IMG/VR virus record: IMGVR_UViG_3300043438_000246
Location: 4,051-68,050 of that record
From: a virus
Reading direction: 5' to 3' (one strand)
DNA length: 64,000 bases
Shown here: positions 1-64,000 of the stretch, in pieces
How positions within the stretch are numbered: position 1 is the stretch's first letter
How the letters are laid out: the number at the start of each line of letters is the position of its first letter
The notes under the pieces: generated by a model
Told to the model about the DNA's origin: nothing
What the model saw: the letters and a program-made list of their open reading frames with translations, nothing else
Database searches by the model: none
Position numbers and translations under genes: made by a program

Positions 1-17
1 TTCGGGGGATCAATTAT

Positions 18-71
18 TTACAAAGAATAAAGAAAGCCAAATACAATCATAGCAATTAAAATAACTAACAA
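18..71 (-). CDS. 17-aa hydrophobic micropeptide (MLVILIAMIVFGFLYSL)
   Basis: TTG start directly after the upstream TAA, preceded by GAGGA; hand-translated. Confidence 0.4.
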   Translation of the reverse strand: MLVILIAMIVFGFLYSL

Positions 72-161
72 TTAATTTTCCTCAATTTCATCTAGTAATT
101 CCCAAAGTATTGGTTCTAATTCTTTAGCAACCAAATCTAATTTAGTTTGCAAGTCTTTCAT
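72..161 (-). CDS. 29-aa acidic microprotein (MKDLQTKLDLVAKELEPILWELLDEIEEN)
   Basis: ATGA overlap with upstream stop, GAGG SD; hand-translated. Confidence 0.65.
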   Translation of the reverse strand: MKDLQTKLDLVAKELEPILWELLDEIEEN

Positions 162-322
162 TCGCTAACCTCTTTCTCTAATAGTATTCCAAGAATTAAT
201 TCTAACTGTGGTGTAGTTAGTAATGCTTGGGCACAACCCCATGACCATGCTAAGTCCATGTCTCCATAGTGCTTTTTAGAAAGAGTATTTATCTGTTGAG
301 CAATCTCAAAATTAGTTTTCAT
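158..322 (-). CDS. 54-aa hypothetical microprotein (MKTNFEIAQQ...WSWGCAQALL...)
   Basis: TAATG coupling to the 322..516 gene; hand-translated. Confidence 0.7.
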   Translation of the reverse strand: MKTNFEIAQQINTLSKKHYGDMDLAWSWGCAQALLTTPQLELILGILLEKEVSE

Positions 323-516
323 TACTTTACCAACCCTTCAAACCACTGAGAGTATCCACCATTGAAGTAGACTTCATCTCCGTTGCAATTAACAAGTGTA
401 GCAGTGATTGACTCTAAATCATCATTGACATAGTGAACCTCTTTTACAAGATAGTTTGTATCGTTGGAGATAAATAGTTTTCCAACATTGGTTTTATTTA
501 TTAGTGATAGTGACAT
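322..516 (-). CDS. 64-aa hypothetical early protein
   Basis: ORF track; TAAATG coupling within the operon. Confidence 0.7.
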   Translation of the reverse strand: MSLSLINKTNVGKLFISNDTNYLVKEVHYVNDDLESITATLVNCNGDEVYFNGGYSQWFEGLVK

Positions 517-663
517 TTAGTTTTCTACTTTCTTTAATTCATGTTGATTATTAAGGGGGCGATTGTTATTGGAGAACATGGCTTCAATAACCGCTTTATC
601 TTTTATTGATTGAGCAATTCTTTTTTCTTGTTGCTCTTTAAGAATTCTATCAAAGGTACTCAT
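517..663 (-). CDS. 48-aa microprotein (MSTFDRILKEQQEKR...)
   Basis: TAATG coupling; N-terminus resembles 2215..2388. Confidence 0.7.
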   Translation of the reverse strand: MSTFDRILKEQQEKRIAQSIKDKAVIEAMFSNNNRPLNNQHELKKVEN

Positions 664-770
664 TAGTCAAAGTATCCAAATTCTCCTATGCAAGAACCAC
701 AGATACCTGAGAATTCTTGCTCATGCTTTTCGCAATAAGCGACTTTCTTATTTTCTTTAGTGTTAGTCAT
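663..770 (-). CDS. 35-aa CxxH/CxxC putative Zn-binding microprotein
   Basis: AAGAAAGG SD; first gene after the promoter at 825-846; YCEKHEQEFSGICGSC. Confidence 0.7.
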   Translation of the reverse strand: MTNTKENKKVAYCEKHEQEFSGICGSCIGEFGYFD

Positions 771-824
771 TTTTGACCTAACCTTTCTTTATCAAGAACC
801 TTTCTTGATTTTCTTTATACTGTA

Positions 825-846
825 AGTCTAACATAGACCACTGACA
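825..846 (-). promoter_or_regulatory. Leftward promoter TGTCAG-N10-TAGACT (PafBC/RecA-NDp-like)
   Basis: Minus strand reads TTTGTCAG TGGTCTATGT TAGACT; no canonical -35; same layout at 1688-1709. Confidence 0.7.
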
Positions 847-884
847 AATTAGGGACATTCTCGGGCGTGTCGGAAAAGTATTTT

Positions 885-900
885 TGTGATAACCATCACA
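885..900. promoter_or_regulatory. CRP/GlxR-type site TGTGA-N6-TCACA (perfect)
   Basis: TGTGA TAACCA TCACA. Confidence 0.6.
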
Positions 901-904
901 CTAC

Positions 905-924
905 TTATACACAGGTTATCCACA
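905..924 (+). promoter_or_regulatory. Tandem DnaA boxes
   Basis: TTATACACA gg TTATCCACA. Confidence 0.6.
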
Positions 925-960
925 GGACCCGGCATTTTTTTTATGCAGGGTACTGAATAA

Positions 961-1116
961 TTATTTATACAAATGATCCCATGCCTTGCGACACATTAAA
1001 ATGCTTTCGCAATTATTGCAACAAATAACACCATGAGGGTTTAGGTCATAGTCATACATGTCGATTGTGGTAGATACCGCACCACATACGGATTTAATTG
1101 GTACATAGGTACTCAT
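961..1116 (-). CDS. 51-aa Cys-rich microprotein
   Basis: ATGA overlap; MSTYVPIKSVCG...ICCNNCESILMCRKAW; hand-translated. Confidence 0.7.
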   Translation of the reverse strand: MSTYVPIKSVCGAVSTTIDMYDYDLNPHGVICCNNCESILMCRKAWDHLYK

Positions 1117-1223
1117 TTAGTATTCTCACTTTCTTTAGTAGCATTAGAGATAATTGTGAAAGCCTCAATGCGTTGCATTGCTCTTTTATTCTCTACGAAT
1201 TTTTTATAGTCTGTTAAGTCCAT
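1113..1223 (-). CDS. 36-aa microprotein (MDLTDYKKFVENKRAMQR...)
   Basis: TAATG coupling; hand-translated. Confidence 0.65.
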   Translation of the reverse strand: MDLTDYKKFVENKRAMQRIEAFTIISNATKESENTK

Positions 1224-1405
1224 TATTTACTCACATACCAATCTGTCCATTCAGGCAGACGCTCAGGGTCTCCGTCATAGTAGTAACGCTCAATGTTATT
1301 TTCACACATCTCACAGAAAGTGAATTGTGTATCTGCTACATCAGAGATAGCAGTTTTATTAGGGGTATGCTCTTTGCATACTGTGTTAGTTATTAGTGTT
1401 ATCAT
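1223..1405 (-). CDS. 60-aa CxxH/CxxC microprotein
   Basis: ORF track 1223..1414; the ATG at 1405 follows an AAGAAAGG SD. Confidence 0.75.
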   Translation of the reverse strand: MITLITNTVCKEHTPNKTAISDVADTQFTFCEMCENNIERYYYDGDPERLPEWTDWYVSK

Positions 1406-1471
1406 TTTTGACAACCTTTCTTTTTTTATTAGTTATTATTATTTATTAAGTTTTTTTGTTTCTCTAATTGC

Positions 1472-1636
1472 TTAGAGAGAACGACCACATGCAGAGTGGA
1501 AACAATTTCCGTCTGACTTACAGTTTTCGTGTATAGTGGCAGGTGCTAATACAACCTGACCACATTGGCAGAGGTTCATTAAACCTCTAGGGTAGTCGCT
1601 AAGTGTAGCGACTCTTGCAAAGATTGAGTTTGTCAT
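1472..1636 (-). CDS. 54-aa Cys/His-rich microprotein
   Basis: AAGAAAGGAG SD; first gene after promoter 1688-1709; LCQCG...HENC...CFHSAC. Confidence 0.75.
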   Translation of the reverse strand: MTNSIFARVATLSDYPRGLMNLCQCGQVVLAPATIHENCKSDGNCFHSACGRSL

Positions 1637-1687
1637 TTCTGACTCCTTTCTTGTTAAAGACCTTCTTTAACTTTCTTTATACTAGTA

Positions 1688-1709
1688 AGTATAACAGGGG
1701 GGTCTGACA
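1688..1709 (-). promoter_or_regulatory. Leftward promoter TGTCAG-N10-TATACT (PafBC/RecA-NDp-like)
   Basis: Minus strand reads TTTGTCAG ACCCCCCTGT TATACT. Confidence 0.7.
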
Positions 1710-1742
1710 AATTGAGGGGTACAAATCGGACATTAGAGACAT

Positions 1743-1820
1743 TGTGATGTAGAACACATGTGACGTACATCATGTGGATAAACCTGTGGATAACCCCGGT
1801 AAAATGTGATGCACATCACA
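1743..1820. promoter_or_regulatory. Cluster of three CRP-like sites and two DnaA boxes between divergent promoters
   Basis: TGTGA-N6-ACACA 1743-1758, TGTGA-N6-TCATG 1759-1774, TGTGGATAA 1773-1781 and 1785-1793, perfect TGTGA-N6-TCACA 1805-1820. Confidence 0.6.
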
Positions 1821-1841
1821 TCCAAGACACGGCGTGTCGTC

Positions 1842-1870
1842 TTGACTTTTGGGGGTATCTATGTTATACT
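1842..1870 (+). promoter_or_regulatory. SigA-type promoter TTGACT-17-TATACT with extended TG
   Basis: Near-consensus; preceded by ACGGCGTGTCG. Confidence 0.85.
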
Positions 1871-1921
1871 TGCAGTATTAGATAGTTAAAGTATAACTAC
1901 TAAAAAAGAAAGGTTCATCAA

Positions 1922-2032
1922 ATGAACACTGTTAAACTAAATGAAGTACTCGCTCAGACACCTGAGCAGACCCTAGCAGACTATGCTAGATTAGACGCAC
2001 TTATCGCTAAGGGTACCTACTCAGATAAGTGA
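1922..2032 (+). CDS. 36-aa microprotein (MNTVKLNEVLAQTPEQ...)
   Basis: AAGAAAGG SD; hand-translated. Confidence 0.7.
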   Translation: MNTVKLNEVLAQTPEQTLADYARLDALIAKGTYSDK

Positions 2033-2064
2033 CCTAAGTCACACAACGCCTACGGCGTGTCGCC

Positions 2065-2093
2065 TTGACTTTTGGCGAGGTATCTGATAGGAT
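2065..2093 (+). promoter_or_regulatory. SigA-type promoter TTGACT-17-TAGGAT with extended TG
   Basis: Imperfect direct repeat of the 1829-1870 promoter, including ACGGCGTGTCG. Confidence 0.8.
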
Positions 2094-2214
2094 ACTCCTA
2101 TAACAATTAAATAGTAACACAAATCCTAGTGAGCCCTACTAAGTAGGCAAATAACCTAGGTCAGCAAAAAGGTTAGCAAATCGCTAACTAGATTAAAAGA
2201 AAGGTGTTCATCAA

Positions 2215-2388
2215 ATGGATACACTAAACAGAATAAAGGCAGAGCAAGACCTTGCTCGCCATGAAGCACATGAGAAGGCTATGCTAAAGTCTCCTTGGAT
2301 ACGTGAAAGCGTAGAAGCCTATCGCTCAGCAGATGAGGCACAAATCGCTACTGTGGAAGCAATCCGCAAGCAATGGTATGGTTTCTAA
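2215..2388 (+). CDS. 57-aa helical microprotein (MDTLNRIKAEQDLAR...)
   Basis: AAGAAAGGTG SD; hand-translated. Confidence 0.75.
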   Translation: MDTLNRIKAEQDLARHEAHEKAMLKSPWIRESVEAYRSADEAQIATVEAIRKQWYGF

Positions 2389-2389
2389 C

Positions 2390-2473
2390 ATGACTATACT
2401 ACTCATTATCTCTCTAGTATCTTTTATCTTTATCCCTATTGGAATCTATCTAACAAACGAAGGACACATCTAA
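2390..2473 (+). CDS. 27-aa single-TM micropeptide
   Basis: MTILLIISLVSFIFIPIGIYLTNEGHI, tightly packed in the operon. Confidence 0.6.
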   Translation: MTILLIISLVSFIFIPIGIYLTNEGHI

Positions 2474-2475
2474 AA

Positions 2476-2643
2476 ATGACAATCACATACTCAATCTGGC
2501 AAGGCTCTAAACTCATCTCTATTGACAACATTGCACATGAGGTTAAGGCAATAGACCACCTCATCAACTCACTAAACGATAGTGAATTAGGCAAGGGTAA
2601 AAAGTTTACCGCAAATGTTATGGACATTAAGGTAGGTAACTAA
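2476..2643 (+). CDS. 55-aa microprotein (MTITYSIWQGSKLISID...)
   Basis: AAGGA SD, operon packing. Confidence 0.7.
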   Translation: MTITYSIWQGSKLISIDNIAHEVKAIDHLINSLNDSELGKGKKFTANVMDIKVGN

Positions 2644-2646
2644 CTC

Positions 2647-2787
2647 ATGACTATTGAATTAGACAACTATGGATTTATGTTTGACCTAGGAGATTTTATT
2701 TATGTATCTCTATCGTGGGCTATGCTAATTACTAGCGCAGTTATTTTTGCAGGGTATAAGATTTACAAAAGAAAGAAGGCTAACTAA
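2647..2787 (+). CDS. 46-aa membrane microprotein
   Basis: AAGGTAGG SD; TM segment followed by basic tail YKIYKRKK. Confidence 0.7.
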   Translation: MTIELDNYGFMFDLGDFIYVSLSWAMLITSAVIFAGYKIYKRKKAN

Positions 2788-2892
2788 ATGCTATCAGCAA
2801 TGTATGCACACACATGTGAATCATGTGGAGATACGGGTCTAATTATTTTTGACCAAGATAAAACACACATAGACCCTTGCAAATGTGAATAG
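2788..2892 (+). CDS. 34-aa CxxC/CxC Zn-ribbon-like microprotein
   Basis: TAAATG coupling; HTCESCGDTG...DPCKC. Confidence 0.7.
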   Translation: MLSAMYAHTCESCGDTGLIIFDQDKTHIDPCKCE

Positions 2893-2902
2893 GATCTAGG
2901 GT

Positions 2903-2918
2903 AGGGGGTACGCCCCCT
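2903..2918 (+). terminator. GC hairpin AGGGGG-TACG-CCCCCT closing the rightward early operon
   Basis: Perfect 6-bp stem with UACG loop, 10 nt after the stop; no U-tract. Confidence 0.45.
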
Positions 2919-3054
2919 CCCAATGGTGTGCTCACTAATTATTAACAATTCTTTTTTGAAAATCACGCATCATACAAACCAAACAAATATTCAGATTTTG
3001 CCAAAATGAAAATTTTTACAGATTTTCAGATTTGCCAGGGTATATAACTCTGGA

Positions 3055-3261
3055 TCACCATTTATCCACAGGACATTTAGCATTCTTAAGGGTAGTCTTT
3101 AAAGTCATAAAACATCCACACTTTCTACATGTTTGAGACAGTTTTCTAAAAAATGGACATCCTCTACAAATTTCAAGGCGGTATGCAACCAATTCTTCCT
3201 GGGACCTTGGTGAATTAGGATTTAATAAATCCCATGGCTTAACATCATCCTGATCTGACAT
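3055..3261 (-). CDS. Cys-rich small protein (DUF6171-like)
   Basis: RLEICRGC...CRKCGCFM..KT.L..A.CP..KW pattern; TATACT 6 nt before the ATG (leaderless). Confidence 0.75.
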   Translation of the reverse strand: MSDQDDVKPWDLLNPNSPRSQEELVAYRLEICRGCPFFRKLSQTCRKCGCFMTLKTTLKNAKCPVDKW

Positions 3262-3460
3262 ATATCCAGTATATCCTATATCACCATATATCTAATATAT
3301 AACTTTTTGTTATAATCCAGGATATTAGGCATACTAGAGAAAACTAACCTTTATTAGACATAGGGGATACTTGTATCCTTATATTGTCTATAGGGGGTTT
3401 GGGTAACTCTATTTTCGGCGGCGCTTAAATACCGTCGAATTTTAATGTTATAATTTGCAT

Positions 3461-3739
3461 ATGACCGCATACTTTAAAGATAGTCTTAGCCATACTGATC
3501 CACAGCGATTGAGCCCGAACGGAACCCACTCAGGCCTTGACTTTACAATTCAAAACTGTAATGATTCAGGTTATATATATTTGGGCGGAAACGAAAACGT
3601 GTCCTCTTCAAACTTTGGATTTAGAATTTTGCCAAACCATTCTATATCATTCGAACTACCAGGTAAGGATGCCATGTATGCAGTGGCATCGACATCTGGT
3701 ATGAACGTATCTGTAATTTATACTAGTTTGGAATTCTAA
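3461..3739 (+). CDS. Hypothetical small beta-sandwich (probably virion) protein
   Basis: ORF track; ATG 6 nt after TGTTATAAT. Confidence 0.7.
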   Translation: MTAYFKDSLSHTDPQRLSPNGTHSGLDFTIQNCNDSGYIYLGGNENVSSSNFGFRILPNHSISFELPGKDAMYAVASTSGMNVSVIYTSLEF

Positions 3740-4185
3740 TGGCTCGGTTTACACACCCCGCTTTTGGAGACATGGGTGGTCTTACAACAACAATTAACAC
3801 GTATGCTCCAGTATGGTCTGGAACTGGGCTAACTTATACAAACACTCCAGCAACTGGCTACTACATAAAAATTGGCAACTTAGTAACTATTCAAATAGAT
3901 GTTTTATTTACAACTGTCACTAACTTTGGAACTGGTCAATATTCGTTGACGCTTCCATTTGCTTCTAAATATCACACAGATGTTTATGGCGGATCTATTC
4001 ATGATGTTGTAAATCAGGGTGTAGATCATTATAGTATTAAGGGACATCTATCTCCAGCATCAACAGGTATTACAGTGTGGAATATTGGTAGTTCTGCAAA
4101 AGATGAACCATTTGATCACAATTCTCCATTTGTATTATCAACAGCAGATAAATTCCATATGTCATTTTCTTATATATGTGAATAA
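3739..4185 (+). CDS. Fibre tip-like domain protein
   Basis: GYYIKIGNLVTIQI...YSLTLPF motif typical of fibre C-terminal domains. Confidence 0.6.
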   Translation: MARFTHPAFGDMGGLTTTINTYAPVWSGTGLTYTNTPATGYYIKIGNLVTIQIDVLFTTVTNFGTGQYSLTLPFASKYHTDVYGGSIHDVVNQGVDHYSIKGHLSPASTGITVWNIGSSAKDEPFDHNSPFVLSTADKFHMSFSYICE

Positions 4186-4217
4186 TTAATCTCAAATACT
4201 GATATAATAATCTTATT

Positions 4218-4505
4218 ATGACTACTACCGATTGGGCTCAATTTATTCTTGCTTTGCTTTCAATCGGAGCGATTGTAGTTAGTTCAATTCGCTGGTATAT
4301 AAGAGTTCAAACCAAGCCAATCGCTGATGCCATAGAAGATATTAGAAAAGAAACTAAAACTAACGGCGGAACTTCTATGCGTGATGAGATTAAATTTATT
4401 AAACTTGAACAAGAAAGATCTGCTAAAACTAGAGCAGCATATAATTCTAAGTTAGATCATATGTATGAAATTCTTATAGAGTTTATATCTAAAAACTCTA
4501 AATAG
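4218..4505 (+). CDS. Single-TM membrane protein (possible holin or lysis accessory)
   Basis: N-terminal TM followed by an NGGTSMRD motif as seen in actinophage membrane proteins. Confidence 0.55.
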   Translation: MTTTDWAQFILALLSIGAIVVSSIRWYIRVQTKPIADAIEDIRKETKTNGGTSMRDEIKFIKLEQERSAKTRAAYNSKLDHMYEILIEFISKNSK

Positions 4506-4720
4506 TATATATAAAAGATATCTTAAAAACCTCTTACTTTATACTTCTTTTCTTTATATATTTAGTATACACCTTAATACCCTGGATTTCTACTTTTTAA
4601 GTAAAGTTGTTTATAACAATTTTGTAACAATTCTTAATACCCTGGGTTTATAACTTTTTGTTATCATATATATAACGTTTTGTTATAATGTAATATGTCT
4701 ATGTAATTTAATGTTATAAT
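4500..4720. repeat. AT-rich non-coding region with direct and inverted repeats
   Basis: CTTAATACCCTGG at 4573 and 4633; TATAAC-N5-GTTAT(A/C) at 4649 and 4671 (also 3298). Confidence 0.75.
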
Positions 4721-4726
4721 AAAAGC

Positions 4727-4786
4727 GCTGGCCCACTAGATTGCTCTACCCACCCCCACTGCCTCTAGTGGGTTCAGCCTTTATTT
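4727..4786 (+). ncRNA. Candidate ~55-nt hairpin sRNA with a C-rich loop
   Basis: TGTTATAAT 4712-4720; stem GCTG-G-CCCACTAGA/TCTAGTGGG-TT-CAGC; T-rich 3' tail; no ORF. Confidence 0.55.
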
Positions 4787-4804
4787 ATGGTATAATCAAT
4801 GATT

Positions 4805-5215
4805 ATGACATGTTCTTCTTGTTCCCCACAAATTCAAAAATACGGTGCAGATCCTGCCAGTGTTCAATGGAAGGTTGTGCGTGGAGACACAGCAACCCTA
4901 GAGGTTGAGTTTCTTGAGATAGACGAGACTACCCCATTTGACACCGATGGCTGGACGTATAAGGCTACTTCATACGATGCCACGGGTTCAGTGCTAGATG
5001 ACCTTCCAGTAACGGCTACAACAGGAGTTGCTATGATTACAGTAGATCCTTGCATTACTGAAAAATGGGGAACGGCATATAAAACAGTTGTAGCAGAATT
5101 ACCATTTGATTTACAAATTACTATTCCAGCAGCATCGGGAGAACCAACAGTTTGGACACCAGTTATTGGTACAATATGTGTACTAGGTGATATTACTCCA
5201 GGAGGAAGTCTATGA
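4805..5215 (+). CDS. Virion beta-sandwich adaptor protein (paralog of 5312 and 16836)
   Basis: WKVVRGDT...FDLQIT...GTI motif. Confidence 0.7.
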   Translation: MTCSSCSPQIQKYGADPASVQWKVVRGDTATLEVEFLEIDETTPFDTDGWTYKATSYDATGSVLDDLPVTATTGVAMITVDPCITEKWGTAYKTVVAELPFDLQITIPAASGEPTVWTPVIGTICVLGDITPGGSL

Positions 5216-5310
5216 CAGCACTACCGCCAGTTATAAAGATTAATGACACACGTACAAATTTTCCACCTATTGTAAAAGTAAACAATAAAGTTTTTAAGGT
5301 AAAGGGATAA
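5212..5310 (+). CDS. 32-aa microprotein with internal repeat (LPPVIKIN/FPPIVKVN)
   Basis: GGAGG SD, ATGA overlap, fills the gap exactly. Confidence 0.65.
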   Translation: MTALPPVIKINDTRTNFPPIVKVNNKVFKVKG

Positions 5311-5311
5311 C

Positions 5312-5659
5312 ATGGCATTTCCAGGTACATATAATTTTAGTTATTACAAGGGCGATACAAATGAATTTGTTATTCGTCCTAAGAATTCTTCAGGATCAGC
5401 ATTTGACCTAACTGGTTTTAGCGCTGCATTTTTTATTGCATCAGCCCGTGGAGATGATCCTGCTTTCTCAGTTGAAGCACAAGCAGTAGTCAGTGCAGTA
5501 AACGATACAGTTACTTGCACAATTTTGCCAGGTGTTGGAACAACCTTAGATGCAGGTTCATATGTTTATGACGTTCAGATCACATCTGGACCTTCTGTTA
5601 TTTATACAATAATCACAGGAACAATTTCGGTCACAGAACAAGTAACTGGAGCAGCATAA
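5312..5659 (+). CDS. Virion beta-sandwich adaptor protein
   Basis: YKGDT...FDLTG...YVYDVQI...GTISV. Confidence 0.75.
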   Translation: MAFPGTYNFSYYKGDTNEFVIRPKNSSGSAFDLTGFSAAFFIASARGDDPAFSVEAQAVVSAVNDTVTCTILPGVGTTLDAGSYVYDVQITSGPSVIYTIITGTISVTEQVTGAA

Positions 5660-6240
5660 TGACAGATGTCGTTCTAAATAACGATGATGTTACAGTTCTT
5701 GCTCCTCCAGCAATAGTTGAGGTGCTTGTAGATATTGGTCCACAGGGAACTCGTGGAAGCCAGTTTTTTGTCGGGGTAGGAAATCCAAACTCAGTAAGCA
5801 TTGGACAAACACCAAATCTAAATGATTTATATATTAATACATCTCCTGGTGGAGAACTAGGATATTTATATCAATACAGATCAGAACCTGGTGGAAATGT
5901 TTGGGTAGAAGTATTAGATATTTATCCTTCAGTATATTCAGAAAATGCACAAGTTACATTTGAGTCAGGTACTTCAGAAGTTATTATTCCAGTAGCAGAT
6001 ATTGTTACAGTTACTGGTACCCCGCTTGTTTCAGAAAATTTTAGTGTTCAGTACAGTATCGCCCATACTAATCCAGTTGCTTCAGCAATGCAGATTCCAG
6101 CCCTAGTAGGTGCAGGAGATAATCTTGTCATTAATCTTGAAGCCGTTGAGTATGCAGGCGCTGCATGGTCTGCACTAGATGAGTCAGTTACAATTCACTT
6201 CAACATTACCATTGTTGAAGCGGGATCAGTGTCATACTAG
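5659..6240 (+). CDS. Virion structural or fibre-anchoring protein
   Basis: GPQGTRGS...GNP...DLYIN motif common in fibre proteins. Confidence 0.65.
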   Translation: MTDVVLNNDDVTVLAPPAIVEVLVDIGPQGTRGSQFFVGVGNPNSVSIGQTPNLNDLYINTSPGGELGYLYQYRSEPGGNVWVEVLDIYPSVYSENAQVTFESGTSEVIIPVADIVTVTGTPLVSENFSVQYSIAHTNPVASAMQIPALVGAGDNLVINLEAVEYAGAAWSALDESVTIHFNITIVEAGSVSY

Positions 6241-6276
6241 CATCATAATATGGTATAATTTTCAAGAGGTGATCTA

Positions 6277-7656
6277 ATGGCAACAGAGTCAATTGGTACG
6301 TTAATACCAACAGCAATTCCAGGGTATACTGATTCAGCAGATATCCAAGCAGCACTACGTGCATACCACTATGGTTCATATACTTATGACCCTGCTAATA
6401 CATCACCAGCATCACTTGTAAGCCCCTCTATTGCAAAGACTATTTATGATATTGAAGCAGATATCACTGCTCTTGAAAATCGTCCTTCATCAGGTGGAGA
6501 AGTAGATGATACAGAGCCAGTACCAGCAGACTTTACACCACCAGAGATTCCAGATGGATTTATCTGGGTAGATTCAAATGGCACAGTAGGTGGACAACCA
6601 ACATCTGCAACTTCAGTATTTACAAACTCTGCTCCAACAACATCTCTTACAACTGGTGTTATTTGGGTAGATAAAGATCCAACTTCAATTACCGCAAATC
6701 CATTTATTCCAACCGCAATGATTAATGCAAAAGGTGATTTAATTGTTGGAAGCGCAGACGATGCAGCAATACGTTTAGCAGCAGCATCTACTAACGGATA
6801 TGTTCTTTCTGTAAACTCAGCAACAACATCAGGACTTGAATGGATTGTAAACGATCAAGGTGATATTACAGCGGTAACATCTGGAACTGGAATTACAGTT
6901 ACAAATGGTACAGGTCCAATACCTTCGGTTGCAATCGATACAACCGTAACAGCAGATTTAACAACGGCACAAACTTTAACAAACAAAACTTTGACAACTC
7001 CAATTATTAGTTCTATTTCTAATACTGGTGCTTTAACTTTACCAACAAGCACAGACACTTTAGTGGGCCGTGCTACAACAGATACGTTAACAAACAAAAC
7101 AGTTAACTTAACTAATAATACTTTGTCTGGTACTATTGCACAGTTTAATACAGCACTTTCAGATGCTGATTTTGCAACATTGGCAGGCACTGAAACACTT
7201 ACAAGTAAAACCTTAACCTCTCCTGCAATTAATACAGGAACAGTATCAAACTCTATTTTGGTAGGACCAGAAGAAAGATGGAATATTGTTGCAGCAGCAG
7301 CAAGTTCAACAATAGCAATTGATGCTTTGACTTCTGGTGTTTGGTATTATACTTCAAATGCAACAGCAAATCATACTCTTAATTTTAGAGGTAGTTCTTC
7401 AACTTCAATGAACACAATTTTATCAATTGGTGATTCTGTTACTATTTTGTGGTTAAACACAAATGGTGGAACAGCATACTATCCAAATGTTTATCAAGTA
7501 GATGGAACTACATCTGGAGTTACAGTAAACTGGTCTGGTGGAACCGCACCAACTGCAGGCAATGCTTCAGGTATTGATGTATATTCTTTTACAATTGTAA
7601 AAACAGCAAATGCAACATTTAGAGTATTAGCAGCAGGGGCGGTAAAATACGCATGA
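6277..7656 (+). CDS. Fibre stalk protein with TLTNKT repeats (cassette 1)
   Basis: KGDLIVG motif, TLTNKTLT repeats, C-terminal W.GG.AP...GIDVYSF domain. Confidence 0.8.
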   Translation: MATESIGTLIPTAIPGYTDSADIQAALRAYHYGSYTYDPANTSPASLVSPSIAKTIYDIEADITALENRPSSGGEVDDTEPVPADFTPPEIPDGFIWVDSNGTVGGQPTSATSVFTNSAPTTSLTTGVIWVDKDPTSITANPFIPTAMINAKGDLIVGSADDAAIRLAAASTNGYVLSVNSATTSGLEWIVNDQGDITAVTSGTGITVTNGTGPIPSVAIDTTVTADLTTAQTLTNKTLTTPIISSISNTGALTLPTSTDTLVGRATTDTLTNKTVNLTNNTLSGTIAQFNTALSDADFATLAGTETLTSKTLTSPAINTGTVSNSILVGPEERWNIVAAAASSTIAIDALTSGVWYYTSNATANHTLNFRGSSSTSMNTILSIGDSVTILWLNTNGGTAYYPNVYQVDGTTSGVTVNWSGGTAPTAGNASGIDVYSFTIVKTANATFRVLAAGAVKYA

Positions 7657-8489
7657 GTCCAACATTTTCACCTGTTGGTGGCGGAGGAATTGGTAAAGCA
7701 GCCATTACTTCACAATCTGGTGCGACAGTTGACACAACATCTCGCGCTGGAAAAACTATTTATAAGTTTACTGGTTCAGGTTCAATTACAGTTGGTACCG
7801 CTGGACTTGCAGAAGTTTTAGTTATTGGTGGAGGTGGAGGCGGAGCCTCCGCATCTAGCCCGTCAAACCTCAAGGGTGCAGGTGGAGGTGGAGCAGGTGG
7901 AGTTCTTTATGATACTGATAGATACTTGCCTGCTGGAACGTACACAGTAACTATTGGCGCTGGTGGAGTTGGTGGATTTTATGTCCCTGGTGAAACAGCA
8001 TATGGAAGCATTGGTAACAATGGACAAACAACGCAGATTGGCATTATTGCTATAGCCCCAGGCGGTGGTGGTGGTGGTGGACCAAGTCAGTTTGCTGAAC
8101 CATCTGCTGGTGGCTCTGGTGGTGGCAGAGGTGGTCCTTATACTGCTAGCGGTGCAGTAGGAACAGCAGGGTTGGGAAATTCTGGAGGCAATAGTGTTGG
8201 CGCTAATAGTGGCGGAGGCGGCGGTGGTGCAGGCGCTGCTGGCACTAATGCTAGTGGTTCTACATCAGGTGCAGGCGGTGCAGGAAGAGCAATTTCAATT
8301 ACTGGAACTAGCGTTACTTATGGTGGCGGTGGTGGTGGTTGTGGTGCTGGTACTGCTGTAGGTGGTTCAGGCGGTGGCGGTGCAACTGGTACTGCAGGTA
8401 CTTCTAATACTGGTGGCGGTGCAGGGGCTGAACGCGCTTATTATGGACCAAGTGGTGGTTCTGGATACGTAGTGGTGGTGACTGGATAA
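7653..8489 (+). CDS. Glycine-rich adhesin or fibre-tip protein
   Basis: EVLVIGGGGGG...GGGGAGG...GGSGYVVV Gly-rich domain. Confidence 0.8.
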   Translation: MSPTFSPVGGGGIGKAAITSQSGATVDTTSRAGKTIYKFTGSGSITVGTAGLAEVLVIGGGGGGASASSPSNLKGAGGGGAGGVLYDTDRYLPAGTYTVTIGAGGVGGFYVPGETAYGSIGNNGQTTQIGIIAIAPGGGGGGGPSQFAEPSAGGSGGGRGGPYTASGAVGTAGLGNSGGNSVGANSGGGGGGAGAAGTNASGSTSGAGGAGRAISITGTSVTYGGGGGGCGAGTAVGGSGGGGATGTAGTSNTGGGAGAERAYYGPSGGSGYVVVVTG

Positions 8490-8737
8490 TGGCACATTTT
8501 GCAAAAATAGAAGATGGATATGTTCGTCAAGTTATTGTTGTAAGAAATGAAGATGCTCCTGATGAAGCAACTGGTAAAGCATTTATTGCCTCAATTGGTT
8601 TAGATGGTGAATGGATTCAAACTTCTTACAATGGAAACTTTAGAAGTAGATTTGCTGGCACTGGAATGATCTATGATCCAGTAGCAGATGAATTTAAATA
8701 CTCAGATAATATAGTAGAGGAGATAGTAACAGAGTAA
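8489..8737 (+). CDS. Small MAHFA-type companion (chaperone-like) protein
   Basis: MAHFAKI...WIQTSYNGNFR..FAG.G..YD; paralog of 12838. Confidence 0.75.
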   Translation: MAHFAKIEDGYVRQVIVVRNEDAPDEATGKAFIASIGLDGEWIQTSYNGNFRSRFAGTGMIYDPVADEFKYSDNIVEEIVTE

Positions 8738-8756
8738 TTTCTGTTATAATACAATT

Positions 8757-9641
8757 ATGGCAACTATTAACACTACCGATCCAAAACCAGGGTTTGTCTA
8801 TGACCTTGATACAGACACATGGTTTCCACTTCTAGGACTTGCTACACAGTCACTAGATGGATTAACAGATGTTATTATAACTACCCCGTCAACAAACCAA
8901 GTTCTTGCATATAATGGAACTAACTGGGTAAACTCCTCTGAGGCTGGAGATGTTTCAGCGGTAACTTCAGGAACAGGTATCACAGTAACCAACGGTACTG
9001 GACCAATTCCCTCTATCGCAATTGACACTACAGTAACAGCAGATCTTACTACTGCACAAACTTTAACAAATAAAACTTTAACAACTCCAGTTATTTCTTC
9101 AATTAGCAATACTGGAACAGTTACCTTGCCAACTGCTACTGATACTTTGGTCGGTAGAGCCACAACAGATACTTTAACAAATAAAACAGTAAATCTTACA
9201 TCTAATACACTATCAGGAACTATTGCTCAGTTTAATACCGCTCTTTCGGATGCTGATTTTGCAACTTTGGCTGGTACTGAAACTTTAACAAATAAAACAT
9301 TAACTGCTCCTGTTATTTCATATTCAGTAAATGCTGTTACTTCTTCAACATATACAACTGTAGCAACTGATGCTGCAGCAATTGTAACAATGAATAATGG
9401 ATCTGCTAATACATTTAGCATTCCAACAAATGCAAGCGTTCCATATGCAGTTGGTTCATCAATAACCATTATTCAAATTGGTGCGGGGCAGACAACAATT
9501 AATGCTGTAACTTCTGGAACTACTACTATTGCTTCTGTTGGCGCAACACCTGCTGCCCCAGCATTAAGAGCACAATATTCTTCCGCTACATGCATTAAGG
9601 TTGCAACTGATACCTGGTATGTAGTGGGTGATGTTGCGTGA
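8757..9641 (+). CDS. Fibre stalk protein with TLTNKT repeats (cassette 2)
   Basis: 124-aa segment near-identical to 6277; C-terminal IQIGAGQ...LRAQYS...DTWYVVGD domain. Confidence 0.8.
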   Translation: MATINTTDPKPGFVYDLDTDTWFPLLGLATQSLDGLTDVIITTPSTNQVLAYNGTNWVNSSEAGDVSAVTSGTGITVTNGTGPIPSIAIDTTVTADLTTAQTLTNKTLTTPVISSISNTGTVTLPTATDTLVGRATTDTLTNKTVNLTSNTLSGTIAQFNTALSDADFATLAGTETLTNKTLTAPVISYSVNAVTSSTYTTVATDAAAIVTMNNGSANTFSIPTNASVPYAVGSSITIIQIGAGQTTINAVTSGTTTIASVGATPAAPALRAQYSSATCIKVATDTWYVVGDVA

Positions 9642-10219
9642 CAAAACTTTTCCCTGGCGTTGTAGCATCTGGAATTAGTGGACATCTCTGGGCACCTTCT
9701 GGTGCTTATGAGCAGATTGCTTCTACAACTGTAGGTGCTGGTGGAGTCTCTACCGTTACTTTTAATGGTATCCCGCAGACTTATCAAAATTTACAAATCA
9801 GAGCACTAGCAAGAACAACAGTTACTGCTGACTTTGACGACTTTTTGGCAATACGTTTCAATGGTGATTCCTCAAGTAATTACGTTCATCACGCTACATA
9901 TGGTCTCGGCTCTTCTGCAGGTTCTGGAGTGGACAGGCCAATCACGTTTGCTATTGCACAACGAGCATCAACTAACAAAAATACAACAGGGATATTTGGA
10001 GCAATTGTATTAGACATTCTTGATTACGCTAATACAAATAAAAATAAAGTTACAAGAAATATAGGCGGTTATGATAGAGGTAATGGAGGCCAGGTGTACC
10101 TTGACAGTAATTTATGGCTATCTACATCTGAAATATATTCAATAACTATAACACCTTCAGCAGGAGCATCTATGTCATTTACAGAGTACTCACAATTCGC
10201 CCTATACGGAACTAAATAA
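9638..10219 (+). CDS. Fibre-associated beta-domain protein (trio member 1)
   Basis: GVVASGISG leader; VTF..IPQTY..L...FALYG domain. Confidence 0.75.
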   Translation: MTKLFPGVVASGISGHLWAPSGAYEQIASTTVGAGGVSTVTFNGIPQTYQNLQIRALARTTVTADFDDFLAIRFNGDSSSNYVHHATYGLGSSAGSGVDRPITFAIAQRASTNKNTTGIFGAIVLDILDYANTNKNKVTRNIGGYDRGNGGQVYLDSNLWLSTSEIYSITITPSAGASMSFTEYSQFALYGTK

Positions 10220-10228
10220 AGGCTAAAA

Positions 10229-11485
10229 ATGTCTACTACATACACTCCAATTGCTACACAGACACTGGTTTCTACAGCATCTTCTGTTACTTTTTCTAAT
10301 ATATCTGGTAGTTATACGGACTTGGTATTGGTAATCACTGCAACTGGTTCAACAAGTGCTGATTTAATTTTATCTTTTAACAGCGATACAACTGTTGCTA
10401 ATTATTCAACTACTTCACTTAACGGAAGTGGAAGTTCTGCTGCATCAAATCGCACTACTGTATTGCCTGGTATATCTCTTACAAGTAATTCATACTTAAG
10501 AAGCACTGAAGCAATGCAATGGAACATAAGCATACAAAATTATTCAAATGCAACTACATACAAGACTGTTTTAAGCAGAACTGGAAATGTTCCATTAGGT
10601 AGAGCCGACCTTGCTACTGGTTCCTGGCGTGGAACACCTGCTGCTATTACTTCACTTACCTTAACACCTTCTCCAGGAACGTTGGCAATTGGATCAACTT
10701 TTAATTTGTACGGAATTGCTGCTGCAACTGCGCCTGTTGCTAAAGCAACTGGTGGAACAATAACTACAACAAGTGGTTATACGGTTCATACATTTACAAG
10801 CACAGGAACATTTACTCCTTCTCAAAATCTACAGGTTGAGTATCTTGTAGTAGCAGGAGGTGGCGGTGGTTACTTTAATGGTGGATCTGCTGGCGGTGCT
10901 GGTGGATTTAGAACTAACGTAGGCGGAGCACTGCTCTCTTGTTCATCAGGAACCGCATACACAACAACCGTTGGCGCTGGTGCTGGCACAAACGCAGATG
11001 GAAGCCCTTCTTCTTTTAATGGAATTAACGCAAGCGGTGGAGGCGGAGCAAGCGGTGGCGGATTACTAGGTGGTCCTGGTGGTTCTGGAGCAGGTGGCCG
11101 CACTAACAGCAGCGGCTTTGGAGGTGCTGGAAATATTGGTGGATACTTCCCAGTAGAAGGCTACGCTGGTGGTACAGCAGGTGTTGATCAAGGTGGCGGT
11201 GGAGGCGGTGGCGCTGGTGGAGTTGGTAATAATGGCCAAGACGGTACTGGCGGTGCTGGTGGTATTGGACGTGTATCTTTGATATCTGGCTCATCTGTTT
11301 ACTATGCAGGCGGTGGTGGTGGAAATAACGCAGCAGGTGGTACAGGTGGTGGTGGTGCAGGACGAGTTGGTACTGGTGCTGGGTATGATGGTACTGCAAA
11401 CACTGGTGGCGGTGGTGGTGGAAGCCGTCAAGGTTCAGGCGGTAATGGTGGTTCAGGAATCGTTATAGTTAGGTATAGAAACTAA
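10229..11485 (+). CDS. Beta-domain plus Gly-rich adhesin (trio member 2)
   Basis: Same N-domain ending FNLYG, then ATGGTI...HTFT...YLVVAGGGGG...GSGIVIVRY. Confidence 0.8.
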   Translation: MSTTYTPIATQTLVSTASSVTFSNISGSYTDLVLVITATGSTSADLILSFNSDTTVANYSTTSLNGSGSSAASNRTTVLPGISLTSNSYLRSTEAMQWNISIQNYSNATTYKTVLSRTGNVPLGRADLATGSWRGTPAAITSLTLTPSPGTLAIGSTFNLYGIAAATAPVAKATGGTITTTSGYTVHTFTSTGTFTPSQNLQVEYLVVAGGGGGYFNGGSAGGAGGFRTNVGGALLSCSSGTAYTTTVGAGAGTNADGSPSSFNGINASGGGGASGGGLLGGPGGSGAGGRTNSSGFGGAGNIGGYFPVEGYAGGTAGVDQGGGGGGGAGGVGNNGQDGTGGAGGIGRVSLISGSSVYYAGGGGGNNAAGGTGGGGAGRVGTGAGYDGTANTGGGGGGSRQGSGGNGGSGIVIVRYRN

Positions 11486-12819
11486 TGGCCGATACATACG
11501 TACTCTTACAAAAAATAACTATAAGCGCATCTTCTGTTGCGTCAATAACTTTTTCAAACATTCCACAAACTGGTTATACAGATTTGGTAATAAAAGGTAG
11601 TAGCAGAACTACTGGTGATACTTTAATTGGTGGTTTTTCTTTTAATGGTGTAACAACCAATCTGTCTGCGAGACAAATTTATGGAACTGGTAGTGCTGCT
11701 GGATCTGTAGGTAGTGCAATAAATACTAATTCTTATGGTGTGGTAGGTGCCGTTTCTTACACCGCCAATACATTTGGCAATTTTGAAGCATATTTTTCTA
11801 ATTATACTTCTTCTGCTTACAAGATGTTTAATGTTGATGGTGTAGTTGAAAATAATGGTACAGAATCATACAGTTGTTTAGTTTCTGGATTATGGTCTAA
11901 CACTTCTGCAATTACTTCTATAACATTTACACCAACTGATGGAAACCTTATTCAGTACTCAACTTTCTCCCTATACGGTGTATCAAAATTCGGTACAACA
12001 CCAACAGAATCCCCATATGCAATAGGTGGAGATATTATTGAAACTGATGGAACTTATTGGTATCATGCTTTCTTGTCATCAGCAGCATTTATACCTACCA
12101 AGGATTTGAGTTGTGATGTACTTGCTGTTGGTGGAGGTTCATCTTCGGGACAAAGTGCTGCTGGTGGTGGAGGTGCTGGAGCCGTAGTTTATGCAGCATC
12201 AACTTCACTTACAACAACAGGTTATACAGTTATAGTTGGTGCTGGAGGCCCCACATACACGGTTGGCGGTAATACAGCCTTTAGTTCTCTTGTAACTGCA
12301 GCAGGTGGTGGTCTTGGTGGTGGAGAAAATACTGCTGCACCGTCTAATACAAATGGCGGTTCTGGTGGTGGAGGTGGCGGTAGTGCTTCTGCTGCTACTA
12401 AAGCGGGTTCTGCTGCTGGTTCAGGTAGTTCTGGTGGAACTGTCTATGCTTCTGCTGGTGGTCTAGGAAACCAAAATTACAACGGTGGCGGAGGCGGAGG
12501 AGCGGGAGCCGTAGGTGGCTCGGCAACTACAAGCGTTCCTGGTAGTGGTGGTGCAGGTATAAATACCTATTCTACTTGGTTATCTGTAACAGGACTAGGC
12601 GTTAGTGGCTATATTGCAGGTGGTGGTGGAGGTTGTACGTTTAATGGAACTCCTTCTAGTGGTGGTGCAGGAGGTGGCGGTGCAGGTGGTCGTTATTCGC
12701 CAGCACAAGCACAGACTGCAGGAACTGCTAACACAGGCGGTGGCGGCGGTGGTGGAAACGGTGTAGGTAATGGTGCCGCTGGCGGTTCAGGTCTAGTAAT
12801 AGTTAGGTATTTAATTTAA
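11485..12819 (+). CDS. Beta-domain plus Gly-rich adhesin (trio member 3)
   Basis: Same N-domain ending FSLYG, then Gly-rich domain ending GSGLVIVRY. Confidence 0.8.
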   Translation: MADTYVLLQKITISASSVASITFSNIPQTGYTDLVIKGSSRTTGDTLIGGFSFNGVTTNLSARQIYGTGSAAGSVGSAINTNSYGVVGAVSYTANTFGNFEAYFSNYTSSAYKMFNVDGVVENNGTESYSCLVSGLWSNTSAITSITFTPTDGNLIQYSTFSLYGVSKFGTTPTESPYAIGGDIIETDGTYWYHAFLSSAAFIPTKDLSCDVLAVGGGSSSGQSAAGGGGAGAVVYAASTSLTTTGYTVIVGAGGPTYTVGGNTAFSSLVTAAGGGLGGGENTAAPSNTNGGSGGGGGGSASAATKAGSAAGSGSSGGTVYASAGGLGNQNYNGGGGGGAGAVGGSATTSVPGSGGAGINTYSTWLSVTGLGVSGYIAGGGGGCTFNGTPSSGGAGGGGAGGRYSPAQAQTAGTANTGGGGGGGNGVGNGAAGGSGLVIVRYLI

Positions 12820-12837
12820 ATGAAAGGTAAAAAATAA

Positions 12838-13182
12838 ATGGCACATTTTGCAGAGATAGATGAAAACAATATAGTTAAGCAAGTATTAGTTGTTCCTAAT
12901 TCAGTAGAACATTATGGAGAACTTTATTTATCAAGAGATCTTAATCTTGGCGGTAGATGGGTACAAACATCTTATAATGGTAATATTAGAAAAAATTTTG
13001 CAGGTATTGGATATACATATGATGAAATCAGGGATGCTTTTATAACGCCAAAACCATATTTATCTTGGGTATTAAATGAAGAAACCTGTCTTTGGGAGGC
13101 ACCAGTTGCTTATCCAACTGATGGTATCATATATGTGTGGGATGAAGAAACTATTGATTGGAAGGCTGTTGTAAATGACTGA
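12838..13182 (+). CDS. Small MAHFA-type companion protein
   Basis: MAHFAEI...WVQTSYNGNIRKNFAGIGYTYD...WEAP. Confidence 0.8.
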   Translation: MAHFAEIDENNIVKQVLVVPNSVEHYGELYLSRDLNLGGRWVQTSYNGNIRKNFAGIGYTYDEIRDAFITPKPYLSWVLNEETCLWEAPVAYPTDGIIYVWDEETIDWKAVVND

Positions 13183-13408
13183 TACATTAAAAAAACTAGT
13201 AGTTGATGTTGCAAAAGGAACTCAGGAATATATTGACCTGACCCCTGAAGAAATCGCACAACGTGAAACAGATGCAGCCGCATTTGCAGTAGCAGAGGCA
13301 GAGCGAATAGCAGCAGAAGAAGCAAGCGCCGAGGCCAAGGCCAGCGGTATTGCAAAATTGCTTGCTCTTGGTCTTACTGAAGAAGAAGCCCAAGAACTAA
13401 CAAAATAA
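13175..13408 (+). CDS. Small helical fibre-associated protein
   Basis: LTPEEIAQRE...AKLLALGLTEEEA. Confidence 0.7.
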   Translation: MTDTLKKLVVDVAKGTQEYIDLTPEEIAQRETDAAAFAVAEAERIAAEEASAEAKASGIAKLLALGLTEEEAQELTK

Positions 13409-13446
13409 GGAGGAATAGCAGACAATAAATCTGCTATAATACAATC

Positions 13447-14160
13447 ATGGCAATTACATTTGATTATTCAGGCAAACCAACATACATGTTCCAGGCTGGA
13501 GCAACTTCTACTGATGGTGTTTGGTATGCCGTTGGTGCCAAGATTGATACCGCCGCAGGATACGAATGGGCTGGCGCACAAACATTTTTAAATACTGTAA
13601 CTACTGATGCTACTGTTATTTTAAGAGATGGTTTTAATAATTTTCTAAACCCTGCTGCTCGTGATGCTGCTTTAACATCTCCTGCTCAAGGTACTCTTGC
13701 TTTTATAAGACAAGATTCTGGTGGATCTCCTCTTAATCAAATTCAATTTTATAATGGATCCGCTTGGGTTGCAAATGATGGAGACATCAATGGTGTAACT
13801 GCTGGAACTGGTCTTTCAGGCGGCGGTACATCAGGAACAGTTACTCTTTCTGTTGATACAACAGTAGTAGCAACAACAAGCAATACTCTTACAATGAGTG
13901 GTAAGACACTTTCTGCTGCAACACTAACTGGAACACTTACTGCAGCATCTACATCTGGAACAAATGGACAATATTTGCAAACAACTGGTACTGGTGTCCA
14001 ATGGGCGACGGTAACAGGATATTCAGCACCAACACTTGGATCAACAGCATTAACATCTGGTGCAACAATTACAACAATTTCTGGATTAACAGATATTGTT
14101 TTAAATGGTCCAGGAAGTATTAAAGATGAACTAACGCTCCTATTAATGGGCGCACTCTAA
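13447..14160 (+). CDS. Fibre stalk protein (cassette 3)
   Basis: AARDAAL, GDI.GVTAGTGLSGGGTSG.VTLS.DT motifs. Confidence 0.75.
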   Translation: MAITFDYSGKPTYMFQAGATSTDGVWYAVGAKIDTAAGYEWAGAQTFLNTVTTDATVILRDGFNNFLNPAARDAALTSPAQGTLAFIRQDSGGSPLNQIQFYNGSAWVANDGDINGVTAGTGLSGGGTSGTVTLSVDTTVVATTSNTLTMSGKTLSAATLTGTLTAASTSGTNGQYLQTTGTGVQWATVTGYSAPTLGSTALTSGATITTISGLTDIVLNGPGSIKDELTLLLMGAL

Positions 14161-14178
14161 CCTGAAAGGTAGTAACTA

Positions 14179-14481
14179 ATGGCTACAGCAACAAAGGTGC
14201 TCGCTAGAACAGCAGCAGCCACATCAAGCACAACACTATATACAGTACCTAGTGCAACAACTACAGTAGTAACTAATATTGTAGTAACTAACTCAGCAGC
14301 ATCTGCTGCTACGTTTACTCTTACGCTTAACAGCGTTGATATATTTACTACAGCAGCAATTGCCGCTAACTCAACAGCAATGTTTGACTTAAAACAGGTA
14401 ATGGCAACAACTGAAATTATTGCTGGCTTTGCCAGCGCAGTAACAGTCAAGTTTCACATCAGCGGAGTGGAGATTTCCTAA
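14179..14481 (+). CDS. Small beta-sandwich adaptor
   Basis: TLYTVPSATTTVV.NI.V.N...FHISGVEI; GAAAGG SD. Confidence 0.75.
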   Translation: MATATKVLARTAAATSSTTLYTVPSATTTVVTNIVVTNSAASAATFTLTLNSVDIFTTAAIAANSTAMFDLKQVMATTEIIAGFASAVTVKFHISGVEIS

Positions 14482-15293
14482 TGGCATCAACAGTATTTCC
14501 TGCCCCTTCAACGGCTTCAACACCACCTCTTACAATTGGTGTTCCTATTGGCTTAACACTTCGTAATACTTACACTTCAAGCGCAAGCAGTTTAACTTAT
14601 CCTGTAACACAGGTATATGCAATTGTTATTGGCGGTGGAGGAGCAGGTGGTACTGGTAGTAATGCTGGTGGTGGTGGTGGTGGTGGTGCGGTAGTTCAAG
14701 GCTGGATTGCACCACCAACAACAGTTACCGTTGGCGCAAGTAATGGTTTTAGTCAGTTCGGAGATTTACTTGCACCTGCAGGTGGTTTTGGAAATTCATC
14801 TAATGGACTTTCTGGTAAAAGAGGTTCAATGGGAAGCGGAAGTGGTGGTGGTGGCTCAGATGCAGATGCTACTTATAATAACGTAGCAAGCGCACCTCAA
14901 AATAATACTTTCTTAAATTCTTTTGGTGGGTATGGCGGAGCATTTGGAAACTTTGTTCAAAATTCTGCTGGTGGTGCTGGAACATCAGGAGGCGGTGCTG
15001 CTGCTGTATGGGGTGGTACAGCAGGTCCTGGTGGTAATGGAGTTTATACAGGCGGTGGCGGTGGCGGTGGTGCAAACGGTGGAGCAGCATCTGCGGGTGG
15101 TTCAGGAAAAGGTGGAATAGGTGGCGCTAGCGCTAGCGCTGGTGGCGGTGGAGCAGGTTACATTGCTGCTGGCGGAGCAGCATCTGGCGGCACTGGCGGT
15201 ACTGGCGGCAATGGCGGTGGCGGTGGCGGTGGCTGCGGTCAAGGTGGAACAGCAGGCGCTGGCGGCGCTGGTGTTGTTTATGTTTACTACTAA
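14481..15293 (+). CDS. Glycine-rich adhesin or fibre-tip protein
   Basis: VYAIVIGGGGAGG...GGAGVVYVYY. Confidence 0.8.
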   Translation: MASTVFPAPSTASTPPLTIGVPIGLTLRNTYTSSASSLTYPVTQVYAIVIGGGGAGGTGSNAGGGGGGGAVVQGWIAPPTTVTVGASNGFSQFGDLLAPAGGFGNSSNGLSGKRGSMGSGSGGGGSDADATYNNVASAPQNNTFLNSFGGYGGAFGNFVQNSAGGAGTSGGGAAAVWGGTAGPGGNGVYTGGGGGGGANGGAASAGGSGKGGIGGASASAGGGGAGYIAAGGAASGGTGGTGGNGGGGGGGCGQGGTAGAGGAGVVYVYY

Positions 15294-15302
15294 GGAGAAA
15301 TA

Positions 15303-15509
15303 ATGAAAACTTTTGCAATAATTGCAGATAATCGTGTAATAAATATAGTTGTTGCCGATAATAAAGAAACTGCTGAAGCGGTTTCTTTTGAAGGTACTAT
15401 TGCTGTTGAATGTTCAGTCAATGATTTAGTTAATGAGACATGGACTTATGACGGAACTAAATTAGTTCCTCCAACAATACAGGAACCAACTGATGACCAA
15501 AGCATGTGA
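15303..15509 (+). CDS. Small companion protein (distantly MAHFA-like)
   Basis: FAII.DN.V.NIVVA...WTYDG; AAGGAG SD. Confidence 0.7.
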   Translation: MKTFAIIADNRVINIVVADNKETAEAVSFEGTIAVECSVNDLVNETWTYDGTKLVPPTIQEPTDDQSM

Positions 15510-15552
15510 CCTAGCCAATGCTAGTACAGGTTTATTGTATTAATAATTAAAT

Positions 15553-15597
15553 AAAAAAATAACCCCCAAAAGCCAAAAGCCAATGGGGGTATTTTTT
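15553..15597. terminator. Bidirectional intrinsic terminator
   Basis: A-tract, ACCCCCA/TGGGGGT stem, T-tract, between convergent genes. Confidence 0.8.
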
Positions 15598-15602
15598 ATC
15601 CC

Positions 15603-16169
15603 TTAAATCAAATGATTAGGAAATTTCTTTAACCATTTATTCGTGGCACCGTTTTTTATAGATGACCATGAACTCCAGTCCTTACCGCCTTTTGTCATGT
15701 GAAACACGATTTGGGCATTTTTGACTGGGCTAAAGAGTTCAGCATTTAAATCAAGATTGAATTTGTCTTTTCTATCTGGACCTAAATTACCGATCATGTT
15801 GATCTGGAAGATTCCATATGAGGAGTCTCCCGTCTCAGCATTACCATTGAATGCAAATGGGCGACCATTAGATTCTGCCTTGGCAACAGCCCAAGCAGTC
15901 TTAAGACCTACCCCTTTAAACCCAACAGCCTTCAGTAATTCAACCAACTGGATGTCAGTCAAACTTGTAGCATCCGCATACTTTGCAAGTACTACATCAG
16001 TAGTAGGCTTAGAAAGCAAAAAAGCCGCTTTGTCGGCGGCAGGTGCAATCTGAGCGGTATTACTTAGTAAATTGTTCTTGGTAGCATAAGCACCATTCAA
16101 ACCATTATTTAATAATGTAAGAGTGAGCAATGTTACAAGAACCCCCGATAGTATTTTGTTGTCTCTCAA
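15603..16169 (-). CDS. Secreted lysozyme-fold or lytic transglycosylase-like protein
   Basis: Signal peptide ending AYA; AVAKAES (catalytic Glu), SYGIFQINM, W..W motifs; GGAGG SD. Confidence 0.85.
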   Translation of the reverse strand: MRDNKILSGVLVTLLTLTLLNNGLNGAYATKNNLLSNTAQIAPAADKAAFLLSKPTTDVVLAKYADATSLTDIQLVELLKAVGFKGVGLKTAWAVAKAESNGRPFAFNGNAETGDSSYGIFQINMIGNLGPDRKDKFNLDLNAELFSPVKNAQIVFHMTKGGKDWSSWSSIKNGATNKWLKKFPNHLI

Positions 16170-16216
16170 GTTTTTCCTCCTAGACTACAAATGCTACTTT
16201 TCAGTAGCATAAGATA

Positions 16217-16246
16217 ATTATAGCATGATTTAGCCTTTTGAGTCAA
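16217..16246 (-). promoter_or_regulatory. SigA-type promoter TTGACT-18-TATAAT (extended TG) for the lysozyme-like gene
   Basis: Direct read of the minus strand. Confidence 0.8.
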
Positions 16247-16302
16247 ATATCAGCATAAATTCTTAAAATTATTTCTATTGCAAGTGGTATAATAATAAGA
16301 CT

Positions 16303-16836
16303 ATGGCTGAAACTCCTGTCTATGACATTCCGTATCCCACGAACTCTTCTCCAGTAGATGTTGCTGGTGATTTACAGGCTCTTGCTGAGCGTATTGAAGT
16401 AATTCTTCCTACAATTGGATTACCTTATCATACATTAGAAGTTGTAAATAATAGTGGTGTTTCTATTGCTAAGGGTGATCCTGTATACATATCAGGTTTT
16501 GGTACCAGCAAACCAAGAATAACAAAATCACAAGCAAGCACTATTGCAACATTTCCAGTAATTGGATTAGCACAATCTGCAATTGGTAATGGTAGTGATG
16601 GAGTTGTTGTTATATCAGGTGTATTTACTGACATTAATACTTCTTCATATTCTGTAGGAGCAAGACTCTATGTTGGTTCAAGTGGTGGGTTAACAACAAC
16701 TCAGCCAATTACTGCTGAAACAAATTCTGGAGTAGTTGGTATTGTCGCAAAATCAAATAGCACTACTGGCATTATTCTTGTAGGATCTTTTAAAGGCAAC
16801 GGTACGTGGGGATCAATGAAAGCAGGATTAGCATAA
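16303..16836 (+). CDS. Fibre or decoration protein
   Basis: N-terminal IPYP...D..ALA anchor; NNSG..IAKGDPVYISG...IGLA domain. Confidence 0.7.
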   Translation: MAETPVYDIPYPTNSSPVDVAGDLQALAERIEVILPTIGLPYHTLEVVNNSGVSIAKGDPVYISGFGTSKPRITKSQASTIATFPVIGLAQSAIGNGSDGVVVISGVFTDINTSSYSVGARLYVGSSGGLTTTQPITAETNSGVVGIVAKSNSTTGIILVGSFKGNGTWGSMKAGLA

Positions 16837-17216
16837 TGGCACAATATAGAGGTTACGCACAATCTTTTACAGTTGGCTACGAACCACCAACAGTTACTTG
16901 GACAGTCGTTAAAGGCGACACAGCATCCTTTAGAGTATATGTTACAGATAATGACAGAAACCCACTAGATATAGAAAACTGGACAATTGCAATGGATATT
17001 GTTCCACCTAATACAAGCGTTCCAGTTGTAGAGTTGTCTCCTGGACCAACAGAAGATGATGGACCAGGTGAATTTACAGTTTCATTATCAGCACAAGAAT
17101 CTGCAGAACTTTCAACAGGAGATAGATTTGATATTCAAATGTCTACTACTTCTCCAGTATCCGTTTGGACGGTTGCCCAGGGTACTATGGTAATGATTGA
17201 TACCGTTACAGAATAA
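16836..17216 (+). CDS. Virion beta-sandwich adaptor (paralog of 4805)
   Basis: WTVVKGDTASF...FDIQM...VWTV..GT. Confidence 0.7.
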   Translation: MAQYRGYAQSFTVGYEPPTVTWTVVKGDTASFRVYVTDNDRNPLDIENWTIAMDIVPPNTSVPVVELSPGPTEDDGPGEFTVSLSAQESAELSTGDRFDIQMSTTSPVSVWTVAQGTMVMIDTVTE

Positions 17217-17440
17217 TGCCAATAACTCAAGTATCTAATTTAGATACACATCCAACAGAGATAATTAACATAGATTGTAGAACAAGTTTTATAACGACAA
17301 TAGATGCCCTTTGTACTGAGTTTGCTACAGTAATGCCATTTAGAATTAATTTTCAGACTATTGATATTGGTGGGTTTTCCCCGACAAATCCAGCCCCTAT
17401 TGGCATTGCCATCATAGGATTTAATAACTACATTTTATGA
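17216..17440 (+). CDS. Hypothetical small virion protein
   Basis: TAATG coupling; C-terminal PIGIAIIG. Confidence 0.65.
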   Translation: MPITQVSNLDTHPTEIINIDCRTSFITTIDALCTEFATVMPFRINFQTIDIGGFSPTNPAPIGIAIIGFNNYIL

Positions 17441-17454
17441 TATAATCAATTATT

Positions 17455-19005
17455 ATGGCTATTATTAGCATCCCAGATTTAAAAGCAAAGTTTCAAGCGG
17501 GAGATTATCCACGCAGTGCTGATTACACGGATCTAATAGATACCCTTGCAAGCGATGTGCATGTTTCAGAATCACAGCCAAGCAATCCAACACTAAGTCC
17601 ATTATGGTTTAATCCAGTTACATTAAATTTTTATATTTATGATGGAACAGAGTGGGTATCAATTGGTGGAGGAGCATCTGGAGCATCTGCATACGAGATA
17701 GCGGTTCTTAATGGTTATTCTGGTACAGAAACACAGTGGCTTGCTTCTTTAATTGGAGCAACAGGATCTACTGGAGCAACAGGATCTACTGGAGCGACTG
17801 GACCAGCGGGACCACAAGGCCAGACAGGGGCAACAGGTGCAACTGGAGCAGGTGTTGCAATCGGTGGAACAACAGGGCAATATCTTACAAAAATTGACGG
17901 AACAAATTATAATACTCAATGGTCAACATTAGATTTAAGTAATTATCAGCAAAAAGTTTCTGGAGTAAATGATACTGAAATTGGCTACCTAGATGGCGTA
18001 ACATCTGCTATACAAACTCAGTTAAATGCAAAGGCTGCAACAGCAGATATCCCTGAATTAGCACAAGATGCAGTAGGCAACAGCCTTTCAAATTTATTTA
18101 CATATAATGATTCAACAGGCGGAATTAGCATGGATAATGCAAAAGTCTGTGACTTTTTGCTTGATGGTGCAAGTGGTAATTCCTACGGTCTTATTGGAAC
18201 ATCAGCCTATCTAGATATTAAAAACACTAATGGATATAATAAAGAAATTGAATTAGATATAGCAGCAGTTAAGACGCAACTTAATATAGATGGATACTTA
18301 ACTACATCAAGTACAAGCACTTTAACTAATAAAACTTTAACATCCCCGAAAATTAATGAAGACGTAGCAGTTACAGCAACTGCTACAGAATTAAATTATG
18401 TTGATGGAGTTACATCATCAATTCAGACACAGTTAGATAATAAAGTTTCTGCCGTTACACCTTTAACATTAACACAATCGTCAAGCAATGCTAACTACCC
18501 ACTAACAATCTCCTCTGCTAACGAGCAGGGTGGTGGTGCAGGATTCTCTGACATTCTTAAGTTGGTAAACTCAAAATCTGGTGCTACTAATATAAATAAG
18601 CATTTCAGAATGAATTCTTCTGGTACTTTAGAAATAATTAATAGTGCTTATACTGCAAGCATTTTCTCAGTTTCAGATGATGGAACTGTCACATCAACTA
18701 ATCTAGGTGAAACTGGCTGGACAACAGTAGGGTCTTTCTCAAATAACTTCGTGTCTGGTGGAAATGCTCCAGGCTATAGACGACTAAACAACGTTGTCTA
18801 CTTACGAGGAAATGTTAATAATGGAACTGCTGGTCAGACAGCATTTACTTTGCCTTCTGGATATCGCCCAGCAACTGATTTTGTAGTACCTGTGCAGCAG
18901 TTCGGTACAGGAAACATAAGTTATGTAACTGTCTACACTGATGGTCGTGTAGTACCCAACTCAACATCTGGTTGGCTTACTGGCATACAATTCCCTATCG
19001 GATAA
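17455..19005 (+). CDS. Collagen-repeat tail fibre
   Basis: SAYEIAV.NG..GTE.QWLASL, Gly-X-Y run, EIGYLDGVTSAIQTQL repeats, C-terminal YRR...VYLRG...FTLPSGYRP tip. Confidence 0.85.
   Translation: MAIISIPDLKAKFQAGDYPRSADYTDLIDTLASDVHVSESQPSNPTLSPLWFNPVTLNFYIYDGTEWVSIGGGASGASAYEIAVLNGYSGTETQWLASLIGATGSTGATGSTGATGPAGPQGQTGATGATGAGVAIGGTTGQYLTKIDGTNYNTQWSTLDLSNYQQKVSGVNDTEIGYLDGVTSAIQTQLNAKAATADIPELAQDAVGNSLSNLFTYNDSTGGISMDNAKVCDFLLDGASGNSYGLIGTSAYLDIKNTNGYNKEIELDIAAVKTQLNIDGYLTTSSTSTLTNKTLTSPKINEDVAVTATATELNYVDGVTSSIQTQLDNKVSAVTPLTLTQSSSNANYPLTISSANEQGGGAGFSDILKLVNSKSGATNINKHFRMNSSGTLEIINSAYTASIFSVSDDGTVTSTNLGETGWTTVGSFSNNFVSGGNAPGYRRLNNVVYLRGNVNNGTAGQTAFTLPSGYRPATDFVVPVQQFGTGNISYVTVYTDGRVVPNSTSGWLTGIQFPIG
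17755..17795 (+). repeat. 18-bp tandem repeat encoding collagen triplets
   Basis: GGAGCAACAGGATCTACT x2 plus a partial copy. Confidence 0.9.
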
Positions 19006-19056
19006 TCACAGCATCTTTATTGATCAAATTACCATAAATATGATATAATCAATGAT

Positions 19057-19494
19057 ATGGCCGTCCTACCAATAAATCAATTAAAAGCAAAGTTTCAAAC
19101 AGGTGATAGACCTAACGGAGAAGACTTTACTGACCTAATTGATACCACCGCATACAGAGCAGACTCTTTGGGTGGAGATGGAAACAACTCGGTCACAATC
19201 AACGGTATTGAATCAGCAACAGTATTTGACACAATAGATACATCTACCTGGAGAACAATCAAGTACATGGTTCAAATGTCCCATGCTGGATCTTCTTCAT
19301 ATAGAAGCGCAGAAATAAACATAGTTTTTGATGGTACCAATCAAAATATTACAGAGTTTGCCTCTGTTGCTAATACCAATAGCAATGTAGGAAATATCAC
19401 TGCTAATTTAAATTCTGGTACAATTAGCATGACAGTTACACCAGCATTAAGCCCGATGACCATACGGTTCTACCGTACAGGTTTGAAGGCCTGA
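19057..19494 (+). CDS. Fibre adaptor protein
   Basis: N-terminus shared with 17455; C-domain shared with 19511. Confidence 0.75.
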   Translation: MAVLPINQLKAKFQTGDRPNGEDFTDLIDTTAYRADSLGGDGNNSVTINGIESATVFDTIDTSTWRTIKYMVQMSHAGSSSYRSAEINIVFDGTNQNITEFASVANTNSNVGNITANLNSGTISMTVTPALSPMTIRFYRTGLKA

Positions 19495-19510
19495 CCTAAA
19501 GGAGAAGTAA

Positions 19511-21808
19511 ATGGCTACAGTCGACAAAGCCTTTCGCATTAAAAATGGCCTCGTAGTTGAAGGCGCATCGGCTACCGTAAATGGATCAACAGTCCTTACA
19601 GAAGCCTCTACAGAATTTCTACAAGATACCACAGCAGCCATGTTTGATGGCTCTCAGAGCGGTATCTCGTTTTCATATAATGATACATCAGGAAAGATTA
19701 CTGCAACAGTATCTACAACACCAACATTTGCAGATAGAATTACATTTGAAGGCGCAACACCTGATGATTATGAATTAACTCTTCTTGTTACAGAGCCAAC
19801 ACAAGATGTAACAGTAACCCTTCCAAATGCTACAGATACTTTGGTAGGTAAGGCAACAACAGATACTCTTACAAACAAAACTTTAACTTCTCCTAAGATT
19901 AACGAAGATGTAGTGCTTACAGCAACTGCTACTGAACTTAACTATGTAGACGGAGTTACATCAGCAATTCAAACACAGTTAGACGCTAAGTCAACAGCAT
20001 CAAAAACAGAAACACTTACAAACAAGTCTGTTTCTCTTGCTACAAACACACTAACTGGTACACTTGCAGAATTTAATACTGCACTTGCAGATGCTGATTT
20101 TGCAACTATCGCTGGAACAGAGACTCTTACAAATAAAACACTAACAAGCCCAATTGTTTCAGGACTTGCTATTTCAGATTCAAGTATTGTGTTTGAGGGA
20201 TCAAGCGCAGACAACAATGAAACTACACTTACAGTAACAAACCCAACTGCAGATCGTACAATTACTTTCCCAGATGTAACTGGTACAGTTGTAACAACAG
20301 GTGATACTGGTTCTGTTACAAATGCAATGCTTGCAGGATCAATTGCAAATGAAAAACTTACAAACTCTTCTATCACAATTAACGGTACTGCAACAGCACT
20401 TGGTGGATCAATCAATATCACTTCTGGAGTATCAAGCGTTAATGGAACTACCAGTCAAATTGCAGTAAGTGCAACAACTGGAGATGTAACACTATCATTT
20501 CCAAACGCAGTAACATTCCCAGGAACAGTTACTCTTAATGCAGCACCAACAGTAGACCTTGAAGCAGCAACAAAGGGTTACGTAGATTCTGTTGCACAAG
20601 GACTGGATATTAAGGCTTCCGTAAAGGCCGCTACAACCGAAAATGGAACACTTGCTACAGCATTTGATAACGGAAGTGTAATTGATGGTATAACTCTTGC
20701 AACAGGCGATAGAATTCTTATTAAGAATCAAACAGATGCAACAGCAAATGGTATTTACGTAGTTGCAGCATCTGGAGCACCTACTCGTTCAACAGATATG
20801 AATGCACCCGCAGAATTTCCAGGAGCATTTACATTTGTTGAGCAAGGAACTACAAATGCAGATACTGGATACGTATGTACTAACAACTCAGTAGTTGTTG
20901 GAACAACTGAAATTACTTTTGCACAGTTCTCTGGTGCAGGATCATATGTTGCAGGCAACGGTATAACACTAACTGGTAACTCATTTAGTATTAATACAGG
21001 AGTTACTGCAGATCTATCAACAGCACAGACATTTACAAACAAGACATTAACAAGCCCAACAATTACAACACCAGTTGTAACTGGACTTACATTAAATGAC
21101 TCAAGTATTGTTTTTGAGGGATCAAGCGCTGATGATCACGAAACAACTCTTACAGTAACAAATCCAACTGAAGATCGCACACTTACACTTCCAAATGCTA
21201 CAGGAACTATTGCGCTTACATCAGACATCACATCTGCAATTGATACATTTGGTGGTGCTGTAACTGGCGGTACAGGAATTAGCGCATCATATGCATCAAC
21301 ATCAGATATTCTTACAATTACTAACGTAGGCGTAACAAGCCTTGCTGGAACAACAGACCAGATTACAGCATCTGCATCTACTGGATCAGTAACACTGTCT
21401 CTACCACAGAGCATTGCTTCAACATCTAGCCCAACATTTGCATCACTTTCTGTTGGATCTGGATCACTTACAGCAGGCTCAGTAACTTTGACAGATGCAC
21501 TTATTGGAACTGCAACAACTAGCGTAAGCACAACAAGTGCAACAGTAGTTGATACATGGTCAGCAACAACATACAGCACAGCAAAGTATATTGTTCAAAT
21601 GACAAACGGAACTGACATTGAGGTTCTAGAAGTTCTAGTAACAATTGATGGCAACGACAATGTTTACTTAACAGAGTATGCTGATGTAATTAGCAATGCT
21701 CAAATTGGAACAACAGATGCTGACTTCTCAGGTGGTAACGTCCGCTTGTTAGTAACATCTACAAACGGTACTACAGTAAAGGTTCACAAGACGCTTATTG
21801 AAGCGTAA
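19511..21808 (+). CDS. Long fibre protein with TLTNKT and FEG..D..ETTL repeats
   Basis: Repeats plus AATKGYVD...GDRILIKNQT...NGIY domain. Confidence 0.85.
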   Translation: MATVDKAFRIKNGLVVEGASATVNGSTVLTEASTEFLQDTTAAMFDGSQSGISFSYNDTSGKITATVSTTPTFADRITFEGATPDDYELTLLVTEPTQDVTVTLPNATDTLVGKATTDTLTNKTLTSPKINEDVVLTATATELNYVDGVTSAIQTQLDAKSTASKTETLTNKSVSLATNTLTGTLAEFNTALADADFATIAGTETLTNKTLTSPIVSGLAISDSSIVFEGSSADNNETTLTVTNPTADRTITFPDVTGTVVTTGDTGSVTNAMLAGSIANEKLTNSSITINGTATALGGSINITSGVSSVNGTTSQIAVSATTGDVTLSFPNAVTFPGTVTLNAAPTVDLEAATKGYVDSVAQGLDIKASVKAATTENGTLATAFDNGSVIDGITLATGDRILIKNQTDATANGIYVVAASGAPTRSTDMNAPAEFPGAFTFVEQGTTNADTGYVCTNNSVVVGTTEITFAQFSGAGSYVAGNGITLTGNSFSINTGVTADLSTAQTFTNKTLTSPTITTPVVTGLTLNDSSIVFEGSSADDHETTLTVTNPTEDRTLTLPNATGTIALTSDITSAIDTFGGAVTGGTGISASYASTSDILTITNVGVTSLAGTTDQITASASTGSVTLSLPQSIASTSSPTFASLSVGSGSLTAGSVTLTDALIGTATTSVSTTSATVVDTWSATTYSTAKYIVQMTNGTDIEVLEVLVTIDGNDNVYLTEYADVISNAQIGTTDADFSGGNVRLLVTSTNGTTVKVHKTLIEA

Positions 21809-21835
21809 TGTGGACTGAAGGGACAGTGAACTTCA

Positions 21836-22246
21836 GTGACGACTAATAATAAAGACTTTGTTGTAAGACAAGGACTTAAGGTTGCCACTGGAGTTACATT
21901 CCCTGATAACTCTGTACAGACTACAGCGTTTACTGGAAGTGCAATTACCGTTGGTAGTACATTTCCAGTTAGCCCATCAAATGGTGCAATGCATTTAGAT
22001 ACAAATACAAATAGAATTTATTACTATTATTCTAGTACTTGGTATGCAATGGCTAATTATGATGATACCGCTTCAGTTGTAAATCACACACATGAAACTG
22101 GTCTTGACGAGGGCGGATTTGTTAAAGATGTTTACACATATGCGGGAAATGGTACATCTGGACCATGGCTTGGCACCTCTTTAGACGGTGGCTCACCAGC
22201 CACTACATCCTTCACAATGACTATTGATGGAGGGGCAGCAGCATGA
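21836..22246 (+). CDS. Fibre linker protein
   Basis: KDFVVRQGL N-terminus like 19511; C-terminal DGG..DGG peptides. Confidence 0.7.
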   Translation: MTTNNKDFVVRQGLKVATGVTFPDNSVQTTAFTGSAITVGSTFPVSPSNGAMHLDTNTNRIYYYYSSTWYAMANYDDTASVVNHTHETGLDEGGFVKDVYTYAGNGTSGPWLGTSLDGGSPATTSFTMTIDGGAAA

Positions 22247-22285
22247 CAAATTCTGCTATAATTAAACATAATATGGAGGTTTACT

Positions 22286-23416
22286 GTGTCTGTTAGAATT
22301 CAAATGCGTAGAGGTACAACATCTGAATGGAACAGCGCAGATCCAATTCTTAATGAAGGAGAAATTGGGTATAACTCAACACTTACTTCTTTTAAAATTG
22401 GAGATGGCGAATCTCTTTGGTCTGAATTAGACTATTATCAAGCAGCAGCAGATATTACTCCAAATGAAATTGGTGCAATTGCTTCTACAGAAAAGAATGC
22501 AGCAGATGGGGTTGCAGGTCTTGATGGAAGCAAAAATGTTATTACTGCTCTTTCAGTTGTTTTTGAGGGCGCTACTGCAGATGCCCATGAAACATTTCTT
22601 ACTGTAACAGAGCCAGCATCAGACATAACAATAAATCTTCCAAGTACAGCAGACACCCTAGTTGGTCGTGCAACAACAGACACTCTTACAAATAAGTCAA
22701 TATCTGGAGCAACTAACACTCTTTCTAATATTGGTAACGCTTCCTTAACAAACTCTGCTATTACAATAAACGGATCAAGCGTTTCTCTTGGTGGTTCAAT
22801 CAGTATTGGTGATATTACAGGAATAACAACGGCTGCAGGTTCAGGTCTTTCAGGCGGTGGATCAAGTGGAGACATAACCCTTTCTATTGATACAGCAGTT
22901 ACAGCAGATCTTACAACTGCTCAGACATTAACTAACAAGACACTAACAAGTCCATCTGTTGGAACATCTCTTACTACAGCAAGTACATCTTTTAATCTTT
23001 TGAATACAACCGCAACAACAGTTAACTTTGCTGGAGCAGCATCTACTATTTCAATTGGTTCGGTAACAAGCACTACAACAATAAATGACAGCCTTATTGT
23101 TACTGGAAATTTAACCGTAAATGGAACTACTACAACGATTGATACACAAACATTACAGGTAGAAGACAAAAATATTGTTCTTGGATATGGTTCTACATCA
23201 GATGTTGCTGTAGATGGCGGCGGTATAACATTAACTGGTGCAACAAATAAAACATTTAACTGGATAGACGCAACAGATGCTTGGACATCTTCTGAGCATA
23301 TGAACTTAGTTACAGGCAAGTCTTACAAGATTAACAATACAGCAATATCAGCAGCCTTACCAGCCCTTACATGGGGAGAAGTTAAAAATGGTAAGTCTGG
23401 TCTTGTAATTAGTTAA
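22286..23416 (+). CDS. Fibre protein with Mtd-N-like N-terminal domain
   Basis: IQMRRGT..EW...PIL.EGEIG; GNLTVNGTTTT...VEDKNI.LG. Confidence 0.8.
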   Translation: MSVRIQMRRGTTSEWNSADPILNEGEIGYNSTLTSFKIGDGESLWSELDYYQAAADITPNEIGAIASTEKNAADGVAGLDGSKNVITALSVVFEGATADAHETFLTVTEPASDITINLPSTADTLVGRATTDTLTNKSISGATNTLSNIGNASLTNSAITINGSSVSLGGSISIGDITGITTAAGSGLSGGGSSGDITLSIDTAVTADLTTAQTLTNKTLTSPSVGTSLTTASTSFNLLNTTATTVNFAGAASTISIGSVTSTTTINDSLIVTGNLTVNGTTTTIDTQTLQVEDKNIVLGYGSTSDVAVDGGGITLTGATNKTFNWIDATDAWTSSEHMNLVTGKSYKINNTAISAALPALTWGEVKNGKSGLVIS

Positions 23417-23569
23417 ACAACTTTACAAAAACAAAAGTAGTAAACCTTTACTTCATGCTTAATGTTTTAAATTAAGCGTAAAGTCATAAAATAATTATGT
23501 GATATACTTAGAGTACTTTACAAGATGTAAAGTTCTATTATTATTTTTAGTGAGAGGTTTACAAATTCA

Positions 23570-25597
23570 ATGTCAGATATCTTTTCTTTTCGTTTGTTAG
23601 ATGATTTTATTGCAAAATACAAGGAGACTGAGCCTCCGTTTGGCTTTACCGACGCAGGCAATAACTCTTTAGGAGAAATCACTTTCATTCGTACCTATTC
23701 TAGAATCAAGGAAGACGGAACAAAGGAAAGATGGCATGAGGTTTGTAAGCGTGTAATTGAGGGTATGTACTCAGTTCAAAAGAACCATGCTAAGGAAAAC
23801 AGACTTCCCTGGAATGACAACAAGGCTCAGAAGTCTGCACAAGAAGCCTATGAGCGTATGTTCAATCTTAAGTGGACTCCACCAGGTCGTGGTATGTGGA
23901 CGTTTGGTACACACATGACTATGGAAAAGAAGAACTCTGCAGCATTGCAAAATTGTGCAATGGTTTCTACTCGTGATATTGATCGTAATGATCCTGGTGC
24001 ATTATTTGCATGGGTTATGGATGCATTAATGCTGGGTATTGGAGTTGGATTTGATACCGTCGGTGCTGAGAAAGAATATCCAATTTATGCACCAACAGAG
24101 CCAGTATCTACCTATCAAATTCCAGACACTCGTGAAGGATGGGTTGAATCTGTTAGATTCTTGCTTAATTCCTTTCTACGCCCAAATCAGAGTATTCAGG
24201 AGTTTGACTACTCCTTGATCCGTCCTCTAGGTGCCCCTATTAAGGGCTTTGGAGGGGTTGCAAGCGGTCCACAGCCATTGATTGACCTCCATACACGTAT
24301 TCGTAAAGTTATTGGCGGTAGAGCAGGAGAGAAGTTAGATTCTCGTGCAATTACAGACATTGTAAATCTTATTGGTACATGTGTTGTTTCTGGAAATGTA
24401 CGTCGTTCTGCTACCCTTGCTTTGGGTGCACCAGGAGACCAAGATTTTATTAATCTAAAAAACTCAGAGGCATTTCCTGAGCGCAACTCATTTGATCCAG
24501 AAAATCCAGGTTGGGCATGGATGTCTAATAATTCTATTTCTGCAAACGTAGGAATGGATTATGAAAAATATATAGATTTAATTGTTGACAATGGAGAGCC
24601 AGGTTTTATTTGGCTTGATGTTGCCAGGAATTATGGTCGACTAAAAGATCCAGCAGACGGAAAAGACTTCCGTGTAATGGGCTTCAATCCTTGTGCGGAG
24701 CAGCCATTGGAATCATACGAACTTTGTACACTTGTAGAAGTGCACTTGAATCGTCATGAAACTAAGGAAGACTTCCTCAAGACATTGAAGTTTGCATATC
24801 TTTATGGAAAGACTGTTACCCTGCTTCCAACACATTGGCAACAGACAAACGGTATCATGCAACGTAATCGTCGCATTGGAACATCTTTAACAGGAATTGC
24901 ATCTTTTGCAGATGAAAGAGGACTTCCAATAACTCGTGAATGGATGGATGAAGGATATGAAAAGATTCGTCATTATGACCATCAGTATTCAGAGTGGCTA
25001 TGTGTACGTGAATCAATTCGTGTAACAACAGTAAAGCCATCAGGTTCTGTTTCAATTCTTTCTGGCGCAACACCTGGAGTTCACTGGGGACCAGGAGGAG
25101 AATACTTCCTACGTGCTATTCGTTTTGGTGAAACAGATCCCATGCTTCATTTATTTAAAACAGCGGGGTATAAGATTGAAAAAGACCTTGTATCAGCAAA
25201 TACTCAAGTAGTATATTTCCCAGTACATTCAGGACATCCACGTTCTGAGAAAGATGTAACATTATTTGAAAAGATTGCTCTTGCTGCAACTGCTCAAAAG
25301 TATTGGTCAGATAATGGTGTTTCTGTTACCCTTTCATTTGACAAAGAAACAGAGTCAAAGCATGTTGCTCCAGCACTTCATATGTATGAGGGCCAACTCA
25401 AGGCGGTATCATTTTTACCAATGGGAAATCATACCTATCCTCAACAACCATATACTCAAATTACAAGAAAAGAATATGAAGCATATCTTGGTCAAATTAA
25501 GAAGATTAATTGGGATGCAATTTATGATGGAGTTGACAATCTTGAGGCTATGGGCGAGGCCTATTGCACAACAGATGTATGCGAAATAAAACTGTAA
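23570..25597 (+). CDS. nrdJ: Class II (adenosylcobalamin-dependent, monomeric-type) ribonucleotide reductase
   Basis: PPGRG, LQNC, VVSGNVRRSA, FNPCAEQPL, TTVKPSGS, C-terminal CTTDVC. Confidence 0.93.
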   Translation: MSDIFSFRLLDDFIAKYKETEPPFGFTDAGNNSLGEITFIRTYSRIKEDGTKERWHEVCKRVIEGMYSVQKNHAKENRLPWNDNKAQKSAQEAYERMFNLKWTPPGRGMWTFGTHMTMEKKNSAALQNCAMVSTRDIDRNDPGALFAWVMDALMLGIGVGFDTVGAEKEYPIYAPTEPVSTYQIPDTREGWVESVRFLLNSFLRPNQSIQEFDYSLIRPLGAPIKGFGGVASGPQPLIDLHTRIRKVIGGRAGEKLDSRAITDIVNLIGTCVVSGNVRRSATLALGAPGDQDFINLKNSEAFPERNSFDPENPGWAWMSNNSISANVGMDYEKYIDLIVDNGEPGFIWLDVARNYGRLKDPADGKDFRVMGFNPCAEQPLESYELCTLVEVHLNRHETKEDFLKTLKFAYLYGKTVTLLPTHWQQTNGIMQRNRRIGTSLTGIASFADERGLPITREWMDEGYEKIRHYDHQYSEWLCVRESIRVTTVKPSGSVSILSGATPGVHWGPGGEYFLRAIRFGETDPMLHLFKTAGYKIEKDLVSANTQVVYFPVHSGHPRSEKDVTLFEKIALAATAQKYWSDNGVSVTLSFDKETESKHVAPALHMYEGQLKAVSFLPMGNHTYPQQPYTQITRKEYEAYLGQIKKINWDAIYDGVDNLEAMGEAYCTTDVCEIKL

Positions 25598-25625
25598 AAT
25601 GCTATAATAAAGGCTAAGGAGTAAC

Positions 25626-28600
25626 ATGTCTCAGCCGTCCAATTTATATGCAGAAAAGGTTTATTCAGAGCACCCAACTATCTTGTGGGCATTGGATGAC
25701 CAGGCTGACTATATTTCTTTAATTACAGAAAACCAAAGAGATATAAGAAATGGCTGGACCATAACTAATGCATCCGTAACCTCTGGTTCTGGAGTAACTG
25801 GAGAACCTTTTCCAGATAGTTATACAACACTTGTTGAGGGTGATGTTCCAAGTGGCGCAACAGACACAGTTACACTAATAAGTCCAGACTTAGTTAATTT
25901 CCAAGATTTAAATAGTACCCTTGGATCTTTTTCTATTGGTTCATATTTTTATTCAAATAGTGCATACCTACAATCTGTAGAAATAGGATTTAGATATATA
26001 GATACAACTACTTCTTTGCCAATAGAAGAATTAGATTTTTTTACAACTTCCGTTTTTCAGTCATGGAGTTTTGTATCTGGAACATTTGATATAGTAGACG
26101 AGAACACTGACTTTCAGGTTGTTATAAAATTAAACTATGCAAGTGGTGGCAGTGCTGGAGACTACGATTTCTACATTAATGGAATTACAGCAGGTCAATG
26201 GTCTGAAGAATTTAGTACAACTTCTTTAGGTATTACACCAGTATCTTTTCCAACAAACATTGCACTTTCTGCAACCCAAGCAGTACAGGCAGATCCATAT
26301 GGTCTTGCTGGAGAAGTTGGATACTATCTTGTAGATAACAATGCTTTGATTGCAAGAAACAGCGGAGTACCAATGGTATTTGGTGCAAGCAATATTACAA
26401 GAATGACTCCTAACTCTAATAACAAACCTTCTTTGATTGTTCCAGGAAAAGGTTTCTTAAATAAGAGTGGCCAGTATAAAGAATATACGGTTGAGTTCTG
26501 GACAAGAATTAACTCTAATGCATATGAGCCTAAAAAAATATTTGGTCCAATTTCATCTAATGACGGACTATATGTTGAGTCTGGATTTTTAACACTTGTA
26601 ATAGGCACCGAGTTTTCTTCTCACTTCGTTGGTGAGTGGTTTAGACCAATGCTTATTCATGTTAGAGTAATTAGAAATAATGCAACGGTATTGTTAAATG
26701 GAGAAGAGATTATTAATCTTCCTATTAATACAGATACGCTAGATCTTCCAGAAATTCTAGATGAGTTTGGTGATAGCCAAGACTGGCTAGGTTTTTATGC
26801 TTACACAGATGTTACTCCAGTTGAAGTAGACTGTGTTGCAATTTATCCATATTCCGTTGCAATTAATATTGCAAAGCGTAGATGGGTATATGGACAGGGT
26901 GTGCTTTCTCCAGAAGGTATTAACTCAGCATATGGTGGAACAGCAGCATTTATAGATTATCCTTTTGCTGACTATACCGCAAACTATAACTATCCAGATT
27001 TTGCTCAATGGGAGCAGGGAGCATTTGATAATCTTACAACAACATCAAACTCTTTAACTACCCCACAATATTCTCTTCCAGAAATAAGCCTTGACTCAAA
27101 AACCCTTACACAACTGTATGCAGATAACAAAGAAATACAAGATCCTTTAGACTATAACTTTATAACATTTAGACCAAATAATTCCTGGAACTCAGATAGA
27201 TGCTACTTCAACTTCCCCAACTTTAATATATTAAATGACTCCATACATACAATCTATGGTGTATTTTCATCAGAAGATCTTTTATCAGAGGAAACACTTT
27301 TTAAGATTTATAATCCAACTACTGGAAATTATTTTAGTATTAGAAAAGATTTAGATGAAATCCACTATTATCTTTACTTCAATGGCACAGAAGAAGAAAT
27401 CTTTACAAGCGACATAATTGAGTCTGGATATAAATTTGCAGCAGGTATTGAAATTCAAACGCTTGTTGCCACTTTTGGTGGAAATGTTGCCACATTCTTT
27501 GGAAATCAAAATGGATTAAAAATGTATGTTGGTGGTGAAGAAGATGCATCTTTACAATTTACTGGAAAAATATACTCAGCAGGCCTTGCAACAAACTATA
27601 ATGCGGTAGAGTTAACGAGTCACTTTGAAGATAATGGAACAGCAATCGTTGATAGTTATTTGGCAACAGGATCTCAGGAATCAGAAAACGCTATAGCACT
27701 TCTTGAGCATACTGCCAGTTATACTCTTTTACCCCTACAGGCATATGGATCTTATTTTCTTGATATTGGTGTTTCTGGTTACTGGGAAGATTACATGCCT
27801 CTTTCATATTTTGCACAATTTGTAACTAACGACATTGGCAATAAATTTTATGATCTAGACTTTTTGCAGTTTAATATAGGATATCCATCACCTACAAAGT
27901 TAGCGGAATTTGAAACAACCAGTTCTTGGACATATGAAGAACTAAAAGAAGAGTACTCTCATCCAGTACAAAGAACCTATTTACAATTAGATAATAACCT
28001 ATTTACTGGCTGGAATAACTATGAGGACATGGCTCAAAGAGCAGAAAAGTATTATGAGTATGATACATCAGATGCATCTATTAGAAGTTATATAACTTTT
28101 CAGTATATTGAAACAGGTGCCAATGCGCCACAAGAAGATTTTACAACCGTGCTTCCAGCAAGAGAGGGAGCAATTATTGATATGGACGAATACCCAGATT
28201 GGCTATCAACAAAGTTTGAAGTAGTAGACAATACTTTAATTTATCCAACAAAGACTGTTGACTTTAATGATCTTGCTTTGGTATATCATCTTGATTTTAA
28301 TATTCGTGGCATCTTAAAGAAGCCTATTCAGTTAAGAAGGCTAGAACTTGCATCCCAAGCATTTAATGACAACTCGTTTAATCCAGTCGGCACTAGATTT
28401 GGTATCAACATGTTCCCATATACAAGGTCTGGACTATACTATGACTATAAGGCAAAAAACCCATTTAGCATTTATAAAGGAAGCACTCCATATTTATACC
28501 TAAATAGAAGTTCTGGCGTAGAGGTGCGTGGAAGTTTTGACCCATTCGTAAGTCGTGGAATGTCAATTCCAGTTAACCAAAATATTGCAGATAATTATAG

Positions 28601-29243
28601 AATAAGTGCTACGCAAGTTTGGATGCGCTATGACCAAGATGCATTCCCTATTACTCCAACCGAAATCTTTGAGATAAATTACAAGGCAGACACAATTAAG
28701 TTTTACATGGTTGCAGATAATCCAGAAGGTACAAGAGCAAGAATATATGCTATGAGCCAAACAACTAATAGTTTATACAATGGCATATCTTATTTCCTAA
28801 ATGGATCAATCGTAAGAGAGCCAGTATTAACAATTAAAGAATGGGGTGTTCTAGGAATTGCATTTGCAAGTGCTTTAAGTTTTGACCTATACCTTGGCTC
28901 TATTAATTTGACTGGTCCTCTTGTATTTAATAATATTGCCTTCTACCAAGCAAATAATCTACAGCAGGTTCAGAGTAATCTTCTTAGACCGTGGCTTAAG
29001 GTTCAAACTGACGGTATTACAAGTTTTGACTGGGAATTCTGGCTTAATAGTTTTAACTGGGAAGGAGTTCTTGTTATTTCTGCCTCAGATCTATATGGAG
29101 TTTTACCTTCTGACGTTTATAAGACATATATTGGAACAAATAAGATTATTATTGATGATGAAGAGGGCATGGTGTTCGATGCAGAGAAACTTAAGGTCTA
29201 TAATGACACAACATGGACTATTAGACTCGGAACCCCAGTCTAA
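25626..29243 (+). CDS. Large virion structural protein (LamG/ConA-like segment)
   Basis: EHP..LWALDD start, YTVEFW..IN motif; 1205 aa beta-rich. Confidence 0.65.
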   Translation: MSQPSNLYAEKVYSEHPTILWALDDQADYISLITENQRDIRNGWTITNASVTSGSGVTGEPFPDSYTTLVEGDVPSGATDTVTLISPDLVNFQDLNSTLGSFSIGSYFYSNSAYLQSVEIGFRYIDTTTSLPIEELDFFTTSVFQSWSFVSGTFDIVDENTDFQVVIKLNYASGGSAGDYDFYINGITAGQWSEEFSTTSLGITPVSFPTNIALSATQAVQADPYGLAGEVGYYLVDNNALIARNSGVPMVFGASNITRMTPNSNNKPSLIVPGKGFLNKSGQYKEYTVEFWTRINSNAYEPKKIFGPISSNDGLYVESGFLTLVIGTEFSSHFVGEWFRPMLIHVRVIRNNATVLLNGEEIINLPINTDTLDLPEILDEFGDSQDWLGFYAYTDVTPVEVDCVAIYPYSVAINIAKRRWVYGQGVLSPEGINSAYGGTAAFIDYPFADYTANYNYPDFAQWEQGAFDNLTTTSNSLTTPQYSLPEISLDSKTLTQLYADNKEIQDPLDYNFITFRPNNSWNSDRCYFNFPNFNILNDSIHTIYGVFSSEDLLSEETLFKIYNPTTGNYFSIRKDLDEIHYYLYFNGTEEEIFTSDIIESGYKFAAGIEIQTLVATFGGNVATFFGNQNGLKMYVGGEEDASLQFTGKIYSAGLATNYNAVELTSHFEDNGTAIVDSYLATGSQESENAIALLEHTASYTLLPLQAYGSYFLDIGVSGYWEDYMPLSYFAQFVTNDIGNKFYDLDFLQFNIGYPSPTKLAEFETTSSWTYEELKEEYSHPVQRTYLQLDNNLFTGWNNYEDMAQRAEKYYEYDTSDASIRSYITFQYIETGANAPQEDFTTVLPAREGAIIDMDEYPDWLSTKFEVVDNTLIYPTKTVDFNDLALVYHLDFNIRGILKKPIQLRRLELASQAFNDNSFNPVGTRFGINMFPYTRSGLYYDYKAKNPFSIYKGSTPYLYLNRSSGVEVRGSFDPFVSRGMSIPVNQNIADNYRISATQVWMRYDQDAFPITPTEIFEINYKADTIKFYMVADNPEGTRARIYAMSQTTNSLYNGISYFLNGSIVREPVLTIKEWGVLGIAFASALSFDLYLGSINLTGPLVFNNIAFYQANNLQQVQSNLLRPWLKVQTDGITSFDWEFWLNSFNWEGVLVISASDLYGVLPSDVYKTYIGTNKIIIDDEEGMVFDAEKLKVYNDTTWTIRLGTPV

Positions 29244-29261
29244 TCTGGTATACTTTAGTAC

Positions 29262-29657
29262 ATGAATCCATTAATTAGTCCAAAAACTGGTAAGCCTATT
29301 GTAAGTAATGTCCGTAGACAGGTCATTGAAAAGAAATACAATTGGGGACTTTATGTTTATAAGAAGTCAGATGGCAAATGGTTTACCGACGGAGAAGGCA
29401 ATATCTTAAACATTGAGTCTACTCGTGGAGATATTCTACAAATTACTAAACTTAAAAATGCTGCAAAGCACTATGGTGATGATGGAGAGGGAGAGGCTGT
29501 CTTTGTTCCTGGACTTACCAGAGTTAGCGAAGAAGAGCACTCAGAGCAACTAGATAGAATGATGAACGGACTTATTCCTTCAATGAACGATCTAGGTGCA
29601 TGGAAAGCAGCCCAAGACACAATGAACAAACATGGAAGAGATGCGTACGAAGCATGA
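29262..29657 (+). CDS. Hypothetical protein upstream of portal
   Basis: ORF track; TGGTATACT 7 nt before the ATG. Confidence 0.75.
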   Translation: MNPLISPKTGKPIVSNVRRQVIEKKYNWGLYVYKKSDGKWFTDGEGNILNIESTRGDILQITKLKNAAKHYGDDGEGEAVFVPGLTRVSEEEHSEQLDRMMNGLIPSMNDLGAWKAAQDTMNKHGRDAYEA

Positions 29658-31279
29658 GCGAAGATTACGATTATATTCAAGCAAGTATCAGAACTCAAGA
29701 AGAGTCTGAGAATCTATTTAAGACACAAGATCCATTTGGAAAAGACTGGACAATCTTAAAAGACTATGTTGGCATTGATCAAAACTTTAAACGTAGAACC
29801 TCAAGAACAGTTTCTAAGGCAACATATGCATACAATTCAGTAGAGCCTTCAACACAATATTTAAATTCTGCAAATGCCGTTCCTGCTGGAGACGGTGCAG
29901 AATCAAAGCAAATTAATCCTGGAACGGTATACAGAAATGGATACGGTCTATTTGATGTAATTACACCACCATATAATATGTATGAGTTGGCAAGTTACTA
30001 TGACACATCTTTTGCAAATCATGCTGCTATTGATGCAAAGGTAGAAAATGTTGTTGGTCTTGGATACCGTTTTGATATTACAGATAGAACAATGTTAAGG
30101 TTTGAGACAAACGATGATCAAGGTGCTGTAGATCGTGCACGTCGCAGAATTGAAAGAATGAAACTTGAAATGCGTGAGTGGGTAGAGTCTCTTAATGATG
30201 ATGACTCATTTACAACAAGCATGGAAAAAGTTTATACAGATCTTCAGGCAACTGGAAATGGATTTTTAGAAGTTGGTAGAACAGTAACTGGAGAAATTGG
30301 ATATATTGGACACATCCCATCAACAACTGTGCGTGTAAGAAGACTGCGTGATGGCTTTGTTCAGATTATTGGTCAAAAGGTGGTTTACTTCCGCAACTTT
30401 GGTGCAACTAATACAAACCCAATGACAACAGATACTCGTCCAAATGAAATTATTCACATCAAGGAATATTCTCCATTAAACACATACTATGGAATTCCTG
30501 ACATTATTTCAGCGGTATCATCATTAATTGGTGATTCACTTGCTGCTCAATACAATATAGACTACTTCCAAAATAAGGGAGCCCCAAGATATATTATTAC
30601 AGTCAAGGGTGCAAAACTATCTGCTGATGCAGAAGACAAAATGTTTAGATTCCTTCAGTCTGGACTCAAGGGGCAAAACCATAGAACGCTGTATATCCCA
30701 CTTCCTGGAGATACAGATAACAACAAGGTTGAGTTCAAGATGGAGCCAGTTGAAACTGCAATTCAGGAAGCATCATTTGAAAGATATAGAAAACAAAATC
30801 GTGATGATATTCTTGTAGCACACCAGGTTCCTATTTCAAAACTAGGCGGATCAGATTCAGGCGCTATTGCTGCTGCTATGTCACAGGATAGAACCTTTAA
30901 AGAGCAGGTTGCCCGTCCAGCACAGGCACAACTTGAAAAGGTTATTAATAAGATTATTAAAGAAAAGACAGACATTCTTAGTCTTAAGTTTAATGAACTT
31001 ACACTTACAGATGAGATTGCTCAATCACAAATCATTGAGAGATATGTTAAAACACAAGTTATTACTCCAGATGAGGCTCGTGAATTGATTGACATGCCGC
31101 CAAGAGCAGATGGAGAAGGTAATGCTCCGTTCTCTATGACACCAAGACAAGCAACAGATGCAAGAGCAAATCTTGCTGGCAATCGTCAACGGGATGCTGA
31201 AAGAACAAACAACTCTTCAGACTCTACAGCAACACTTGAAGGTAGAAATCCACAAGGAGAAGGAAGATCATCTCAATAG
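29654..31279 (+). CDS. Portal protein
   Basis: D...TGNGFLEV.R, NEIIH, YYGIPD, YFQN...P..II, RDDIL.AH.VP; ATGA overlap start. Confidence 0.92.
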   Translation: MSEDYDYIQASIRTQEESENLFKTQDPFGKDWTILKDYVGIDQNFKRRTSRTVSKATYAYNSVEPSTQYLNSANAVPAGDGAESKQINPGTVYRNGYGLFDVITPPYNMYELASYYDTSFANHAAIDAKVENVVGLGYRFDITDRTMLRFETNDDQGAVDRARRRIERMKLEMREWVESLNDDDSFTTSMEKVYTDLQATGNGFLEVGRTVTGEIGYIGHIPSTTVRVRRLRDGFVQIIGQKVVYFRNFGATNTNPMTTDTRPNEIIHIKEYSPLNTYYGIPDIISAVSSLIGDSLAAQYNIDYFQNKGAPRYIITVKGAKLSADAEDKMFRFLQSGLKGQNHRTLYIPLPGDTDNNKVEFKMEPVETAIQEASFERYRKQNRDDILVAHQVPISKLGGSDSGAIAAAMSQDRTFKEQVARPAQAQLEKVINKIIKEKTDILSLKFNELTLTDEIAQSQIIERYVKTQVITPDEARELIDMPPRADGEGNAPFSMTPRQATDARANLAGNRQRDAERTNNSSDSTATLEGRNPQGEGRSSQ

Positions 31280-31319
31280 TTGAGAAAACCATAAAAAGGT
31301 TTGATATAATAATACTGCC

Positions 31320-32648
31320 ATGATTATAAATAAAGCACACTGGGTTACTGAAGGCGACAATGTTCGCTTTTCTATGCCAATCGGCAAGGTAGACCAGGAG
31401 CGTAGAATTGTATCAGGTTTTGCAACATTGGACAATATTGACAAGCAAAATGACATTGTTACAACAGAGGCAAGCCTAGAAGCATTTAGAAAATTCCGTG
31501 GAAATCTACGTGAGATGCACCAGCCAAGTGCTGTTGGCAAGATTGTTTCATTTAAAGAGGATCGTTATTTTGAGCCTCAATCAAAAAAGTTTTATAGCGG
31601 GGTATATGTTTCTGCATATGTCTCAAAGGGTGCACAGGATACCTGGGAAAAGGTACTTGATGGCACACTAACTGGTTTTTCAATCGGTGGCAACATCACA
31701 AAGTCAGATGATACCTTTGATGAAAAACTTGATAAATCAGTGCGTATAATTAAAGAGTATGAATTGTTTGAATTATCACTAGTTGATAATCCAGCAAACC
31801 AATTTGCTAATGTTATCTCTATTGAAAAAGTAGACGGTAAGAATACAGTTAGTGGATACCTTTCAAAGACAGAAGTTAAAAACGTATTCTGGGATTCAGA
31901 GAATGATATTGTATTAATGTCAGAAGATGATTCAGCAGATAGTCCTACTTCTGGTAAGCCTATGAAAAATATTGGTTTTGTTGAAAAATCAGATTCAGAA
32001 AATACAGAAAAAATAAAGTTCTTAGTTGATAGTGCAAAAGGCATTAGAACAATTAAGATGACAGAGGAGGAAAATCCTATGACAGAAGAAACAACAATCG
32101 TTAACGCACTAGGTGCTGAGACAGTAGAGTTGGTTGAAAATGTTGAGGTTGCTCCAGAGGCTGCAGCAGTTGCTGTAGAAGAGGCTCCAGTAGAAGTTCC
32201 TGCAGAGGATACTCCTGCTACAGAGCCAGCAGCAGAAGCAGCACCAGAGGCTGAAGAAGCACCTGTTGTTGAAGAAGCAAATGATTCAGTTGATGCTGTT
32301 GTTAATGCAACAGAAGAAGTTGCTAAAGCAGTTTCTTCAATCAATGAAAATCTAACTAATGCCTTGAGCAATCTAGCAGAAACAGTAAAGTCTATGCAGG
32401 CCACTGTTGAAGCAATTACAAAGTCCCTTGATGCCGTTACGGGCGAAGTTAAGTCTGTATCAAATGAGGTAAAAGAAGTTAAGGGTTCTTTTAATGAGTT
32501 TGGAAAGCGAGTAGATATGGTCGAAAAAGACACCGCTTTCCGCAAGTCTGGCGATCTCGGCGAGATTGTACAGGAGTTTTCGGAAACGAAGACTCAAAAA
32601 TCCCTATGGGGCGGTCGTTTCCTCAAAACAGCCGACTTATTCCAATAA
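31320..32648 (+). CDS. Prohead protease fused to an acidic/coiled-coil scaffold
   Basis: VSGFAT...D.Q.D, REMH, TGFSIGG, ELSLVD.PAN; Glu/Ala/Pro-rich linker. Confidence 0.9.
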   Translation: MIINKAHWVTEGDNVRFSMPIGKVDQERRIVSGFATLDNIDKQNDIVTTEASLEAFRKFRGNLREMHQPSAVGKIVSFKEDRYFEPQSKKFYSGVYVSAYVSKGAQDTWEKVLDGTLTGFSIGGNITKSDDTFDEKLDKSVRIIKEYELFELSLVDNPANQFANVISIEKVDGKNTVSGYLSKTEVKNVFWDSENDIVLMSEDDSADSPTSGKPMKNIGFVEKSDSENTEKIKFLVDSAKGIRTIKMTEEENPMTEETTIVNALGAETVELVENVEVAPEAAAVAVEEAPVEVPAEDTPATEPAAEAAPEAEEAPVVEEANDSVDAVVNATEEVAKAVSSINENLTNALSNLAETVKSMQATVEAITKSLDAVTGEVKSVSNEVKEVKGSFNEFGKRVDMVEKDTAFRKSGDLGEIVQEFSETKTQKSLWGGRFLKTADLFQ

Positions 32649-32674
32649 GTACTATTCACTAGGAGGTGAACAAT

Positions 32675-33814
32675 ATGTCGGAACAAGAAATCGTAAAGAA
32701 CTATCCAGGCTCTCCAACCGTAAGCCACCAACACGCAGGTGATGGTGCTTTCGCATCAGGTGATATTGGCGGAGCAACTGCTACCAGCCCAACCACTTCA
32801 AATGTCGGAGCAGAAATGGGAAATATTGCAACAGCGAACTTTGGTGTAACCAACGGTCCTAACGCAATTAATCCAACTGGTACACCTGGAGGTATTCTAC
32901 TTCCAGAACAGGCTCGTCGCTTCATCGACTACGTGTGGGATGCAACAGTTCTCGCCAAAGATGGTCGTAGAGTTACAATGAGAGCAAACACCATGGAACT
33001 TGAAAAAGTTAACGTTGGTGAGCGTGTAATCCGTGCTGCTGCACAGGCAAGCAATGATTATACAAACGCAGGTGCAACATTTACAAAGGTAGAGTTAACA
33101 ACCAAGAAGATTCGTCTTGACTGGGAAGTATCTACAGAAGCACTTGAAGATAATATTGAAGGCGGAGCGCTTGAAGATCATCTAGTTCGCTTGATGACAA
33201 ACGCATTTGCTAACGATATCGAAGACCTTGCTATTAATGGCGATGGTTCAACTGGAAACTTCCTTTCAATCATGGAAGGTTTCGTACACAAGGTAGAGAA
33301 TGATGGCGATGCTCACGAAGCACTCGTTACTGTTACTGATGATAACTGGACAACTGAAGTAATGCAGGATATTATCCTTGCAATGCCACGTAAGTATCGT
33401 GCACTAAAGCAGAACCTAAAGTTCTACGCTGGTACAGATGCATTCCAAGGTATCGTAAAGAACAACGGAACACTTGCTGATGCTATCGCAGAAGCATTTG
33501 CTCCTCGTGCTGCAGGTACAGAGCGCAACCGTCAGGCATACCTTGATGGACAGGCACAGACATTCGGCGGAGCACGTACAACACGTGTTCTTGGAATTGA
33601 CGTACAAGAAGTCCCTTACTACCCAGCAGATTATGTCGACTTGACATTCCCTGCTAACCGTATTTGGGGATTCCAGAGAGATATCACTGTAAACCGTGAA
33701 TACAAGCCAAAGAAGGATACAATTGAATACACAGTATTCGTCCGCTTTGGTCTACAGTGGGAAGAACTTGATGCGGTTGCTTATGCAGACGCAGCATCAG
33801 ATCCTACTGCATAA
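32675..33814 (+). CDS. Major capsid protein (HK97 fold)
   Basis: GGILLPEQ.RRF, LEDNIEG, D.EDLAINGD; GGAGG SD; position after protease. Confidence 0.93.
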   Translation: MSEQEIVKNYPGSPTVSHQHAGDGAFASGDIGGATATSPTTSNVGAEMGNIATANFGVTNGPNAINPTGTPGGILLPEQARRFIDYVWDATVLAKDGRRVTMRANTMELEKVNVGERVIRAAAQASNDYTNAGATFTKVELTTKKIRLDWEVSTEALEDNIEGGALEDHLVRLMTNAFANDIEDLAINGDGSTGNFLSIMEGFVHKVENDGDAHEALVTVTDDNWTTEVMQDIILAMPRKYRALKQNLKFYAGTDAFQGIVKNNGTLADAIAEAFAPRAAGTERNRQAYLDGQAQTFGGARTTRVLGIDVQEVPYYPADYVDLTFPANRIWGFQRDITVNREYKPKKDTIEYTVFVRFGLQWEELDAVAYADAASDPTA

Positions 33815-33834
33815 TAGTTTATAAAAAACTAAAC

Positions 33835-33869
33835 GATAGGGAGGACAGGTCAAACTGTCCTCCTTTATC
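33835..33869 (+). terminator. Intrinsic terminator after the capsid gene
   Basis: GGAGGACAG-gtcaaa-CTGTCCTCC-TTT. Confidence 0.8.
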
Positions 33870-33883
33870 AATTAAGGAGCATT

Positions 33884-34108
33884 ATGTCTTATCCAGGAAG
33901 TCCAACAGTTCCACACCAACATGATGGTGATGGCGCTATTGCAGTAGGCGGGGTAGGCGGGGCAATCATAATGGGTCCAAGTGGTATGATTACACAAAAT
34001 AATGTTTTAGGAAATATACCAACACCAATATTTGGTGATAATATAACAATTTCTGGAACACCAAGCGGTATTAAAAGACCACAAACATTGAGAGCAAGTA
34101 GAAGATAA
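33884..34108 (+). CDS. 74-aa stand-alone paralog of the capsid N-terminal arm
   Basis: 19/25 identities to the MCP N-terminus; AAGGAG SD. Confidence 0.85.
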   Translation: MSYPGSPTVPHQHDGDGAIAVGGVGGAIIMGPSGMITQNNVLGNIPTPIFGDNITISGTPSGIKRPQTLRASRR

Positions 34109-34141
34109 GTTATCTCTGATATAATAGCAGTGGAGGATAAG

Positions 34142-34534
34142 ATGGCAACAACAGTAGAAGTAGTAGAAAAATTTAGTAAGAAAACAGTACCACAACTAAA
34201 AGCCTATGCAAAAAAGAACAATATTGATCTATATGGAACAAGCACAAAAGAAGAAATGCTAGAGGCTATTTTGCCTTTTGTACCAAGAAAAGATGTAGAA
34301 GAAGTAAAAGAAACAAAAAAAGCAGAAGGACCAAAAGAACAAAAAGAAGCGCTAGAGTTTCCAACAGACAAGATGGCTTTGTATTCAGAGCGAAATCTTC
34401 ATTGGAACGGTGTGGGTGCCCTTGAAAAAGGATATAACATTGTCACAAAGGAGGCATCCGTTAAGTGGCTAAATCATAAGGCAGTTCGTGAAGCATCGCC
34501 TAAAGAAGTAGCCAGACATTACGGTAAGATTTAA
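34142..34534 (+). CDS. Rho-N/HeH-like domain protein
   Basis: KKTVPQLKAYAKKNNIDL...KEEMLEAI; GGAGG SD. Confidence 0.7.
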   Translation: MATTVEVVEKFSKKTVPQLKAYAKKNNIDLYGTSTKEEMLEAILPFVPRKDVEEVKETKKAEGPKEQKEALEFPTDKMALYSERNLHWNGVGALEKGYNIVTKEASVKWLNHKAVREASPKEVARHYGKI

Positions 34535-35538
34535 TGCAGATTTTACGTTTACCACCATACCCATTAACCATCTCTTATGATGTGCTTTTACCAAATACTG
34601 ACTACATCCTTGTTATCAATCAAAGCACAAGAAATGTAAATGATGTTACAGAAACTATTGTTTCTACTGCTGGATCAAAACTAGAATACACTCTTCCAGA
34701 CCAGTTTAATTCTTATGATGAGTCTTACTATTTGGCTATCTATGAAGCGGTCTATTCAACTGGCTCTGAATTTCCAGAAGAAGGAGATCTTGTTGTTGAG
34801 GATAATCTAGAAATTATGCGTCCTTATGTAAACCCTACAAAACTAGCACAAAGTTTAGGCTTTACTACAGCAACAGAAATTGCACAATACTTACAATATG
34901 AAAACTTAGCACGAGCAATCATTGATTCTATAGTTCCAGGAGGCTTCTACTATGAGCGTTCATGGTATGAAACAAATGGTAATGGAACAGACTATCTTGG
35001 CATCTGGGATAGAGTATATAAAATTTTAAAGGCATATGAAAACAATGAACTTGTCTGGGATTCAACACAAGATCCTGCAGCATTGTTTGAGTGGAGTTAT
35101 CTATTAACAAAAGACAAGACAGCAATTATTAAAGAGTGGAATCAGCAAATGACTGATTCATATGTTAGAGCAGTTGGAACACCAAAGGGTGTACCACTTG
35201 GAGAGTCAGATTCAATTTATCTTTACGATACAGAAGATAGCCCCGTAACACTAGCAGTAGCCGCAGGAGTAACATTTCCAGTAACATTTAACTATCTATT
35301 CTCGCTTGAAACTGGGTACAAGGTAGTTCCTTATGATATTCAAGATGCCGCAACAATGCTTATTGATGACATTAAATGTGGCAAAATGGAATACCACAAG
35401 AGATATATTCTTGATTATTCTACAGACCAATACAAGATTAAGATTGACAAGTCTGCACTTAGCGGAACAGGCAATATCCTAGTAGACAAAATCCTAGAAA
35501 AGTATATTACGAACTTTGGCACACCTGGAGTTTTATAA
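34534..35538 (+). CDS. Head-tail adaptor
   Basis: Position; AR.IIDS, GY..VP.DI..A..MLI, TGN..VD.IL.KY. Confidence 0.75.
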   Translation: MQILRLPPYPLTISYDVLLPNTDYILVINQSTRNVNDVTETIVSTAGSKLEYTLPDQFNSYDESYYLAIYEAVYSTGSEFPEEGDLVVEDNLEIMRPYVNPTKLAQSLGFTTATEIAQYLQYENLARAIIDSIVPGGFYYERSWYETNGNGTDYLGIWDRVYKILKAYENNELVWDSTQDPAALFEWSYLLTKDKTAIIKEWNQQMTDSYVRAVGTPKGVPLGESDSIYLYDTEDSPVTLAVAAGVTFPVTFNYLFSLETGYKVVPYDIQDAATMLIDDIKCGKMEYHKRYILDYSTDQYKIKIDKSALSGTGNILVDKILEKYITNFGTPGVL

Positions 35539-35987
35539 TGGCTGAGTGCGAGGCAACAGACTTTATCTACCCAATGAAAGCAGATATTTACTATCCAATA
35601 ATTACACAAAACAATTATGGACAAGCAAATAAAGAATGGGTATTTGATAGAACTATTATTTGCAACGCAACAACTATAGGTGGCGCAGGAGATGTAGAAT
35701 TAAAACCAGATGTATTTTTACAGTATGATGGTAAACTTATTGCAAGATCAAAATCAGACATAAGAACATCTTCTAATAATGCAGAAAATGCAATTACAAA
35801 CATACTAGTTACAAACATTAGAAGCGCAAGCGATATAGTGTTTTATAAAGAAACAGCAGGCCCAAGAACTGGCCGTGGAACTATCTATGAAATAGGAACT
35901 TTTGAGCCTTTTATTGGTCCATTTGGAGAAATAGAATATTATAAAATGCTCTGGCGCAGAACAGAGAACCAGACAGTTGGTGACTAG
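35538..35987 (+). CDS. Head closure (stopper) protein
   Basis: Position, size and beta-rich pattern. Confidence 0.6.
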   Translation: MAECEATDFIYPMKADIYYPIITQNNYGQANKEWVFDRTIICNATTIGGAGDVELKPDVFLQYDGKLIARSKSDIRTSSNNAENAITNILVTNIRSASDIVFYKETAGPRTGRGTIYEIGTFEPFIGPFGEIEYYKMLWRRTENQTVGD

Positions 35988-36664
35988 TGAGAGTCTCCAT
36001 ACAGACCAACAACTTTGAAAAAGAACTTCTTAATATTGCTAACTACTCTTTGGGTTTTTTAGAGGGTGCTCAAAAAGGTAAAAAAGTATTTTTAGATAAT
36101 CTTGGTAGAGGAGTTATCTTTGCACTAGGACAATACGTAGATGTTGAAGCAAGAGCAAATAAAGAAGCACTACACCACGTATATGAGTGGTATCAAACAG
36201 GAAGTCCCCAAGCAAGATTATTTGACATAACGTACACTGTTAGCAACCTAGGCCTTTCTCTTAATTCTACTTTTAGACAATCAAGAACTATACAGCAAGA
36301 TGCAACTACTCCATTTTACAATAAAGCAAAAATAATGGAAAATGGAATACCCGTAGTTATTCGACCAAAGAAAAACTCAGTATTAAGATTTTATCAAGGT
36401 GGAGAGACTGTCTTTACTTCAAAGCCAGTTACAGTAAGAAATCCTGGAGGCAATCAGGTTGAAGGATCTTTTGAAAGAATTTTTGATGAATTTATGACAA
36501 GATACTTTACTCAAGCATTTTTAAGAGCAAGCGGTATCTCTGATTATATAAGCAATCCAGTTATATACAAAAAGAATCTTCCAGCAGGGGCAAAACAGGG
36601 TAGACCAAAGGGTGTATCTACTGGGTATAAATGGATTACAAATGCAAAGATTGAGGTAGAATAA
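35987..36664 (+). CDS. Neck or tail completion protein
   Basis: Position; LHHVYEW...RLF, KA.IME.G. Confidence 0.55.
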   Translation: MRVSIQTNNFEKELLNIANYSLGFLEGAQKGKKVFLDNLGRGVIFALGQYVDVEARANKEALHHVYEWYQTGSPQARLFDITYTVSNLGLSLNSTFRQSRTIQQDATTPFYNKAKIMENGIPVVIRPKKNSVLRFYQGGETVFTSKPVTVRNPGGNQVEGSFERIFDEFMTRYFTQAFLRASGISDYISNPVIYKKNLPAGAKQGRPKGVSTGYKWITNAKIEVE

Positions 36665-36668
36665 GAAT

Positions 36669-37253
36669 ATGGAAAATGTATTAACAACAGGGTTTCCCCC
36701 AACATTTATTAATCACTATATTGTTGGTCAGTTGAACAGATTTGGAATACTGGGAAACACAGAGATGGTTCAGAGCCCAGAGCAAATGGTGCCCATTTTT
36801 CCAACTAGTCCAACAAACATAGAGGATGTATTTAAAAACTATATAGCCCCACCTGGCGTATCAGATCCATTATTGATTCAATATGAAAGATTAGTTAGAT
36901 TTAGACCAAGTGCATTTTATAGAAATAAAAGAGAACAGGTAGTTTACTATTTATATTGCACAAACTTTAGCAAAATAACAGATGCTCATAGAATTATTAC
37001 AGACTCTCTTGATAGAGAAGATTCAGCAGCACAGGACGTAAATGCCTGGTGCTCCGACCCAGATACAGCAATAAACCCGTTTAACGTCTACTTTCACAAT
37101 ATTCGGGTATACCAGGCTGACGAGACAAGGGATATCCTAGAACTGGCCTCAGCCAGAACGGTATATGCAAATAAACTAGTTATTGAGTACGACTACCACA
37201 CAATAGACGATATTGAAGTCAATGGCGTAGTCTACACAAACCCATACACTTAA
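36669..37253 (+). CDS. Putative tail terminator
   Basis: Position immediately before the tail tube gene. Confidence 0.55.
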   Translation: MENVLTTGFPPTFINHYIVGQLNRFGILGNTEMVQSPEQMVPIFPTSPTNIEDVFKNYIAPPGVSDPLLIQYERLVRFRPSAFYRNKREQVVYYLYCTNFSKITDAHRIITDSLDREDSAAQDVNAWCSDPDTAINPFNVYFHNIRVYQADETRDILELASARTVYANKLVIEYDYHTIDDIEVNGVVYTNPYT

Positions 37254-37330
37254 AAATGCTGTTATACTTATTTTGAGGAAACACCCCAACAACTTAATAT
37301 AGATTCTATTGAAAGTAGAGGTGAAAAAAT

Positions 37331-37966
37331 ATGGCATACACTCGTGGTACGTCTACTAACATTATTGTTGGTGCTGCAGCGCTTTTCGTCGCAGACACAA
37401 CACTAACTGCTGGAACCCTACCTGCTTATGTGGGATCCGAGTCATACAGAGAGACAATCGCTGATGATTCTGATTTTACTAACGTAGGTTATACAATGAA
37501 CGGCCTTGAATTGCAGTTCCAACCAGACTTCGGCGAAGTACAGGTTGACCAACTTCTTGACGTTGCTAAGTTATACAAGCAGGGAATGCAAGTGAACATG
37601 GCAACGGCTTTTGCTGAAGCAACACTTGAGAACCTTCTTCTTGCACTTGCTTACAACTCTGATCAGTTGTCAGGCACAAAGAGCACATCTAACGGACAGG
37701 CACTTGACCTATCCGCAGGCGATATTGGCGAATGTCCAGTAGAGCGTGGAATTATTGCTGTAGGTCCAGGTACAGGTGACTGTGCGGACTCAGCATACGT
37801 AGAGCGTGTTTACAGCGCATACCGTGCACTCTCAATTGAGAATGTAACAGTATCTGCAAAGCGTGATGAGGCTTCAATGTTTGAAGTATCATTCCGTCTC
37901 CTACCAGAGGACACATCTGGTTCATACGGTAAGATCGTAGATCGTACCTGGACACCAGCAACATAA
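37331..37966 (+). CDS. Major tail (tube) protein
   Basis: NIIVGAA.LF, VGYT..GL.L, V.VDQ, AEATLENL; followed by a terminator. Confidence 0.88.
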   Translation: MAYTRGTSTNIIVGAAALFVADTTLTAGTLPAYVGSESYRETIADDSDFTNVGYTMNGLELQFQPDFGEVQVDQLLDVAKLYKQGMQVNMATAFAEATLENLLLALAYNSDQLSGTKSTSNGQALDLSAGDIGECPVERGIIAVGPGTGDCADSAYVERVYSAYRALSIENVTVSAKRDEASMFEVSFRLLPEDTSGSYGKIVDRTWTPAT

Positions 37967-37988
37967 TCTAGTTTTAGATTAATAACAG

Positions 37989-38013
37989 GCCCATCCCTTC
38001 GGGGGTGGGCTTT
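37989..38013 (+). terminator. Intrinsic terminator with UUCG loop
   Basis: GCCCATCCC-TTCG-GGGGTGGGC-TTT. Confidence 0.9.
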
Positions 38014-38037
38014 GTTGTTTGTGATAGAATAGATAGA

Positions 38038-38742
38038 ATGGCTACAGAAATATATAATAAAGGTAATATTTATTTAATTGATGGAACAGAATTAGAAATT
38101 ATCCCATTAAAGATTAAATATTTAAGAGAGTTTATGGTAGAGTTTGAAGGCATCAAGGATGCTTCAGACGATGATGAGGCTATTGAAGTTTTGTCAAAAT
38201 GTGTCGGTATTTGTATGAAACAATACTATCCAGAAATAGCAAATACAGTAGAAGATAACCTTGACCTACCTACAATATATAAAGTTATAGATATTGCTGC
38301 TGGTATTAAGATAAATAAAAAATCAGAGGAACCAGTAAAAGAACAAGCAAAGACTAGTGGTTCTACCTGGGATGATCTTGATTTAGCAAAACTAGAGGCA
38401 GAAGTATTTATATTAGGAATTTGGAAAGACTATAAAGAACTAGAAGAGTCTTTATCTATGCCAGAATTAATGGTTACTCTTTCTAGTAAAAGAGAATTAG
38501 ATTATGAAGAAAAAAAGTTTTTGGCAGCAATTCAGGGGGTAGATCTAGATGGTGCTACTAATTCTGATAAAGGTCAAAAAGAATGGGAAGACATGAAGGC
38601 TAGGGTATTTAGTGGTGGTGCTACTTCTGACAGCAACGATGTATTATCACTTCAAGGACAAAATGCTAAAAAGGCTGGATTTGGCATCGGTATGGGTCTT
38701 GATTATGAAGATGCAAGAGATCCATCCCTTATGAAAAATTAG
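38038..38742 (+). CDS. Tail assembly chaperone, long (GT-like) form in a single frame
   Basis: N-half paralogous to 38787; C-half W....ELEE.LS.PEL; ATG 7 nt after TGATAGAAT. Confidence 0.8.
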   Translation: MATEIYNKGNIYLIDGTELEIIPLKIKYLREFMVEFEGIKDASDDDEAIEVLSKCVGICMKQYYPEIANTVEDNLDLPTIYKVIDIAAGIKINKKSEEPVKEQAKTSGSTWDDLDLAKLEAEVFILGIWKDYKELEESLSMPELMVTLSSKRELDYEEKKFLAAIQGVDLDGATNSDKGQKEWEDMKARVFSGGATSDSNDVLSLQGQNAKKAGFGIGMGLDYEDARDPSLMKN

Positions 38743-38786
38743 CCTATTCATGCTATAATTAAGGTTAACCTAAAATAGGAGGCAAA

Positions 38787-39095
38787 ATGGCAACAACAAA
38801 GTATGAGGCTCAAAAACTCACACTTATGGATGGTACAGAAATCTCTGTTCGTCCTTTAAAAATCTCTCTACTTCGTCCATTCATGGCAAAGTTTGAGGGC
38901 GTTGCGGCGGTGGCGGATAATAATGAGAAGTCAATGACACTTCTTGTTGAATGTGTTCAGATTGCTATGAAGCAGTATAAGCCAGAACTAGCCGATGACA
39001 TTGAGAAACTAGAAGAAGTTCTAGATTTACCAACTGTCTACAAGATCGTAGAAGCAGCATCAGGTACAACACTTGCTGCAGACTCTAACGATTAA
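38787..39095 (+). CDS. Tail assembly chaperone, short (G-like) form
   Basis: Paralog of the 38038 N-half; own TGCTATAAT and GGAGG SD; precedes the TMP. Confidence 0.8.
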   Translation: MATTKYEAQKLTLMDGTEISVRPLKISLLRPFMAKFEGVAAVADNNEKSMTLLVECVQIAMKQYKPELADDIEKLEEVLDLPTVYKIVEAASGTTLAADSND

Positions 39096-39126
39096 TAACA
39101 AAAACTAAAAAGCGAGGTGTAACTAG

Positions 39127-42100
39127 ATGGCTGATGTTAATGCTAATATTGGCGTTAATATTGATACGTCTGCAGCGTTAGCCCAACTAAAGGCTTTACA
39201 ACGTCAGATATCTCAGTTTCATACATCTATCGCTAAAAGCAGTGAAACTGCTGCATTGGCGCAGAGGGATCTGCAGAAAAACTTTCTTAATAGCGTAAAT
39301 GCTATTGGAGCGTTCTCTGCAGAACTCCGCACCGTAAAAACAACTGCTGAGTCTTTTACTGATTCACTTCAAAAAAACAAGTTCTCAATGCGAGAATATT
39401 TCCGCTTTGCAGGCGGTGCAACAAAAACATTTGGAAAATTATTTAAATCTGAGTTTGACACAATAGGCAAGGTAGCAGATGATCGTGTCAAGAGACTTCA
39501 GACTCAGTACATAAAATTAGGTCGTGATACAAGCGGTGTAATGAAGGCAATTGCCATTATGCCTAACCAACTTGATATGAGTAATTTTTCTACTCAATCA
39601 CAAATTGCAGCACAGAAACAAGCAATATTTAATCAATTAGTTAAACAAGGATCTACAAATCTTTTAAACTTTGGTAAGAATACCCAGTGGGCTGGCCGCC
39701 AGTTAATGGTTGGCTTTACGCTACCACTAGCCACTTTGGGAACGGTAGCAACACGTACTTTCATGGAGATGGAAGCACAAACAATAAAATTTAGAAAAGT
39801 CTATGGTGATTTATTTACACCAACAGAAGAAACAAACCAAGCACTTGATAATATTACAGCACTTGGCCAGATGTTTACAAAATATGGTGTGGCTGTTTCT
39901 CAAACAGTTGGCCTTGCAGCAGAGGCTGCAGCAGCAGGTTTTTCTGGAGTTGACCTACAGCGTCAAACAACAGAAGCAACAAGGCTTTCCGTTCTTGGAC
40001 AAATTGATTCCAATAAAGCACTTGAAACAACAATTTCATTGCAAAATGCATTTAAGATGTCTTCTGAAAACCTTGCATCATCTATTGATTTCTTAAACGC
40101 AGTAGAAAACCAAACAGTAGTATCTCTTGATGATATTACAACTGCAATTCCAAAGGTTGCTCCAGTTATCCAGCAACTAGGTGGAGATGTAAAAGACTTA
40201 GCATTCTTTATGGCTGCAATGAAAGAAGGTGGAATTAATGCATCAGAAGGTGCTAACGCACTTAAGTCTGGTCTTGCAGCATTAATTAATCCAACCACAA
40301 AAGCATCTGCAATGCTTGCAGGTTATGGAATAAATATAGACAAAATTATTGAAGGAAATCAGGGAGATCTAAAAACAACTGTTGTTGAGTTTGCTCAAGC
40401 ACTTGATACACTTGATCCACTTACCCGTGCAAGAGCAATTGAACAACTATTTGGTAAGTTCCAGTTTGCTCGTCTTTCAACTTTGTTTGATAACGTAACA
40501 AATCAAAGCGGTCAGGCAGCCCGTGTACTTGAACTAGCAGGAACATCTATTGAAGATCTTTCAGCCTTATCTGAAAAAGAATTGGGCATGACTGCAGATT
40601 CTGCAATGAATAAGTTTAGAAAGTCTGTTGAAGATTTAAAACTTTCACTTGTTCCAGTAGGACAAACATTCTTACAAGCAGTAACACCAATTGTTGAATT
40701 TATTGGCGGAATACTTGAAAGATTTAACAACCTATCTGATGGTGTAAAGAAAGCAATCGTAGTACTAACTGTAGCAATTGGAGCAATTGGACCTATTGCA
40801 CTTATGACATTTGGTTTGCTTGCAAATGGTTTGGCAAATATTGTTAAAGGCGCACTTGTATTACGTAATGGATATTTAAGATTAACTGGACAAACTCAAA
40901 TACTTGGTGAACAAACAGAGTATTTAACAATGGAGCAGATTGATGCAGCAGCAGCATCTCACTCACTAGATCAGTCACACGCAAGACTAACTCAAACATT
41001 CACTGCTGAGTCAAGTGCGGTTACTCAACTTATTGCCGCATATCAACAGGCTACAGTTGCAGCAGCAAAGTTTGCAGCAATCAACCCTGGATTGATGAGA
41101 CCACCTGGTGCTCCAACAAAGAGAGCAAAGGGAAAACCTATAGTAGTCGGCGGTAGCGGAAACCAAGACACAGAATTAGCATTACTCACACCTGGAGAAA
41201 CAGTAATTCCAGCAGAGATGTCAAAGAGATATGGTGCTTTAATCAATGGAATGATTGCTGGCAATATTCCTGGATATAGAAGAGGGCTTGGTTCTGGAGA
41301 CGCAGAATTTGCACAATCTATTGCTGGTGTTGCTCCACAAAGAAGCCAAGCAGGAGTTCAGGCTTTCTTAGAAAGAGAACTTAAGGCTGTTCCAGAACAA
41401 CTTGTTCAAGACTTTAAAGACTTAGTTACAACAATTTCTCAAGAAGTAAAACTTTCAGAAACAGCACTAAAAGAAAGACTAAAAGCATTTAGAGCACAAT
41501 ACAATGCAAATATTGGGCAACAAGAAGAATTACAGTTTGCACATCTAGATACTGGCAGAAGAGTAAAGGCTGGAGAACTACAGTCAAGTGGAGCAGTAGT
41601 TGACCCAAGAACTCAGGCAAGACTAAGAGAATTTGTAGATGCAGCAGGTGCAGACGCTCTAGTTGATCTTAAAACTGGATTTGGTGTAGAGTTAACTGGA
41701 TTCTTGAACAATGCAATGCAGGGTGCTGGTGCAAGCCTAGAAGATGCCATCAATGACTTTAAGATTGGTGGTGTTGATAAGTTCCGCAAATCAGTTGAAA
41801 TTGGCGGCGGCAACATGGAAGATTTAGGTCCAGAGTTAGCAGCCTTTGACGCAAGGTTCCAACAAAATTTAGAAGAAGCATATAGCCAAGGCGCAAGAAT
41901 AATTGTAGATAGCCAAGCACAAATTGAGCAAATGAGACAAGAGGCTCTTGTTAAGGGTGAAACATTTGATGACACAATTTATGTTGCAATGGATACTGTT
42001 GCAGAACAAACAAGACAAAATGTTCTTGAATTAGGATCAGGTCTTGAGGCTGTATTCCAAGAAGCAATGAATACAATTACAGAAATAAGATTTCAAGGAT

Positions 42101-45100
42101 TAACTCCAGAACAACAGGCAGGATTGCCAGCAGGATATGGTAGAGGTTCCAAGGGCGGAAGAGTAACTCCTGGTGGAACTGGAACATTTAGAAAACGTGG
42201 TGGAGTTGGATCATTTGCAAATGCTCCACTTGCACAAGAAAGCGTAGCAAATGTTGACGCAGCAATTATGGCAACTGCACAAGCAGCAGGCACACAATCT
42301 CCATCAAAAAAGACAATTCCAATTGGAGAAGACATTGCTCGTGGACTTCAAGTTGGTATGGCAAATCAGAAAGATGAAGTTGCAGCCTCTGGACAAGCAT
42401 TAGGCACTGCAGCAGTTTCTGGAACACAGAGCGGTAGAAGAGCAGCATTTAGAGCACAAGGACCAGCAGGAACAGATACTTTAACACAAAGTGGTGGACC
42501 AAGAGTTAGAAGAAGAGCCGATAGACCACAGGCACCTGCTGACCTTACTTTAGAGCAAGCACGTCAATCAGCAATATCTCCAGCAATGAAAGATGCAATA
42601 GATAAAGAAGTAACAGCAAGAAAAACATCCGCACAAAAAATTGACTCTATGAATAGGGGTCTTATGGCTGGAACCTTTGCACTAACATCCCTTGCTGGTG
42701 CTGGATCTATGGCAGGCGGAACAATAGGAAATCTTTCTCAACAAGTAATGAAATTTTCAGGATTACTATTTGCATTAATGTCTGTTACACAATTGCTAAC
42801 ACAGGCAAAAGTTGCACAGTTAGTAGCAACAAGGGCAACCACGGTTGCAACAGCAATGGGTGGTACTGGATTTAAATCTTTGTTTAGTCGTGGCGGAGGG
42901 CTTTTAGGATTTGGCAAAAATCTTTTAACTGCTGGTAAATTCTTATTACGTTTTGCTGGACCAATTGGACTTGTAACAACAGGACTTATTGGGCTTTACT
43001 CTATAACTAAAATGATAAATGCAGCAAGAGAAAAAGAAAGACAAAAACTAGAGGCATTTTCAGATGTAATAACAGTAAGTACTGATAAATTAAAATTTTT
43101 ATCAGAGCAATTTAATTTTGTTCCAGTTAAAGGCTCTTTAGAAACTTTTGGCAAAGACCTTGAAAGAACATCTGTAGTTGTTAGAAGTGCAAGAGAAGAA
43201 TTAAAGGCATCCGAAGGGTTCCAAGAAACATACGGACAGAACATAGAACAAGTTCGTGGAATGTCAGACCAACAGGCAGAAACTGCTCTATCATTTATGG
43301 GGCTTGACCTAATTTCTCAGGGTATGGCAAAAGAACAAGTTCAACTACTTATAGATACCATTAAAGAAGAAGCAGGAAAGAAAGACCTAAAGTTTGATTT
43401 TAAGAAACTTACTTTTGATGAAAAAGGCTTAAAGGGATTAAACTCTCAATTTGATGTATCTATAAAAGAGTTTGCAAATACAGCAAAAAATGGTTTTGAG
43501 AAAGTTTTTCAACAAGTAGCAGTTGGAGAAGGACGTGCTGCAAGATTACAAATTGTTGAAAGATTAGTTCCAAATGCAGAAGCAAAAGCAGCAATTAAAA
43601 ATGCTGGAGCATTGATTGGGTCTTATGCGGAAAGTTTAAATAGATTAGTAACAAGTGGATCAATAGAAGCAGAAGAATTTACTAAAGTAACAGACAATAT
43701 GTTTGCTAGTATTGCTGAATCAGCACCCGATGCATCACTACAAATTAGAATTTTTAATGCAACATTAAATGCAATAGATCCAGCACTTGCTAAAATAGTA
43801 AAGGGTGTTAAAGATTTAAAGGATAATCAACTACTACTTAAATCTGCAATTGCTGGCGTATCTGCTAATTTAATTGCTAACGCAGCACTAGCATTTAGAA
43901 CAGCAGAGGCACTGAATAAAGTTGCAGAGGCAAACCTTAAAGCATTTGGAGTAAAAGATGTTACCGCCGATCAAGCAGCAACAAGAGGTTTTGCTAATAG
44001 CAATAGCGTAAATGCTAGAAAATTATTAAATGATGCAATTAAAGAATCAATTGAACTTCAAAAAGAATTAAATAAAGTTCAAGGAAAAATTGGCGGAGAT
44101 GGTTCGGGCACAGGAAAATCTCCATTCCAGTTAGCAATTGAACAACTTGAAAAACAACAGTTAGAATTAAAAAATACAAAAAAGGCTTATGACATTCTTA
44201 CAGAGGCTGGATTTGATGCAGCCACAGCAACAAAGTATGCCAGCGATTCTGTTATTGCCCTTGGACTTGCAACAGGTAAAATCAGCACAACACAACTTGA
44301 GCAAGTTAAAACCCTTATGGAAGATATTGAAAAACGTGCAGGATCTGAAGCAATAAAGAATTTCTTAGATTCACTAAGAACAGAAACTAATTTAAAAGAA
44401 AATTTCTTGGGAATTGCTCCTAGTATTCTTGCAATGGGCGGAACGTTAAAAGATGTTGAAAACATACTTGGTAATCCAACACTAATGCAATCTTTTGTAG
44501 ATCCTCTTGCTACAGCAGAAATAAAAACAAAAAGAATAAAAGACTATTTAGATGCTATAAGAACTGGTGAAGCAATTGATATAAAGATTGATTTTTTAAT
44601 TAATCCAGATAAGGCAAAAGAAGAACTAAAGAAAAAAGCAGACGAACTATTTGGATTCCTTGAAAGAGCAGCACAACGTGAGTATAAGCCAAAGATTATT
44701 AATGCAGAAAAAGAAGTTAAAAATGCACAGGACGCAGTTGATAAGATTCAAGTAAGAATTGATGCTATTCAAGATAAAATTGATTTAGAACAACGCAACC
44801 TTGAAACTGGTATTACTAGAAAAATTGAACAATATCAAGAACAAGTAAGTGATCTTCAAAGAACAATTGAGATTCAGTTTGACAGACCAATTGAAGCAAT
44901 TCAAAATGAAATAAGTGCACTTGAGCGTGGTATAGAACTAGACTTTGAAAGACCATTGTCTGCTTTACAAGAAACATCCTCTGACCTATCTAATGATTTA
45001 ACATTAATAGATAAGCAGGCTGAATCTATAAATCAAAAATATGATGCACAAGCAAAAGCCCTTGAAGATGTTGCAAATATTAATCAACAAATACTTGGTC

Positions 45101-46575
45101 AGCAAAAACAACAAATCAGCCTTGCAGATGCATTAAGCCAGGGCGATATATCTGCTGCAGCGCAAATAGCACAAGAGTCAAGGGCCTCATCAGCAGAAGC
45201 ATCCTCTGCCAATGCACAGAATACTCTGCAGGCTGCTAGACAACTAGAACTGGATAGACTTAGAAACGTTGCTGGACTTACAAGAAAACAAATAGAAGAA
45301 GCACAGTTTAAAATTGGTCAGCAGACATTTGCGATTGAAGAACAACGTGAAGCGGTACAGGCAAGAATACAAATTAAACAAGATCAAATTTTTGCATTAG
45401 AGCAGGCAAGACAAACAAACCTTATACAGATAAAGGGTATTGAAGATTCAATCTATATTCTTGAAGAACAACGTGAGGCAGTTCTTTTAACTATTCGTGG
45501 ATATGAAGATGAAATCTATAACATAAAAGTTAAAGAACTTGAGCCAGCCCTGGCTCTTTTAGAAACAGCACAAAATAATCTTCAAGTAATAAAAGATGAA
45601 CTACAAGCAAGACTTGATAACATTGAGGCACAAAGAGATGCTTGGCAGGCTGCAGCAGATGCAGAGATGGCTGCAAAAATTCTTGCTGGAGAATACAATG
45701 ATGTATTATTAAAAACAATTGAATATCTTAATAATATTTTAGACCTATGGAAAAAAATTGCTGCAGCATCTAAGGTTGACGGCGGCGGTGGTCCCACAAG
45801 CAGTGGCGGTGTTACTACTACTAAAACTGTTCAAAAATCTGTTGCTTATTCAACTTGTCCTTCGGGAAAGGGATTGTATATAGAGACTTATGTAGATGGA
45901 AAATTAACTTCATCTAAATTTTCTGCCTGCGTTACTGACACAACTGATACTACAAAAACAGAAGATCCTATTACACAAGCAGTTAATGATGCAATAAAAT
46001 TAAATCCAGGAAATGGGCCAGATGCTTTATATGATCAAAAATTAGCAAAACAAGCAGCAGAAAATTTGTTATTAGTATCAAAAATAAATCCAAGCGCTTT
46101 GGCAGCACAAGAAAGTGGTGCAATTGGTGCAGCATCTATCGCGGCACAATTTACGGCAGCCAAAGCAGCGGCAAATCAGGCTTCAGCGCTATCTAACTTT
46201 AGAGCAAAAGAAGCCGCAGATGCTGCCGCTGATGCTAGGGCTGCTGCCGCTGCTGCCACTAAAGGTAGAGTTGGAAGAAAGTATGGCGGAATGATTCCTA
46301 AGTACCTTGCTTCTGGAGGATTTCCTAGAGGAACCGACACAATACCAGCAATGTTATCTCCAGGAGAATTTGTAATGAGTAAGTATGCTGTTAATTCATA
46401 TGGTGTTGACAAAATGAAAGCAATTAATTCTGGCTCTTACGAGGGCGAAAAGGTGTATAATTATAATCTAAGTGTTAATGTTAAATCTGATGCAGATCCT
46501 GACGATATTGCACGGGTAGTTATGACACAAATTAGACAAATTGACTCACAAAGAATTAGGACACAAAGGGCATAA
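39127..46575 (+). CDS. Tape measure protein (2482 aa)
   Basis: Ala-rich helical; TP901-like core (EGG.NAS.GANALKS.L), hydrophobic segments, coiled coil, DTIPAMLSPGEFV. Confidence 0.95.
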   Translation: MADVNANIGVNIDTSAALAQLKALQRQISQFHTSIAKSSETAALAQRDLQKNFLNSVNAIGAFSAELRTVKTTAESFTDSLQKNKFSMREYFRFAGGATKTFGKLFKSEFDTIGKVADDRVKRLQTQYIKLGRDTSGVMKAIAIMPNQLDMSNFSTQSQIAAQKQAIFNQLVKQGSTNLLNFGKNTQWAGRQLMVGFTLPLATLGTVATRTFMEMEAQTIKFRKVYGDLFTPTEETNQALDNITALGQMFTKYGVAVSQTVGLAAEAAAAGFSGVDLQRQTTEATRLSVLGQIDSNKALETTISLQNAFKMSSENLASSIDFLNAVENQTVVSLDDITTAIPKVAPVIQQLGGDVKDLAFFMAAMKEGGINASEGANALKSGLAALINPTTKASAMLAGYGINIDKIIEGNQGDLKTTVVEFAQALDTLDPLTRARAIEQLFGKFQFARLSTLFDNVTNQSGQAARVLELAGTSIEDLSALSEKELGMTADSAMNKFRKSVEDLKLSLVPVGQTFLQAVTPIVEFIGGILERFNNLSDGVKKAIVVLTVAIGAIGPIALMTFGLLANGLANIVKGALVLRNGYLRLTGQTQILGEQTEYLTMEQIDAAAASHSLDQSHARLTQTFTAESSAVTQLIAAYQQATVAAAKFAAINPGLMRPPGAPTKRAKGKPIVVGGSGNQDTELALLTPGETVIPAEMSKRYGALINGMIAGNIPGYRRGLGSGDAEFAQSIAGVAPQRSQAGVQAFLERELKAVPEQLVQDFKDLVTTISQEVKLSETALKERLKAFRAQYNANIGQQEELQFAHLDTGRRVKAGELQSSGAVVDPRTQARLREFVDAAGADALVDLKTGFGVELTGFLNNAMQGAGASLEDAINDFKIGGVDKFRKSVEIGGGNMEDLGPELAAFDARFQQNLEEAYSQGARIIVDSQAQIEQMRQEALVKGETFDDTIYVAMDTVAEQTRQNVLELGSGLEAVFQEAMNTITEIRFQGLTPEQQAGLPAGYGRGSKGGRVTPGGTGTFRKRGGVGSFANAPLAQESVANVDAAIMATAQAAGTQSPSKKTIPIGEDIARGLQVGMANQKDEVAASGQALGTAAVSGTQSGRRAAFRAQGPAGTDTLTQSGGPRVRRRADRPQAPADLTLEQARQSAISPAMKDAIDKEVTARKTSAQKIDSMNRGLMAGTFALTSLAGAGSMAGGTIGNLSQQVMKFSGLLFALMSVTQLLTQAKVAQLVATRATTVATAMGGTGFKSLFSRGGGLLGFGKNLLTAGKFLLRFAGPIGLVTTGLIGLYSITKMINAAREKERQKLEAFSDVITVSTDKLKFLSEQFNFVPVKGSLETFGKDLERTSVVVRSAREELKASEGFQETYGQNIEQVRGMSDQQAETALSFMGLDLISQGMAKEQVQLLIDTIKEEAGKKDLKFDFKKLTFDEKGLKGLNSQFDVSIKEFANTAKNGFEKVFQQVAVGEGRAARLQIVERLVPNAEAKAAIKNAGALIGSYAESLNRLVTSGSIEAEEFTKVTDNMFASIAESAPDASLQIRIFNATLNAIDPALAKIVKGVKDLKDNQLLLKSAIAGVSANLIANAALAFRTAEALNKVAEANLKAFGVKDVTADQAATRGFANSNSVNARKLLNDAIKESIELQKELNKVQGKIGGDGSGTGKSPFQLAIEQLEKQQLELKNTKKAYDILTEAGFDAATATKYASDSVIALGLATGKISTTQLEQVKTLMEDIEKRAGSEAIKNFLDSLRTETNLKENFLGIAPSILAMGGTLKDVENILGNPTLMQSFVDPLATAEIKTKRIKDYLDAIRTGEAIDIKIDFLINPDKAKEELKKKADELFGFLERAAQREYKPKIINAEKEVKNAQDAVDKIQVRIDAIQDKIDLEQRNLETGITRKIEQYQEQVSDLQRTIEIQFDRPIEAIQNEISALERGIELDFERPLSALQETSSDLSNDLTLIDKQAESINQKYDAQAKALEDVANINQQILGQQKQQISLADALSQGDISAAAQIAQESRASSAEASSANAQNTLQAARQLELDRLRNVAGLTRKQIEEAQFKIGQQTFAIEEQREAVQARIQIKQDQIFALEQARQTNLIQIKGIEDSIYILEEQREAVLLTIRGYEDEIYNIKVKELEPALALLETAQNNLQVIKDELQARLDNIEAQRDAWQAAADAEMAAKILAGEYNDVLLKTIEYLNNILDLWKKIAAASKVDGGGGPTSSGGVTTTKTVQKSVAYSTCPSGKGLYIETYVDGKLTSSKFSACVTDTTDTTKTEDPITQAVNDAIKLNPGNGPDALYDQKLAKQAAENLLLVSKINPSALAAQESGAIGAASIAAQFTAAKAAANQASALSNFRAKEAADAAADARAAAAAATKGRVGRKYGGMIPKYLASGGFPRGTDTIPAMLSPGEFVMSKYAVNSYGVDKMKAINSGSYEGEKVYNYNLSVNVKSDADPDDIARVVMTQIRQIDSQRIRTQRA

Positions 46576-47213
46576 TGGCAACTGCAGCGTATATAACAGG
46601 TAGAAAGCGCTACCAAAGACCACAGGCAGTATTATGGTCAAACAACCCTGGAACCCTCTCAGGAGGCCTGTACGTGCCCAATGGCTTTGAAGTAGGAGCA
46701 AGTGTACCTGCAGAGACAGACCCAGATTTAATTGACCAATTTTTAATTTTATCAGATCACAATCGTGGAGAAATCACTATTAATTCTGAGAGACTTGAAC
46801 AACGTCAAAGAACAATTAATGGTCGTATGCGCTCTTATCACATTGCAGATAAATTAAAATTTAATTGGTCTTGGTCTATGTTGCCATCTCGTGCATTTTA
46901 TCAAAATGCTGCATTTAATACAACAACTGGCAAATCTCCATATCAAAATATTACACAAGAATTTACATCAGATGGTGGAGCAGGCGGAGTAGAAATTTTA
47001 GACTGGTATCAAAACCATAAAGGACCATTCTGGATGTATCTAGCATATGATAAATATTCTAATTTTGGTGATGATAATGCAGCCTTTGGACATCTTGCAC
47101 AATACAATCAAATAGTTCAAGTATATTTTGCTGATTTTAATTATTCAATAGTAAAACGTGGTGGAAATAACTTTGACCTCTGGAATATTTCGGTAACACT
47201 GGAAGAGGTCTAA
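46575..47213 (+). CDS. Distal-tail-like protein
   Basis: Follows the TMP; RTINGRMRS, WNISVTLEEV. Confidence 0.65.
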   Translation: MATAAYITGRKRYQRPQAVLWSNNPGTLSGGLYVPNGFEVGASVPAETDPDLIDQFLILSDHNRGEITINSERLEQRQRTINGRMRSYHIADKLKFNWSWSMLPSRAFYQNAAFNTTTGKSPYQNITQEFTSDGGAGGVEILDWYQNHKGPFWMYLAYDKYSNFGDDNAAFGHLAQYNQIVQVYFADFNYSIVKRGGNNFDLWNISVTLEEV

Positions 47214-47214
47214 A

Positions 47215-50200
47215 ATGTTTGTTAGTGAAGCATTAAAGACACATCTAGAAACATCTGCAACAATAAGACTTCAGTCATTAGTATTGGCTGAATGGAATAT
47301 GAATATGCCAGATAATCTACAAAAGGTTGGTAATTATAGATACCGACCAACAGATGTTACATCTCAATATTTTACTTTGCCCATTAGTTTTGATTTACTT
47401 GATCAGGGCAACTACTACACTGGCGCAACAGATGCAGATGTAGTAATTGATGGTGGTTTTACAAATAGCAATGTTCCACAACAATTTACATTGCAAAAAG
47501 ATAAAATGAAAATGATTTATTCTTTAGAAGATTGCACAAAACCATTTAGACCAAGATCTGGAATTAACAAGCCACTTTATTTTTCTGGTAGATATATAGC
47601 AAACTCTGGTGCAGATATGGCAGAAAGACCAAGATACTACATGCCATCTCGCTATGATGAGTTTAGATATTGGACTTCTTACAGAACAGAAGATAATTTT
47701 GAGCGTGGTATTGCAAACAACATATCTAATGGTCTTAATTACATAGACGATGCTGTTCCATTTGTTGTTTATAAAACACAGGTTCCAGCAAACAGACTTA
47801 TTGTAAAAATGCAAACAAACACTGGTTCTGTTGACCTTGGTCCATTTGCTACAAGCACTGGCCCAATTGATGATCCCTTGTTTGGAGATGCAAATAAAAC
47901 AACTCCATCAAGATGGAAAGTTCAATATTTAAATGATAATAACTGGGTAGATGCTTACTCATTTAATGAAACAGACACTAGACCAGATGGATCACCAATT
48001 ATTGGTCCAGATGGTTATGTTGAAATAGAATATGGACTTATAGTTCCAGAACAATACAGAGATATTTTTGTTTATGCTGAAACACTAGCATCTGTAACAC
48101 TAAGACCAGATGCTGCACCGATTGGCTATTCGTACCTTGTAATTCCAACTTCGGGAGATCAAGGAACATTTTATATTTATACTGGCACAGGCGAAGATGA
48201 TGGCTACGATTCCTTTGTGCCAGAATATGGATGGACGCTAGGTTCAGAAACAATAACAAATCAAACAAACTTTGTAACAGACTTAACCTCTCCAGAGCAG
48301 TTTACAGACGAAGTTAATGGACAAACAGTTTACAGAGAGTTTGAATATGTTCAGGGTATTAGAGTTGTAGTAGACATAATGAATAAGTTTGACTCTACAT
48401 TTGACCTAATTGAAATGTCACCAAGACTAGTTGTTGATATATCTGATAAGGTAATTGATTTTAATATTACAAAAACATTGTCTGATATTGGTGTAACATC
48501 TTTACCAGTCGGACAACTACTAGCATCAACTGGGTCACTATCAATCTTTGATGACGATCAGGCCTTTAATTCTTATAATACTACAAGTATTGTTGCAGAC
48601 TATATTAGAAAAAATATTAAGTTTAACTTTTATGAAGTCATAGTAGATGTTGATGGCTTTGATTACTATGTTCCAATCAAGACATTATACTCAGAGGGTA
48701 TGCCACAGGCAAATGTAACCGCTGGAACCATTGATATTACTTTACGTGACCTATATTTTTTCTTAGAATCAATGCCAGCACCAAGACTTTTAATGACAGA
48801 AACATCTTTAAGCATGGCTATTGTTACGTTGCTAGACTATATTGGTTTTAGCAATTATTCTTTTAGAAGATTAGATACCGAGTCTGACCCAGTAATTCCA
48901 TATTTTTTTGTTGCACCAGATCAAAATGTTGCAGAGGTTTTAAACCAACTAGCAATTGCAACTCAAAGTGCAATGTTCTTTGATGAATTTAATAACTTCA
49001 TTGTAATGAGCAAAAACTATTTAATGCCAGATACAGATGAGCGACCAACAGACTTTGTGCTATCTGGAACTAATAACCAGACAGATTCGGGGGTAGTTGA
49101 AAATGCTACATCTGGAAACTTACCAAATATAATTAGTATAGCCTCAGAAGATAAAAAGGTATATAACGGAGGAAATATATCCTATACCGCAAGATATATC
49201 CAAAGATCATATGGAAGTATTAGACAAGCAAATATGGTTGATAGAGATAAGACTTGGATTTATAAGCCTGCGCTCTTATGGGAAGTTGCTGGAACAGAAA
49301 ATACTAAAACTATTAATGAGGTTGCCTCTAAGCAGGGCAAGTATGTTCTTGGAGCAATGCCTCTCAATTCTGACTTAACAGGATCTTTGCCAGTTGTTCA
49401 AAACGGTATAGTTATAAATAACGTTATGGACATAGGAGAAAACGTCTATTGGTTAACAAGATATCAAGGATACTTTTATTCTGGTGGAGAAGTAATAAGA
49501 TATGATGCTGCAGAATTTAATATAACTGGAACTGGAAATGTTTGGATTAGCAGTAATCAAGAGTATCAAAAATACTTTTCATCAATACCTTTTAATGGAA
49601 AAATATATCCAACAGGACTAGTAAGGATATTTTCAACACCATACTATGAAACTGTTGATGGAATAAACAGACTACAACCTGGAGCAGTATATGAGCATGG
49701 CAGAGGTCAGTTTGGTACACCAGTAGTTGCCCACACTGCTGGAATTAATCAATATTGGTCAGACAACTCCTACGTTCGTGGCTGTGATATGCAAACACAA
49801 TACTTGTTTACAACAACTTTAGATCAAAATCTTTCTGTACCCGCAACAACACTAGGGGCCGCTGGAGTAAATAACACGCTTGCAAGACAAACCACAAGAA
49901 ATGGTATTATTAAAAATTTTATGTCAACTAGTTATTTGACAGAAACAGATGTAAATAGTCTTAAGTCTACACAGACAGGAACTATTCAATCTTCAGCCCT
50001 TGTAATGAATGGTCCATCTTTTAAAACTACAGAGGTTCCAATTAACTTTGTGTCATATCAATACAAACAACTTGATAATGCATATAGAAGTTTTGGTGCA
50101 AGAATGAGAATTGTTGGAAAGATTGAAAACAACGAAACCCGTGGACAGACACCTATCGGTAGCATATCTTACTACCAAGTAAATAGTGCACAGACAAATC

Positions 50201-51537
50201 AAAATGTCAGCATAGGTGGTGGCTCTGGTGGTTTAGCAATCATGCTTAATCCAGAAACAAACAACGGATACTATTTTGAAATTGTTGCCCTAACAGAAAC
50301 AAATGTTGAGTCTTACTTAAAACTTGATCCAACTGGACAAGCAGAAGTAAACATTAACAACGTTGTTTTTTACAAAGTTAAGAAAGATGCATCAAATAAT
50401 AATGCTATTCCAGTTAAACTTTGGGGTGGTCTAACAAGCATCATTGTTGACGACGGTAGATTTACTGGACAGTATAGACTTTCTGGAGAAGACAAGCCAA
50501 CCGTGTATGATTTAGCAGTAGAGTATCAAAATATTGGAACTCTGCGTAGATTCTATTTATACATTAATAACAAGTTAATTAAGATTGTTGACGATCCAGA
50601 TCCACTACCAGTTTATAACAATATTGCTCTTTTTGTTAGAGGATCTTCCAGAGTAATGTTTGAAAACCTATATGCCATAACAAATAACTATTCACAAAAT
50701 ACCGTATCTGTAGTAGGAGAAACCCTTTCTGATGTATTTGGAGATAGTGAAATTGACGCAAATGAATCATTTAGAAAATATGCAATAAGTGGTTTAGTTC
50801 AGGGAACATATCTTACGGGAATAAGTTCAGAACAACCACCAAAATATAACATGTATTTTGAAGAGTTTGGTTCTATTATGCGTGAATGTGCTTACTTTGA
50901 TGTTAAGTATGATCGTTCCTACCCCGCACTATACGCACAACTATCTCCAACATTTAACAGAATCAAAGGCTATACAGTCTCTGGTTTCCAAGCAGACTCA
51001 TATGGAGCAGAGTTCTTAATCTTTAATGCCTCTGACACTGCTCTCAATCTTGATGAAACAACTGGCAACTATCTAAGAATTCAGGGTATTACATTTACAC
51101 AAGATACTTCTTATCAATTAACCGTAGATGAATACTTTAAGAAACAAGGAAATCTATCAGATCCAGAACTACAGGGAAGCACACTAATAACATCTCCTCT
51201 TGTAGAAAAAGCAAAGTATGATGAGATTAAACTAAGTAGATTGATCTATGGAAAGAATGATTTTTCAATTGAAACACCTTACATTCAAAGCCAGGATGAT
51301 GCAAATGAATTAATGGGTTGGATTATTAACAAAGTAATGCGTCCTAAGAAATCAATTGGTATTAACCTGTTTTCTATTCCAACATTACAACTAGGAGACA
51401 TTGTTACAATTGATTATAAAAATAGTGATGACTTAGACCTTGTTGCAGAAGCATCAGACAGGTTTGTAGTTTATAACATTGGATACAATAGATCTTTGTC
51501 TGGTCCATCTATGACAGTATATTTGAGCGAGGTGTAA
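47215..51537 (+). CDS. Large tail tip/hub protein
   Basis: 1440 aa; L.QLA..TQ.AMFFDE, P.LQLGDIV.I motifs. Confidence 0.75.
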   Translation: MFVSEALKTHLETSATIRLQSLVLAEWNMNMPDNLQKVGNYRYRPTDVTSQYFTLPISFDLLDQGNYYTGATDADVVIDGGFTNSNVPQQFTLQKDKMKMIYSLEDCTKPFRPRSGINKPLYFSGRYIANSGADMAERPRYYMPSRYDEFRYWTSYRTEDNFERGIANNISNGLNYIDDAVPFVVYKTQVPANRLIVKMQTNTGSVDLGPFATSTGPIDDPLFGDANKTTPSRWKVQYLNDNNWVDAYSFNETDTRPDGSPIIGPDGYVEIEYGLIVPEQYRDIFVYAETLASVTLRPDAAPIGYSYLVIPTSGDQGTFYIYTGTGEDDGYDSFVPEYGWTLGSETITNQTNFVTDLTSPEQFTDEVNGQTVYREFEYVQGIRVVVDIMNKFDSTFDLIEMSPRLVVDISDKVIDFNITKTLSDIGVTSLPVGQLLASTGSLSIFDDDQAFNSYNTTSIVADYIRKNIKFNFYEVIVDVDGFDYYVPIKTLYSEGMPQANVTAGTIDITLRDLYFFLESMPAPRLLMTETSLSMAIVTLLDYIGFSNYSFRRLDTESDPVIPYFFVAPDQNVAEVLNQLAIATQSAMFFDEFNNFIVMSKNYLMPDTDERPTDFVLSGTNNQTDSGVVENATSGNLPNIISIASEDKKVYNGGNISYTARYIQRSYGSIRQANMVDRDKTWIYKPALLWEVAGTENTKTINEVASKQGKYVLGAMPLNSDLTGSLPVVQNGIVINNVMDIGENVYWLTRYQGYFYSGGEVIRYDAAEFNITGTGNVWISSNQEYQKYFSSIPFNGKIYPTGLVRIFSTPYYETVDGINRLQPGAVYEHGRGQFGTPVVAHTAGINQYWSDNSYVRGCDMQTQYLFTTTLDQNLSVPATTLGAAGVNNTLARQTTRNGIIKNFMSTSYLTETDVNSLKSTQTGTIQSSALVMNGPSFKTTEVPINFVSYQYKQLDNAYRSFGARMRIVGKIENNETRGQTPIGSISYYQVNSAQTNQNVSIGGGSGGLAIMLNPETNNGYYFEIVALTETNVESYLKLDPTGQAEVNINNVVFYKVKKDASNNNAIPVKLWGGLTSIIVDDGRFTGQYRLSGEDKPTVYDLAVEYQNIGTLRRFYLYINNKLIKIVDDPDPLPVYNNIALFVRGSSRVMFENLYAITNNYSQNTVSVVGETLSDVFGDSEIDANESFRKYAISGLVQGTYLTGISSEQPPKYNMYFEEFGSIMRECAYFDVKYDRSYPALYAQLSPTFNRIKGYTVSGFQADSYGAEFLIFNASDTALNLDETTGNYLRIQGITFTQDTSYQLTVDEYFKKQGNLSDPELQGSTLITSPLVEKAKYDEIKLSRLIYGKNDFSIETPYIQSQDDANELMGWIINKVMRPKKSIGINLFSIPTLQLGDIVTIDYKNSDDLDLVAEASDRFVVYNIGYNRSLSGPSMTVYLSEV

Positions 51538-51538
51538 A

Positions 51539-52042
51539 ATGACAAACAGTAATTCTATCTCAGCAACTCCGCTTACTCCATCAACAATTGGCTTGGCGGT
51601 ATCAAGCAGCAATATTAATCCAGTATTGACTGCCCCAATAGATACAATTCTATTTAATGATGACTCTGTTCCAATAGAGATAATGTCAGACCTTATCTTT
51701 GAAAATATTGGTGGACAAGAATTAATTAATATTGCTCGTAATGATACAGTTAATGGACAAACAATTTTATATCAGCCAATTAAAAATCTAACAGCAGTTC
51801 AACAACAGTACAATCCTAATAATATAGTTAGTCTTCAAGCAACTTCAGATAAATACTTTCAAAACTTTTCTATTAAGTTTGATGAAAAAGTTCCCACAGA
51901 GGGAACTGGTCCAGATGGATCTCATGTTTATATTGATCCAGAAACTGGAGAACTGGTTGTTGAAGCCGTTAATATGGCGGAAGATGAACAAATAGAACTA
52001 GAAATTACCATCAGTGGTACAATATATGAGGCGGACATTTAA
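51539..52042 (+). CDS. Hypothetical tail protein
   Basis: ORF track, operon position. Confidence 0.65.
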   Translation: MTNSNSISATPLTPSTIGLAVSSSNINPVLTAPIDTILFNDDSVPIEIMSDLIFENIGGQELINIARNDTVNGQTILYQPIKNLTAVQQQYNPNNIVSLQATSDKYFQNFSIKFDEKVPTEGTGPDGSHVYIDPETGELVVEAVNMAEDEQIELEITISGTIYEADI

Positions 52043-53194
52043 ATGATAACTGACACTGGAAAATCGATAATTGGTAAGTATTTGCTTGGACAGGCTCCAG
52101 CATACGCTTCATACATTGCCGTTGGCTGTGGGGCGCAACCACTTGAAACCGCAGACCCATACGGAGATTACTCTGAAAAACAAAATCTAGACTTTGAAAT
52201 GTTTCGTGTTCCCATATCATCTAGAGGATTTGTAAATGACGGTGCAACAGAAAAACTAGTCCTTACAGCAGAATTGCCAACAGAAGAAAGATATGAGATT
52301 ACAGAGATTGGTCTTTACTCAGCAGGATCAAACCCATCGGCTGGTGCCTATGATAGCAAAACTGTTTTTGCATTTACACAGGGAGAAAACTGGCAATACC
52401 ATACAGCAGTAGCAGCAACATCTATTCCCACAATTACAGAACCTCTTGATGACCCATTAGATGATAACGTAATTGCAACAGCAGATCCAGTATTTCAAAC
52501 AAATGCAGATAACTCAATTTTTTATAAATCTCCACGTCCAGAAAGATATGAACGTGCAAGATTTTTAAATAATATTATTTTAATTCAAGGAGATGACTCA
52601 GACTTAACTATTGATGCAAGTACTGGCGCTCCTGCTGGACACTTTGTTATTGAGGCTGGATCTAATCACATACACCTAACTGGAGCAGATGTTAATTTTA
52701 GTAGAAACTCTCCGATAGATGAACTAAGGCTTGCATTTTCTATTATTAGCAAAGACGGAGATTCCGCATCAGTTCCAGATACAGTTAGAATATTAGTTGA
52801 CTTTGCATCAACGGACTCAGAAACTCCAGATGAGTTTGCTAGATTTGAAATTGAACTAGATAATGGAAATGGAAGCGGGGCAACATACGATTTTGCTGCT
52901 AACAGATATTATGTAGCATCTACACAACTACAAGAGTTATACCAGACACAAGGTTTTACTTGGAATGCTGTTACTGTAGTTAAAATTTATGCTTGTGCTA
53001 TCGTATCAAATGTACCTTCTGATGACTACTATATTGCACTTGATGCTCTTAGACTAGAAAATATTGCAACAACAAATCCTTTGTATGGATTAACTGGATA
53101 CTCGGTTGTAAAAAATACAGATGCAGAAACAATTGTTAAATCACCAAATACAAGTAATTATATCGAATTTAGATTTTCTGTTGGGGTAACGTAA
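52043..53194 (+). CDS. Tail or baseplate protein
   Basis: MIT..GK..I.KYL, YIAVG.G, L.FE.FR.P, ITEIGLY motifs. Confidence 0.7.
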   Translation: MITDTGKSIIGKYLLGQAPAYASYIAVGCGAQPLETADPYGDYSEKQNLDFEMFRVPISSRGFVNDGATEKLVLTAELPTEERYEITEIGLYSAGSNPSAGAYDSKTVFAFTQGENWQYHTAVAATSIPTITEPLDDPLDDNVIATADPVFQTNADNSIFYKSPRPERYERARFLNNIILIQGDDSDLTIDASTGAPAGHFVIEAGSNHIHLTGADVNFSRNSPIDELRLAFSIISKDGDSASVPDTVRILVDFASTDSETPDEFARFEIELDNGNGSGATYDFAANRYYVASTQLQELYQTQGFTWNAVTVVKIYACAIVSNVPSDDYYIALDALRLENIATTNPLYGLTGYSVVKNTDAETIVKSPNTSNYIEFRFSVGVT

Positions 53195-53724
53195 TGGCTA
53201 ATGAAACAATTAAAAAATTTAAGGTACCACTTACAGATATGCCACCAATTAGTAGCATAACTGAAGGATATGATTTAAGATATAGGGTTATATCATCAGA
53301 TAAAAACAGAACTTCTCATTGGTCTCCAGTATATTTAATTCAGCCAGACTACACATTTACTCCTGGAGTTATTGCATTTAATAAAGCGGGAAGCATTGCT
53401 AGCCTTGTATGGGACTCAGTTAGCATTAATAAAATAGATGGAGCAAGTACTTATTTTATTAGAAAAGAATCTCAGTATGATTTTTGGGTAAGATGGGATA
53501 GAGGTGGAAGTAATGGTGATTGGTTATATAAAGAAAGATTGTCAACAACTTCTTTGTCTATTCCAGTTCCGTCTACATATACCGTAAACGGTGTAGTTCA
53601 ACCAAGCCCACCAAATAGAATGAGTGTTGAAGTTTACCTTCCAGGATATCCAATTCAAAGATCAGATGGTGCTGCTGGAACACCGTTTTTAAAAGTTTAC
53701 AGACTTCTCAATGAGACTGTTTAA
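53194..53724 (+). CDS. Tail protein (Fn3-like)
   Basis: Y.LRYRVIS.D.NR.SHWS. Confidence 0.6.
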   Translation: MANETIKKFKVPLTDMPPISSITEGYDLRYRVISSDKNRTSHWSPVYLIQPDYTFTPGVIAFNKAGSIASLVWDSVSINKIDGASTYFIRKESQYDFWVRWDRGGSNGDWLYKERLSTTSLSIPVPSTYTVNGVVQPSPPNRMSVEVYLPGYPIQRSDGAAGTPFLKVYRLLNETV

Positions 53725-53742
53725 TGATATAATGGAGAGATA

Positions 53743-54186
53743 ATGGCTAAAGTACCGCTACCAGAACGAGGACAACCTCTAGATTTAACATACATTTATC
53801 AATTAGTTGATACTGTTAATGATTTATCTACACAGGTTTCATCAGCAACCTATAACTATACAACAGTTGATACTATTTCTGCTGGAAAGCAGAGCATAAA
53901 AACATCTGAAGCAAGAGTTGTTGGTGGCTATGTAGAGGTTGCAAATAACTCTACAGTAAGTGCTGGAAATGAAAAAACATTTGCGTATGATTTTCCTTCA
54001 GATTTTAAGTATGCTCCAATTGCGTCCGCAACGGCGGTAAATATTGGAAATACTCCAGCGGGTCAAAACGTTAATGTTATTTTAAAGAGTGTAACAACTT
54101 CAAGAGTAGAAGGCATTGTAAGATTTGGTGCATCTGGAGATCTTTCTCTAGCAGTCCACCTTATTATTATTGGTATACCAAACTAA
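53743..54186 (+). CDS. Short fibre-like tail protein
   Basis: C-terminal F...F...P...AT...V.LI.IG domain. Confidence 0.6.
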   Translation: MAKVPLPERGQPLDLTYIYQLVDTVNDLSTQVSSATYNYTTVDTISAGKQSIKTSEARVVGGYVEVANNSTVSAGNEKTFAYDFPSDFKYAPIASATAVNIGNTPAGQNVNVILKSVTTSRVEGIVRFGASGDLSLAVHLIIIGIPN

Positions 54187-54199
54187 AGGGGACTGGGTA

Positions 54200-54388
54200 A
54201 TGCATTGTGGGAAATGCAATGGCAGAATGTTTGTTGACAGACAATATTCTAGCCAAATACATATTGAAACTTATTGCATCTGTTGTGGTTCAAGAAAATT
54301 CTTTCATCCACCTTCAGATAGCAAGGAGGGTAGATGGATTTTAAACCAAGAAAACTTGAGAGCAAAGACTACAATAGTCAGCCTGTAA
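54200..54388 (+). CDS. Zn-finger protein
   Basis: CGKCNGRMF.D...CICCG. Confidence 0.75.
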   Translation: MHCGKCNGRMFVDRQYSSQIHIETYCICCGSRKFFHPPSDSKEGRWILNQENLRAKTTIVSL

Positions 54389-54879
54389 TTTCTGGAAACA
54401 AAAATATTTGGTTCCTTAATGGCGATTTAGTTAGACTGCATCATAGTTCAAGATCAACTGGTATGGTTTCTGTTTATAACATAACAAAAGATAGACTAGA
54501 AACATGTTTTCGTGCTGACTTTAGAAAAAATAGACAAAAGGCTTACACTGTAACAGAAACTGCTAAACTTGTCAATAGGCACAGAAAATATTTTCCATTA
54601 TTAATTAAACGAGGAGTCATTCCTCCACCAATGGGTTCTCAACTAAACGGGGTACGTCATTGGCAAGTAAGAGCATACTACTCTGAATCGCAACTAAAAG
54701 AGATACGTGATATACTTGCAAGTATACATATTGGAAGACCAAGAAAAGATAATTTAATAACAAACAATATGACTCCTACGAGTCAAGAGTTGACACGAAG
54801 AACTGGCGATGGTATACTGGTTTATACAAGAACTGAAGATGGAAGATTTATTCCAATTTGGAATGAGAGCATTAATTAA
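54334..54879 (+). CDS. MerR/excisionase-like HTH DNA-binding protein (possible regulator)
   Basis: YTVTETAKLVNRH...RG.IP.P...R.YYSE..L.EIR. Confidence 0.7.
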   Translation: MDFKPRKLESKDYNSQPVISGNKNIWFLNGDLVRLHHSSRSTGMVSVYNITKDRLETCFRADFRKNRQKAYTVTETAKLVNRHRKYFPLLIKRGVIPPPMGSQLNGVRHWQVRAYYSESQLKEIRDILASIHIGRPRKDNLITNNMTPTSQELTRRTGDGILVYTRTEDGRFIPIWNESIN

Positions 54880-55124
54880 TGGAGGCAATGGTGGAAGAAA
54901 TTACAGAGAACGTTATTGAAAGACAAAACACAAAGGTATCTGCAACACTTGGATACACGCTTAATCTAGGTAACTTTCAATCACTAAGAGTTGATCTTGG
55001 TGTTGTTGATTATACTCGTGAGGGCGAGACAACAAATGAGGCCATGGATCGTATCTATGCATTTGTTGAAAACAAAGTAATCGAAAAAGTAAACGAAGCA
55101 AAAGCCGAAATCGTAGCAGAGTAG
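54879..55124 (+). CDS. Conserved hypothetical phage protein
   Basis: GYTLNLGNFQSLRVD motif. Confidence 0.75.
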   Translation: MEAMVEEITENVIERQNTKVSATLGYTLNLGNFQSLRVDLGVVDYTREGETTNEAMDRIYAFVENKVIEKVNEAKAEIVAE

Positions 55125-55125
55125 A

Positions 55126-55434
55126 GTGGCTGAACGCAAAGACCGAATGGCTTTGCTCAGTCGCTACAACAAACTTTACTTGCAGAGATATGAGCAAAAG
55201 TCCAACATCAACTTAAATGTTGAGCAATGGGCATCTGATGCCCTTGTTGAATCGTATGGGATTTCTGCTTGCTATGACTTATTGGACTATTACTTTGGTG
55301 TAGCGCAAGATCCTACTTGGAACTTCTTTGCCTACAATGCAGAAAAAATTCTTAATGGTAAACTTGATAAAGAGCAAGACGACACAGAACGTAAAGAGCG
55401 TAGGGTAAAAGCAAAGGAGTGGTTAAGTGAATAA
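55126..55434 (+). CDS. Hypothetical protein coupled to the helicase (possible loader)
   Basis: ORF track; overlaps the dnaB start. Confidence 0.65.
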   Translation: MAERKDRMALLSRYNKLYLQRYEQKSNINLNVEQWASDALVESYGISACYDLLDYYFGVAQDPTWNFFAYNAEKILNGKLDKEQDDTERKERRVKAKEWLSE

Positions 55435-56653
55435 TACAGAGGCAAAACTAATCACTGCTGTTTTAACTGATAAACAAGTTCATGTTTTATTGCAGGCAAA
55501 TGTTGATAATCTTCTTAGAACTCATAATGATGTATGGAATTTTATTAGAAATTATTCAGAAGCAAACTCAACAGTTCCTCCAGTCTCGCTAGTTGTAGAA
55601 AAGTTTAGAGACTTTGTTCCAGCAGAGGGTATAGGTGCAACAAAGCACCACCTAGATGAATTACAAGTAGAGTACCTTAACGATAGTCTAAAAGATATTA
55701 TTCGTAATGCTGCTTCTGAAATACAGCAGGGCGAAGGTCCAAAAGCATTAGAACAATTGATTACAAAAACTTCAGAGTTAAAAAAGAATACATCTACTAT
55801 TCGTGATATTGATGCTACAGATATAGACTCTGCTGTTGCATATTTTGAAAATGTAAAGAAGCAACAAGCACTTGGTCATATTGGAATTAAGACTGGGCTT
55901 CCAGGATTTGATAACTACCTACCGTCTGGAATTATGCCAGGCCAGTTAGGAGTGTTCCTTGCTTACCCAGGTATTGGTAAGTCTTGGCTAGCACTCTACT
56001 TTGCTGTGCAGGCTTGGAAGCAGGGCAAGACTCCATTAATTATTAGTCTTGAAATGTCAGAAACAGAAGTTAGAAATCGTGCATTTACCATTATGGGTGA
56101 GGGTCTTTGGTCACATAGAAAACTTTCTAACGGTGATGTTGAAATGGATATGCTTAAGAAATGGCATGAAAGCAAACTTCAAGGCAGGCCACATTTTCAT
56201 ATTATTTCAAACGATCAGGGTGGAGAAGTTACTCCTTCTGTAATTCGTGGAAAGATTGATCAGTACAAGCCAGACTTTGTTATTGTAGACTATCTACAAC
56301 TTATGAGTCCAAATCAAAAGTCAGATAACGAAACGGTACGAATGAAGAACCTTTCTCGTGAACTAAAGTTAATGGCTATTAGTGAAGAAGTTCCCATTAT
56401 GGCTATTTCTTCTGCAACTCCAGATGATGCAAAAGATTTAAGCAGTGTTCCTACTCTTGGTCAAACATCTTGGTCTAGACAGATTGCCTATGATGCTGAC
56501 TGGGTGTTAGCACTTGGTCGTGCTACCAATAGTGATATTATTGAGTGTGCATTTAGAAAAAATCGTAATGGATTTATGGGAGACTTTTTAGTACAAGCAG
56601 ACTTTGATAAAGGATATTACAGATACAAGGATTTTGAAGACAAAAATGGTTAA
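55427..56653 (+). CDS. dnaB: Replicative DnaB-family helicase
   Basis: IKTG...FD, AYPGIGKS, SLEMS, IVDYLQLM, SRELK..A, I.YDAD, KNRNG. Confidence 0.95.
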   Translation: MNNTEAKLITAVLTDKQVHVLLQANVDNLLRTHNDVWNFIRNYSEANSTVPPVSLVVEKFRDFVPAEGIGATKHHLDELQVEYLNDSLKDIIRNAASEIQQGEGPKALEQLITKTSELKKNTSTIRDIDATDIDSAVAYFENVKKQQALGHIGIKTGLPGFDNYLPSGIMPGQLGVFLAYPGIGKSWLALYFAVQAWKQGKTPLIISLEMSETEVRNRAFTIMGEGLWSHRKLSNGDVEMDMLKKWHESKLQGRPHFHIISNDQGGEVTPSVIRGKIDQYKPDFVIVDYLQLMSPNQKSDNETVRMKNLSRELKLMAISEEVPIMAISSATPDDAKDLSSVPTLGQTSWSRQIAYDADWVLALGRATNSDIIECAFRKNRNGFMGDFLVQADFDKGYYRYKDFEDKNG

Positions 56654-57569
56654 AGAATTATATACAACACAACAAATACACAGAGTTATAACTGGCGCAG
56701 GAATTGACATAGAGGCTGAGTATGGAACTGACTATATAATTTTTTGCCCTTATCATAATAATAATAGAACTCCAGCAGGAGAAGTTTCAAAAGAGTCTGG
56801 TTTATTCTTTTGTTTTGGATGCCAAACAACAAGAAGCCTAATTGAGTTAATTATGCACATGACTAATAGAACATATTTTGAAACTGTTAGATTTATTAAG
56901 AGCAAAGAAACAGAAACAAACATTGAAGCAGTTGTTAACAAGGCTCTGCATCAGATGCCTGACTTTGTTCAGTATGACGAACTATTAATTAAAAGATTAG
57001 GCAAGCAGGCAATTGATTCACCGAGAGCAATGACTTACTTTGAAGGACGTAGACTTACAAAAGAGTCAGTTATAAAGTTTGATCTTGGATACTCAGAAAA
57101 ACAAGATTCTGTAGTTATTCCAATGCAGTCACCAGATGGTATGTCTATTGGATTTGTTGCACGAACTATTGAAGGCAAAGAGTTTAAAAATACTCCAGGT
57201 CTTCCAAAGAGTAAAATATTATTTAATCTTCACAGAGTAAAAGCATCAAAGATAGTTTATGTTGTTGAATCTTCTTTTGATGCTATCAGATTAGATCAAG
57301 TAGGTTTCCCTGCGGTTGCTACCCTAGGGGCAAATGTTTCATCAAGCCAGATTGAACTTTTGAAGCGGTACTTTACAGGTGTCGTATTAGTAGCAGACAA
57401 CGATGAGGCTGGAGCAATTATGTCTGAGAGGCTTACTGAAAAGATGGGCAACTTGGTCACAGTTATTTCACCTGATAAAAAATATAAAGACATAGGCGAT
57501 ATGACAGATGATGAAATTAGAAAACTAGAGTTTCAGTTTGACAATGTTATAGACTCTATGCTAAAATAA
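56646..57569 (+). CDS. dnaG: DNA primase (CHC2 Zn finger plus TOPRIM)
   Basis: CPYH...FFCFGC, VVES.FDA, ADNDEAG, KDIGD. Confidence 0.92.
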   Translation: MVKELYTTQQIHRVITGAGIDIEAEYGTDYIIFCPYHNNNRTPAGEVSKESGLFFCFGCQTTRSLIELIMHMTNRTYFETVRFIKSKETETNIEAVVNKALHQMPDFVQYDELLIKRLGKQAIDSPRAMTYFEGRRLTKESVIKFDLGYSEKQDSVVIPMQSPDGMSIGFVARTIEGKEFKNTPGLPKSKILFNLHRVKASKIVYVVESSFDAIRLDQVGFPAVATLGANVSSSQIELLKRYFTGVVLVADNDEAGAIMSERLTEKMGNLVTVISPDKKYKDIGDMTDDEIRKLEFQFDNVIDSMLK

Positions 57570-57596
57570 TAAAAACACTTATATAAGGAGAAAAAG

Positions 57597-58250
57597 ATGA
57601 CTATTGTAAAGGGATTAAAAAATATCAACGCCCTAGTCGACAAGCCAAAATACGAAGGTACTGGAACAAAAGTTCGTTGGGTTAAGTTAGCAGACGGACA
57701 AGCAGCAAAGATTAGATTCGTTAATGAATTAGATCAAGATTCAGCAAACTATAATGAAGATCGTGGATTAGCAGTAGTGTGTTCAGAACACACAAATCCA
57801 AAAGACTATAAGCGCAAGGCAGCATGTACACAGGAATCTGAAGGACGTTGCTTTGGTTGTGAAATGGCACGTAAAGAGCCTAAGTCTGGTTGGAGAGCAC
57901 GTCTGCGCTTCTACACAAATGTTTTGGTAGATGATGGAACAGAGGATGCTTATGTTGCTGTTTGGTCACAAGGCATTAGCAAGCAATCCGCATTTAATAC
58001 AATTCGTGAGTATGCCCTTGAAACAGGAAGCATCTCAAATCTACAATGGAAGTTAAAGCGTAATGGTCAGGGAACTGAAACCAATTACACGCTTATTCCA
58101 AATGTACCAGATTCAGAGCCATTCAAGTGGGACGGTTATGAATTTTTCAACCTAGATAAGGTTGTTCGTGAGGTTCCTTATCCAGAGCAGGAAGCATTCT
58201 ACTTTGGATTCGACACTCCATCTGCTACCAGCACAAATATTGACTGGTAA
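57597..58250 (+). CDS. Single-stranded DNA-binding protein (gp32-like)
   Basis: KIRF, Zn ligands H...C...C..C, KRNG.G..T.Y, acidic aromatic C-tail. Confidence 0.75.
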   Translation: MTIVKGLKNINALVDKPKYEGTGTKVRWVKLADGQAAKIRFVNELDQDSANYNEDRGLAVVCSEHTNPKDYKRKAACTQESEGRCFGCEMARKEPKSGWRARLRFYTNVLVDDGTEDAYVAVWSQGISKQSAFNTIREYALETGSISNLQWKLKRNGQGTETNYTLIPNVPDSEPFKWDGYEFFNLDKVVREVPYPEQEAFYFGFDTPSATSTNIDW

Positions 58251-58253
58251 TAG

Positions 58254-61200
58254 ATGAATTATGTAGGTTTGCACGTCCATACACACTACTCCTTAATGGA
58301 TGGTGTTGCTACTCCAGAAGAATACGTTAACCGAGCAGTTGAACTTGGTATGCCAGCATTGGCTATCACAGATCATGGTTCTTTATCTGGGCATAGGGAA
58401 CTGCACCGTATTGCAAAAGCAAAGGGCATCAAACCAATTCTTGGCGTAGAAGGCTATATGACAAGGGATATGAATGACAAGAGAGCAAAGGCAGAACGTA
58501 CTGATCCTCTTGATTTGAATTATCATCATATAGTTCTTCTCGCTAAGAATCAAACAGGTCTAGAAAACTTAAACAAGATTAATGAAATTGCTTGGACAGA
58601 AGGATTTTTTAGTAAGCCAAGATTTGATTTTGATGTATTAAAAAAGTATAAAGAAGGACTTGTTGTTACATCTGGCTGCCTTAGTGGTTGGATTGCCAAG
58701 GCGGTAGAACTAGGTGAACTGGCAACTGCAAAGCGACATATGCAATGGTTTAAAGATGAGTTTGGTGATGACTATTATATTGAAGTAATGCCACACAACT
58801 CTGCTGAAATCAATAAAGGTATTATTGAACTTGCAGATGCTCTTAAGATTAAGATTGTTGTAACTCCAGACTGCCATCACTCTGATCCAAGTCAAAAAGA
58901 AATTCAAGAATTGATGCTTATTCTTAATACTCATGCTAAGTTGGAAAAAGATGCAACTTATGAGAAGTCTAAGAAAAAAGAAACATTTATGGATAGACTT
59001 GATTATTTATATGGCGCAGACCGTATGATGAGTTTTAATAAGTTTGATATACATTTGCTTTCATATGAAGAGATGAAGGCTGCCATGCTAAAGCAGGGCA
59101 TTGATCGTGAAGATATGTTTACATCTACTATAGAAATTGCCAACAAGGTAGAAGACTATGACATTAAAGAAGGACTAAATCTACTACCAGTGCAATATCC
59201 AAAGCCAGGTTTAGAGTTAAAGAAACTTGCTATGGAAGGACTTAAAGAACGTGGTCTTGAGGGTAAGCAAGACTATATTGATAGACTTGATGAAGAGTTA
59301 ACAATTATTAATGATAAAAACTTTGCACCTTACTTCTTAGTGGTTCGCAACATGCTTAACTGGGCAAAGAAAGAAGACATTATGGTTGGTCCAGGACGTG
59401 GATCATCTGCTGGTTCTTTGCTTTGCTACACACTTGGTATTACAGATATTGATCCACTTAAGCACGGACTTTTGTTCTTTCGATTTATTAATCCAGAACG
59501 TAATGACTTTCCTGATATTGATACAGATATTCAAGATTCAAGACGTGATGAAGTTAAAGACTATTTAGTTAGACAGTATAGACATGTTGCATCTATTGCT
59601 ACCTTCTTGCAATTTAAAGATAAAGGTGTTGTGCGAGATGTTGCTCGTGCACTTAACATTCCATTGCCAGATGTTAACAAGGTTCTTAAAACCGTAGATA
59701 CTTGGGATGACTACTGTGGTTCAAGAAATGCTGCTTGGTTTAGAGAAAAATATCCAGAAGTAGAACTATACGGAGACCAACTCCGTGGTCGTATTAGAGG
59801 AACTGGTATCCATGCTGCTGGTGTTGTTACTAGCAAGGATCCAATATTTAAGTATGCTCCACTAGAGACACGCTCCGTGACTGGAAGCGATACAAGAATT
59901 CCAGTTGTTGCTGTAGATATGGAAGAAGCAGAAAAGATTGGTCTAATTAAAATTGATGCACTTGGACTTAAAACTCTTAGTGTTCTCAAGGATACTTTAG
60001 ACATGATCCAAGAAAGAGATAAGAAAAAGATTAATCTACTAGAGATTGACATGGATGACAAGAATGTTTATCAGATGCTTTCTGATGGATATACAAAGGG
60101 TGTCTTCCAGTGTGAAGCAGCACCTTATACAAACCTTTTAATTAAAATGGGTGTAAAGAATTTATCAGAACTTGCTGCATCAAATGCTCTAGTTCGCCCA
60201 GGTGCTATGAACACAATTGGTAAAGACTACATTGCTCGTAAACATGGTCGTCAAAACATTGACTATACTCATAGTATCTTAAAAGAATTTACGGAGGATA
60301 CTTATGGCTGCATTCTTTACCAAGAACAAGTTATGCAAACATGCGTACAACTTGGCGGTATGTCCATGTCGGAAGCAGATAAAGTTAGAAAGATCATTGG
60401 AAAGAAGAAGGATGCTAAGGAATTTGACGAGTTCAAAGACAGGTTTATCAAAGGTGCTTCTGCCTATATTGCTCCCAATCAGGCTCTTGATTTATGGCAT
60501 GACTTTGAAGCACATGCGGGATACTCGTTCAACAAGTCTCATGCGGTTGCTTACTCTACGCTCTCGTATTGGACGGCGTGGCTAAAGTATCACTATCCTT
60601 TAGAGTTCATGTTTGCACTACTAAAGAATGAAAAAGATAAGGACACAAGAACTGAATATCTAATTGAGGCAAAAAGAATGGGAATAACAGTTAAGTTACC
60701 TCATATTAATGACTCAGACAAAGATTTTAAAATTGAGGGTAAGGGAATTAGATTTGGCTTATCAGCCATTAAGTTTATTTCTGATACTATTGCAGATAGA
60801 TACATACAGGGTAGACCATTTAAAACATTTAAAGAAGTAGAAGAATTTACTTTTACAAAAGGTCATGGTGTAAATAGCCGTGCACTAAACTCAATGAGGG
60901 CGGTAGGAGCATTAACATTTCCTGATAATCCTGCTAATCCAGATGAAGTAAAAGAAAACTTATATGAGTATCTAAATCTTCCTGAATTTAATACATCTAT
61001 TCCACAACACTATTACGCATATTTAAATGATGTAGAAGAGTATGAGGAAAAAGGAGCCTTCATTTTAATGGGTATGGTAAAATCAATTAAGAGAAGCAAA
61101 GGTTGGTCAAGGGTAGAGTTGTTAGATAAAACAGGATCTGTTGGTATTTTTGATGATGAAAATACAATGATTGAGGCTGGACGTACATACATTGTATTAG

Positions 61201-61529
61201 TTAATGATAATAGAATTGTTTCAGCAGTTCCAGCAGATGAAGTAAAAGAATCAAAGGATGCCTTAGTTAAATTCTTAAATTATAAAATGCTTCCATTTAA
61301 AGAAGGAGAGCATTTTGTAGTTTCATTTAAGCCAAGAATTACGAAGACTGGAAAGAAGATGGCATCTCTTACACTAGCAGATTCAGGCAGAGAACTACAT
61401 GCGATTACTGTATTCCCAACCTCATTTGCAAAAGCATACATGAGTATTGAAGCAGGAAATGTTTATAACTTTAAATTTGGTAAAACAAAAGATGGAACAG
61501 TGATTATGGAGGATGTATCAAATGTTTGA
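58254..61529 (+). CDS. dnaE: DNA polymerase III alpha subunit
   Basis: HVHTHYSLMDG, TDHG, GRGSSAGS, PDIDTD, HAAGVV, KIDALGL, YQEQ, YSFNKSH. Confidence 0.97.
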   Translation: MNYVGLHVHTHYSLMDGVATPEEYVNRAVELGMPALAITDHGSLSGHRELHRIAKAKGIKPILGVEGYMTRDMNDKRAKAERTDPLDLNYHHIVLLAKNQTGLENLNKINEIAWTEGFFSKPRFDFDVLKKYKEGLVVTSGCLSGWIAKAVELGELATAKRHMQWFKDEFGDDYYIEVMPHNSAEINKGIIELADALKIKIVVTPDCHHSDPSQKEIQELMLILNTHAKLEKDATYEKSKKKETFMDRLDYLYGADRMMSFNKFDIHLLSYEEMKAAMLKQGIDREDMFTSTIEIANKVEDYDIKEGLNLLPVQYPKPGLELKKLAMEGLKERGLEGKQDYIDRLDEELTIINDKNFAPYFLVVRNMLNWAKKEDIMVGPGRGSSAGSLLCYTLGITDIDPLKHGLLFFRFINPERNDFPDIDTDIQDSRRDEVKDYLVRQYRHVASIATFLQFKDKGVVRDVARALNIPLPDVNKVLKTVDTWDDYCGSRNAAWFREKYPEVELYGDQLRGRIRGTGIHAAGVVTSKDPIFKYAPLETRSVTGSDTRIPVVAVDMEEAEKIGLIKIDALGLKTLSVLKDTLDMIQERDKKKINLLEIDMDDKNVYQMLSDGYTKGVFQCEAAPYTNLLIKMGVKNLSELAASNALVRPGAMNTIGKDYIARKHGRQNIDYTHSILKEFTEDTYGCILYQEQVMQTCVQLGGMSMSEADKVRKIIGKKKDAKEFDEFKDRFIKGASAYIAPNQALDLWHDFEAHAGYSFNKSHAVAYSTLSYWTAWLKYHYPLEFMFALLKNEKDKDTRTEYLIEAKRMGITVKLPHINDSDKDFKIEGKGIRFGLSAIKFISDTIADRYIQGRPFKTFKEVEEFTFTKGHGVNSRALNSMRAVGALTFPDNPANPDEVKENLYEYLNLPEFNTSIPQHYYAYLNDVEEYEEKGAFILMGMVKSIKRSKGWSRVELLDKTGSVGIFDDENTMIEAGRTYIVLVNDNRIVSAVPADEVKESKDALVKFLNYKMLPFKEGEHFVVSFKPRITKTGKKMASLTLADSGRELHAITVFPTSFAKAYMSIEAGNVYNFKFGKTKDGTVIMEDVSNV

Positions 61530-61845
61530 TCAGTTAGCAGATGAATTACACAAAGACGCAATTAATAAAGGCTTTTGGCCACCAGAAGAAGAAGTTGATG
61601 ATATCTTTATTGCTAAGCAGTGCATGATGATTGTTTCAGAAGTAACTGAGGTTATGGAAGCAATTCGTAAAGATAAAGGTGAGGAAGAAATCACAAAAGA
61701 GTTTGCAGATATTCTTATTCGCACACTAGATCTTTATGCTGGAGTAGTAAATGCAGGGTACACAAAACTTTCACTAGATCATGCCCTTATAGAAAAGGTA
61801 GAGTTTAATAGAACTCGTCCAGAAAAGCATGGGGTAAGATTCTAA
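61522..61845 (+). CDS. MazG-like NTP pyrophosphohydrolase
   Basis: SEVTEVMEA.RK...EFADILIR.LD, K..FN..RP.KHG. Confidence 0.85.
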   Translation: MFDQLADELHKDAINKGFWPPEEEVDDIFIAKQCMMIVSEVTEVMEAIRKDKGEEEITKEFADILIRTLDLYAGVVNAGYTKLSLDHALIEKVEFNRTRPEKHGVRF

Positions 61846-62861
61846 TGGTAGTAACAATAGAAGATGTGCTAGCACAATTAAATCCAAAATTACGAAAGAC
61901 AGTAATGGCTGGAGACACAATTCCAGCAACGCAATATGCAGCAACACCTAGTTTTGGTTTAAACAAGGCTTTAAACGGAGGCCTACCATATGGCCGACAA
62001 GTGCTTATATGGGGCTCTAAGTCCTCTGCAAAGTCTTCTCTATGCCTTCAGATGATTGGCTTGGCACAAAAAGAAGGAAAGATTTGTGCTTGGATTGATG
62101 CTGAAATGTCATATGATAAAAAGTGGGCAGAAGGTCTTGGGGTAGATACATCAAAACTTATTGTTTCACAATGTAGAACAATTAATGAAATGGTAGACAT
62201 TGGTACTAGTCTAATGAACGCTGGTGTAGATATGGTAGTTGTTGATAGTATTACATCACTATTGCCAGCAATTTACTTTGAAAAGGATTCTGATGAACTT
62301 AAGCAACTTGAAAATACAAAACAAATTGGTGCCGAGTCTCGTGATTTTAGCAACGCATGGAAGATGATTAACTATGCTAATAATAAAGTTAAGCCAACTC
62401 TTTTTGTACTTATTAGTCAAAGCCGTAATAATATTAGCGCTATGTATACTAGCCAGCAGCCTACTGGTGGTCAGGCTACTAAGTTCTATTCTTCTACGGT
62501 TATTAAATTGTTTTCTTCAGAATCAGACAATCAAGCAATTAAGGGGAAGATTAATGTTGGTGACAAACTTATTGAAGAAAAGATTGGTCGCAAAGTTCGC
62601 TGGGAGTTACAGTTCTCTAAAACATCTCCTGGTTTTCAAAATGGCGAGTATGACTTTTATTTTAGAGGCGATAACATTGGCATTGATGCTATTGGTGATC
62701 TTGTTGATACAGCAGAACTAGCAGGTCTTGTAACAAGAACAGGCGCTTGGTATCAACTTGAAGATGGAACAAAAGTACAAGGCAGAGAAGGCTTTATTAA
62801 TAGAGTAAGAGAAGACCTTGACTTGCAAAAGTCATTAAAGGATAAACTATTAAATGGCTGA
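61845..62861 (+). CDS. recA: RecA/UvsX-family recombinase
   Basis: L.GGLP.GR, WIDAE, VVVDSI, ISQ.R, TGG.A.KFYSS, GAWY, QGRE. Confidence 0.92.
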   Translation: MVVTIEDVLAQLNPKLRKTVMAGDTIPATQYAATPSFGLNKALNGGLPYGRQVLIWGSKSSAKSSLCLQMIGLAQKEGKICAWIDAEMSYDKKWAEGLGVDTSKLIVSQCRTINEMVDIGTSLMNAGVDMVVVDSITSLLPAIYFEKDSDELKQLENTKQIGAESRDFSNAWKMINYANNKVKPTLFVLISQSRNNISAMYTSQQPTGGQATKFYSSTVIKLFSSESDNQAIKGKINVGDKLIEEKIGRKVRWELQFSKTSPGFQNGEYDFYFRGDNIGIDAIGDLVDTAELAGLVTRTGAWYQLEDGTKVQGREGFINRVREDLDLQKSLKDKLLNG

Positions 62862-63039
62862 AGAAAAGTTCTTTCACGTTCCAGGACAATTTATTTGTCA
62901 AAAGTGTAAAGAAAATGTTACAGCAGCAAGATTTTGGTATGAGACTGGCGATGTTACATGGATGTGTGTAACTAAACACATATCAAGAGTAGAACTTGTT
63001 GCTAAGAAAAAGAAGAAGAAAGATTTTGGAGATGAGTGA
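62854..63039 (+). CDS. Small Zn-ribbon protein with a basic tail
   Basis: CQKC...W.C..KH. Confidence 0.7.
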   Translation: MAEEKFFHVPGQFICQKCKENVTAARFWYETGDVTWMCVTKHISRVELVAKKKKKKDFGDE

Positions 63040-63334
63040 AAGAGGAGAAAGCAAAAGACTTGGCGCTAAACAGCACAAGAATTCTGGCAGAAACACTCAT
63101 AAAGGTGATGCTACTTGGAGAAACTTTACAGTTGACTTTAAGGAATATCCAAAAGGAATTACAGTAAACAAAGATATTTGGGCTAAAGCAGTTACAGATG
63201 CTATTAGAAATGGCAACGATCCAGCAATATTCATTGTTCTTGGCGAGGGCAATTCTAAGGTAAGGCTGGCAGTAATTGAGGTAGAGATGCTAGAGCAATT
63301 AACAGAAGGGTATGAAGATGACACAGCAAAATGA
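63032..63334 (+). CDS. PD-(D/E)xK nuclease, Holliday-junction-resolvase-like
   Basis: E...KR.G....NSG...KGD...DFKE. Confidence 0.7.
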   Translation: MSERGESKRLGAKQHKNSGRNTHKGDATWRNFTVDFKEYPKGITVNKDIWAKAVTDAIRNGNDPAIFIVLGEGNSKVRLAVIEVEMLEQLTEGYEDDTAK

Positions 63335-63635
63335 ATCAGGACAAACAACCATTGATATGGTTAATGGGTTGGCAGAAATTGCAGATTATATGCAAGATGA
63401 AGAGTTGACCGTTGCGCTAACAATGATTGCCAAACTCATCATTAAGCCAGACATCCCGCCACATGTGGCAAGTTTAGAAATAGTAAGACTGCAGGCAATT
63501 GCAGCAAAAATGTCATTCAAGGCCACTTGGTTAACGAATGTAGACAAAAGTGATAGAGCAAAGAAGAATATTTACTATACTGCAGCAGAAGCAATTAACG
63601 ATTTGGTCTCAGCGCTTAAGTACATAATGCGTTAA
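63312..63635 (+). CDS. Hypothetical helical protein
   Basis: ORF track. Confidence 0.7.
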   Translation: MKMTQQNESGQTTIDMVNGLAEIADYMQDEELTVALTMIAKLIIKPDIPPHVASLEIVRLQAIAAKMSFKATWLTNVDKSDRAKKNIYYTAAEAINDLVSALKYIMR

Positions 63636-63668
63636 CTGATATAATAGATGAAACAAGGGAAAATACTA

Positions 63669-64000
63669 ATGACGAAGAACTTACTAAAAGAGATTATGCT
63701 TAAGCCTACCGAAGAGAATGATTCATTTGAGACAGAGAAATTTGTTGAGACTATTCAAAATGGGTACCTTGCAGATCGTGGTACAAAGTTTCAAACAAAG
63801 AAAACATTTGGTCCATCTACCATTGCATATGGTCATGGAGAATGTCCTAGATATTGGTACCTAGCATTTTCTGGTGCCAACTTTGAAGACAATAATACTC
63901 CATATGATGTAGCAAATATGACTAATGGAATTATTTCACATGAGCGCATTCTTGGCAAAGCATTTGCTGGCTCTGGAATTCTTATTGACACAGAGTTTGA
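63669..64000 (+). CDS. Cas4-like/PD-(D/E)xK exonuclease, truncated by the window end
   Basis: F.PS......CPRYW, G...HERI; open to the end of the window. Confidence 0.7.
   Translation, partial: MTKNLLKEIMLKPTEENDSFETEKFVETIQNGYLADRGTKFQTKKTFGPSTIAYGHGECPRYWYLAFSGANFEDNNTPYDVANMTNGIISHERILGKAFAGSGILIDTEF

Follow-up and report, generated by a model that had tools for sequence, protein, structure and literature searches.

Putative PafBC-type promoters, CRP-like sites and DnaA boxes cluster in the predicted early region of a lake actinophage family

Introduction

The host-takeover early regions of phages SPO1 and T5 occupy one genome end and hold many very small genes in short operons with strong promoters of their own, which are plain strong host-sigma promoters. 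Bacterial promoters may also depend on global regulators. At the class I CRP/CAP promoters of Escherichia coli, the lac type, the TGTGA-N6-TCACA palindrome stands ahead of the core promoter in steps of about 10-11 bp, with site centres at -61.5, -71.5, -82.5 and -92.5.

Two further systems bear on the locus described here. The PafBC-dependent (RecA-NDp) promoters of DNA-repair genes in mycobacteria and further actinobacteria have a 22-nt bipartite layout, TGTCnG-10 nt-TAnnnT, with an invariant GTC. The motif description in PMC8635444 gives tGTCgg(N10)tA(N3)T, with a -26 element at -23 to -28 and no -35 element, and limits base-specific reading within the -26 element to the GTC triplet; the same account itself draws the parallel to the middle promoters of phage T4 and their 'sigma appropriation' by MotA/AsiA. 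In both cases a helper reads a box around -30 or -26 that stands in for the -35 element, and sigma region 4 is bridged; the helpers of T4 are phage-encoded and remodel sigma. At the WhiA/WhiB-activated sepX promoter of Streptomyces, as portrayed in PMC10243135, GACAC is found upstream of the -35 element on one strand or the other and at differing distances. Our literature search found no paper on a combination of such sites in a phage.

Results

The DNA analysed here (the window, 64,000 nt) is part of a 68-kb (68,050-bp) fragment from a roughly 105-kb lake-water actinophage. The actinobacterial host supposed in a preliminary description of the window is supported by WhiB being encoded in all four complete relatives, by a portal resembling those of Streptomyces BE-type phages, and by sequence matches of the portal and gp88 to actinophage proteins. 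The phage encodes DnaB, a primase and a Pol III alpha subunit, and no replication initiator was recognised among the phage proteins scanned. The same description had singled out positions 760-2230 as a regulatory hub with two leftward and two rightward promoters of distinct types, five CRP-like sites, four DnaA boxes and three GGCGTGTCG motifs, upstream of about 16 microproteins. All of the sites were recovered at their places (Table 1). Around the promoter blocks we count 15 ORFs of 27-64 aa, and for 14 of them tblastn gave matches covering 70% or more of the ORF in 1-53 of the 80 related loci. The cluster is real but not self-contained: the 1.5-kb hub is a section of an early region that measures about 8-13 kb and extends 4 kb further left, beyond the window edge.

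Table 1 Features of the cluster and its surroundings (window coordinates; transcription starts are predicted)
Feature	Position	Strand	Remarks
Leftward operon 1	72-770	minus	5 ORFs (29, 54, 64, 48, 35 aa), tightly packed or overlapping
Leader stem-loop, operon 1	791-809	minus	inverted repeat between predicted start and RBS
Promoter L1	825-846	minus	TGTCAG 846-841, TGn, -10 TAGACT 830-825, no -35; predicted start near 818
GGCGTGTCG	864-872	+	centre about -50 from L1, inverted orientation
Perfect CRP palindrome TGTGATAACCATCACA	885-900		centre -74.5 from predicted L1 start
Perfect DnaA box TTATCCACA	916-924	+	preceded by one-mismatch box TTATACACA at 905-913
Leftward operon 2	961-1636	minus	4 ORFs (51, 36, 63, 54 aa), several cysteine-rich
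Leader stem-loop, operon 2	1653-1671	minus	base changes in the stem are compensatory across the 18-sequence alignment
Promoter L2	1688-1709	minus	TGTCAG 1709-1704, -10 TATACT 1693-1688; predicted start near 1681
CRP-like site, 1 mismatch	1743-1758		-69.5 from L2
CRP-like site, 2 mismatches	1759-1774		-85.5 from L2; overlaps first DnaA box
Tandem perfect DnaA boxes (1773, 1785)	1773-1793	minus	same orientation, 12 bp apart
Perfect CRP palindrome	1805-1820		centre -64.5 from predicted R1 start
GGCGTGTCG	1831-1839	+	right arm of 13-bp palindrome GACACGGCGTGTC (1825-1837); 2 nt before R1 -35
Promoter R1	1842-1870	+	TTGACT, 17-nt spacer, TGt, TATACT; predicted start near 1877
36-aa ORF behind R1	1922-2032	+	RBS ahead; relative in only 1 of 80 loci
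CRP-like site, 1 mismatch	2028-2043		overlaps stop codon; centre -64.5 from R2
GGCGTGTCG	2054-2062	+	2 nt before R2 -35
Promoter R2	2065-2093	+	TTGACT, 17-nt spacer, TGa, TAGGAT; predicted start near 2100
Rightward operon	2215-2892	+	5 ORFs (57, 27, 55, 46, 34 aa); relatives in 3-31 of 80 loci
Perfect DnaA box	3062-3070	+	outside 760-2230; 3' end of leftward DUF6171 gene

Counted over the window, GGCGTGTCG (3 versus 0.04 expected; 0 of 100 shuffles reach 3) and the perfect DnaA box (4 versus 0.86; 1 of 100 shuffles reaches 4) are overrepresented, whereas neither TGTCAG-N10-TAnnnT (2 versus 0.92; 19 of 100 shuffles reach 2) nor CRP-like sites with at most one mismatch (4 versus 3.45; 49 of 100 reach 4) exceed chance. 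It is by their clustering and conservation that the elements depart from chance. The six GGCGTGTCG, five perfect DnaA boxes, four perfect CRP palindromes and seven TGTCAG-type promoters of the whole record all fall within its first 7.1 kb, and CRP-like sites with at most one mismatch number nine (four perfect, five with one mismatch) in the first 8.2 kb and none in the remaining 59.85 kb. At least 80 contigs of related lake phages retain the cluster; together, 80 related loci (1.32 Mb) contain 644 TGTCAG-type promoters, 385 CRP palindromes, 362 DnaA boxes and 270 GGCGTGTCG, numbers drawn from related sequences rather than from independent events. When 18 distinct relatives, 68-91% identical, were aligned, the invariant columns coincided with TGTCAG, the -10 and -35 elements, the CRP half-sites, the DnaA boxes and GGCGTGTCG, while the spacers varied. 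The one cultured relative looked at, Streptomyces phage Bmoc, has no such motif cluster in its first 50 kb.

The leftward promoters conform to TGTCAG-N10-TAnnnT and occur twice in the window and five more times upstream of it. Their family consensus, a.aTGTCAGtcc....tg.TA.aaT (514 unique instances), is devoid of conserved positions at the place of a -35 element upstream of a.aTGTCAG. CTGACA, including the GTC triplet, is invariant in all 18 aligned orthologous L2 promoters; the family-wide counts are no test of GTC invariance because the search pattern itself contains GTC. All seven TGTCAG-type promoters of the record lie on one strand, and in two complete relatives all 9-10 are found in one ~8-kb arm, in the same direction except for a single site. 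Across the related loci the early-gene strand holds 595 of 643 TGTCAG-type promoters; a count by variant gave 596 TGTCAG and 27 TGTCGG on that strand versus 48 and 5 on the opposite one. As their geometry equals the published PafBC motif, these promoters are classed as PafBC-type and may depend on PafBC. Because of their good extended -10 (TGnTAnaaT) they might also fire without PafBC, and the -26 element might be a booster or the site of another factor. They depart from the described PafBC-dependent promoters in driving operons of tiny proteins of unknown function instead of DNA-repair genes, in their density (7-10 copies in ~8 kb, versus 5-14 matches to the pattern in a host-type genome of 1.4 Mb, where few exceed the background), in being paired with upstream CRP sites, and in having an RBS-led leader with a stem-loop where host-type promoters are leaderless.

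The candidate hosts considered were 19 actinobacterial genomes, each a single contig of 1.27-1.48 Mb, drawn by their small size from a class-wide sample. Twenty-kb samples of five of them had 45.6-48.0% GC, and it is from size, GC content, habitat and phylum only that we infer these small genomes to represent the host lineage; no spacer, prophage or tRNA link between phage and candidate hosts was found. In all 19, the 550 nt upstream of recA contain exactly one copy of the motif, always a TGTCAG variant and mostly cTTGTCAGTGGcgccTGcTAccTT. Among 20 larger, high-GC genomes the recA motif was present in 19, as TGTCGG in 10, TGTCAG in six and other variants in three. The phage L1 promoter reads TTTGTCAGTGGtctaTGtTAgaCT and has TTGTCAGTGG-N4-TGnTA in common with the recA promoters of the candidate hosts. 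The small genomes also encode candidate readers: all five that were checked carry a tandem pair of WYL (pafBC-like) genes, one CRP (cNMP plus HTH_Crp_2) and one WhiA. A WYL protein, CRP and WhiA were each absent from the phage record and four complete relatives (0 of 5). A PafBC-type reading of the left promoters, as in the preliminary description, is supported by what these genomes contain.

The CRP-like sites of the phage share the consensus TGTGA-N6-TCACA, of which TGTG...ATCACA was invariant at the 1805-1820 site in the 18-sequence alignment. The candidate-host CRP is an ortholog of M. tuberculosis CRP and C. glutamicum GlxR: that of genome G364 matches mycobacterial CRP (3i54) with E = 4e-79 and GlxR (4cyd) with E = 6e-73, and its DNA-reading helix, GASRETVNKALADFA, is identical to that of 3i54 in the printed alignment. 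Whereas the phage sites include perfect ones, five candidate hosts (1.3-1.4 Mb each) contain no perfect CRP palindrome, and sites with at most one mismatch are not enriched in them (7-20 per strand versus 13-24 for the control), so that no host CRP regulon is visible for comparison.

In the record, three promoters have a CRP-like site with at most one mismatch centred 64.5 nt before the predicted start, two have one at -85.5 and one has it at -69.5; for -74.5, one site was computed and one worked out by hand. The latter belongs to a promoter of the rightward type that faces left and lies upstream of the window. The leftward promoters of the family form 349 sequence clusters, of which 115 have a perfect CRP site no more than 140 nt away and 234 have none; the modal distances in the 115 are -64 (23 clusters), -74 (20), -83 to -85 (28) and -99 to -102 (16), on a scale of their own in which the site centre lies 0.5 further upstream than the quoted figure. 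Peaks thus occur at -64.5, -74.5, -85.5 and about -102.5, no site is closer than -64, and none overlaps a core promoter. Such placement, apparently on one helix face upstream of the core, would be activator-like and similar to that of class I CRP promoters. Counted from predicted starts, the phage centres at -64.5, -74.5 and -85.5 differ by 3 bp from the E. coli values of -61.5, -71.5 and -82.5, and the sites accompany, unlike in E. coli class I promoters, both a consensus promoter and a PafBC-type promoter that has no -35 element. The phasing is alike at both promoter types. The split into a 'damage' left arm and a 'CRP' right arm that had been proposed does not hold, because the two arms have CRP-like sites at matching distances.

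TTATCCACA is clustered at the ends of the single contig in five of five candidate hosts, and these box-rich ends are probably oriC. Two of them (G348 and G507) have DnaA-box pairs 11-12 bp apart, like those at 1773/1785 in the window. With both regulators encoded by the candidate hosts, and the phage boxes matching those apparently in use there, the earlier assignment of the CRP and DnaA sites is supported.

On the rightward side, an independent sigma-70-type scan returned R1 (10 of 12 consensus matches, with TG) and R2 (9 of 12, with TG) as its two best hits and the only rightward ones of such quality within 760-2230; by these features both qualify as predicted sigma-A/sigma-70 consensus promoters with an extended -10. 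The adjacent GGCGTGTCG is tied to promoters by spacing: near the rightward promoter type it lies at -42 in 51 of 83 forward sites and at -50 in 36 of 43 inverted ones, and near the leftward type the -50 inverted position accounts for 26 of 66 sites. The site orthologous to that of R1 has the inverted form in six of the 18 relatives. A GACAC core upstream of a -35 element is also a trait of WhiA/WhiB promoters, the candidate hosts have WhiA and the phage family encodes a WhiB. The conserved word of the phage, by contrast, has 9 bp and not 5, abuts the -35 element, is at times part of a 13-bp palindrome, and shows no enrichment in the candidate host genomes (2-7 sites versus 5-12 for the control). 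WhiA, assumed for the right arm in the preliminary description, is only one candidate binder of GGCGTGTCG, and because GGCGTGTCG is not enriched in the candidate hosts, at least one element of the region may belong to a phage-encoded factor.

The small genes behind these promoters are conserved to different degrees. In operon 1, which has an RBS-like AAAGAAAGG ahead of its first ORF, tblastn found relatives of four of the five ORFs in 5-25 of the 80 loci, and of the ORF at 663-770 in none; for operon 2 relatives were found in 7-53 loci. The pairing of the operon 2 leader stem-loop is kept through at least six different stem sequences in relatives.

Discussion

Taken together, the locus is probably part of an early, host-takeover control region of an actinophage whose early genes are run from host-read promoters, with PafBC, CRP and DnaA wired in; the layout of the sequence, its conservation and its likeness to host sites are observed, and starts, binding, dependence and host are all deduced from them. 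Every promoter of the region would then be suited to the transcription machinery of the host. At the leftward operons, the -26 element (TGTCAG) and the extended -10 would replace the -35 element, and RNA polymerase with sigma-A would read this class only once ssDNA-activated PafBC has been inserted, as in the 'sigma adaptation' of actinobacteria; the rightward operons, with near-consensus sigma-A promoters, would require no helper. Entry or replication of phage DNA would yield ssDNA and switch PafBC on, whereupon the left arm would fire. cAMP-CRP may tune both arms to the energy state of the host, and DnaA occupancy may couple or insulate the divergent units, or drain host DnaA. From such an arrangement the virus would seem to set the moment of its takeover by alarm and nutrient signals of the host. 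The box in question equals the site of a host activator and, in distinction to T4, no phage-encoded helper was found among the WYL, CRP and WhiA families searched.

The sites may instead be phage-specific 'middle' promoters or operators, with an early or virion-borne phage protein, in the manner of T4 MotA/AsiA or of a Cro/CI-type dimer, reading TGTCAG, TGTGA-N6-TCACA and/or GGCGTGTCG, and with the rightward promoters as the only truly host-read early ones. A 9-mer that occurs in either orientation and at times as a 13-bp palindrome is what a dedicated DNA-binding protein would be expected to bind, and GGCGTGTCG is not enriched in the candidate hosts, which also do without perfect CRP palindromes. 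Many small early proteins of unknown function, several of them cysteine-rich, are encoded beside the sites, and the lack of the motifs in the cultured relative Bmoc would make them an invention of this clade. We nevertheless consider a phage reader unlikely. TGTCAG-N10-TAnnnT fits the host promoter class down to the flanking bases shared with recA (TTGTCAGTGG-N4-TGnTA), the palindrome fits all ten specified positions of the CRP consensus, and the CRP of the candidate hosts has the same recognition helix as the mycobacterial protein. Unlike usual operators, no palindrome lies over a core promoter, and the four complete relatives encode no protein of the WYL, CRP or WhiA type, the only families searched.

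Two further readings give the sites another main role. Replicating phage DNA, with dozens to hundreds of copies of oriC-type DnaA boxes and of CRP sites better than those of the host, could act as a sink that titrates CRP and DnaA off the chromosome, a takeover by decoy rather than by sensing that would shut down host replication initiation and CRP-dependent genes. The 4-9 perfect CRP palindromes per phage genome, against none in five candidate hosts, are in line with this, as are a number of perfect DnaA boxes per phage genome similar to that at the contig ends of a host and the conserved composite in which a CRP half-site overlaps a DnaA box. A pure sink, however, needs no fixed distance from promoters, whereas the CRP sites occupy discrete, helically phased positions, GGCGTGTCG is placed at -42 or -50, and the sites are restricted to early control blocks instead of being spread genome-wide; titration is accordingly given a low probability as the whole explanation, and is compatible with sensing. 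Still less probable, in our estimate, is that the DnaA-box and AT-rich blocks are phage replication origins, the intergenic blocks recombination joints of mosaic cassettes, and the promoter words incidental. In its favour, the phage has DnaB, primase and Pol III alpha subunit and no recognised initiator among the proteins scanned, the tandem boxes resemble those at the probable oriC of the candidate hosts, and conservation is often higher in the intergenic blocks than in the small genes beside them, which are gained and lost between relatives. Yet the DnaA boxes are distributed over several separate intergenic blocks across at least 8 kb and not confined to one locus, the promoter words are strictly oriented with the genes (595 of 643 on the early-gene strand), and the kept spacing to RBS-led ORFs and the conserved leader hairpins are traits of functional promoters.

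Returning to host-read promoters, a narrower version, in which this lake actinophage family hijacks PafBC for one early arm without an early transcription factor of its own there, CRP and DnaA being wired in, is plausible at somewhat less than even chances. If true, the alarm raised by the host at incoming or replicating foreign DNA would be the trigger of the phage early programme, PafBC would count among pro-viral host factors, the promoters of its class would be portable to viruses, and the hijacking phage family would be one that is very abundant in lakes. Compared with the early arrays of SPO1 and T5, one arm would here consist of an activator-dependent promoter class combined with sites for global regulators.

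A freshwater actinophage family with numerous relatives

The 68,050-bp record was rated 63% complete by CheckV. The window, record bases 4051-68050, has a GC content of 33-46% in 1-kb bins. Its genes include those for portal, prohead protease, capsid protein, class II ribonucleotide reductase, DnaB, primase, a Pol III alpha subunit and RecA. The best cultured relatives of the portal were Streptomyces phages of ~130 kb, Bmoc among them (44-45% identity across 97-98% of the length), and Streptomyces phages accounted for 127 of the 359 records matching it. The leftward gene immediately upstream of the window is a member of Pfam GP88, matches to which comprised 283 Mycobacterium phages and 101 Streptomyces phages among 390 records. 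Complete relatives measured 105-114 kb, and 4/4 encoded a WhiB protein above the Pfam cut-off; among 14 control genomes, matches to this family occurred only in Corynebacterium. The stretch was present in lake-water metagenome runs, 17 of which contained at least 60% of the sampled words. From the portal and GP88 relatives, the WhiB proteins, the sizes of the complete relatives and the lake-water runs, we conclude that the record represents a fragment of a predicted freshwater actinophage of roughly 105 kb.

Relatives were very numerous, at least 597 of 600 candidate stretches being confirmed, and a family set of 80 related loci (1.32 Mb) was selected at 74-90% gp88 identity. Compared with cultured phages at the DNA level, window 1-8000 yielded just two short matches of 69-71% identity. 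The first 50 kb of Bmoc contained no copy of GGCGTGTCG (a conserved 9-bp word), no perfect CRP palindrome (TGTGA-N6-TCACA), and two TGTCRG-type matches and two DnaA boxes (TTATCCACA), none of them in the left arm.

A search of the window for tRNA genes as a clue to the host found none. Phage ribonucleotide reductase and WhiB, used as host-finding queries, matched only phage contigs mis-binned into metagenome-assembled genomes (MAGs) under seven different taxon labels, and three WhiB searches for the host yielded no WhiB other than the phage type, all on contigs no longer than 140 kb. One MAG, G001, was rejected as a host-side centre: WhiB was found in just 1 of the 121 genomes of its phylum sample, on the phage contig itself, and G001 is thus not actinobacterial. 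Contigs of the phage family were binned in public MAGs labelled Chitinophagaceae, Flavobacterium, Bifidobacterium, Gammaproteobacteria, Bacteroidota, Beijerinckiaceae and Saccharibacteria; these placements are likely binning errors and could mislead host prediction.

The motif cluster is a segment of a longer, conserved early region

All elements named in the preliminary description were found where it had placed them. Within the 64-kb window, two words exceeded chance by count: GGCGTGTCG, with 3 copies where 0.04 were expected, and the DnaA box, with 4 copies against 0.86, a number matched in 1 of 100 shuffles. The counts of CRP-like sites with at most one mismatch (4, 3.45 expected) and of the TGTCAG-type word (2, 0.92 expected) did not. 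Scanning the whole record for the same motifs, as that description had proposed, placed them all at the early end: the first 7.1 kb holds 6/6 copies of GGCGTGTCG, 5/5 perfect DnaA boxes, 4/4 perfect CRP palindromes and 7/7 TGTCAG-N10-TAnnnT words, the last all on the minus strand. CRP-like sites with at most one mismatch lay within the first 8.2 kb in 9/9 cases, with none in the remaining 59.85 kb, while two-mismatch sites showed the reverse, background-like pattern (3 in the first 8.2 kb, 24 elsewhere). The cluster at window 760-2230, initially seen as a regulatory hub, is real; since the motifs of the record spread over its first 7.1-8.2 kb, it forms one stretch of an early region that extends further. 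Likewise, in two complete relatives all 9-10 TGTCAG-type promoters fell inside one ~8-kb arm.

The expected conservation in related phage contigs was borne out. Across the 80 loci, which are related sequences whose counts are not independent events, TGTCAG-type words numbered 644 (at least one in 79 loci), perfect CRP palindromes 385 (80 loci), perfect DnaA boxes 362 (77 loci) and copies of GGCGTGTCG 270 (74 loci); 595 of the 643 TGTCAG-type words extractable with flanks were on the early leftward-gene strand. The divergent control block (window 1640-1925) was aligned with 17 distinct relatives, which share 68-91% identity. Little or no variation was seen in the columns of the ribosome-binding site (RBS), the -10 and the TGTCAG of the leftward promoter, of the CRP half-sites, the DnaA boxes and the GGCGTGTCG element, or of the rightward -35, TG and -10; the spacers separating the motifs varied freely. 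Across related loci, the intergenic control blocks of window 1-3000 were often better conserved than the flanking microprotein genes, which come and go, making the early region a mosaic in which gene cassettes are exchanged between promoter blocks that stay constant. This footprint pattern, together with the persistence of the blocks while flanking small genes are often replaced, argues for selection acting on the motif words themselves.

Features of the early region and of related sequences (window coordinates unless stated otherwise)
Feature	Position	Strand	Basis or remark
L1, leftward promoter	825-846	minus	TGTCAG-N10-TAnnnT; predicted start near 818
L2, leftward promoter	1688-1709	minus	TGTCAG-N10-TAnnnT; predicted start near 1681
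R1, rightward promoter	1842-1870	plus	TTGACT-N17 with TGn; predicted start near 1877
R2, rightward promoter	2065-2093	plus	TTGACT-N17 with TGn; predicted start near 2100
Leader stem-loops	791-809, 1653-1671	minus	Between predicted start and RBS of both leftward operons
CRP/DnaA composite	1759-1781		18-sequence alignment
DnaA-box pair	1773/1785		Same orientation
GGCGTGTCG palindrome	1825-1837		Perfect, 13 bp
-10 palindromes	1865-1880, 2088-2103		Rightward type
DUF6171 ORF	3055-3261	minus	68 aa, cysteine-rich; Pfam E = 1.5e-9
GGCGTGTCG extending into CGACACGCCCGACnGCGCCGGG	record bases 3106-3135, 4020-4046	minus	Upstream of window
Three DnaA boxes, complete relative G066	G066:C1:102351-102396		Same orientation, in 45 bp
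PafBC-type promoters with DnaA box or GGCGTGTCG upstream, candidate host G441	G441:C1:442637-442681, G441:C1:862474-862513		DnaA box 15 nt upstream of one promoter; GGCGTGTCG 10 nt upstream of the recA promoter

Leftward promoters have the layout of PafBC promoters

The leftward-promoter family has the consensus a.aTGTCAGtcc....tg.TA.aaT, with no conservation at the -35 location. According to the excerpted text of PMC8635444, the in vivo PafBC motif is tGTCgg(N10)tA(N3)T. In its '-26 element' (-23 to -28), the GTC triplet is read by PafB; by the same source, PafBC promoters possess a canonical -10 without a -35 and are not recognized by sigma-A holoenzyme alone. The phage TGTCAG-N10-TAnnnT layout is exactly that of the published motif. 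On the host side, we sampled 401 genomes of the class containing Rhodococcus ruber, in 384 of which RecA was found. DNA upstream of recA in 19 single-contig genomes of 1.27-1.48 Mb and one 1.5-Mb draft carried exactly one TGTCNN-N10-TAnnnT in 20/20 cases; the variant was TGTCAG in all 19 complete small genomes, mostly as cTTGTCAGTGGcgccTGcTAccTT, and TGTCGG in the draft (L1 reads TTTGTCAGTGGtctaTGtTAgaCT). Twenty larger genomes of high GC, drawn from this sample as a control, showed the motif upstream of recA in 19 cases, as TGTCGG in 10, TGTCAG in 6 and other variants in 3. The early strand of the phage family showed 596 TGTCAG against 27 TGTCGG. Five of the small genomes, with a GC content of 45.6-48.0% in 20-kb samples, were retained as candidate hosts, and in 5/5 two WYL-domain genes of ~310-340 codons each stand in tandem, the pafB-pafC arrangement.

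Pattern matches numbered 5-14 per host-type genome of 1.3-1.4 Mb, compared with 4-8 for a reversed-pattern control; the phage fits 7-10 TGTCAG-type promoters in ~8 kb. At the level of sequence, the resemblance of the leftward promoters to the PafBC class is thus established. We infer that they depend on PafBC, and their good extended -10 may also allow activity without it. PafBC-type promoters of the candidate hosts differ in being mostly leaderless, with the ORF beginning 1-7 nt past the -10 in 7 of 10 contexts. Read by eye, the ORFs behind them are presumably RecB-like nuclease-sized, CPBP-type membrane protease-like, NlpC/P60-like and small others. Besides its promoter with an adjacent DnaA box, candidate host G441 has GGCGTGTCG 10 nt upstream of the recA PafBC-type promoter, in the inverted orientation seen at L1; both placements are single cases and could be due to chance.

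The leader stems of the leftward operons recur in relatives, where both sides vary yet pair (at least six stems, including UUAAAG/CUUUAA, UCAGAA/UUCUGA and UUGAGA/UCUCAA, in aligned stems read by eye); no consensus structure emerged when RNAalifold was run on a rough alignment of the leaders. The hairpin is probably an mRNA-stabilising or translation-control element.

Rightward promoters and the GGCGTGTCG element

TTGACT-N17-TATACT and TTGACT-N17-TAGGAT, both with TGn, were the top sigma-70-type matches in 3.6 kb. Because promoter-like matches in that DNA totalled 8 against a shuffle mean of 13.4, only R1 and R2 stand out. A third copy of this promoter type faces leftward just upstream of the window. 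The rightward -10 hexamer is often followed ~3 nt on by its own inverted complement (TATACT..AGTATA, TAGTAT..ATACTA), an arrangement found in 28.8% of 215 promoters of this type (control mean 10.4%) and in 65-74% within the two hexamer classes; it was not enriched in the leftward type (13.5%, against a control of 9.1% with a maximum of 13.5%).

Relative to rightward-type promoters, GGCGTGTCG is centred at -42 in the forward orientation (51/83) or at -50 when inverted (36/43), and relative to the leftward type at -50/-51, inverted (26/66); the orthologous site was inverted in 6 of the 18 aligned relatives. The preliminary description had assigned it to WhiA. It does contain GACAC, the WhiA motif, which in the excerpted text of PMC10243135 occurs on either strand at variable spacing upstream of -35, WhiB bridging to sigma region 4 at such promoters. 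WhiA is encoded by 5/5 candidate hosts and WhiB by the phage family. The element is, however, conserved over 9 bp, directly abuts the -35 and is not enriched in the candidate hosts (2-7 sites, compared with 5-12 for the control), and WhiA is for these reasons kept as one candidate: the element may be bound by WhiA/WhiB or by a phage protein, or may give RNA polymerase an upstream contact.

CRP-like sites with a possibly activator-like placement

With starts estimated as 7 nt past the -10, sites of the record with at most one mismatch were centred at -64.5 at three promoters, both rightward ones among them, at -85.5 (two) and at -69.5 (one); two further centres at -74.5 were obtained, one computed and one by hand, the latter at the leftward copy of the rightward type. 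Among 536 unique leftward-promoter contexts, 260 perfect CRP sites lay within 250 nt upstream, peaking at -64, -74, -85 and -102 (centres 0.5 further upstream), with none nearer than -64. After clustering of the contexts at 85% identity, a perfect site was present within 140 nt in 115 of 349 clusters and absent from 234, at modal distances of -64 (23 clusters), -74 (20), -83 to -85 (28), -99 to -102 (16) and -69/-70 (9). The sites were always upstream, in steps of ~10-11 bp, and never covered the core promoter, a placement that may point to class I activation and not to an operator. The centres lie 3 bp off the class I positions of E. coli, the starts used here being estimates. A Rayleigh test for helical periodicity gave small p values across 9.5-12.5 bp, so no single specific period was retained.

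Each of the five candidate hosts encodes a single protein that combines cNMP-binding and HTH_Crp_2 domains. That of G364 matched mycobacterial CRP (3i54; E = 4e-79) and GlxR (4cyd; E = 6e-73), and its recognition helix, GASRETVNKALADFA, is identical to that of 3i54. The five genomes contained no perfect CRP palindrome and no excess of one-mismatch sites (7-20 per strand, control 13-24), which speaks against a simple CRP reading; by this measure the phage has better sites than the candidate hosts do.

DnaA boxes between the arms

DnaA boxes cluster at both ends of the single contig in 5/5 candidate hosts, ends that are presumably oriC beside dnaA. In G348 and G507, same-orientation pairs stand 11-12 bp apart, the arrangement also present in the window. 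Many relatives carry a composite in which the right CRP half-site overlaps a DnaA box (TGTGA-N6-TCATGTGGATAA), duplicated ~50 bp apart, which suggests competition or cooperation of the two proteins. DnaA may regulate, insulate, initiate replication or be drained by the boxes. The three-box cluster of the complete relative G066 is flanked by consensus-type promoters, ~5 kb beyond the arm with PafBC-type promoters, and is a candidate phage origin.

A putative early control array in the language of the host

We favour, with moderate confidence, the reading that the region is an early control array written wholly in host language. The rightward arm would be driven by consensus promoters independent of any helper and the leftward arm by PafBC-type promoters, both arms being scaled by CRP, with DnaA boxes placed between them. 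Binding of single-stranded DNA triggers PafBC (PMC11804915, excerpt), a signal that entering or replicating phage DNA might, by pure inference, supply. That phage-encoded proteins instead read some or all of the words appears rather unlikely: a search for four protein families detected neither a WYL protein nor a cNMP-binding and HTH_Crp_2 protein in the record and its four complete relatives.

Sites better than those of the host would also fit a sink, and titration of CRP and DnaA by the site array, although improbable in our estimation, is compatible with an array read by host proteins. Origin or recombination-joint functions are given very little weight.

Literature searches found no paper on phage promoters that belong to the PafBC/RecA-NDp class, nor one on this motif combination, in agreement with the novelty claimed initially. 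PafBC has been linked to mycobacteriophage resistance in a 2025 ACS Infect Dis paper, as cited by PMC12848934 (excerpt). If PafBC reads the leftward promoters, they would be the first case found in these searches of phage early promoters built on the actinobacterial sigma-adaptation activator, and a DNA-damage sensor that has been linked to phage resistance would then trigger phage gene expression. They would further offer a sequence-level handle on the takeover of uncultured, globally abundant freshwater actinobacteria, and hundreds of natural variants with which the action of PafBC, CRP and DnaA on a single promoter could be dissected. Should a phage factor be the reader instead, a new system resembling sigma appropriation would lie hidden in this family. 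TGTCAG-N10-TAnnnT, and GGCGTGTCG adjoining TTGAC, can serve as markers for early-region annotation and host prediction in lake viromes.

RNA-library contigs and neighbouring features

Contigs of one RNA-library run covered window 281-546, 610-811, 1873-2068, 2493-2734 and 2705-3033 of the early region; such contigs show neither starts, strand nor level and may include contaminating DNA, one DNA contig also ending at 811. Two further runs, of RNA or possibly of RNA, yielded no more than scraps. The DUF6171 ORF sits between a microprotein operon and the structural genes, with a DnaA box at its 3' end. Upstream of the window, the word CGACACGCCCGACnGCGCCGGG shared by the two extended GGCGTGTCG sites contains a short GC hairpin, followed at the first site by a plus-strand T run; within the leftward arm, it looks like a plus-strand terminator.

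Follow-up and report, generated by a model that had tools for sequence, protein, structure and literature searches.

Among the systems closest to the locus described here are promoters of bacteriophage T4 and of the actinobacteria, the phylum to which PafBC belongs. T4 middle promoters pair a sigma-70 -10 element with a MotA box that lies at about -30, some 12 nt further upstream, and are served by AsiA/MotA sigma appropriation. PafBC-dependent promoters, also termed '-26 element plus -10' or RecA-NDp promoters, have the consensus tGTCgg(N10)tA(N3)T, in which the hexamer occupies -28 to -23 and a -35 element is lacking; the HTH of PafB contacts positions -23 to -28, where R46 and R50 read both guanines of GTC (Müller et al., Sci Adv 2021; available portion of PMC8635444). 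The same portion mentions phage factors of the MotA/AsiA kind. BrxR and CapW, the WYL regulators of phage-defence islands (PMC9122601; PMC9122588), resemble PafBC in that an ssDNA-sensing WYL protein is linked to phage infection; they differ in being mostly repressors with palindromic operators beside their own genes, and are not known as sigma adaptors with a -26 element. In addition, Rafique et al. (ACS Infect Dis 2025), as cited in PMC12848934, reportedly connect pafBC with resistance to phages. Among the literature matches listed on PafBC/RecA-NDp and phage, there is no description of a PafBC-type promoter in a phage.

The window considered here, that is, the whole stretch of 64,000 nt that was analysed, belongs to a virus contig of 68,050 bp, which is 63% complete. 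The two leftward sites that the original prediction placed at 825-850 and 1688-1713 are found there in both location and sequence, the minus strand reading AATTTGTCAG-TGGTCTATGT-TAGACT at the former and AATTTGTCAG-ACCCCCCTGT-TATACT at the latter (P2 and P1, respectively; Table 1). TGTCAG lies exactly 10 nt from TAnnnT in both sites, and both carry TG at -15/-14, forming an extended -10. The canonical -35 that was said to be missing is indeed absent, since no TTGACA-like hexamer stands 16-18 nt from either -10 and a 17-nt spacing gives CTCAAT and CCTAAT. Sequence and geometry of the two sites (hexamer at -28 to -23, exactly 10 nt to TAnnnT, no -35) equal the published PafBC consensus, as given in the available portion of PMC8635444. 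If TTGTCA is instead taken to be a -35, a matching second -10 seven bases onward exists for P2 alone (TACAGT), one of six sites, and this alternative was rejected for that reason.

Table 1. Positions of the promoters, leader hairpins, palindromes and small genes in the window (position 1 is its first nucleotide).
Feature	Position	Strand	Details
P1	1688..1709	-	TGTCAG 1709-1704; 10-nt spacer ACCCCCCTGT; TG 1696-1695; -10 TATACT 1693-1688
P2	825..846	-	TGTCAG 846-841; 10-nt spacer TGGTCTATGT; TG 833-832; -10 TAGACT 830-825
Genes behind P1	961..1636	-	Four tiny ORFs, several cysteine-rich (ORF list)
P1 ORFs	1472-1636; 1223-1405; 1113-1223; 961-1116	-	54 aa; 60 aa; 36 aa; 51 aa
Genes behind P2	158..770	-	Four tiny ORFs (ORF list)
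P2 ORFs	663-770; 517-663; 322-516; 158-322	-	35 aa; 48 aa; 64 aa; 54 aa
Hairpin, P1 5' leader	1653..1671	-	8 pairs, loop AGG; -6.3 kcal/mol, z -1.86
Hairpin, P2 5' leader	791..809	-	8 pairs, loop AGG; -6.5 kcal/mol, z -2.78
Rightward promoter, second class	1832..1870	+	GCGTGTCG, 2 nt, TTGACT, 17 nt, TATACT with TG; canonical -35/-10
Second rightward promoter, same second class	2055..2093	+	GCGTGTCG, 2 nt, TTGACT, 17 nt, TAGGAT with TG
Palindrome TGTGAT-N4-ATCACA	1805..1820		Upstream of P1
Palindrome TGTGAT-N4-ATCACA	885..900		Upstream of P2

All four ORFs behind P1 and all four behind P2 gave no match to a PHROGs family. The hairpins in the two 5' leaders are equal in shape and position and differ in their stem letters, and the palindrome TGTGAT-N4-ATCACA occurs twice in the window, where 0.14 occurrences are expected. 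A scan for the sigma-70 consensus showed no enrichment (19 sites against 22.8 expected). In one metatranscriptome run, available as contigs, 29% of the sampled words are present and many variant contigs span the small-gene arm; because these contigs lack starts, strand and level, and the library may contain DNA, the run is no evidence of transcription.

Within the window alone the statistics for the motif are weak: TGTCRG-N10-TAnnnT is observed twice against 1.10 expected, a count reached by 30 of 100 shuffles, and a longer 26-nt pattern common to both sites is observed twice against 0.25 expected, a count reached by three of 100. The enrichment beyond the window is decisive. The genome-wide count that the original prediction had suggested gives seven TGTCAG-N10-TAnnnT sites over the whole contig against 1.01 expected (none of 300 simulated sequences reaches seven), and six of the seven carry the extended -10 TG, for which 0.043 are expected. 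All seven point leftward, on the minus strand, and fall between contig positions 503 and 5759, i.e., in the first 5.8 kb, and the TGTCAG hexamer is present in all six intergenic sites. P1 and P2 are members of a leftward promoter class that numbers at least six in this phage, the further four TG-bearing ones standing just outside the window at contig positions 3844, 3012, 1408 and 503; in those at 3012 and 503, a weak -35-like hexamer (TTGATA and TTGAAA, respectively) is additionally present at 18 nt.

The strict form of the motif matched 55 stretches of other viral contigs, with 332 sites in 557,496 bases and at least two sites in 51 of the 55. Five relatives, four of them at least 90% complete, hold 13, 16, 8, 11 and 13 sites, against 1, 0, 0, 1 and 1 for a reversed-pattern control, and in each genome the sites cluster in one arm of 2-14 kb, with a few scattered. 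When the 316 of the 332 sites with sufficient flank are considered, 273 have an SD and an ORF start within 120 nt downstream, compared with 139 of 660 random positions, and the distance from site to gene has a median of 33 nt (IQR 30-38). These observations show the sites to be real, recurrent promoter-like units ahead of genes, numerous, fixed in register and confined to one arm. That they arose by chance, or are a DNA repeat without promoter function, would agree with the loose motif being at chance level in the window alone, but is hardly credible given strong enrichment on one strand, in one arm and in a fixed register, with a distance to gene starts that is constant across the 55 stretches; in addition, no Rfam family matches the region (contig 1-7000, E up to 0.1).

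A logo was built from 336 sites, of which 262 were unique and 232 remained as unique cores after sites less than 60 nt from a locus end were dropped and identical cores merged; it has no information at -35, and P1 and P2 agree with it. In the resulting architecture, an invariant TGTCAG occupies -28 to -23, a 10-nt spacer that is G/C-rich next to the hexamer leads to TAnnnT, the -10 is extended (TGn), and a -35 is lacking; a ribosome-binding site and a run of tiny genes follow about 33 nt downstream. Among 802 extended -10 sites, TGTCAG is enriched at spacer 10 alone, where it occurs in 146 and a one-mismatch variant in four, and the fifth base of the hexamer is invariant (146 TGTCAG, 0 TGTCGG).

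An extended -10 can work without any upstream factor, and actinobacterial promoters often lack a -35. SigA polymerase might accordingly fire unaided at these sites, about 77% of which have TG at -15/-14 together with good TAnA(A/C)T boxes, leaving TGTCAG for another use such as binding of a timing or silencing repressor or direct contact with polymerase. This is decidedly unlikely: an asymmetric 6-bp element in one exact register (spacer 10, 146 cases) is typical of a polymerase-bound factor, whereas a dimeric repressor usually binds a palindrome, for which TGTCAG would be atypical, and the element is not a general feature of host promoters, with 10-16 loose matches per 1.3-1.4-Mb actinobacterial genome.

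A mycobacteriophage with M. smegmatis as host, which had been assumed at the outset, was rejected as the source of this DNA: the GC content of the contig is about 38% (35-44% per 4-kb bin), the first 6 kb gave no megablast match among 50,697 phage records, and the motif-bearing relatives are uncultured viral contigs of 34-40% GC. The portal protein is 54-73% identical to the portals of five motif-bearing relatives and 44-45% identical to those of Streptomyces phages of the Stanwilliamsviridae (cluster BE, e.g., Bmoc, NC_055842), which share the gene order of a leftward small-gene arm followed by ribonucleotide reductase, portal, protease, capsid and a long tape measure. The present group differs from the Stanwilliamsviridae in GC content and habitat, and Bmoc, its nearest cultured kin, shows no enrichment of the motif (three sites against three in the control), which makes the trait lineage-specific. 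Phages of Burkholderia (65 records), Vibrio (37 records) and others are among the portal matches at lower rank, and the portal by itself thus leaves the host phylum unfixed. WhiB is encoded by all four relatives searched for it, each at least 90% complete, and was not found in this 63%-complete contig; the WhiB of the relatives matches 196 phage records, every one from an actinobacterial host. Portal kinship and the relatives' WhiB support a phage lineage that infects actinobacteria. Identification of the host through WhiB failed, as the five genome matches (66-74% identity) are contigs inside MAGs of mixed labels (Polynucleobacter, Chitinophagaceae, Methylococcus, Beijerinckiaceae and Aquiluna) and are most likely phage contigs binned wrongly; one of these MAGs served solely as an entry to an actinobacterial genome. 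The cultured phages of Planktophila are two in number, 39 kb in size and of a different family (available part of PMC10202952).

The original prediction also offered, as an alternative to the host activator, a WYL protein encoded by the phage outside the window; searches of the remaining contig and of the five relatives, four of them at least 90% complete, revealed no WYL domain. HTH_PafC (the PafC-type HTH) and Sigma70_r2 (sigma-70 region 2) were likewise each found in none of five phage genomes, and the phage genomes have no recognisable WYL or sigma protein. A T7-like RNA polymerase was not found in the phages, a result that shows little because the control genomes were silent too. Pfam and PHROGs searches of 38 distinct ORFs of the contig identified GP88, DUF6171, Pol III alpha, DnaB, DnaG, RecA, ribonucleotide reductase, a lysozyme-like protein, an Mtd_N-domain protein and virion proteins, and no regulator.

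Turning to the host, 299 of the 301 genomes sampled from the actinobacterial class carry a WYL domain, a tally that takes in eight genomes flagged as unpublished (G012, G020, G029, G035, G037, G041, G048 and G268) and is the one result to which these eight contribute. The host search for WYL/PafBC genes that had been proposed found PafB in five of five small actinobacterial genomes, and the PafB and PafC genes stand in tandem in genome G006; that the true host of the phage also has PafBC is an assumption based on how nearly universal it is in the class. The PafB of genome G145 matches chain 7p5x_AY (E 6e-39) and keeps both arginines, R46 and R50, in RMFERDK. In small actinobacterial genomes the motif precedes recA by about 150 nt and is itself followed by a tcgaac box; it also precedes a DUF6504 gene. 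Five of the 13 sites examined in G145 (out of 15, with 562380 and 709713 left out) stop 6 nt short of an ATG, consistent with leaderless starts. Nine of the 15 fall within about 31 kb (439.6-470.8 kb), a cluster with genes for a C5 DNA methylase, TPR proteins and a protease, among others. The loose motif is weakly enriched in 12 small actinobacterial genomes (163 against 121 in the control), so the case for the host rests on particular conserved sites and not on counts. Host sites use both TGTCAG and TGTCGG, even at orthologous positions, and the bases just 3' of the hexamer are G/C-rich in phage and host sites alike.

The original interpretation of the two sites is partly supported, by the match to the consensus, the recurrence of the sites and the actinobacterial lineage; its assumption of a mycobacteriophage and its phage-encoded WYL protein are not supported. 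These phage promoters copy an actinobacterial DNA-damage promoter, so the phage probably borrows the host's alarm activator, and we hold with moderate confidence that they would be read by host SigA polymerase together with host PafBC. Host RNA polymerase with the housekeeping sigma factor SigA would read the -10, and the host PafB/PafC heterodimer, activated by single-stranded DNA, would sit between sigma region 4 and DNA and read the GTC of the hexamer, the mechanism known as 'sigma adaptation'. The small-gene arm would then fire on the host's DNA alarm, whether raised by incoming or replicating phage DNA or by damage. We infer PafBC as the reader, the early timing of the arm and its trigger alike.

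The phage promoters and the PafBC promoters of hosts both place TGTC(A/G)G at -28 to -23 and TAnnnT 10 nt further on, and both lack a -35; in the phage, too, the housekeeping sigma would be the reader (PMC8635444, available portion). They differ in several respects. The phage promoters number 6-16 per genome in one arm and drive tiny genes without a known family, whereas host ones drive repair genes, and PafBC dependence in the phage is putative. The fifth base of the hexamer is always A in the phage, and most phage sites have an extended -10. After the hexamer, phage sites mostly have T/A and then C/G C/G, whereas host sites commonly have TG.

The invariant TGTCAG, set against the mixed hexamers of the host, could point to a reader that is stricter than PafBC and different from it. 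Such a reader might be a non-WYL phage adaptor, made from the canonical -35/-10 promoters of the region, in which case the TGTCAG sites would be 'middle' promoters in the style of T4 MotA/AsiA. As in T4, an upstream box in fixed register replaces the -35 and the host sigma factor would still read the -10; the sequence of the box and its spacing differ from those of T4, and the likely reader here is a host protein. MotA_activ was found in none of six genomes, although no control genome gave a signal, so that this search shows little. A two-step cascade would predict the true -35/-10 promoter class that adjoins the TGTCAG sites. Host sites are less strict in their hexamer, and the motif is not enriched in the nearest cultured kin; moreover, most phage ORFs, dozens of them, are tiny and without a family, which leaves room for an unrecognised DNA-binding adaptor. 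We nevertheless consider a phage adaptor unlikely, as no WYL, HTH_PafC or sigma domain was found in five to six phage genomes and the motif is a base-for-base, in-register match to one that the host phylum already reads (available portion of PMC8635444) and that precedes recA in candidate host lineages; a host reader is the simpler account.

Beyond the identity of the reader, it is possible, as a tentative extension, that phage and host share one 'alarm' promoter, with an arm of tiny takeover or anti-defence genes wired to the ssDNA-sensing PafBC of the host, which would itself use the promoter for recA and for a variable island of DNA methylase, TPR proteins and protease genes. If so, the tiny-gene arm would fire as the cell senses foreign or damaged DNA, attack and defence would compete for one sigma adaptor, and such use of sigma adaptation through a host WYL activator would be a first for a phage.

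The phages concerned form a large and widespread group of uncultured aquatic actinophages that carry 8-16 copies of the promoter in one arm, with no WYL protein of their own found. If host PafBC does read these promoters, the phages would tap a nucleic-acid sensor of the host for the timing of their own genes. The sites would also make more than 200 natural promoter variants available for studies of sigma adaptation, and they would link the field of WYL proteins and DNA damage with phage-host conflict in the most abundant freshwater actinobacteria.

The two leftward promoters of the window, P1 and P2, have the sequence and spacing claimed for them in the original prediction, with 10 nt at each site between the TGTCAG hexamer (the -26 element, -28 to -23) and the TAnnnT -10 box. 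The claim that a canonical -35 is lacking holds as well, since 17-nt spacing gives CTCAAT and CCTAAT, unlike a -35. Both promoters have an extended -10, with TG two bases ahead of the TAnnnT box; downstream of P1 and of P2 come a leader, a ribosome-binding site and then four tiny ORFs (35-64 aa). Each leader contains a hairpin of 8 pairs with the loop AGG at an equal distance from the -10; the stem letters differ between the two.

Coordinates of promoters, repeats and neighbouring features in the window and in the whole contig (G000)
Feature	Location	Strand	Detail
P1 element	window 1688-1713	minus	AATTTGTCAG-ACCCCCCTGT-TATACT
P2 element	window 825-850	minus	AATTTGTCAG-TGGTCTATGT-TAGACT
P1 leader hairpin	window 1653-1671	minus	stem GUUAAAGA/UCUUUAAC; -6.3 kcal/mol, z -1.9
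P2 leader hairpin	window 791-809	minus	stem AUCAAGAA/UUCUUGAU; -6.5 kcal/mol, z -2.8
TGTCAG-N10-TAnnnT sites	contig 5759, 4896, 3844, 3012, 2947, 1408, 503	minus	
GCGTGTCG copies in window	window 1832-1870, 2055-2093, 865-872	plus	
GCGTGTCG copies left of window	contig 4027, 3980, 3113	minus	
TGTGA-N6-TCACA palindromes	window 885-900, 1805-1820		perfect; upstream of P2 and P1
TTATCCACA words	window 916-924 (+), 1773-1781 (-), 1785-1793 (-), 3062-3070 (+)		perfect
Two direct copies	contig 3850-3935	minus	CAGTGAGCCTAGC(A/G)AATAAATG; ORF-free stretch just left of window
Canonical promoter	contig 1507-1542	minus	TTGCTA-17-TAAAAT; ends 6 nt ahead of ATG of a 46-aa ORF
DnaE-type Pol III alpha	window 58254-61529	plus	
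Phage RecA	window 61845-62861	plus	

A genome-wide excess of the motif stands for the contig, which is linear, 68,050 bp long and rated 63% complete, and of which the window covers bases 4051-68050, but not for the window alone. The contig has seven TGTCAG-N10-TAnnnT sites, all in the same orientation, the additional ones lying in the 4 kb that precede the window; in the window the loose form TGTCRG-N10-TAnnnT is at chance level (2 versus 1.10 expected; at least 2 in 30 of 100 shuffles), and the longer pattern common to P1 and P2 occurs twice versus 0.25 expected (3 of 100 shuffles get to 2). In 300 simulations with the same dinucleotide make-up the mean was 1.01 sites (maximum 4), or 0.043 with TG (maximum 1); TG is present in six of the seven contig sites. 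The site without it, at 2947, coincides in part with a start codon (ATG TCA G..) and probably arose by chance. At 1408 the site runs across the first ATG of a GP88-family gene; as the Pfam match of its protein starts only at residue 19, where this gene truly begins is uncertain.

The strict pattern from both window sites, TTTGTCAG-N7-TGTTANACTTAC, matched 55 stretches (54 contigs) of a viral collection, with 34-40% GC and 332 TGTCAG-N10-TAnnnT sites in 557,496 bases; 51 of the 55 have at least two sites, mostly as one-strand runs. The logo of 232 unique sites reads A-W-W-TGTCAG-(T/A)-S-S-c-n-n-a-T-G-n-TA-n-A-(A/C)-T-T-A, with T at -15 in 76% and G at -14 in 77%. Anchoring on 802 extended -10 boxes showed TGTCAG with a 10-nt spacer in 146, a one-mismatch variant in only 4 and TGTCGG in none. 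Among the 316 sites with enough flank, 273 have a Shine-Dalgarno sequence and an ORF start (at least 30 aa) within 120 nt downstream, versus 139 of 660 random positions, and the median distance to the gene start is 33 nt (IQR 30-38). Five relatives that are close to complete (95-115 kb, completeness 88-100%) contain 13, 16, 8, 11 and 13 sites, versus 1, 0, 0, 1 and 1 when the pattern is reversed; in all five the sites cluster in one 2-14-kb arm, with a few others scattered. Given this enrichment, fixed spacing, gene-start distance and one-arm clustering, the TGTCAG sites are real units of one promoter class serving one genome part, and chance matching is a highly improbable explanation of them.

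The supposition of a mycobacteriophage was not borne out: GC is 35-44%, and a DNA-level search gave no match to any phage record. The portal is 44-45% identical (97-98% of length) to those of Streptomyces phages of the Stanwilliamsviridae, with lower-ranked matches to phages of Burkholderia, Vibrio and others; against the portals of the five relatives its identity is 73, 70, 70, 69 and 54%. The layout is shared with Streptomyces phage Bmoc, the nearest cultured kin: a leftward small-gene arm, ribonucleotide reductase, portal, protease, capsid and a very long tape measure. DnaB and DnaG, like Pol III alpha and RecA, are phage-encoded in the contig. WhiB, which PMC10202952 considers exclusive to Actinobacteriota and an actinophage marker, was found in all four relatives searched (each at least 90% complete) and not in the contig, itself incomplete; one relative's WhiB matches 196 phage records, all with Streptomyces, Mycobacterium, Rhodococcus, Propionibacterium or Thermobifida hosts. 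Portal kinship, WhiB and low GC thus identify a group of low-GC uncultured actinophages. Host assignment through WhiB did not succeed: look-alike contigs with WhiB turned up in MAGs from five taxa that are unrelated to one another, which most likely reflects mis-binning.

The candidate reader is PafBC. According to PMC8635444, its motif is tGTCgg(N10)tA(N3)T in promoters described there as having no -35; PafBC is placed between sigma region 4 and DNA, and positions -23 to -28 are contacted by the helix-turn-helix of PafB, whose R46 and R50 read the two guanines of GTC. The phage sites agree base for base with this motif and show all three sequence features of a PafBC promoter. A phage-encoded WYL protein, offered earlier as a possible activator, did not materialize: no WYL domain was found in the contig or in any of five relatives, and neither a PafC-type HTH nor sigma-70 region 2 was found in five phage genomes. 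On the host side, the actinobacterial MAG G006 encodes tandem WYL/WCX proteins (312 and 316 aa, one with HTH_PafC), and 299 of 301 sampled genomes of its class have a WYL domain (eight are flagged unpublished). PafB is present in five of five small genomes (1.3-1.4 Mb); in the actinobacterial genome G145 this protein is matched (E 6e-39) to the PafB chain of 7P5X, a structure of PafBC with the polymerase, and retains both arginines within an identical RMFERDK stretch.

The loose motif is only mildly enriched in 12 small genomes (163 versus 121 in the control), and single sites say more than the total. G145 (44-51% GC) has TGTCAGTGGCACCTGCTACCTT followed by tcgaac about 150 nt upstream of recA, near-identical in 8 of the 12, a second site likewise followed by tcgaac upstream of a DUF6504 gene, and a further one upstream of carD. 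G/C-rich bases after the hexamer are common to host and phage sites. Five of 13 examined G145 sites end exactly 6 nt ahead of an ATG, consistent with leaderless transcripts, and a site in the genome G136 ends 6 nt ahead of a gene that, by eye, resembles RadA. Nine of 15 G145 sites fall in a span of some 31 kb (439.6-470.8 kb), and a tenth lies at 489 kb; the genes of this cluster include two for TPR proteins, one for a trypsin-like peptidase and one for a C5 DNA methylase, and it may represent a variable or defence island under PafBC control. The stretch G145:C1:439000-471000 has lower GC (44-46%), unknown genes also follow its sites, and several sites look leaderless; six other small genomes have comparable clusters.

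Host SigA with host PafBC is the simplest account of the TGTCAG promoters, and on balance we consider it probable, although the phage hexamer never has the G that host sites accept, and no enrichment of the motif is seen in the cultured kin, Bmoc. Most phage ORFs cannot be classified, and an unrecognised phage adaptor could read TGTCAG in a T4-like cascade; we regard this as unlikely. T4 middle promoters would resemble the phage class in working principle but differ in box and spacing, and MotA was not found in six phage genomes, by a search that was silent in its control as well. The extended -10 of most sites might suffice alone, in which case holoenzyme would fire the promoters unaided and TGTCAG would serve another factor, a reading we think quite doubtful.

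The same region also holds promoters of a second class, which have true -35/-10 boxes and fit a two-step programme under either host PafBC or a phage adaptor. The contig carries 6 copies of a second conserved element, GCGTGTCG, and the 55 related stretches carry 157; 49 of the 157 lie 1-3 nt ahead of a canonical TTGnnn-N16-18-TAnnnT promoter (e.g. TTGACT-17-TATACT), and several copies overlap a G/C-rich hairpin on its descending arm. The TGTGA-N6-TCACA palindromes (2 versus 0.14 expected in the window), with similar ones upstream of the promoters to its left, match what we take to be the consensus of actinobacterial CRP/GlxR-type regulators. All four TTATCCACA words, presumably the DnaA-box consensus, lie no further than 3.1 kb into the window (0.86 expected; 1 of 100 shuffles gets to 4) and could mark an origin or regulatory site. 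The ORF-free stretch with two direct copies has the TGTCAG promoter at 3844 on one side and a canonical one (TTGCTT-17-TATACT) on the other, and may encode a small RNA or contain a binding array. The TGTCAG promoter at 1408 and the 46-aa ORF overlap, and the close approach of its canonical promoter to the ATG suggests a leaderless transcript.

One paper reportedly links pafBC to phage resistance; our literature search turned up no account of PafBC-type promoters in a phage. Single-stranded DNA activates PafBC, according to PMC11804915. Host SigA polymerase and host PafBC, if they do read this promoter class, would thereby couple the arm of tiny genes to the host's single-stranded DNA alarm.

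What the first reader, a model, noticed from the sequence alone, without database searches (positions are those of the whole stretch)
33884..34108. A free-standing gene encoding only the capsid protein's N-terminal arm
Seen: YPGSPTVPHQHDGDGAIAVGGVGGA...GNIPTPIFG...GTPSGIKRP aligns with MCP YPGSPTVSHQHAGDGAFASGDIGGA...GNIATANFG...GTPGGILLP (32702 to about 32910), with 19/25 identities in the first block. It stops where the HK97 core begins and ends in a basic tail (KRPQTLRASRR). It has an intact frame and its own AAGGAG SD, and lies just past the capsid terminator, so it should be made at low level. Known: HK97-fold N-arms make inter-capsomer contacts. Inference: a substoichiometric surrogate arm filling sites where MCP arms are missing (for example around the portal vertex), a size or assembly modulator, or a decoy for capsid-sensing defences.
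Basis: partly seen in the sequence, partly recalled or inferred. Interest (0 to 1): 0.8.

Follow-up and report, generated by a model that had tools for sequence, protein, structure and literature searches.

The report
Free-standing copy of capsid N-terminal extension
A small, well-conserved phage gene right after the major capsid gene encodes only a copy of that capsid protein's extra N-terminal segment plus a basic tail; it is clearly kept by selection yet often missing in close relatives, so it is probably an optional capsid-associated helper of a kind not described before.

Summary
ORF 33884-34108 (+, 74 aa) matches residues 9-81 of the neighbouring major capsid protein (MCP): 48% identity, E 5e-17.

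The copied part is not the canonical HK97 N-arm. It is a roughly 52-65-residue, lineage-specific N-terminal extension that lies before the Phage_capsid profile and is absent from Streptomyces-phage relatives.

- **Real and selected.** 49 distinct proteins in 78 loci (window included) were all intact except one contig-cut and one fusion. The wider family holds at least 188 clusters. Omega is about 0.05-0.06, and omega=1 is rejected.
- **One origin.** All minis separate from all MCP arms on one branch (99 SH-aLRT).
- **Optional.** The gene is present in 32 and absent in 47 of the 80 nearest MCP loci. Phages whose MCPs differ by only 2 residues occur with and without it.
- **Fixed position.** It always sits between a strong hairpin after the MCP gene and a conserved -10-like motif.
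- **Shared motifs.** Arm and mini keep the same motifs, and both switched HxH to LN in one clade.
- **Unfolded alone.** AF2 gives no stable fold for the mini on its own.

Function is inferred only. My best guess is an optional, unstructured capsid-associated accessory protein that docks as the MCP extension does.

The parts
31300..31310 (+). -10-like motif TTTGATATAAT just upstream of the protease-scaffold gene; probable start of the protease-MCP(-mini) transcription unit
   Evidence: TCTGATATAAT with up to 1 mismatch occurs 10 times in the window against 2.45 expected (0 of 100 shuffles reach 10); 9 of the 10 are on the + strand.
31320..32648 (+). Prohead protease fused to a coiled-coil scaffold-like C-terminal half (442 aa)
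   Evidence: Peptidase_S78 E 2.5e-8 and S78_2 E 2.5e-5; phrog_9427 head maturation protease E 5e-119. No similarity to the mini (E 1.4).
32675..33814 (+). Major capsid protein, 379 aa (ATG at 32675; AGGAGG at 32661-32666)
   Evidence: Phage_capsid matches residues 72-244; phrog_1623 E 7e-73 matches residues 70-372; 42% identity to Streptomyces phage Patelgo MCP from residue 74 on.
32702..32917 (+). MCP N-terminal extension (residues 10-81), the source and paralogue of the mini gene. Motifs: YPG-HxH-GDGA and GPNA(I/V)NPTGTPGGILLPEQ.
   Evidence: The extension is absent from Patelgo MCP and from most representatives.
33835..33869 (+). Strong hairpin after the MCP stop, with a weak U tract; a leaky terminator or RNA 3' stabiliser
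   Evidence: dG -25.2 kcal/mol, z -5.8; a hairpin is present in 43 of 43 distinct mini-bearing and 34 of 34 mini-less intergenic regions; not called a + strand terminator.
33874..33879 (+). Shine-Dalgarno AAGGAG of the mini gene, 4 nt before the ATG
   Evidence: AGGAG-like sequence lies upstream of the listed copies.
33884..34108 (+). Mini gene, 74 aa: a free-standing paralogue of the MCP extension with a basic C-terminal tail (KRPQTLRASRR)
34115..34125 (+). -10-like motif TCTGATATAAT immediately after the mini stop; probable promoter of the next gene
   Evidence: TGNTANAAT lies just after the mini stop in 43 of 43 configurations and in the MCP-to-next-gene gap of 34 of 34 mini-less loci.
34142..34534 (+). 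Next gene: 130-aa protein with a Rho_N/SAP-like N-terminal domain. It is the ancestral neighbour of the MCP gene.
   Evidence: Rho_N E 6.5e-6; it directly follows the MCP in mini-less loci; a 133-aa gene sits in the same position in Patelgo.

Best explanation
SHOWN
- The 74-aa ORF is a genuine protein-coding gene.
- It arose once, by partial duplication of the 5' end of the MCP gene: the lineage-specific N-terminal extension plus the first residues of the N-arm helix.
- It sits between the hairpin that follows the MCP gene and the promoter-like motif of the next gene.
- It has been kept under strong purifying selection (omega about 0.05).
- It is repeatedly lost or swapped out by recombination at the MCP 3' boundary.
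- It keeps the two sequence motifs that are also the conserved parts of the MCP extension: an N-terminal YPG...HxH (or LN)...GxGA, and a C-terminal GPNAVNPxGTPxGI-x-LP-x-Q.
- Its middle became more hydrophobic (VIIMGPxG). The shell-forming part of the MCP is replaced by a short basic tail.

INFERRED
- It is made late, from the protease-MCP transcript by read-through of the hairpin, and so at a lower level than the MCP.
- It is an intrinsically unstructured, optional capsid-associated accessory protein. It docks on the same surface or partner that the MCP's own extension uses, acting as an extra 'arm in trans'.
- The basic tail adds an electrostatic anchor, either to the acidic capsid or scaffold surface or to DNA.
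- It improves assembly or stability but is not required.
For: - **Paralogy.**: E 5e-17.
- **Intactness and spread.** 78 loci (window included) hold 49 distinct proteins; all begin MSY and are intact except L010 (cut by the contig end) and L017 (a fusion). At least 188 clusters of 70-87 aa exist in the 5.8-billion-protein collection, none with a Pfam domain. The 'longer' search found the module only in MCPs of 245-392 aa: all 120 listed of 170 hits.
- **Selection.** Omega is 0.058 for the mini, 0.129 for the MCP arm and 0.085 for the MCP core. lnL is -3963.6 free against -4522.4 with omega fixed at 1. Three subclades give 0.049-0.063. For close pairs, pN/pS is 0.135.
- **Single origin.** 47 minis and 76 arms are split by one branch, 99 SH-aLRT. 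No independent duplication was found in 217 assessable loci of more distant MCP lineages.
- **Fixed architecture.**: 43/43, 0/43 and 43/43 as described above.
- **Shared constraint with the arm.** 11 alignment columns keep the same residue in at least 80% of both families. Of 72 distinct arm+mini pairs, 62 are HxH/HxH, 10 are LN/LN and 0 are discordant. The shared derived motif uses different codons in the two copies, as does the first block in the window, so it is kept at the protein level rather than by recent conversion.
- **No fold alone.** AF2 with 140 sequences gives pLDDT 53 and pTM 0.19, as expected for a peptide that orders only on a partner.
- **A precedent.** The small accessory protein gp4 of Patience-like phages is a random coil when free and ordered inside hexamers (PMC11965321, passages read).
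Against: - There is no direct evidence that the protein is in virions or binds the MCP.
- The gene is dispensable. It is absent in 47 of 79 assessable nearest loci, and L030 (none) and L033 (mini) have MCPs that differ by 2 residues. No MCP position changes consistently with loss.
- The HxH/LN concordance traces to one event in one clade.
- The link between mini presence and arm HxH is not significant on independent pairs: 7 pairs, median p 0.5.
- The within-genome excess of mini-arm identity is small (0.477 against 0.450) and is largely one block of related clades.
- The patchy distribution and the faster amino-acid divergence than the MCP core (for example 58-65% against about 93% identity) would also fit a non-structural accessory gene such as an anti-defence factor.
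- It is not known whether the MCP extension lies inside or outside the shell, or whether it is cleaved off.
Confidence: 0.4

Rival explanations
1. Propeptide mimic acting inside the procapsid. The MCP extension is a propeptide or handle that the protease-scaffold protein recognises. The free copy is co-assembled inside the procapsid by the same contacts and may be cut by the prohead protease. It then either modulates assembly and maturation timing, or leaves a basic peptide that binds the packaged DNA.
For: - The gene lies in the protease-MCP unit.
- The most conserved shared motif sits immediately before the N-arm helix, where propeptide cleavage would be expected (the expectation rests on general knowledge of HK97 and T4 maturation, recalled).
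- The tail is strongly basic in all 140 members.
- The protease-scaffold protein has a long acidic Pro/Glu/Ala linker (translation).
- The mini has no fold of its own.
Against: - No cleavage site is known.
- The mini lacks the MCP leader MSEQEIVKN.
- It has no sequence likeness to the scaffold.
- Dispensability with an unchanged MCP argues against a core assembly role.
- This pairing was not tested by complex prediction; the single job went to MCP + mini.
Confidence: 0.2
2. Decoy or anti-defence factor. The free extension imitates the accessible N-terminus of newly made MCP and occupies a host sensor that would otherwise detect capsid protein, or it acts on another host target.
For: - The gene is patchy: at least 7-9 gains or losses on the MCP tree.
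- It is exchanged as a module by recombination.
- It evolves faster at the amino-acid level than the MCP core.
- It is small, unstructured and strongly selected.
- That capsid proteins commonly trigger bacterial defences is general knowledge (recalled; no paper on this was read here).
Against: - Its placement is late and dependent on read-through: behind the MCP hairpin, with no -10-like motif of its own in 0 of 43 configurations. That gives it no head start over the MCP.
- No defence system or host is known for this uncultured phage.
- The PADLOC library was not searched.
- The mini-like module occurs only in MCPs and minis.
Confidence: 0.12
3. One reading: a substoichiometric surrogate arm that fills sites where MCP arms are missing, for example around the portal vertex. 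This is a special case of the best explanation.
For: The evidence is the same as for the best explanation. In addition, lower expression than the MCP is plausible from the hairpin architecture.
Against: Every capsid has a portal vertex, yet 47 of 79 close relatives lack the gene, and the same MCP works without it. Nothing places the protein at a particular site.
Confidence: 0.08
4. Duplication debris: a leftover fragment of a tandem MCP duplication with no function of its own.
For: - The origin clearly is a partial duplication.
- The repeats still recombine: L057 carries a second partial MCP copy between a truncated and a full mini.
- The gene is often absent.
Against: - Omega is about 0.05, with omega=1 rejected by 2dlnL of about 1118.
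- Start, Shine-Dalgarno sequence and frame are intact in 47 distinct complete copies, down to 42% identity.
- The length is conserved at 69-85 aa and the tail is always basic.
- The family is old enough for synonymous sites to be near saturation.
Confidence: 0.02

Closest known systems
gp4 accessory protein of Patience-like actinobacteriophages (PMC11965321; passages read)
   Same: It is a small protein (54 aa in Adjutor). It is a random coil when free and ordered only in the capsid. It is an add-on that contacts only the major capsid protein, in phages of Actinobacteria.
   Different: The passages read report no homology of gp4 to its MCP. It forms a helix and dimers inside skewed hexamers, and it is shown to be in virions. 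Here the protein is a paralogue of the MCP's own N-terminal extension, is predicted to be mostly coil with one beta hairpin, and its presence in virions is untested.
Full-length MCP paralogues used as special capsid subunits or size redirectors: T4 gp24 vertex protein (recalled) and SaPIbov5 Ccm (abstract seen in the listing, PMC8569155)
   Same: These are capsid-gene duplicates or homologues that take part in capsid assembly beside the MCP.
   Different: They keep the whole HK97 fold and become shell subunits. The mini has none of the fold: no Phage_capsid match, and only the segment upstream of the fold.
SaPI1 CpmB (abstract seen in the listing, PMC5644958; mechanism partly recalled)
   Same: It is a small protein that imitates one interacting end of an assembly protein and so competes for a capsid-protein contact.
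   Different: CpmB imitates the scaffold, is encoded by a satellite, and shrinks the capsid. The mini imitates the MCP itself, is encoded by the phage, and has no likeness to the scaffold.
Phage decoration or cement proteins such as lambda gpD and T4 Soc/Hoc (review PMC7602432, abstract only; details recalled)
   Same: They are optional, encoded next to the capsid gene, patchy among relatives, and bind the outside of the shell.
   Different: Known decoration proteins have folds of their own and are not derived from the MCP N-terminus. The mini matches no PHROG or Pfam family.
Cleaved N-terminal MCP segments: HK97 delta domain and T4 gp23 propeptide (recalled)
   Same: They occupy the same position, N-terminal to the HK97 fold.
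   Different: Those segments are part of the MCP chain and are never encoded separately. Whether this extension is cleaved is unknown.

Membership tests
HK97-fold major capsid protein (Pfam PF05065 Phage_capsid / phrog_1623) | Sequence match to the family profile | tested here: not met
   Searches give 0 families for the 74-aa protein at E up to 0.01. The neighbouring MCP matches both profiles from residue 70-72 on.
HK97-fold major capsid protein | Length and fold (P domain, A domain, E loop) | tested here: not met
   The protein has 74 aa. AF2 gives pLDDT 53 and a single short hairpin.
Canonical HK97 N-arm | Homology to the segment that begins the conserved family alignment (ILLPEQARRFIDY...) | tested here: not met
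   The homology covers MCP residues 9-81. Only the last ~8 residues overlap the start of the conserved region. The rest is a lineage-specific insertion that is absent in Patelgo and in most representatives.
Paralogue family of the MCP N-terminal extension (the family proposed here) | Significant similarity to the extension of the MCP encoded directly upstream | tested here: met
   E 5e-17; reciprocal tblastn hits in the loci; 124 paired loci.
Paralogue family of the MCP N-terminal extension | One origin, distinct from all MCP arms | tested here: met
   47 minis against 76 arms on one branch, 99 SH-aLRT.
Paralogue family of the MCP N-terminal extension | Purifying selection on the protein | tested here: met
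   omega 0.049-0.063.
Phage decoration / cement proteins | Match to a described decoration family | tested here: not met
   no PHROG match; no Pfam match; no tblastn match in 50,697 phage records at E up to 1.
Phage decoration / cement proteins | Presence on the virion surface | not testable with these tools
   This needs proteomics or cryo-EM. The complex prediction gave no answer.
Patience gp4-like accessory proteins | Small, disordered when free | tested here: met
   74 aa. AF2 gives pLDDT 53 and pTM 0.19 with a 140-sequence alignment. This is a prediction, not a measurement.
Patience gp4-like accessory proteins | Sequence homology to gp4 | not tested
   No gp4 sequence was fetched. Indirect only: no phage record matches the mini.
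Scaffold mimics (CpmB-like) | Similarity to the phage's scaffold protein | tested here: not met
   the best BLASTP E against the protease-scaffold protein is 1.4.
Small membrane protein (holin-like) | A conserved hydrophobic transmembrane stretch | tested here: not met
   The Gly-rich hydrophobic stretch of the window's copy is replaced by polar T/N-rich sequence in other subclades, for example GGTTNTVITNPNGTITE.

The most novel reading that the evidence does not exclude
The mini is a capsid 'arm in trans', the first accessory capsid protein known to have evolved from the capsid protein's own N-terminal extension. It would pair with MCP extensions through the shared HxH(or LN)-GxG motif, possibly a metal-bridged homotypic contact. 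It would add extra staples, or a DNA- or surface-binding basic tail, to an otherwise unchanged shell. Phage lineages would gain and lose this module by recombination to tune capsid stability or capacity.
Probability: 0.2. Interest if true: 0.8.

Novelty: new variant of a known kind. Interest (0 to 1): 0.58.

Why it matters
If the protein is capsid-associated, it shows a new and simple evolutionary route to accessory capsid proteins. The route is to duplicate only the flexible arm of the capsid protein, cut it free, and let it bind in trans.

It also offers a natural with/without experiment. Near-identical capsid proteins occur with and without the gene in abundant, uncultured freshwater phages related to Streptomyces Stanwilliamsviridae.

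If the protein is instead a decoy or a propeptide mimic, it would be a new way for a phage to regulate or hide its own capsid protein.

In every case it defines an unannotated family of at least 188 sequence clusters with clear signs of function.

Tried and rejected
- **Structure of the MCP.** AF2 with 86 close relatives failed (pLDDT 36), so the location of the extension on the fold could not be read. No fold search was run, because both models are of low confidence.
- **Structure of the mini.** pLDDT 53. I used this only as a hint of disorder.
- **Complex prediction.** MCP residues 76-379 in 2 copies plus the mini, both with alignments: 'no answer', score 0.00 against a mark of 0.32, controls not run. 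This is neither for nor against binding.
- **Metatranscriptomes.**
  - In three lake/freshwater RNA runs (X2, X3, X5), Logan contigs cover the MCP gene but not bins 33858-34139.
  - As the tool states, a part without cover is no finding. Contigs cannot give expression levels, and the strains in those samples may lack a near-identical mini.
  - In run X1 one 418-nt contig spans 33722-34140: the MCP 3' end, the hairpin and the whole mini.
  - X1 covers 29 of 30 bins at similar depth, so DNA carry-over cannot be excluded.
- **ESM Atlas.** The best score was 0.84, below the level at which hits mean anything.
- **Solved structures.** There is no sequence relative of the MCP in the PDB (best E 0.2).
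- **Co-evolution tests.**
  - Within-genome mini-arm identity exceeds between-genome identity: 0.477 against 0.450 for 44 genomes, and 0.465 against 0.432 for 13 clade representatives.
  - The excess is mostly one block of related clades, and the permutation ignores relatedness.
  - Mini presence against arm HxH on independent pairs is not significant.
  - The HxH-to-LN switch is a single event.
- **MCP residues that change with loss of the mini.** Only generally hypervariable positions recur, with no consistent direction.
- **Independent duplications in more distant MCP lineages.** None in 217 assessable loci. Seven marginal 'self-hits' (E 0.001-0.01) were low-complexity matches to the Rho_N-domain gene.
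- **Read-through fusion of MCP and mini.** Rejected: three in-frame stops lie between them, and the spacer length varies from 63 to 78 nt among loci.
- **Transmembrane peptide.** Rejected; see the membership test.
- **Literature.** Searches found no description of a free-standing gene for an MCP N-terminal segment; (all four terms required) returned 0 papers. Only listings and abstracts were seen, except for passages of PMC11965321. They could hold virion proteomes of related phages.

Full report
**1. What is there**

The window is part of a 68-kb IMG/VR virus record estimated at 63% complete. Around the finding lies a standard head module on the + strand:
- portal, 29600-31279 (Phage_portal, phrog_12);
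- a 442-aa prohead protease fused to a coiled-coil, scaffold-like half, 31320-32648 (Peptidase_S78; phrog_9427, E 5e-119);
- the major capsid protein (MCP), 32675-33814 (Phage_capsid; phrog_1623, E 7e-73).

The reported ORF is 33884-34108: ATG start, 74 aa, with AAGGAG 4 nt upstream. It is followed by a 130-aa protein with a Rho_N/SAP-like domain, 34142-34534.

The nearest named phages are the roughly 130-kb Streptomyces siphoviruses of Stanwilliamsviridae (cluster BE). They match at about 66% nucleotide identity, over the protease and MCP genes only. The mini protein has no tblastn match in 50,697 phage records.

**2.

Mini residues 2-70 align with MCP residues 9-81 at 48% identity, E 5e-17. 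In the first 25-codon block 19 residues are identical. Eight of those use different codons (pS 0.55, pN 0.20), so the likeness is ancient and maintained, not a recent copy.

The copied segment is not the canonical HK97 N-arm:
- The Pfam and PHROG profiles begin at MCP residues 72 and 70.
- The Patelgo MCP (331 aa) aligns from our residue 74 to its residue 22. Its N-terminus runs straight from a short leader into GGGGLLNAEQADRFIDY.
- Among the 150 best of 985 representatives, most align from our residues ~69-72 to their residues ~17-25.

The segment is therefore an insertion of about 52-65 residues that is specific to this freshwater lineage. A few more distant MCPs carry other long Gly/Ser/Thr-rich N-termini.

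**3. It is a real, selected gene**

In the IMG/VR loci fetched with the MCP and with the mini, plus the window, I found the mini in 78 loci as 49 distinct proteins. All start MSY and have an AGGAG-like site upstream. All are intact, with two exceptions: L010 is cut by the contig end, and L017 has MCP residue ~346 joined to mini residue 28. Identity to the window's copy falls to 42%, while lengths stay within 69-85 aa.

A profile search of 5.8 billion proteins found 188 clusters of 70-87 aa. None has a Pfam domain, and those that carry a name are almost all 'hypothetical protein'. The search among longer proteins found the module only at the N-terminus of MCPs: all 120 listed of 170 hits are 245-392 aa.

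Selection measures:

| Measure | Mini | MCP arm | MCP core |
|---|---|---|---|
| Codon-model omega, whole set | 0.058 | 0.129 | 0.085 |
| Omega in three subclades | 0.049-0.063 | 0.10-0.15 | 0.06-0.10 |
| Nei-Gojobori pN/pS, close pairs (dS 0.02-0.3) | 0.135 | 0.227 | 0.086 |

Fixing omega at 1 lowers lnL from -3963.6 to -4522.4. At larger distances the uncorrected pN/pS ratios rise through saturation, and the whole-set tree is long. The subclade and close-pair values are therefore the safer ones.

**4. Origin and distribution**

In a tree of 47 distinct minis and 76 distinct MCP arms, one branch (99 SH-aLRT) separates the two groups. This points to one duplication that predates the diversification of this phage group.

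No independent duplication exists in a wider sample. In 238 loci fetched with three distant MCPs, 217 were assessable. Only 4 carried a mini, all of an already known type; the other 'self-hits' were low-complexity noise.

Among the 80 loci nearest to the window's MCP, the mini is present in 32, absent in 47 and undecidable in 1. On the MCP-core tree this needs 9 changes, at least 7 of them forced by well-supported branches.

Where the gene is absent, the MCP stop is followed after 76-117 nt by the Rho_N-domain gene. L030/L032 (no mini) and L031/L033 (mini) have nearly the same MCP. L030 and L033 differ by 0 residues in the arm and 2 in the core. Their sequences diverge abruptly right after the MCP stop codon, hairpin included. 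The gene is therefore gained and lost by exchange of the downstream module, and the same capsid protein works with or without it.

**5. Expression context**

| Feature | Mini-bearing configurations (43 distinct) | Mini-less loci (34 distinct) |
|---|---|---|
| Stable hairpin after the MCP stop | 43 | 34 |
| TGNTANAAT between MCP stop and mini | 0 | not applicable |
| TGNTANAAT just after the mini stop, or in the gap | 43 | 34 |

In the window the hairpin (33835-33869) has dG -25.2 kcal/mol and z -5.8. Its U tract is weak, and the consensus scan did not call it a + strand terminator.

The motif TCTGATATAAT (up to 1 mismatch) occurs 10 times in the window against 2.45 expected. Nine copies are on the + strand, including one just before the protease gene.

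The simplest reading is that the mini is the last gene of the protease-MCP transcript and is reached only by read-through of the hairpin. This is an inference. The contig-level RNA data cannot test it (see Tried and rejected).

**6. Anatomy of the protein**

Both families keep an N-terminal motif (YPG, then HxH or LN, then GxGA) and a C-terminal motif. The C-terminal motif reads GPNAVNPTGTPGGILLPEQ in MCPs and GPNAVNPSGTPSGIRLPxQNNF in most minis. The window's subclade has a 5-residue deletion there. Eleven columns hold the same residue in at least 80% of both families.

The differences are systematic:
- The mini lacks the MCP leader MSEQEIVKN.
- Its middle is more hydrophobic: VIIMGPxG against ATATSPTTS.
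- LL in GILLP becomes basic.
- The chain ends in a basic tail. The last 15 residues have a median net charge of +5 and a minimum of +2, whereas the arms have a net charge of about -2.

AF2 with 140 sequences finds no fold beyond one short hairpin: pLDDT 53, pTM 0.19.

**7. Does it co-vary with the MCP arm?**

In 72 distinct arm+mini pairs the motif type always agrees: 62 are HxH/HxH, 10 are LN/LN and 0 are mixed. The LN genomes form one clade (93.5 support on the core tree, not rejected on the mini tree), so this is one event.

It is still a striking event. Both copies acquired the same derived P-[LI]-N-G-E-G sequence, and today the two copies use different codons for it. The best explanation is an old sequence exchange between the copies followed by protein-level selection in both.

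The other tests are weak:
- The within-genome excess of identity is small.
- The independent-pairs test is not significant.
- No MCP position tracks loss of the mini.

That the two copies do recombine is suggested by L057. There a truncated mini start, a second partial MCP copy and a full mini follow the MCP. An assembly artefact cannot be excluded.

**8. Interpretation**

The following is shown:
- It is a conserved, selected but optional small protein.
- It is derived once from the MCP's own N-terminal extension.
- It shares that extension's conserved motifs.
- It is encoded at the tail of the capsid transcript.

The following is inferred:
- **Best guess (about 0.4).** It acts on the same partner or site as the extension and is most likely an unstructured capsid-associated accessory protein. 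The closest functional precedent I could read is gp4 of Patience-like actinophages, which is small, coil-like when free, and ordered within hexamers (PMC11965321, passages).
- **Propeptide mimic inside the procapsid (about 0.2).**
- **Decoy or anti-defence role (about 0.12).**
It is disfavoured because the gene is dispensable with an unchanged MCP.
- **Pure debris (about 0.02).** It is excluded by the selection data.
- **Remainder.** The remaining probability is for functions I have not thought of.

**9. Novelty**

My five literature searches found no description of a free-standing gene for only the N-terminal segment of a capsid protein (listings and abstracts only; supplements closed). The family matches no Pfam or PHROG model.

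I rate it a new variant of a known kind, namely capsid accessory proteins or capsid-gene paralogues. The interest is moderate to high because the function is unproven and the phage is uncultured. The natural with/without pairs nevertheless make it directly testable.

Noticed in passing
window 31300-31310, 34115-34125 and 8 other sites; all related loci: An extended -10-like motif, TCTGATATAAT (TGNTANAAT), is over-represented: 10 copies against 2.45 expected, 9 of them on the + strand. It is conserved upstream of the Rho_N-domain gene in 77 of 77 distinct intergenic configurations. It is probably the phage's late, or general, promoter element.
   Followed up: partly
window 34142-34534; L129 5941-6342: A ~130-aa protein with an N-terminal Rho_N/SAP-like domain and a conserved C-terminal half always follows the capsid gene. 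This also holds in Streptomyces phage Patelgo (gp29, 133 aa). It has no assigned function and could be a head-associated DNA-binding protein.
   Followed up: partly
L057 about 4618-6007: After the MCP come a truncated mini start (14 codons, then out of frame), a second partial MCP copy (from about residue 103 to the end) and then a full mini. This looks like unequal recombination between the arm and the mini repeats, or an assembly artefact.
   Followed up: partly
L017 about 1716: The MCP reading frame, at about residue 346, runs directly into mini residue 28. This is a deletion variant or a chimeric contig, and it is the only disrupted mini seen.
   Followed up: no
alignment A4; for example L005, L055, L114: 22 of 140 minis carry two conserved Cys (GDGC... 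and ...LGC) in addition to HxH, giving a possible His2Cys2 metal site. The MCP arm sequences printed contain no Cys.
   Followed up: no
window 32100-32300 (protease-scaffold gene): A locally GC-rich stretch (0.495 against 0.38 for the window) encodes a very acidic Pro/Glu/Ala linker between the protease domain and the coiled-coil half.
   Followed up: no
proteins P0244, P0245, P0247, P0250: In the wider MCP family the N-terminal region before the conserved G-G-I-L-x-P-x-Q-x-R-x-F-I-D-Y varies in length (about 20-110 aa) and is rich in Gly/Ser/Thr/Ala/Pro. It is a hypervariable appendage of unknown role.
   Followed up: partly
whole window: The 64-kb window contains no tRNA gene. The related Streptomyces cluster BE phages are reported to carry 39-48 tRNAs and a tmRNA (abstracts listed).
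   Followed up: no
window 31320-35538 in run X1: A library labelled marine metatranscriptome holds near-identical sequence over 29 of 30 bins of this stretch at similar depth. The three lake/freshwater RNA runs hold mainly the MCP gene. DNA carry-over or an estuarine sample may explain the difference.
   Followed up: no
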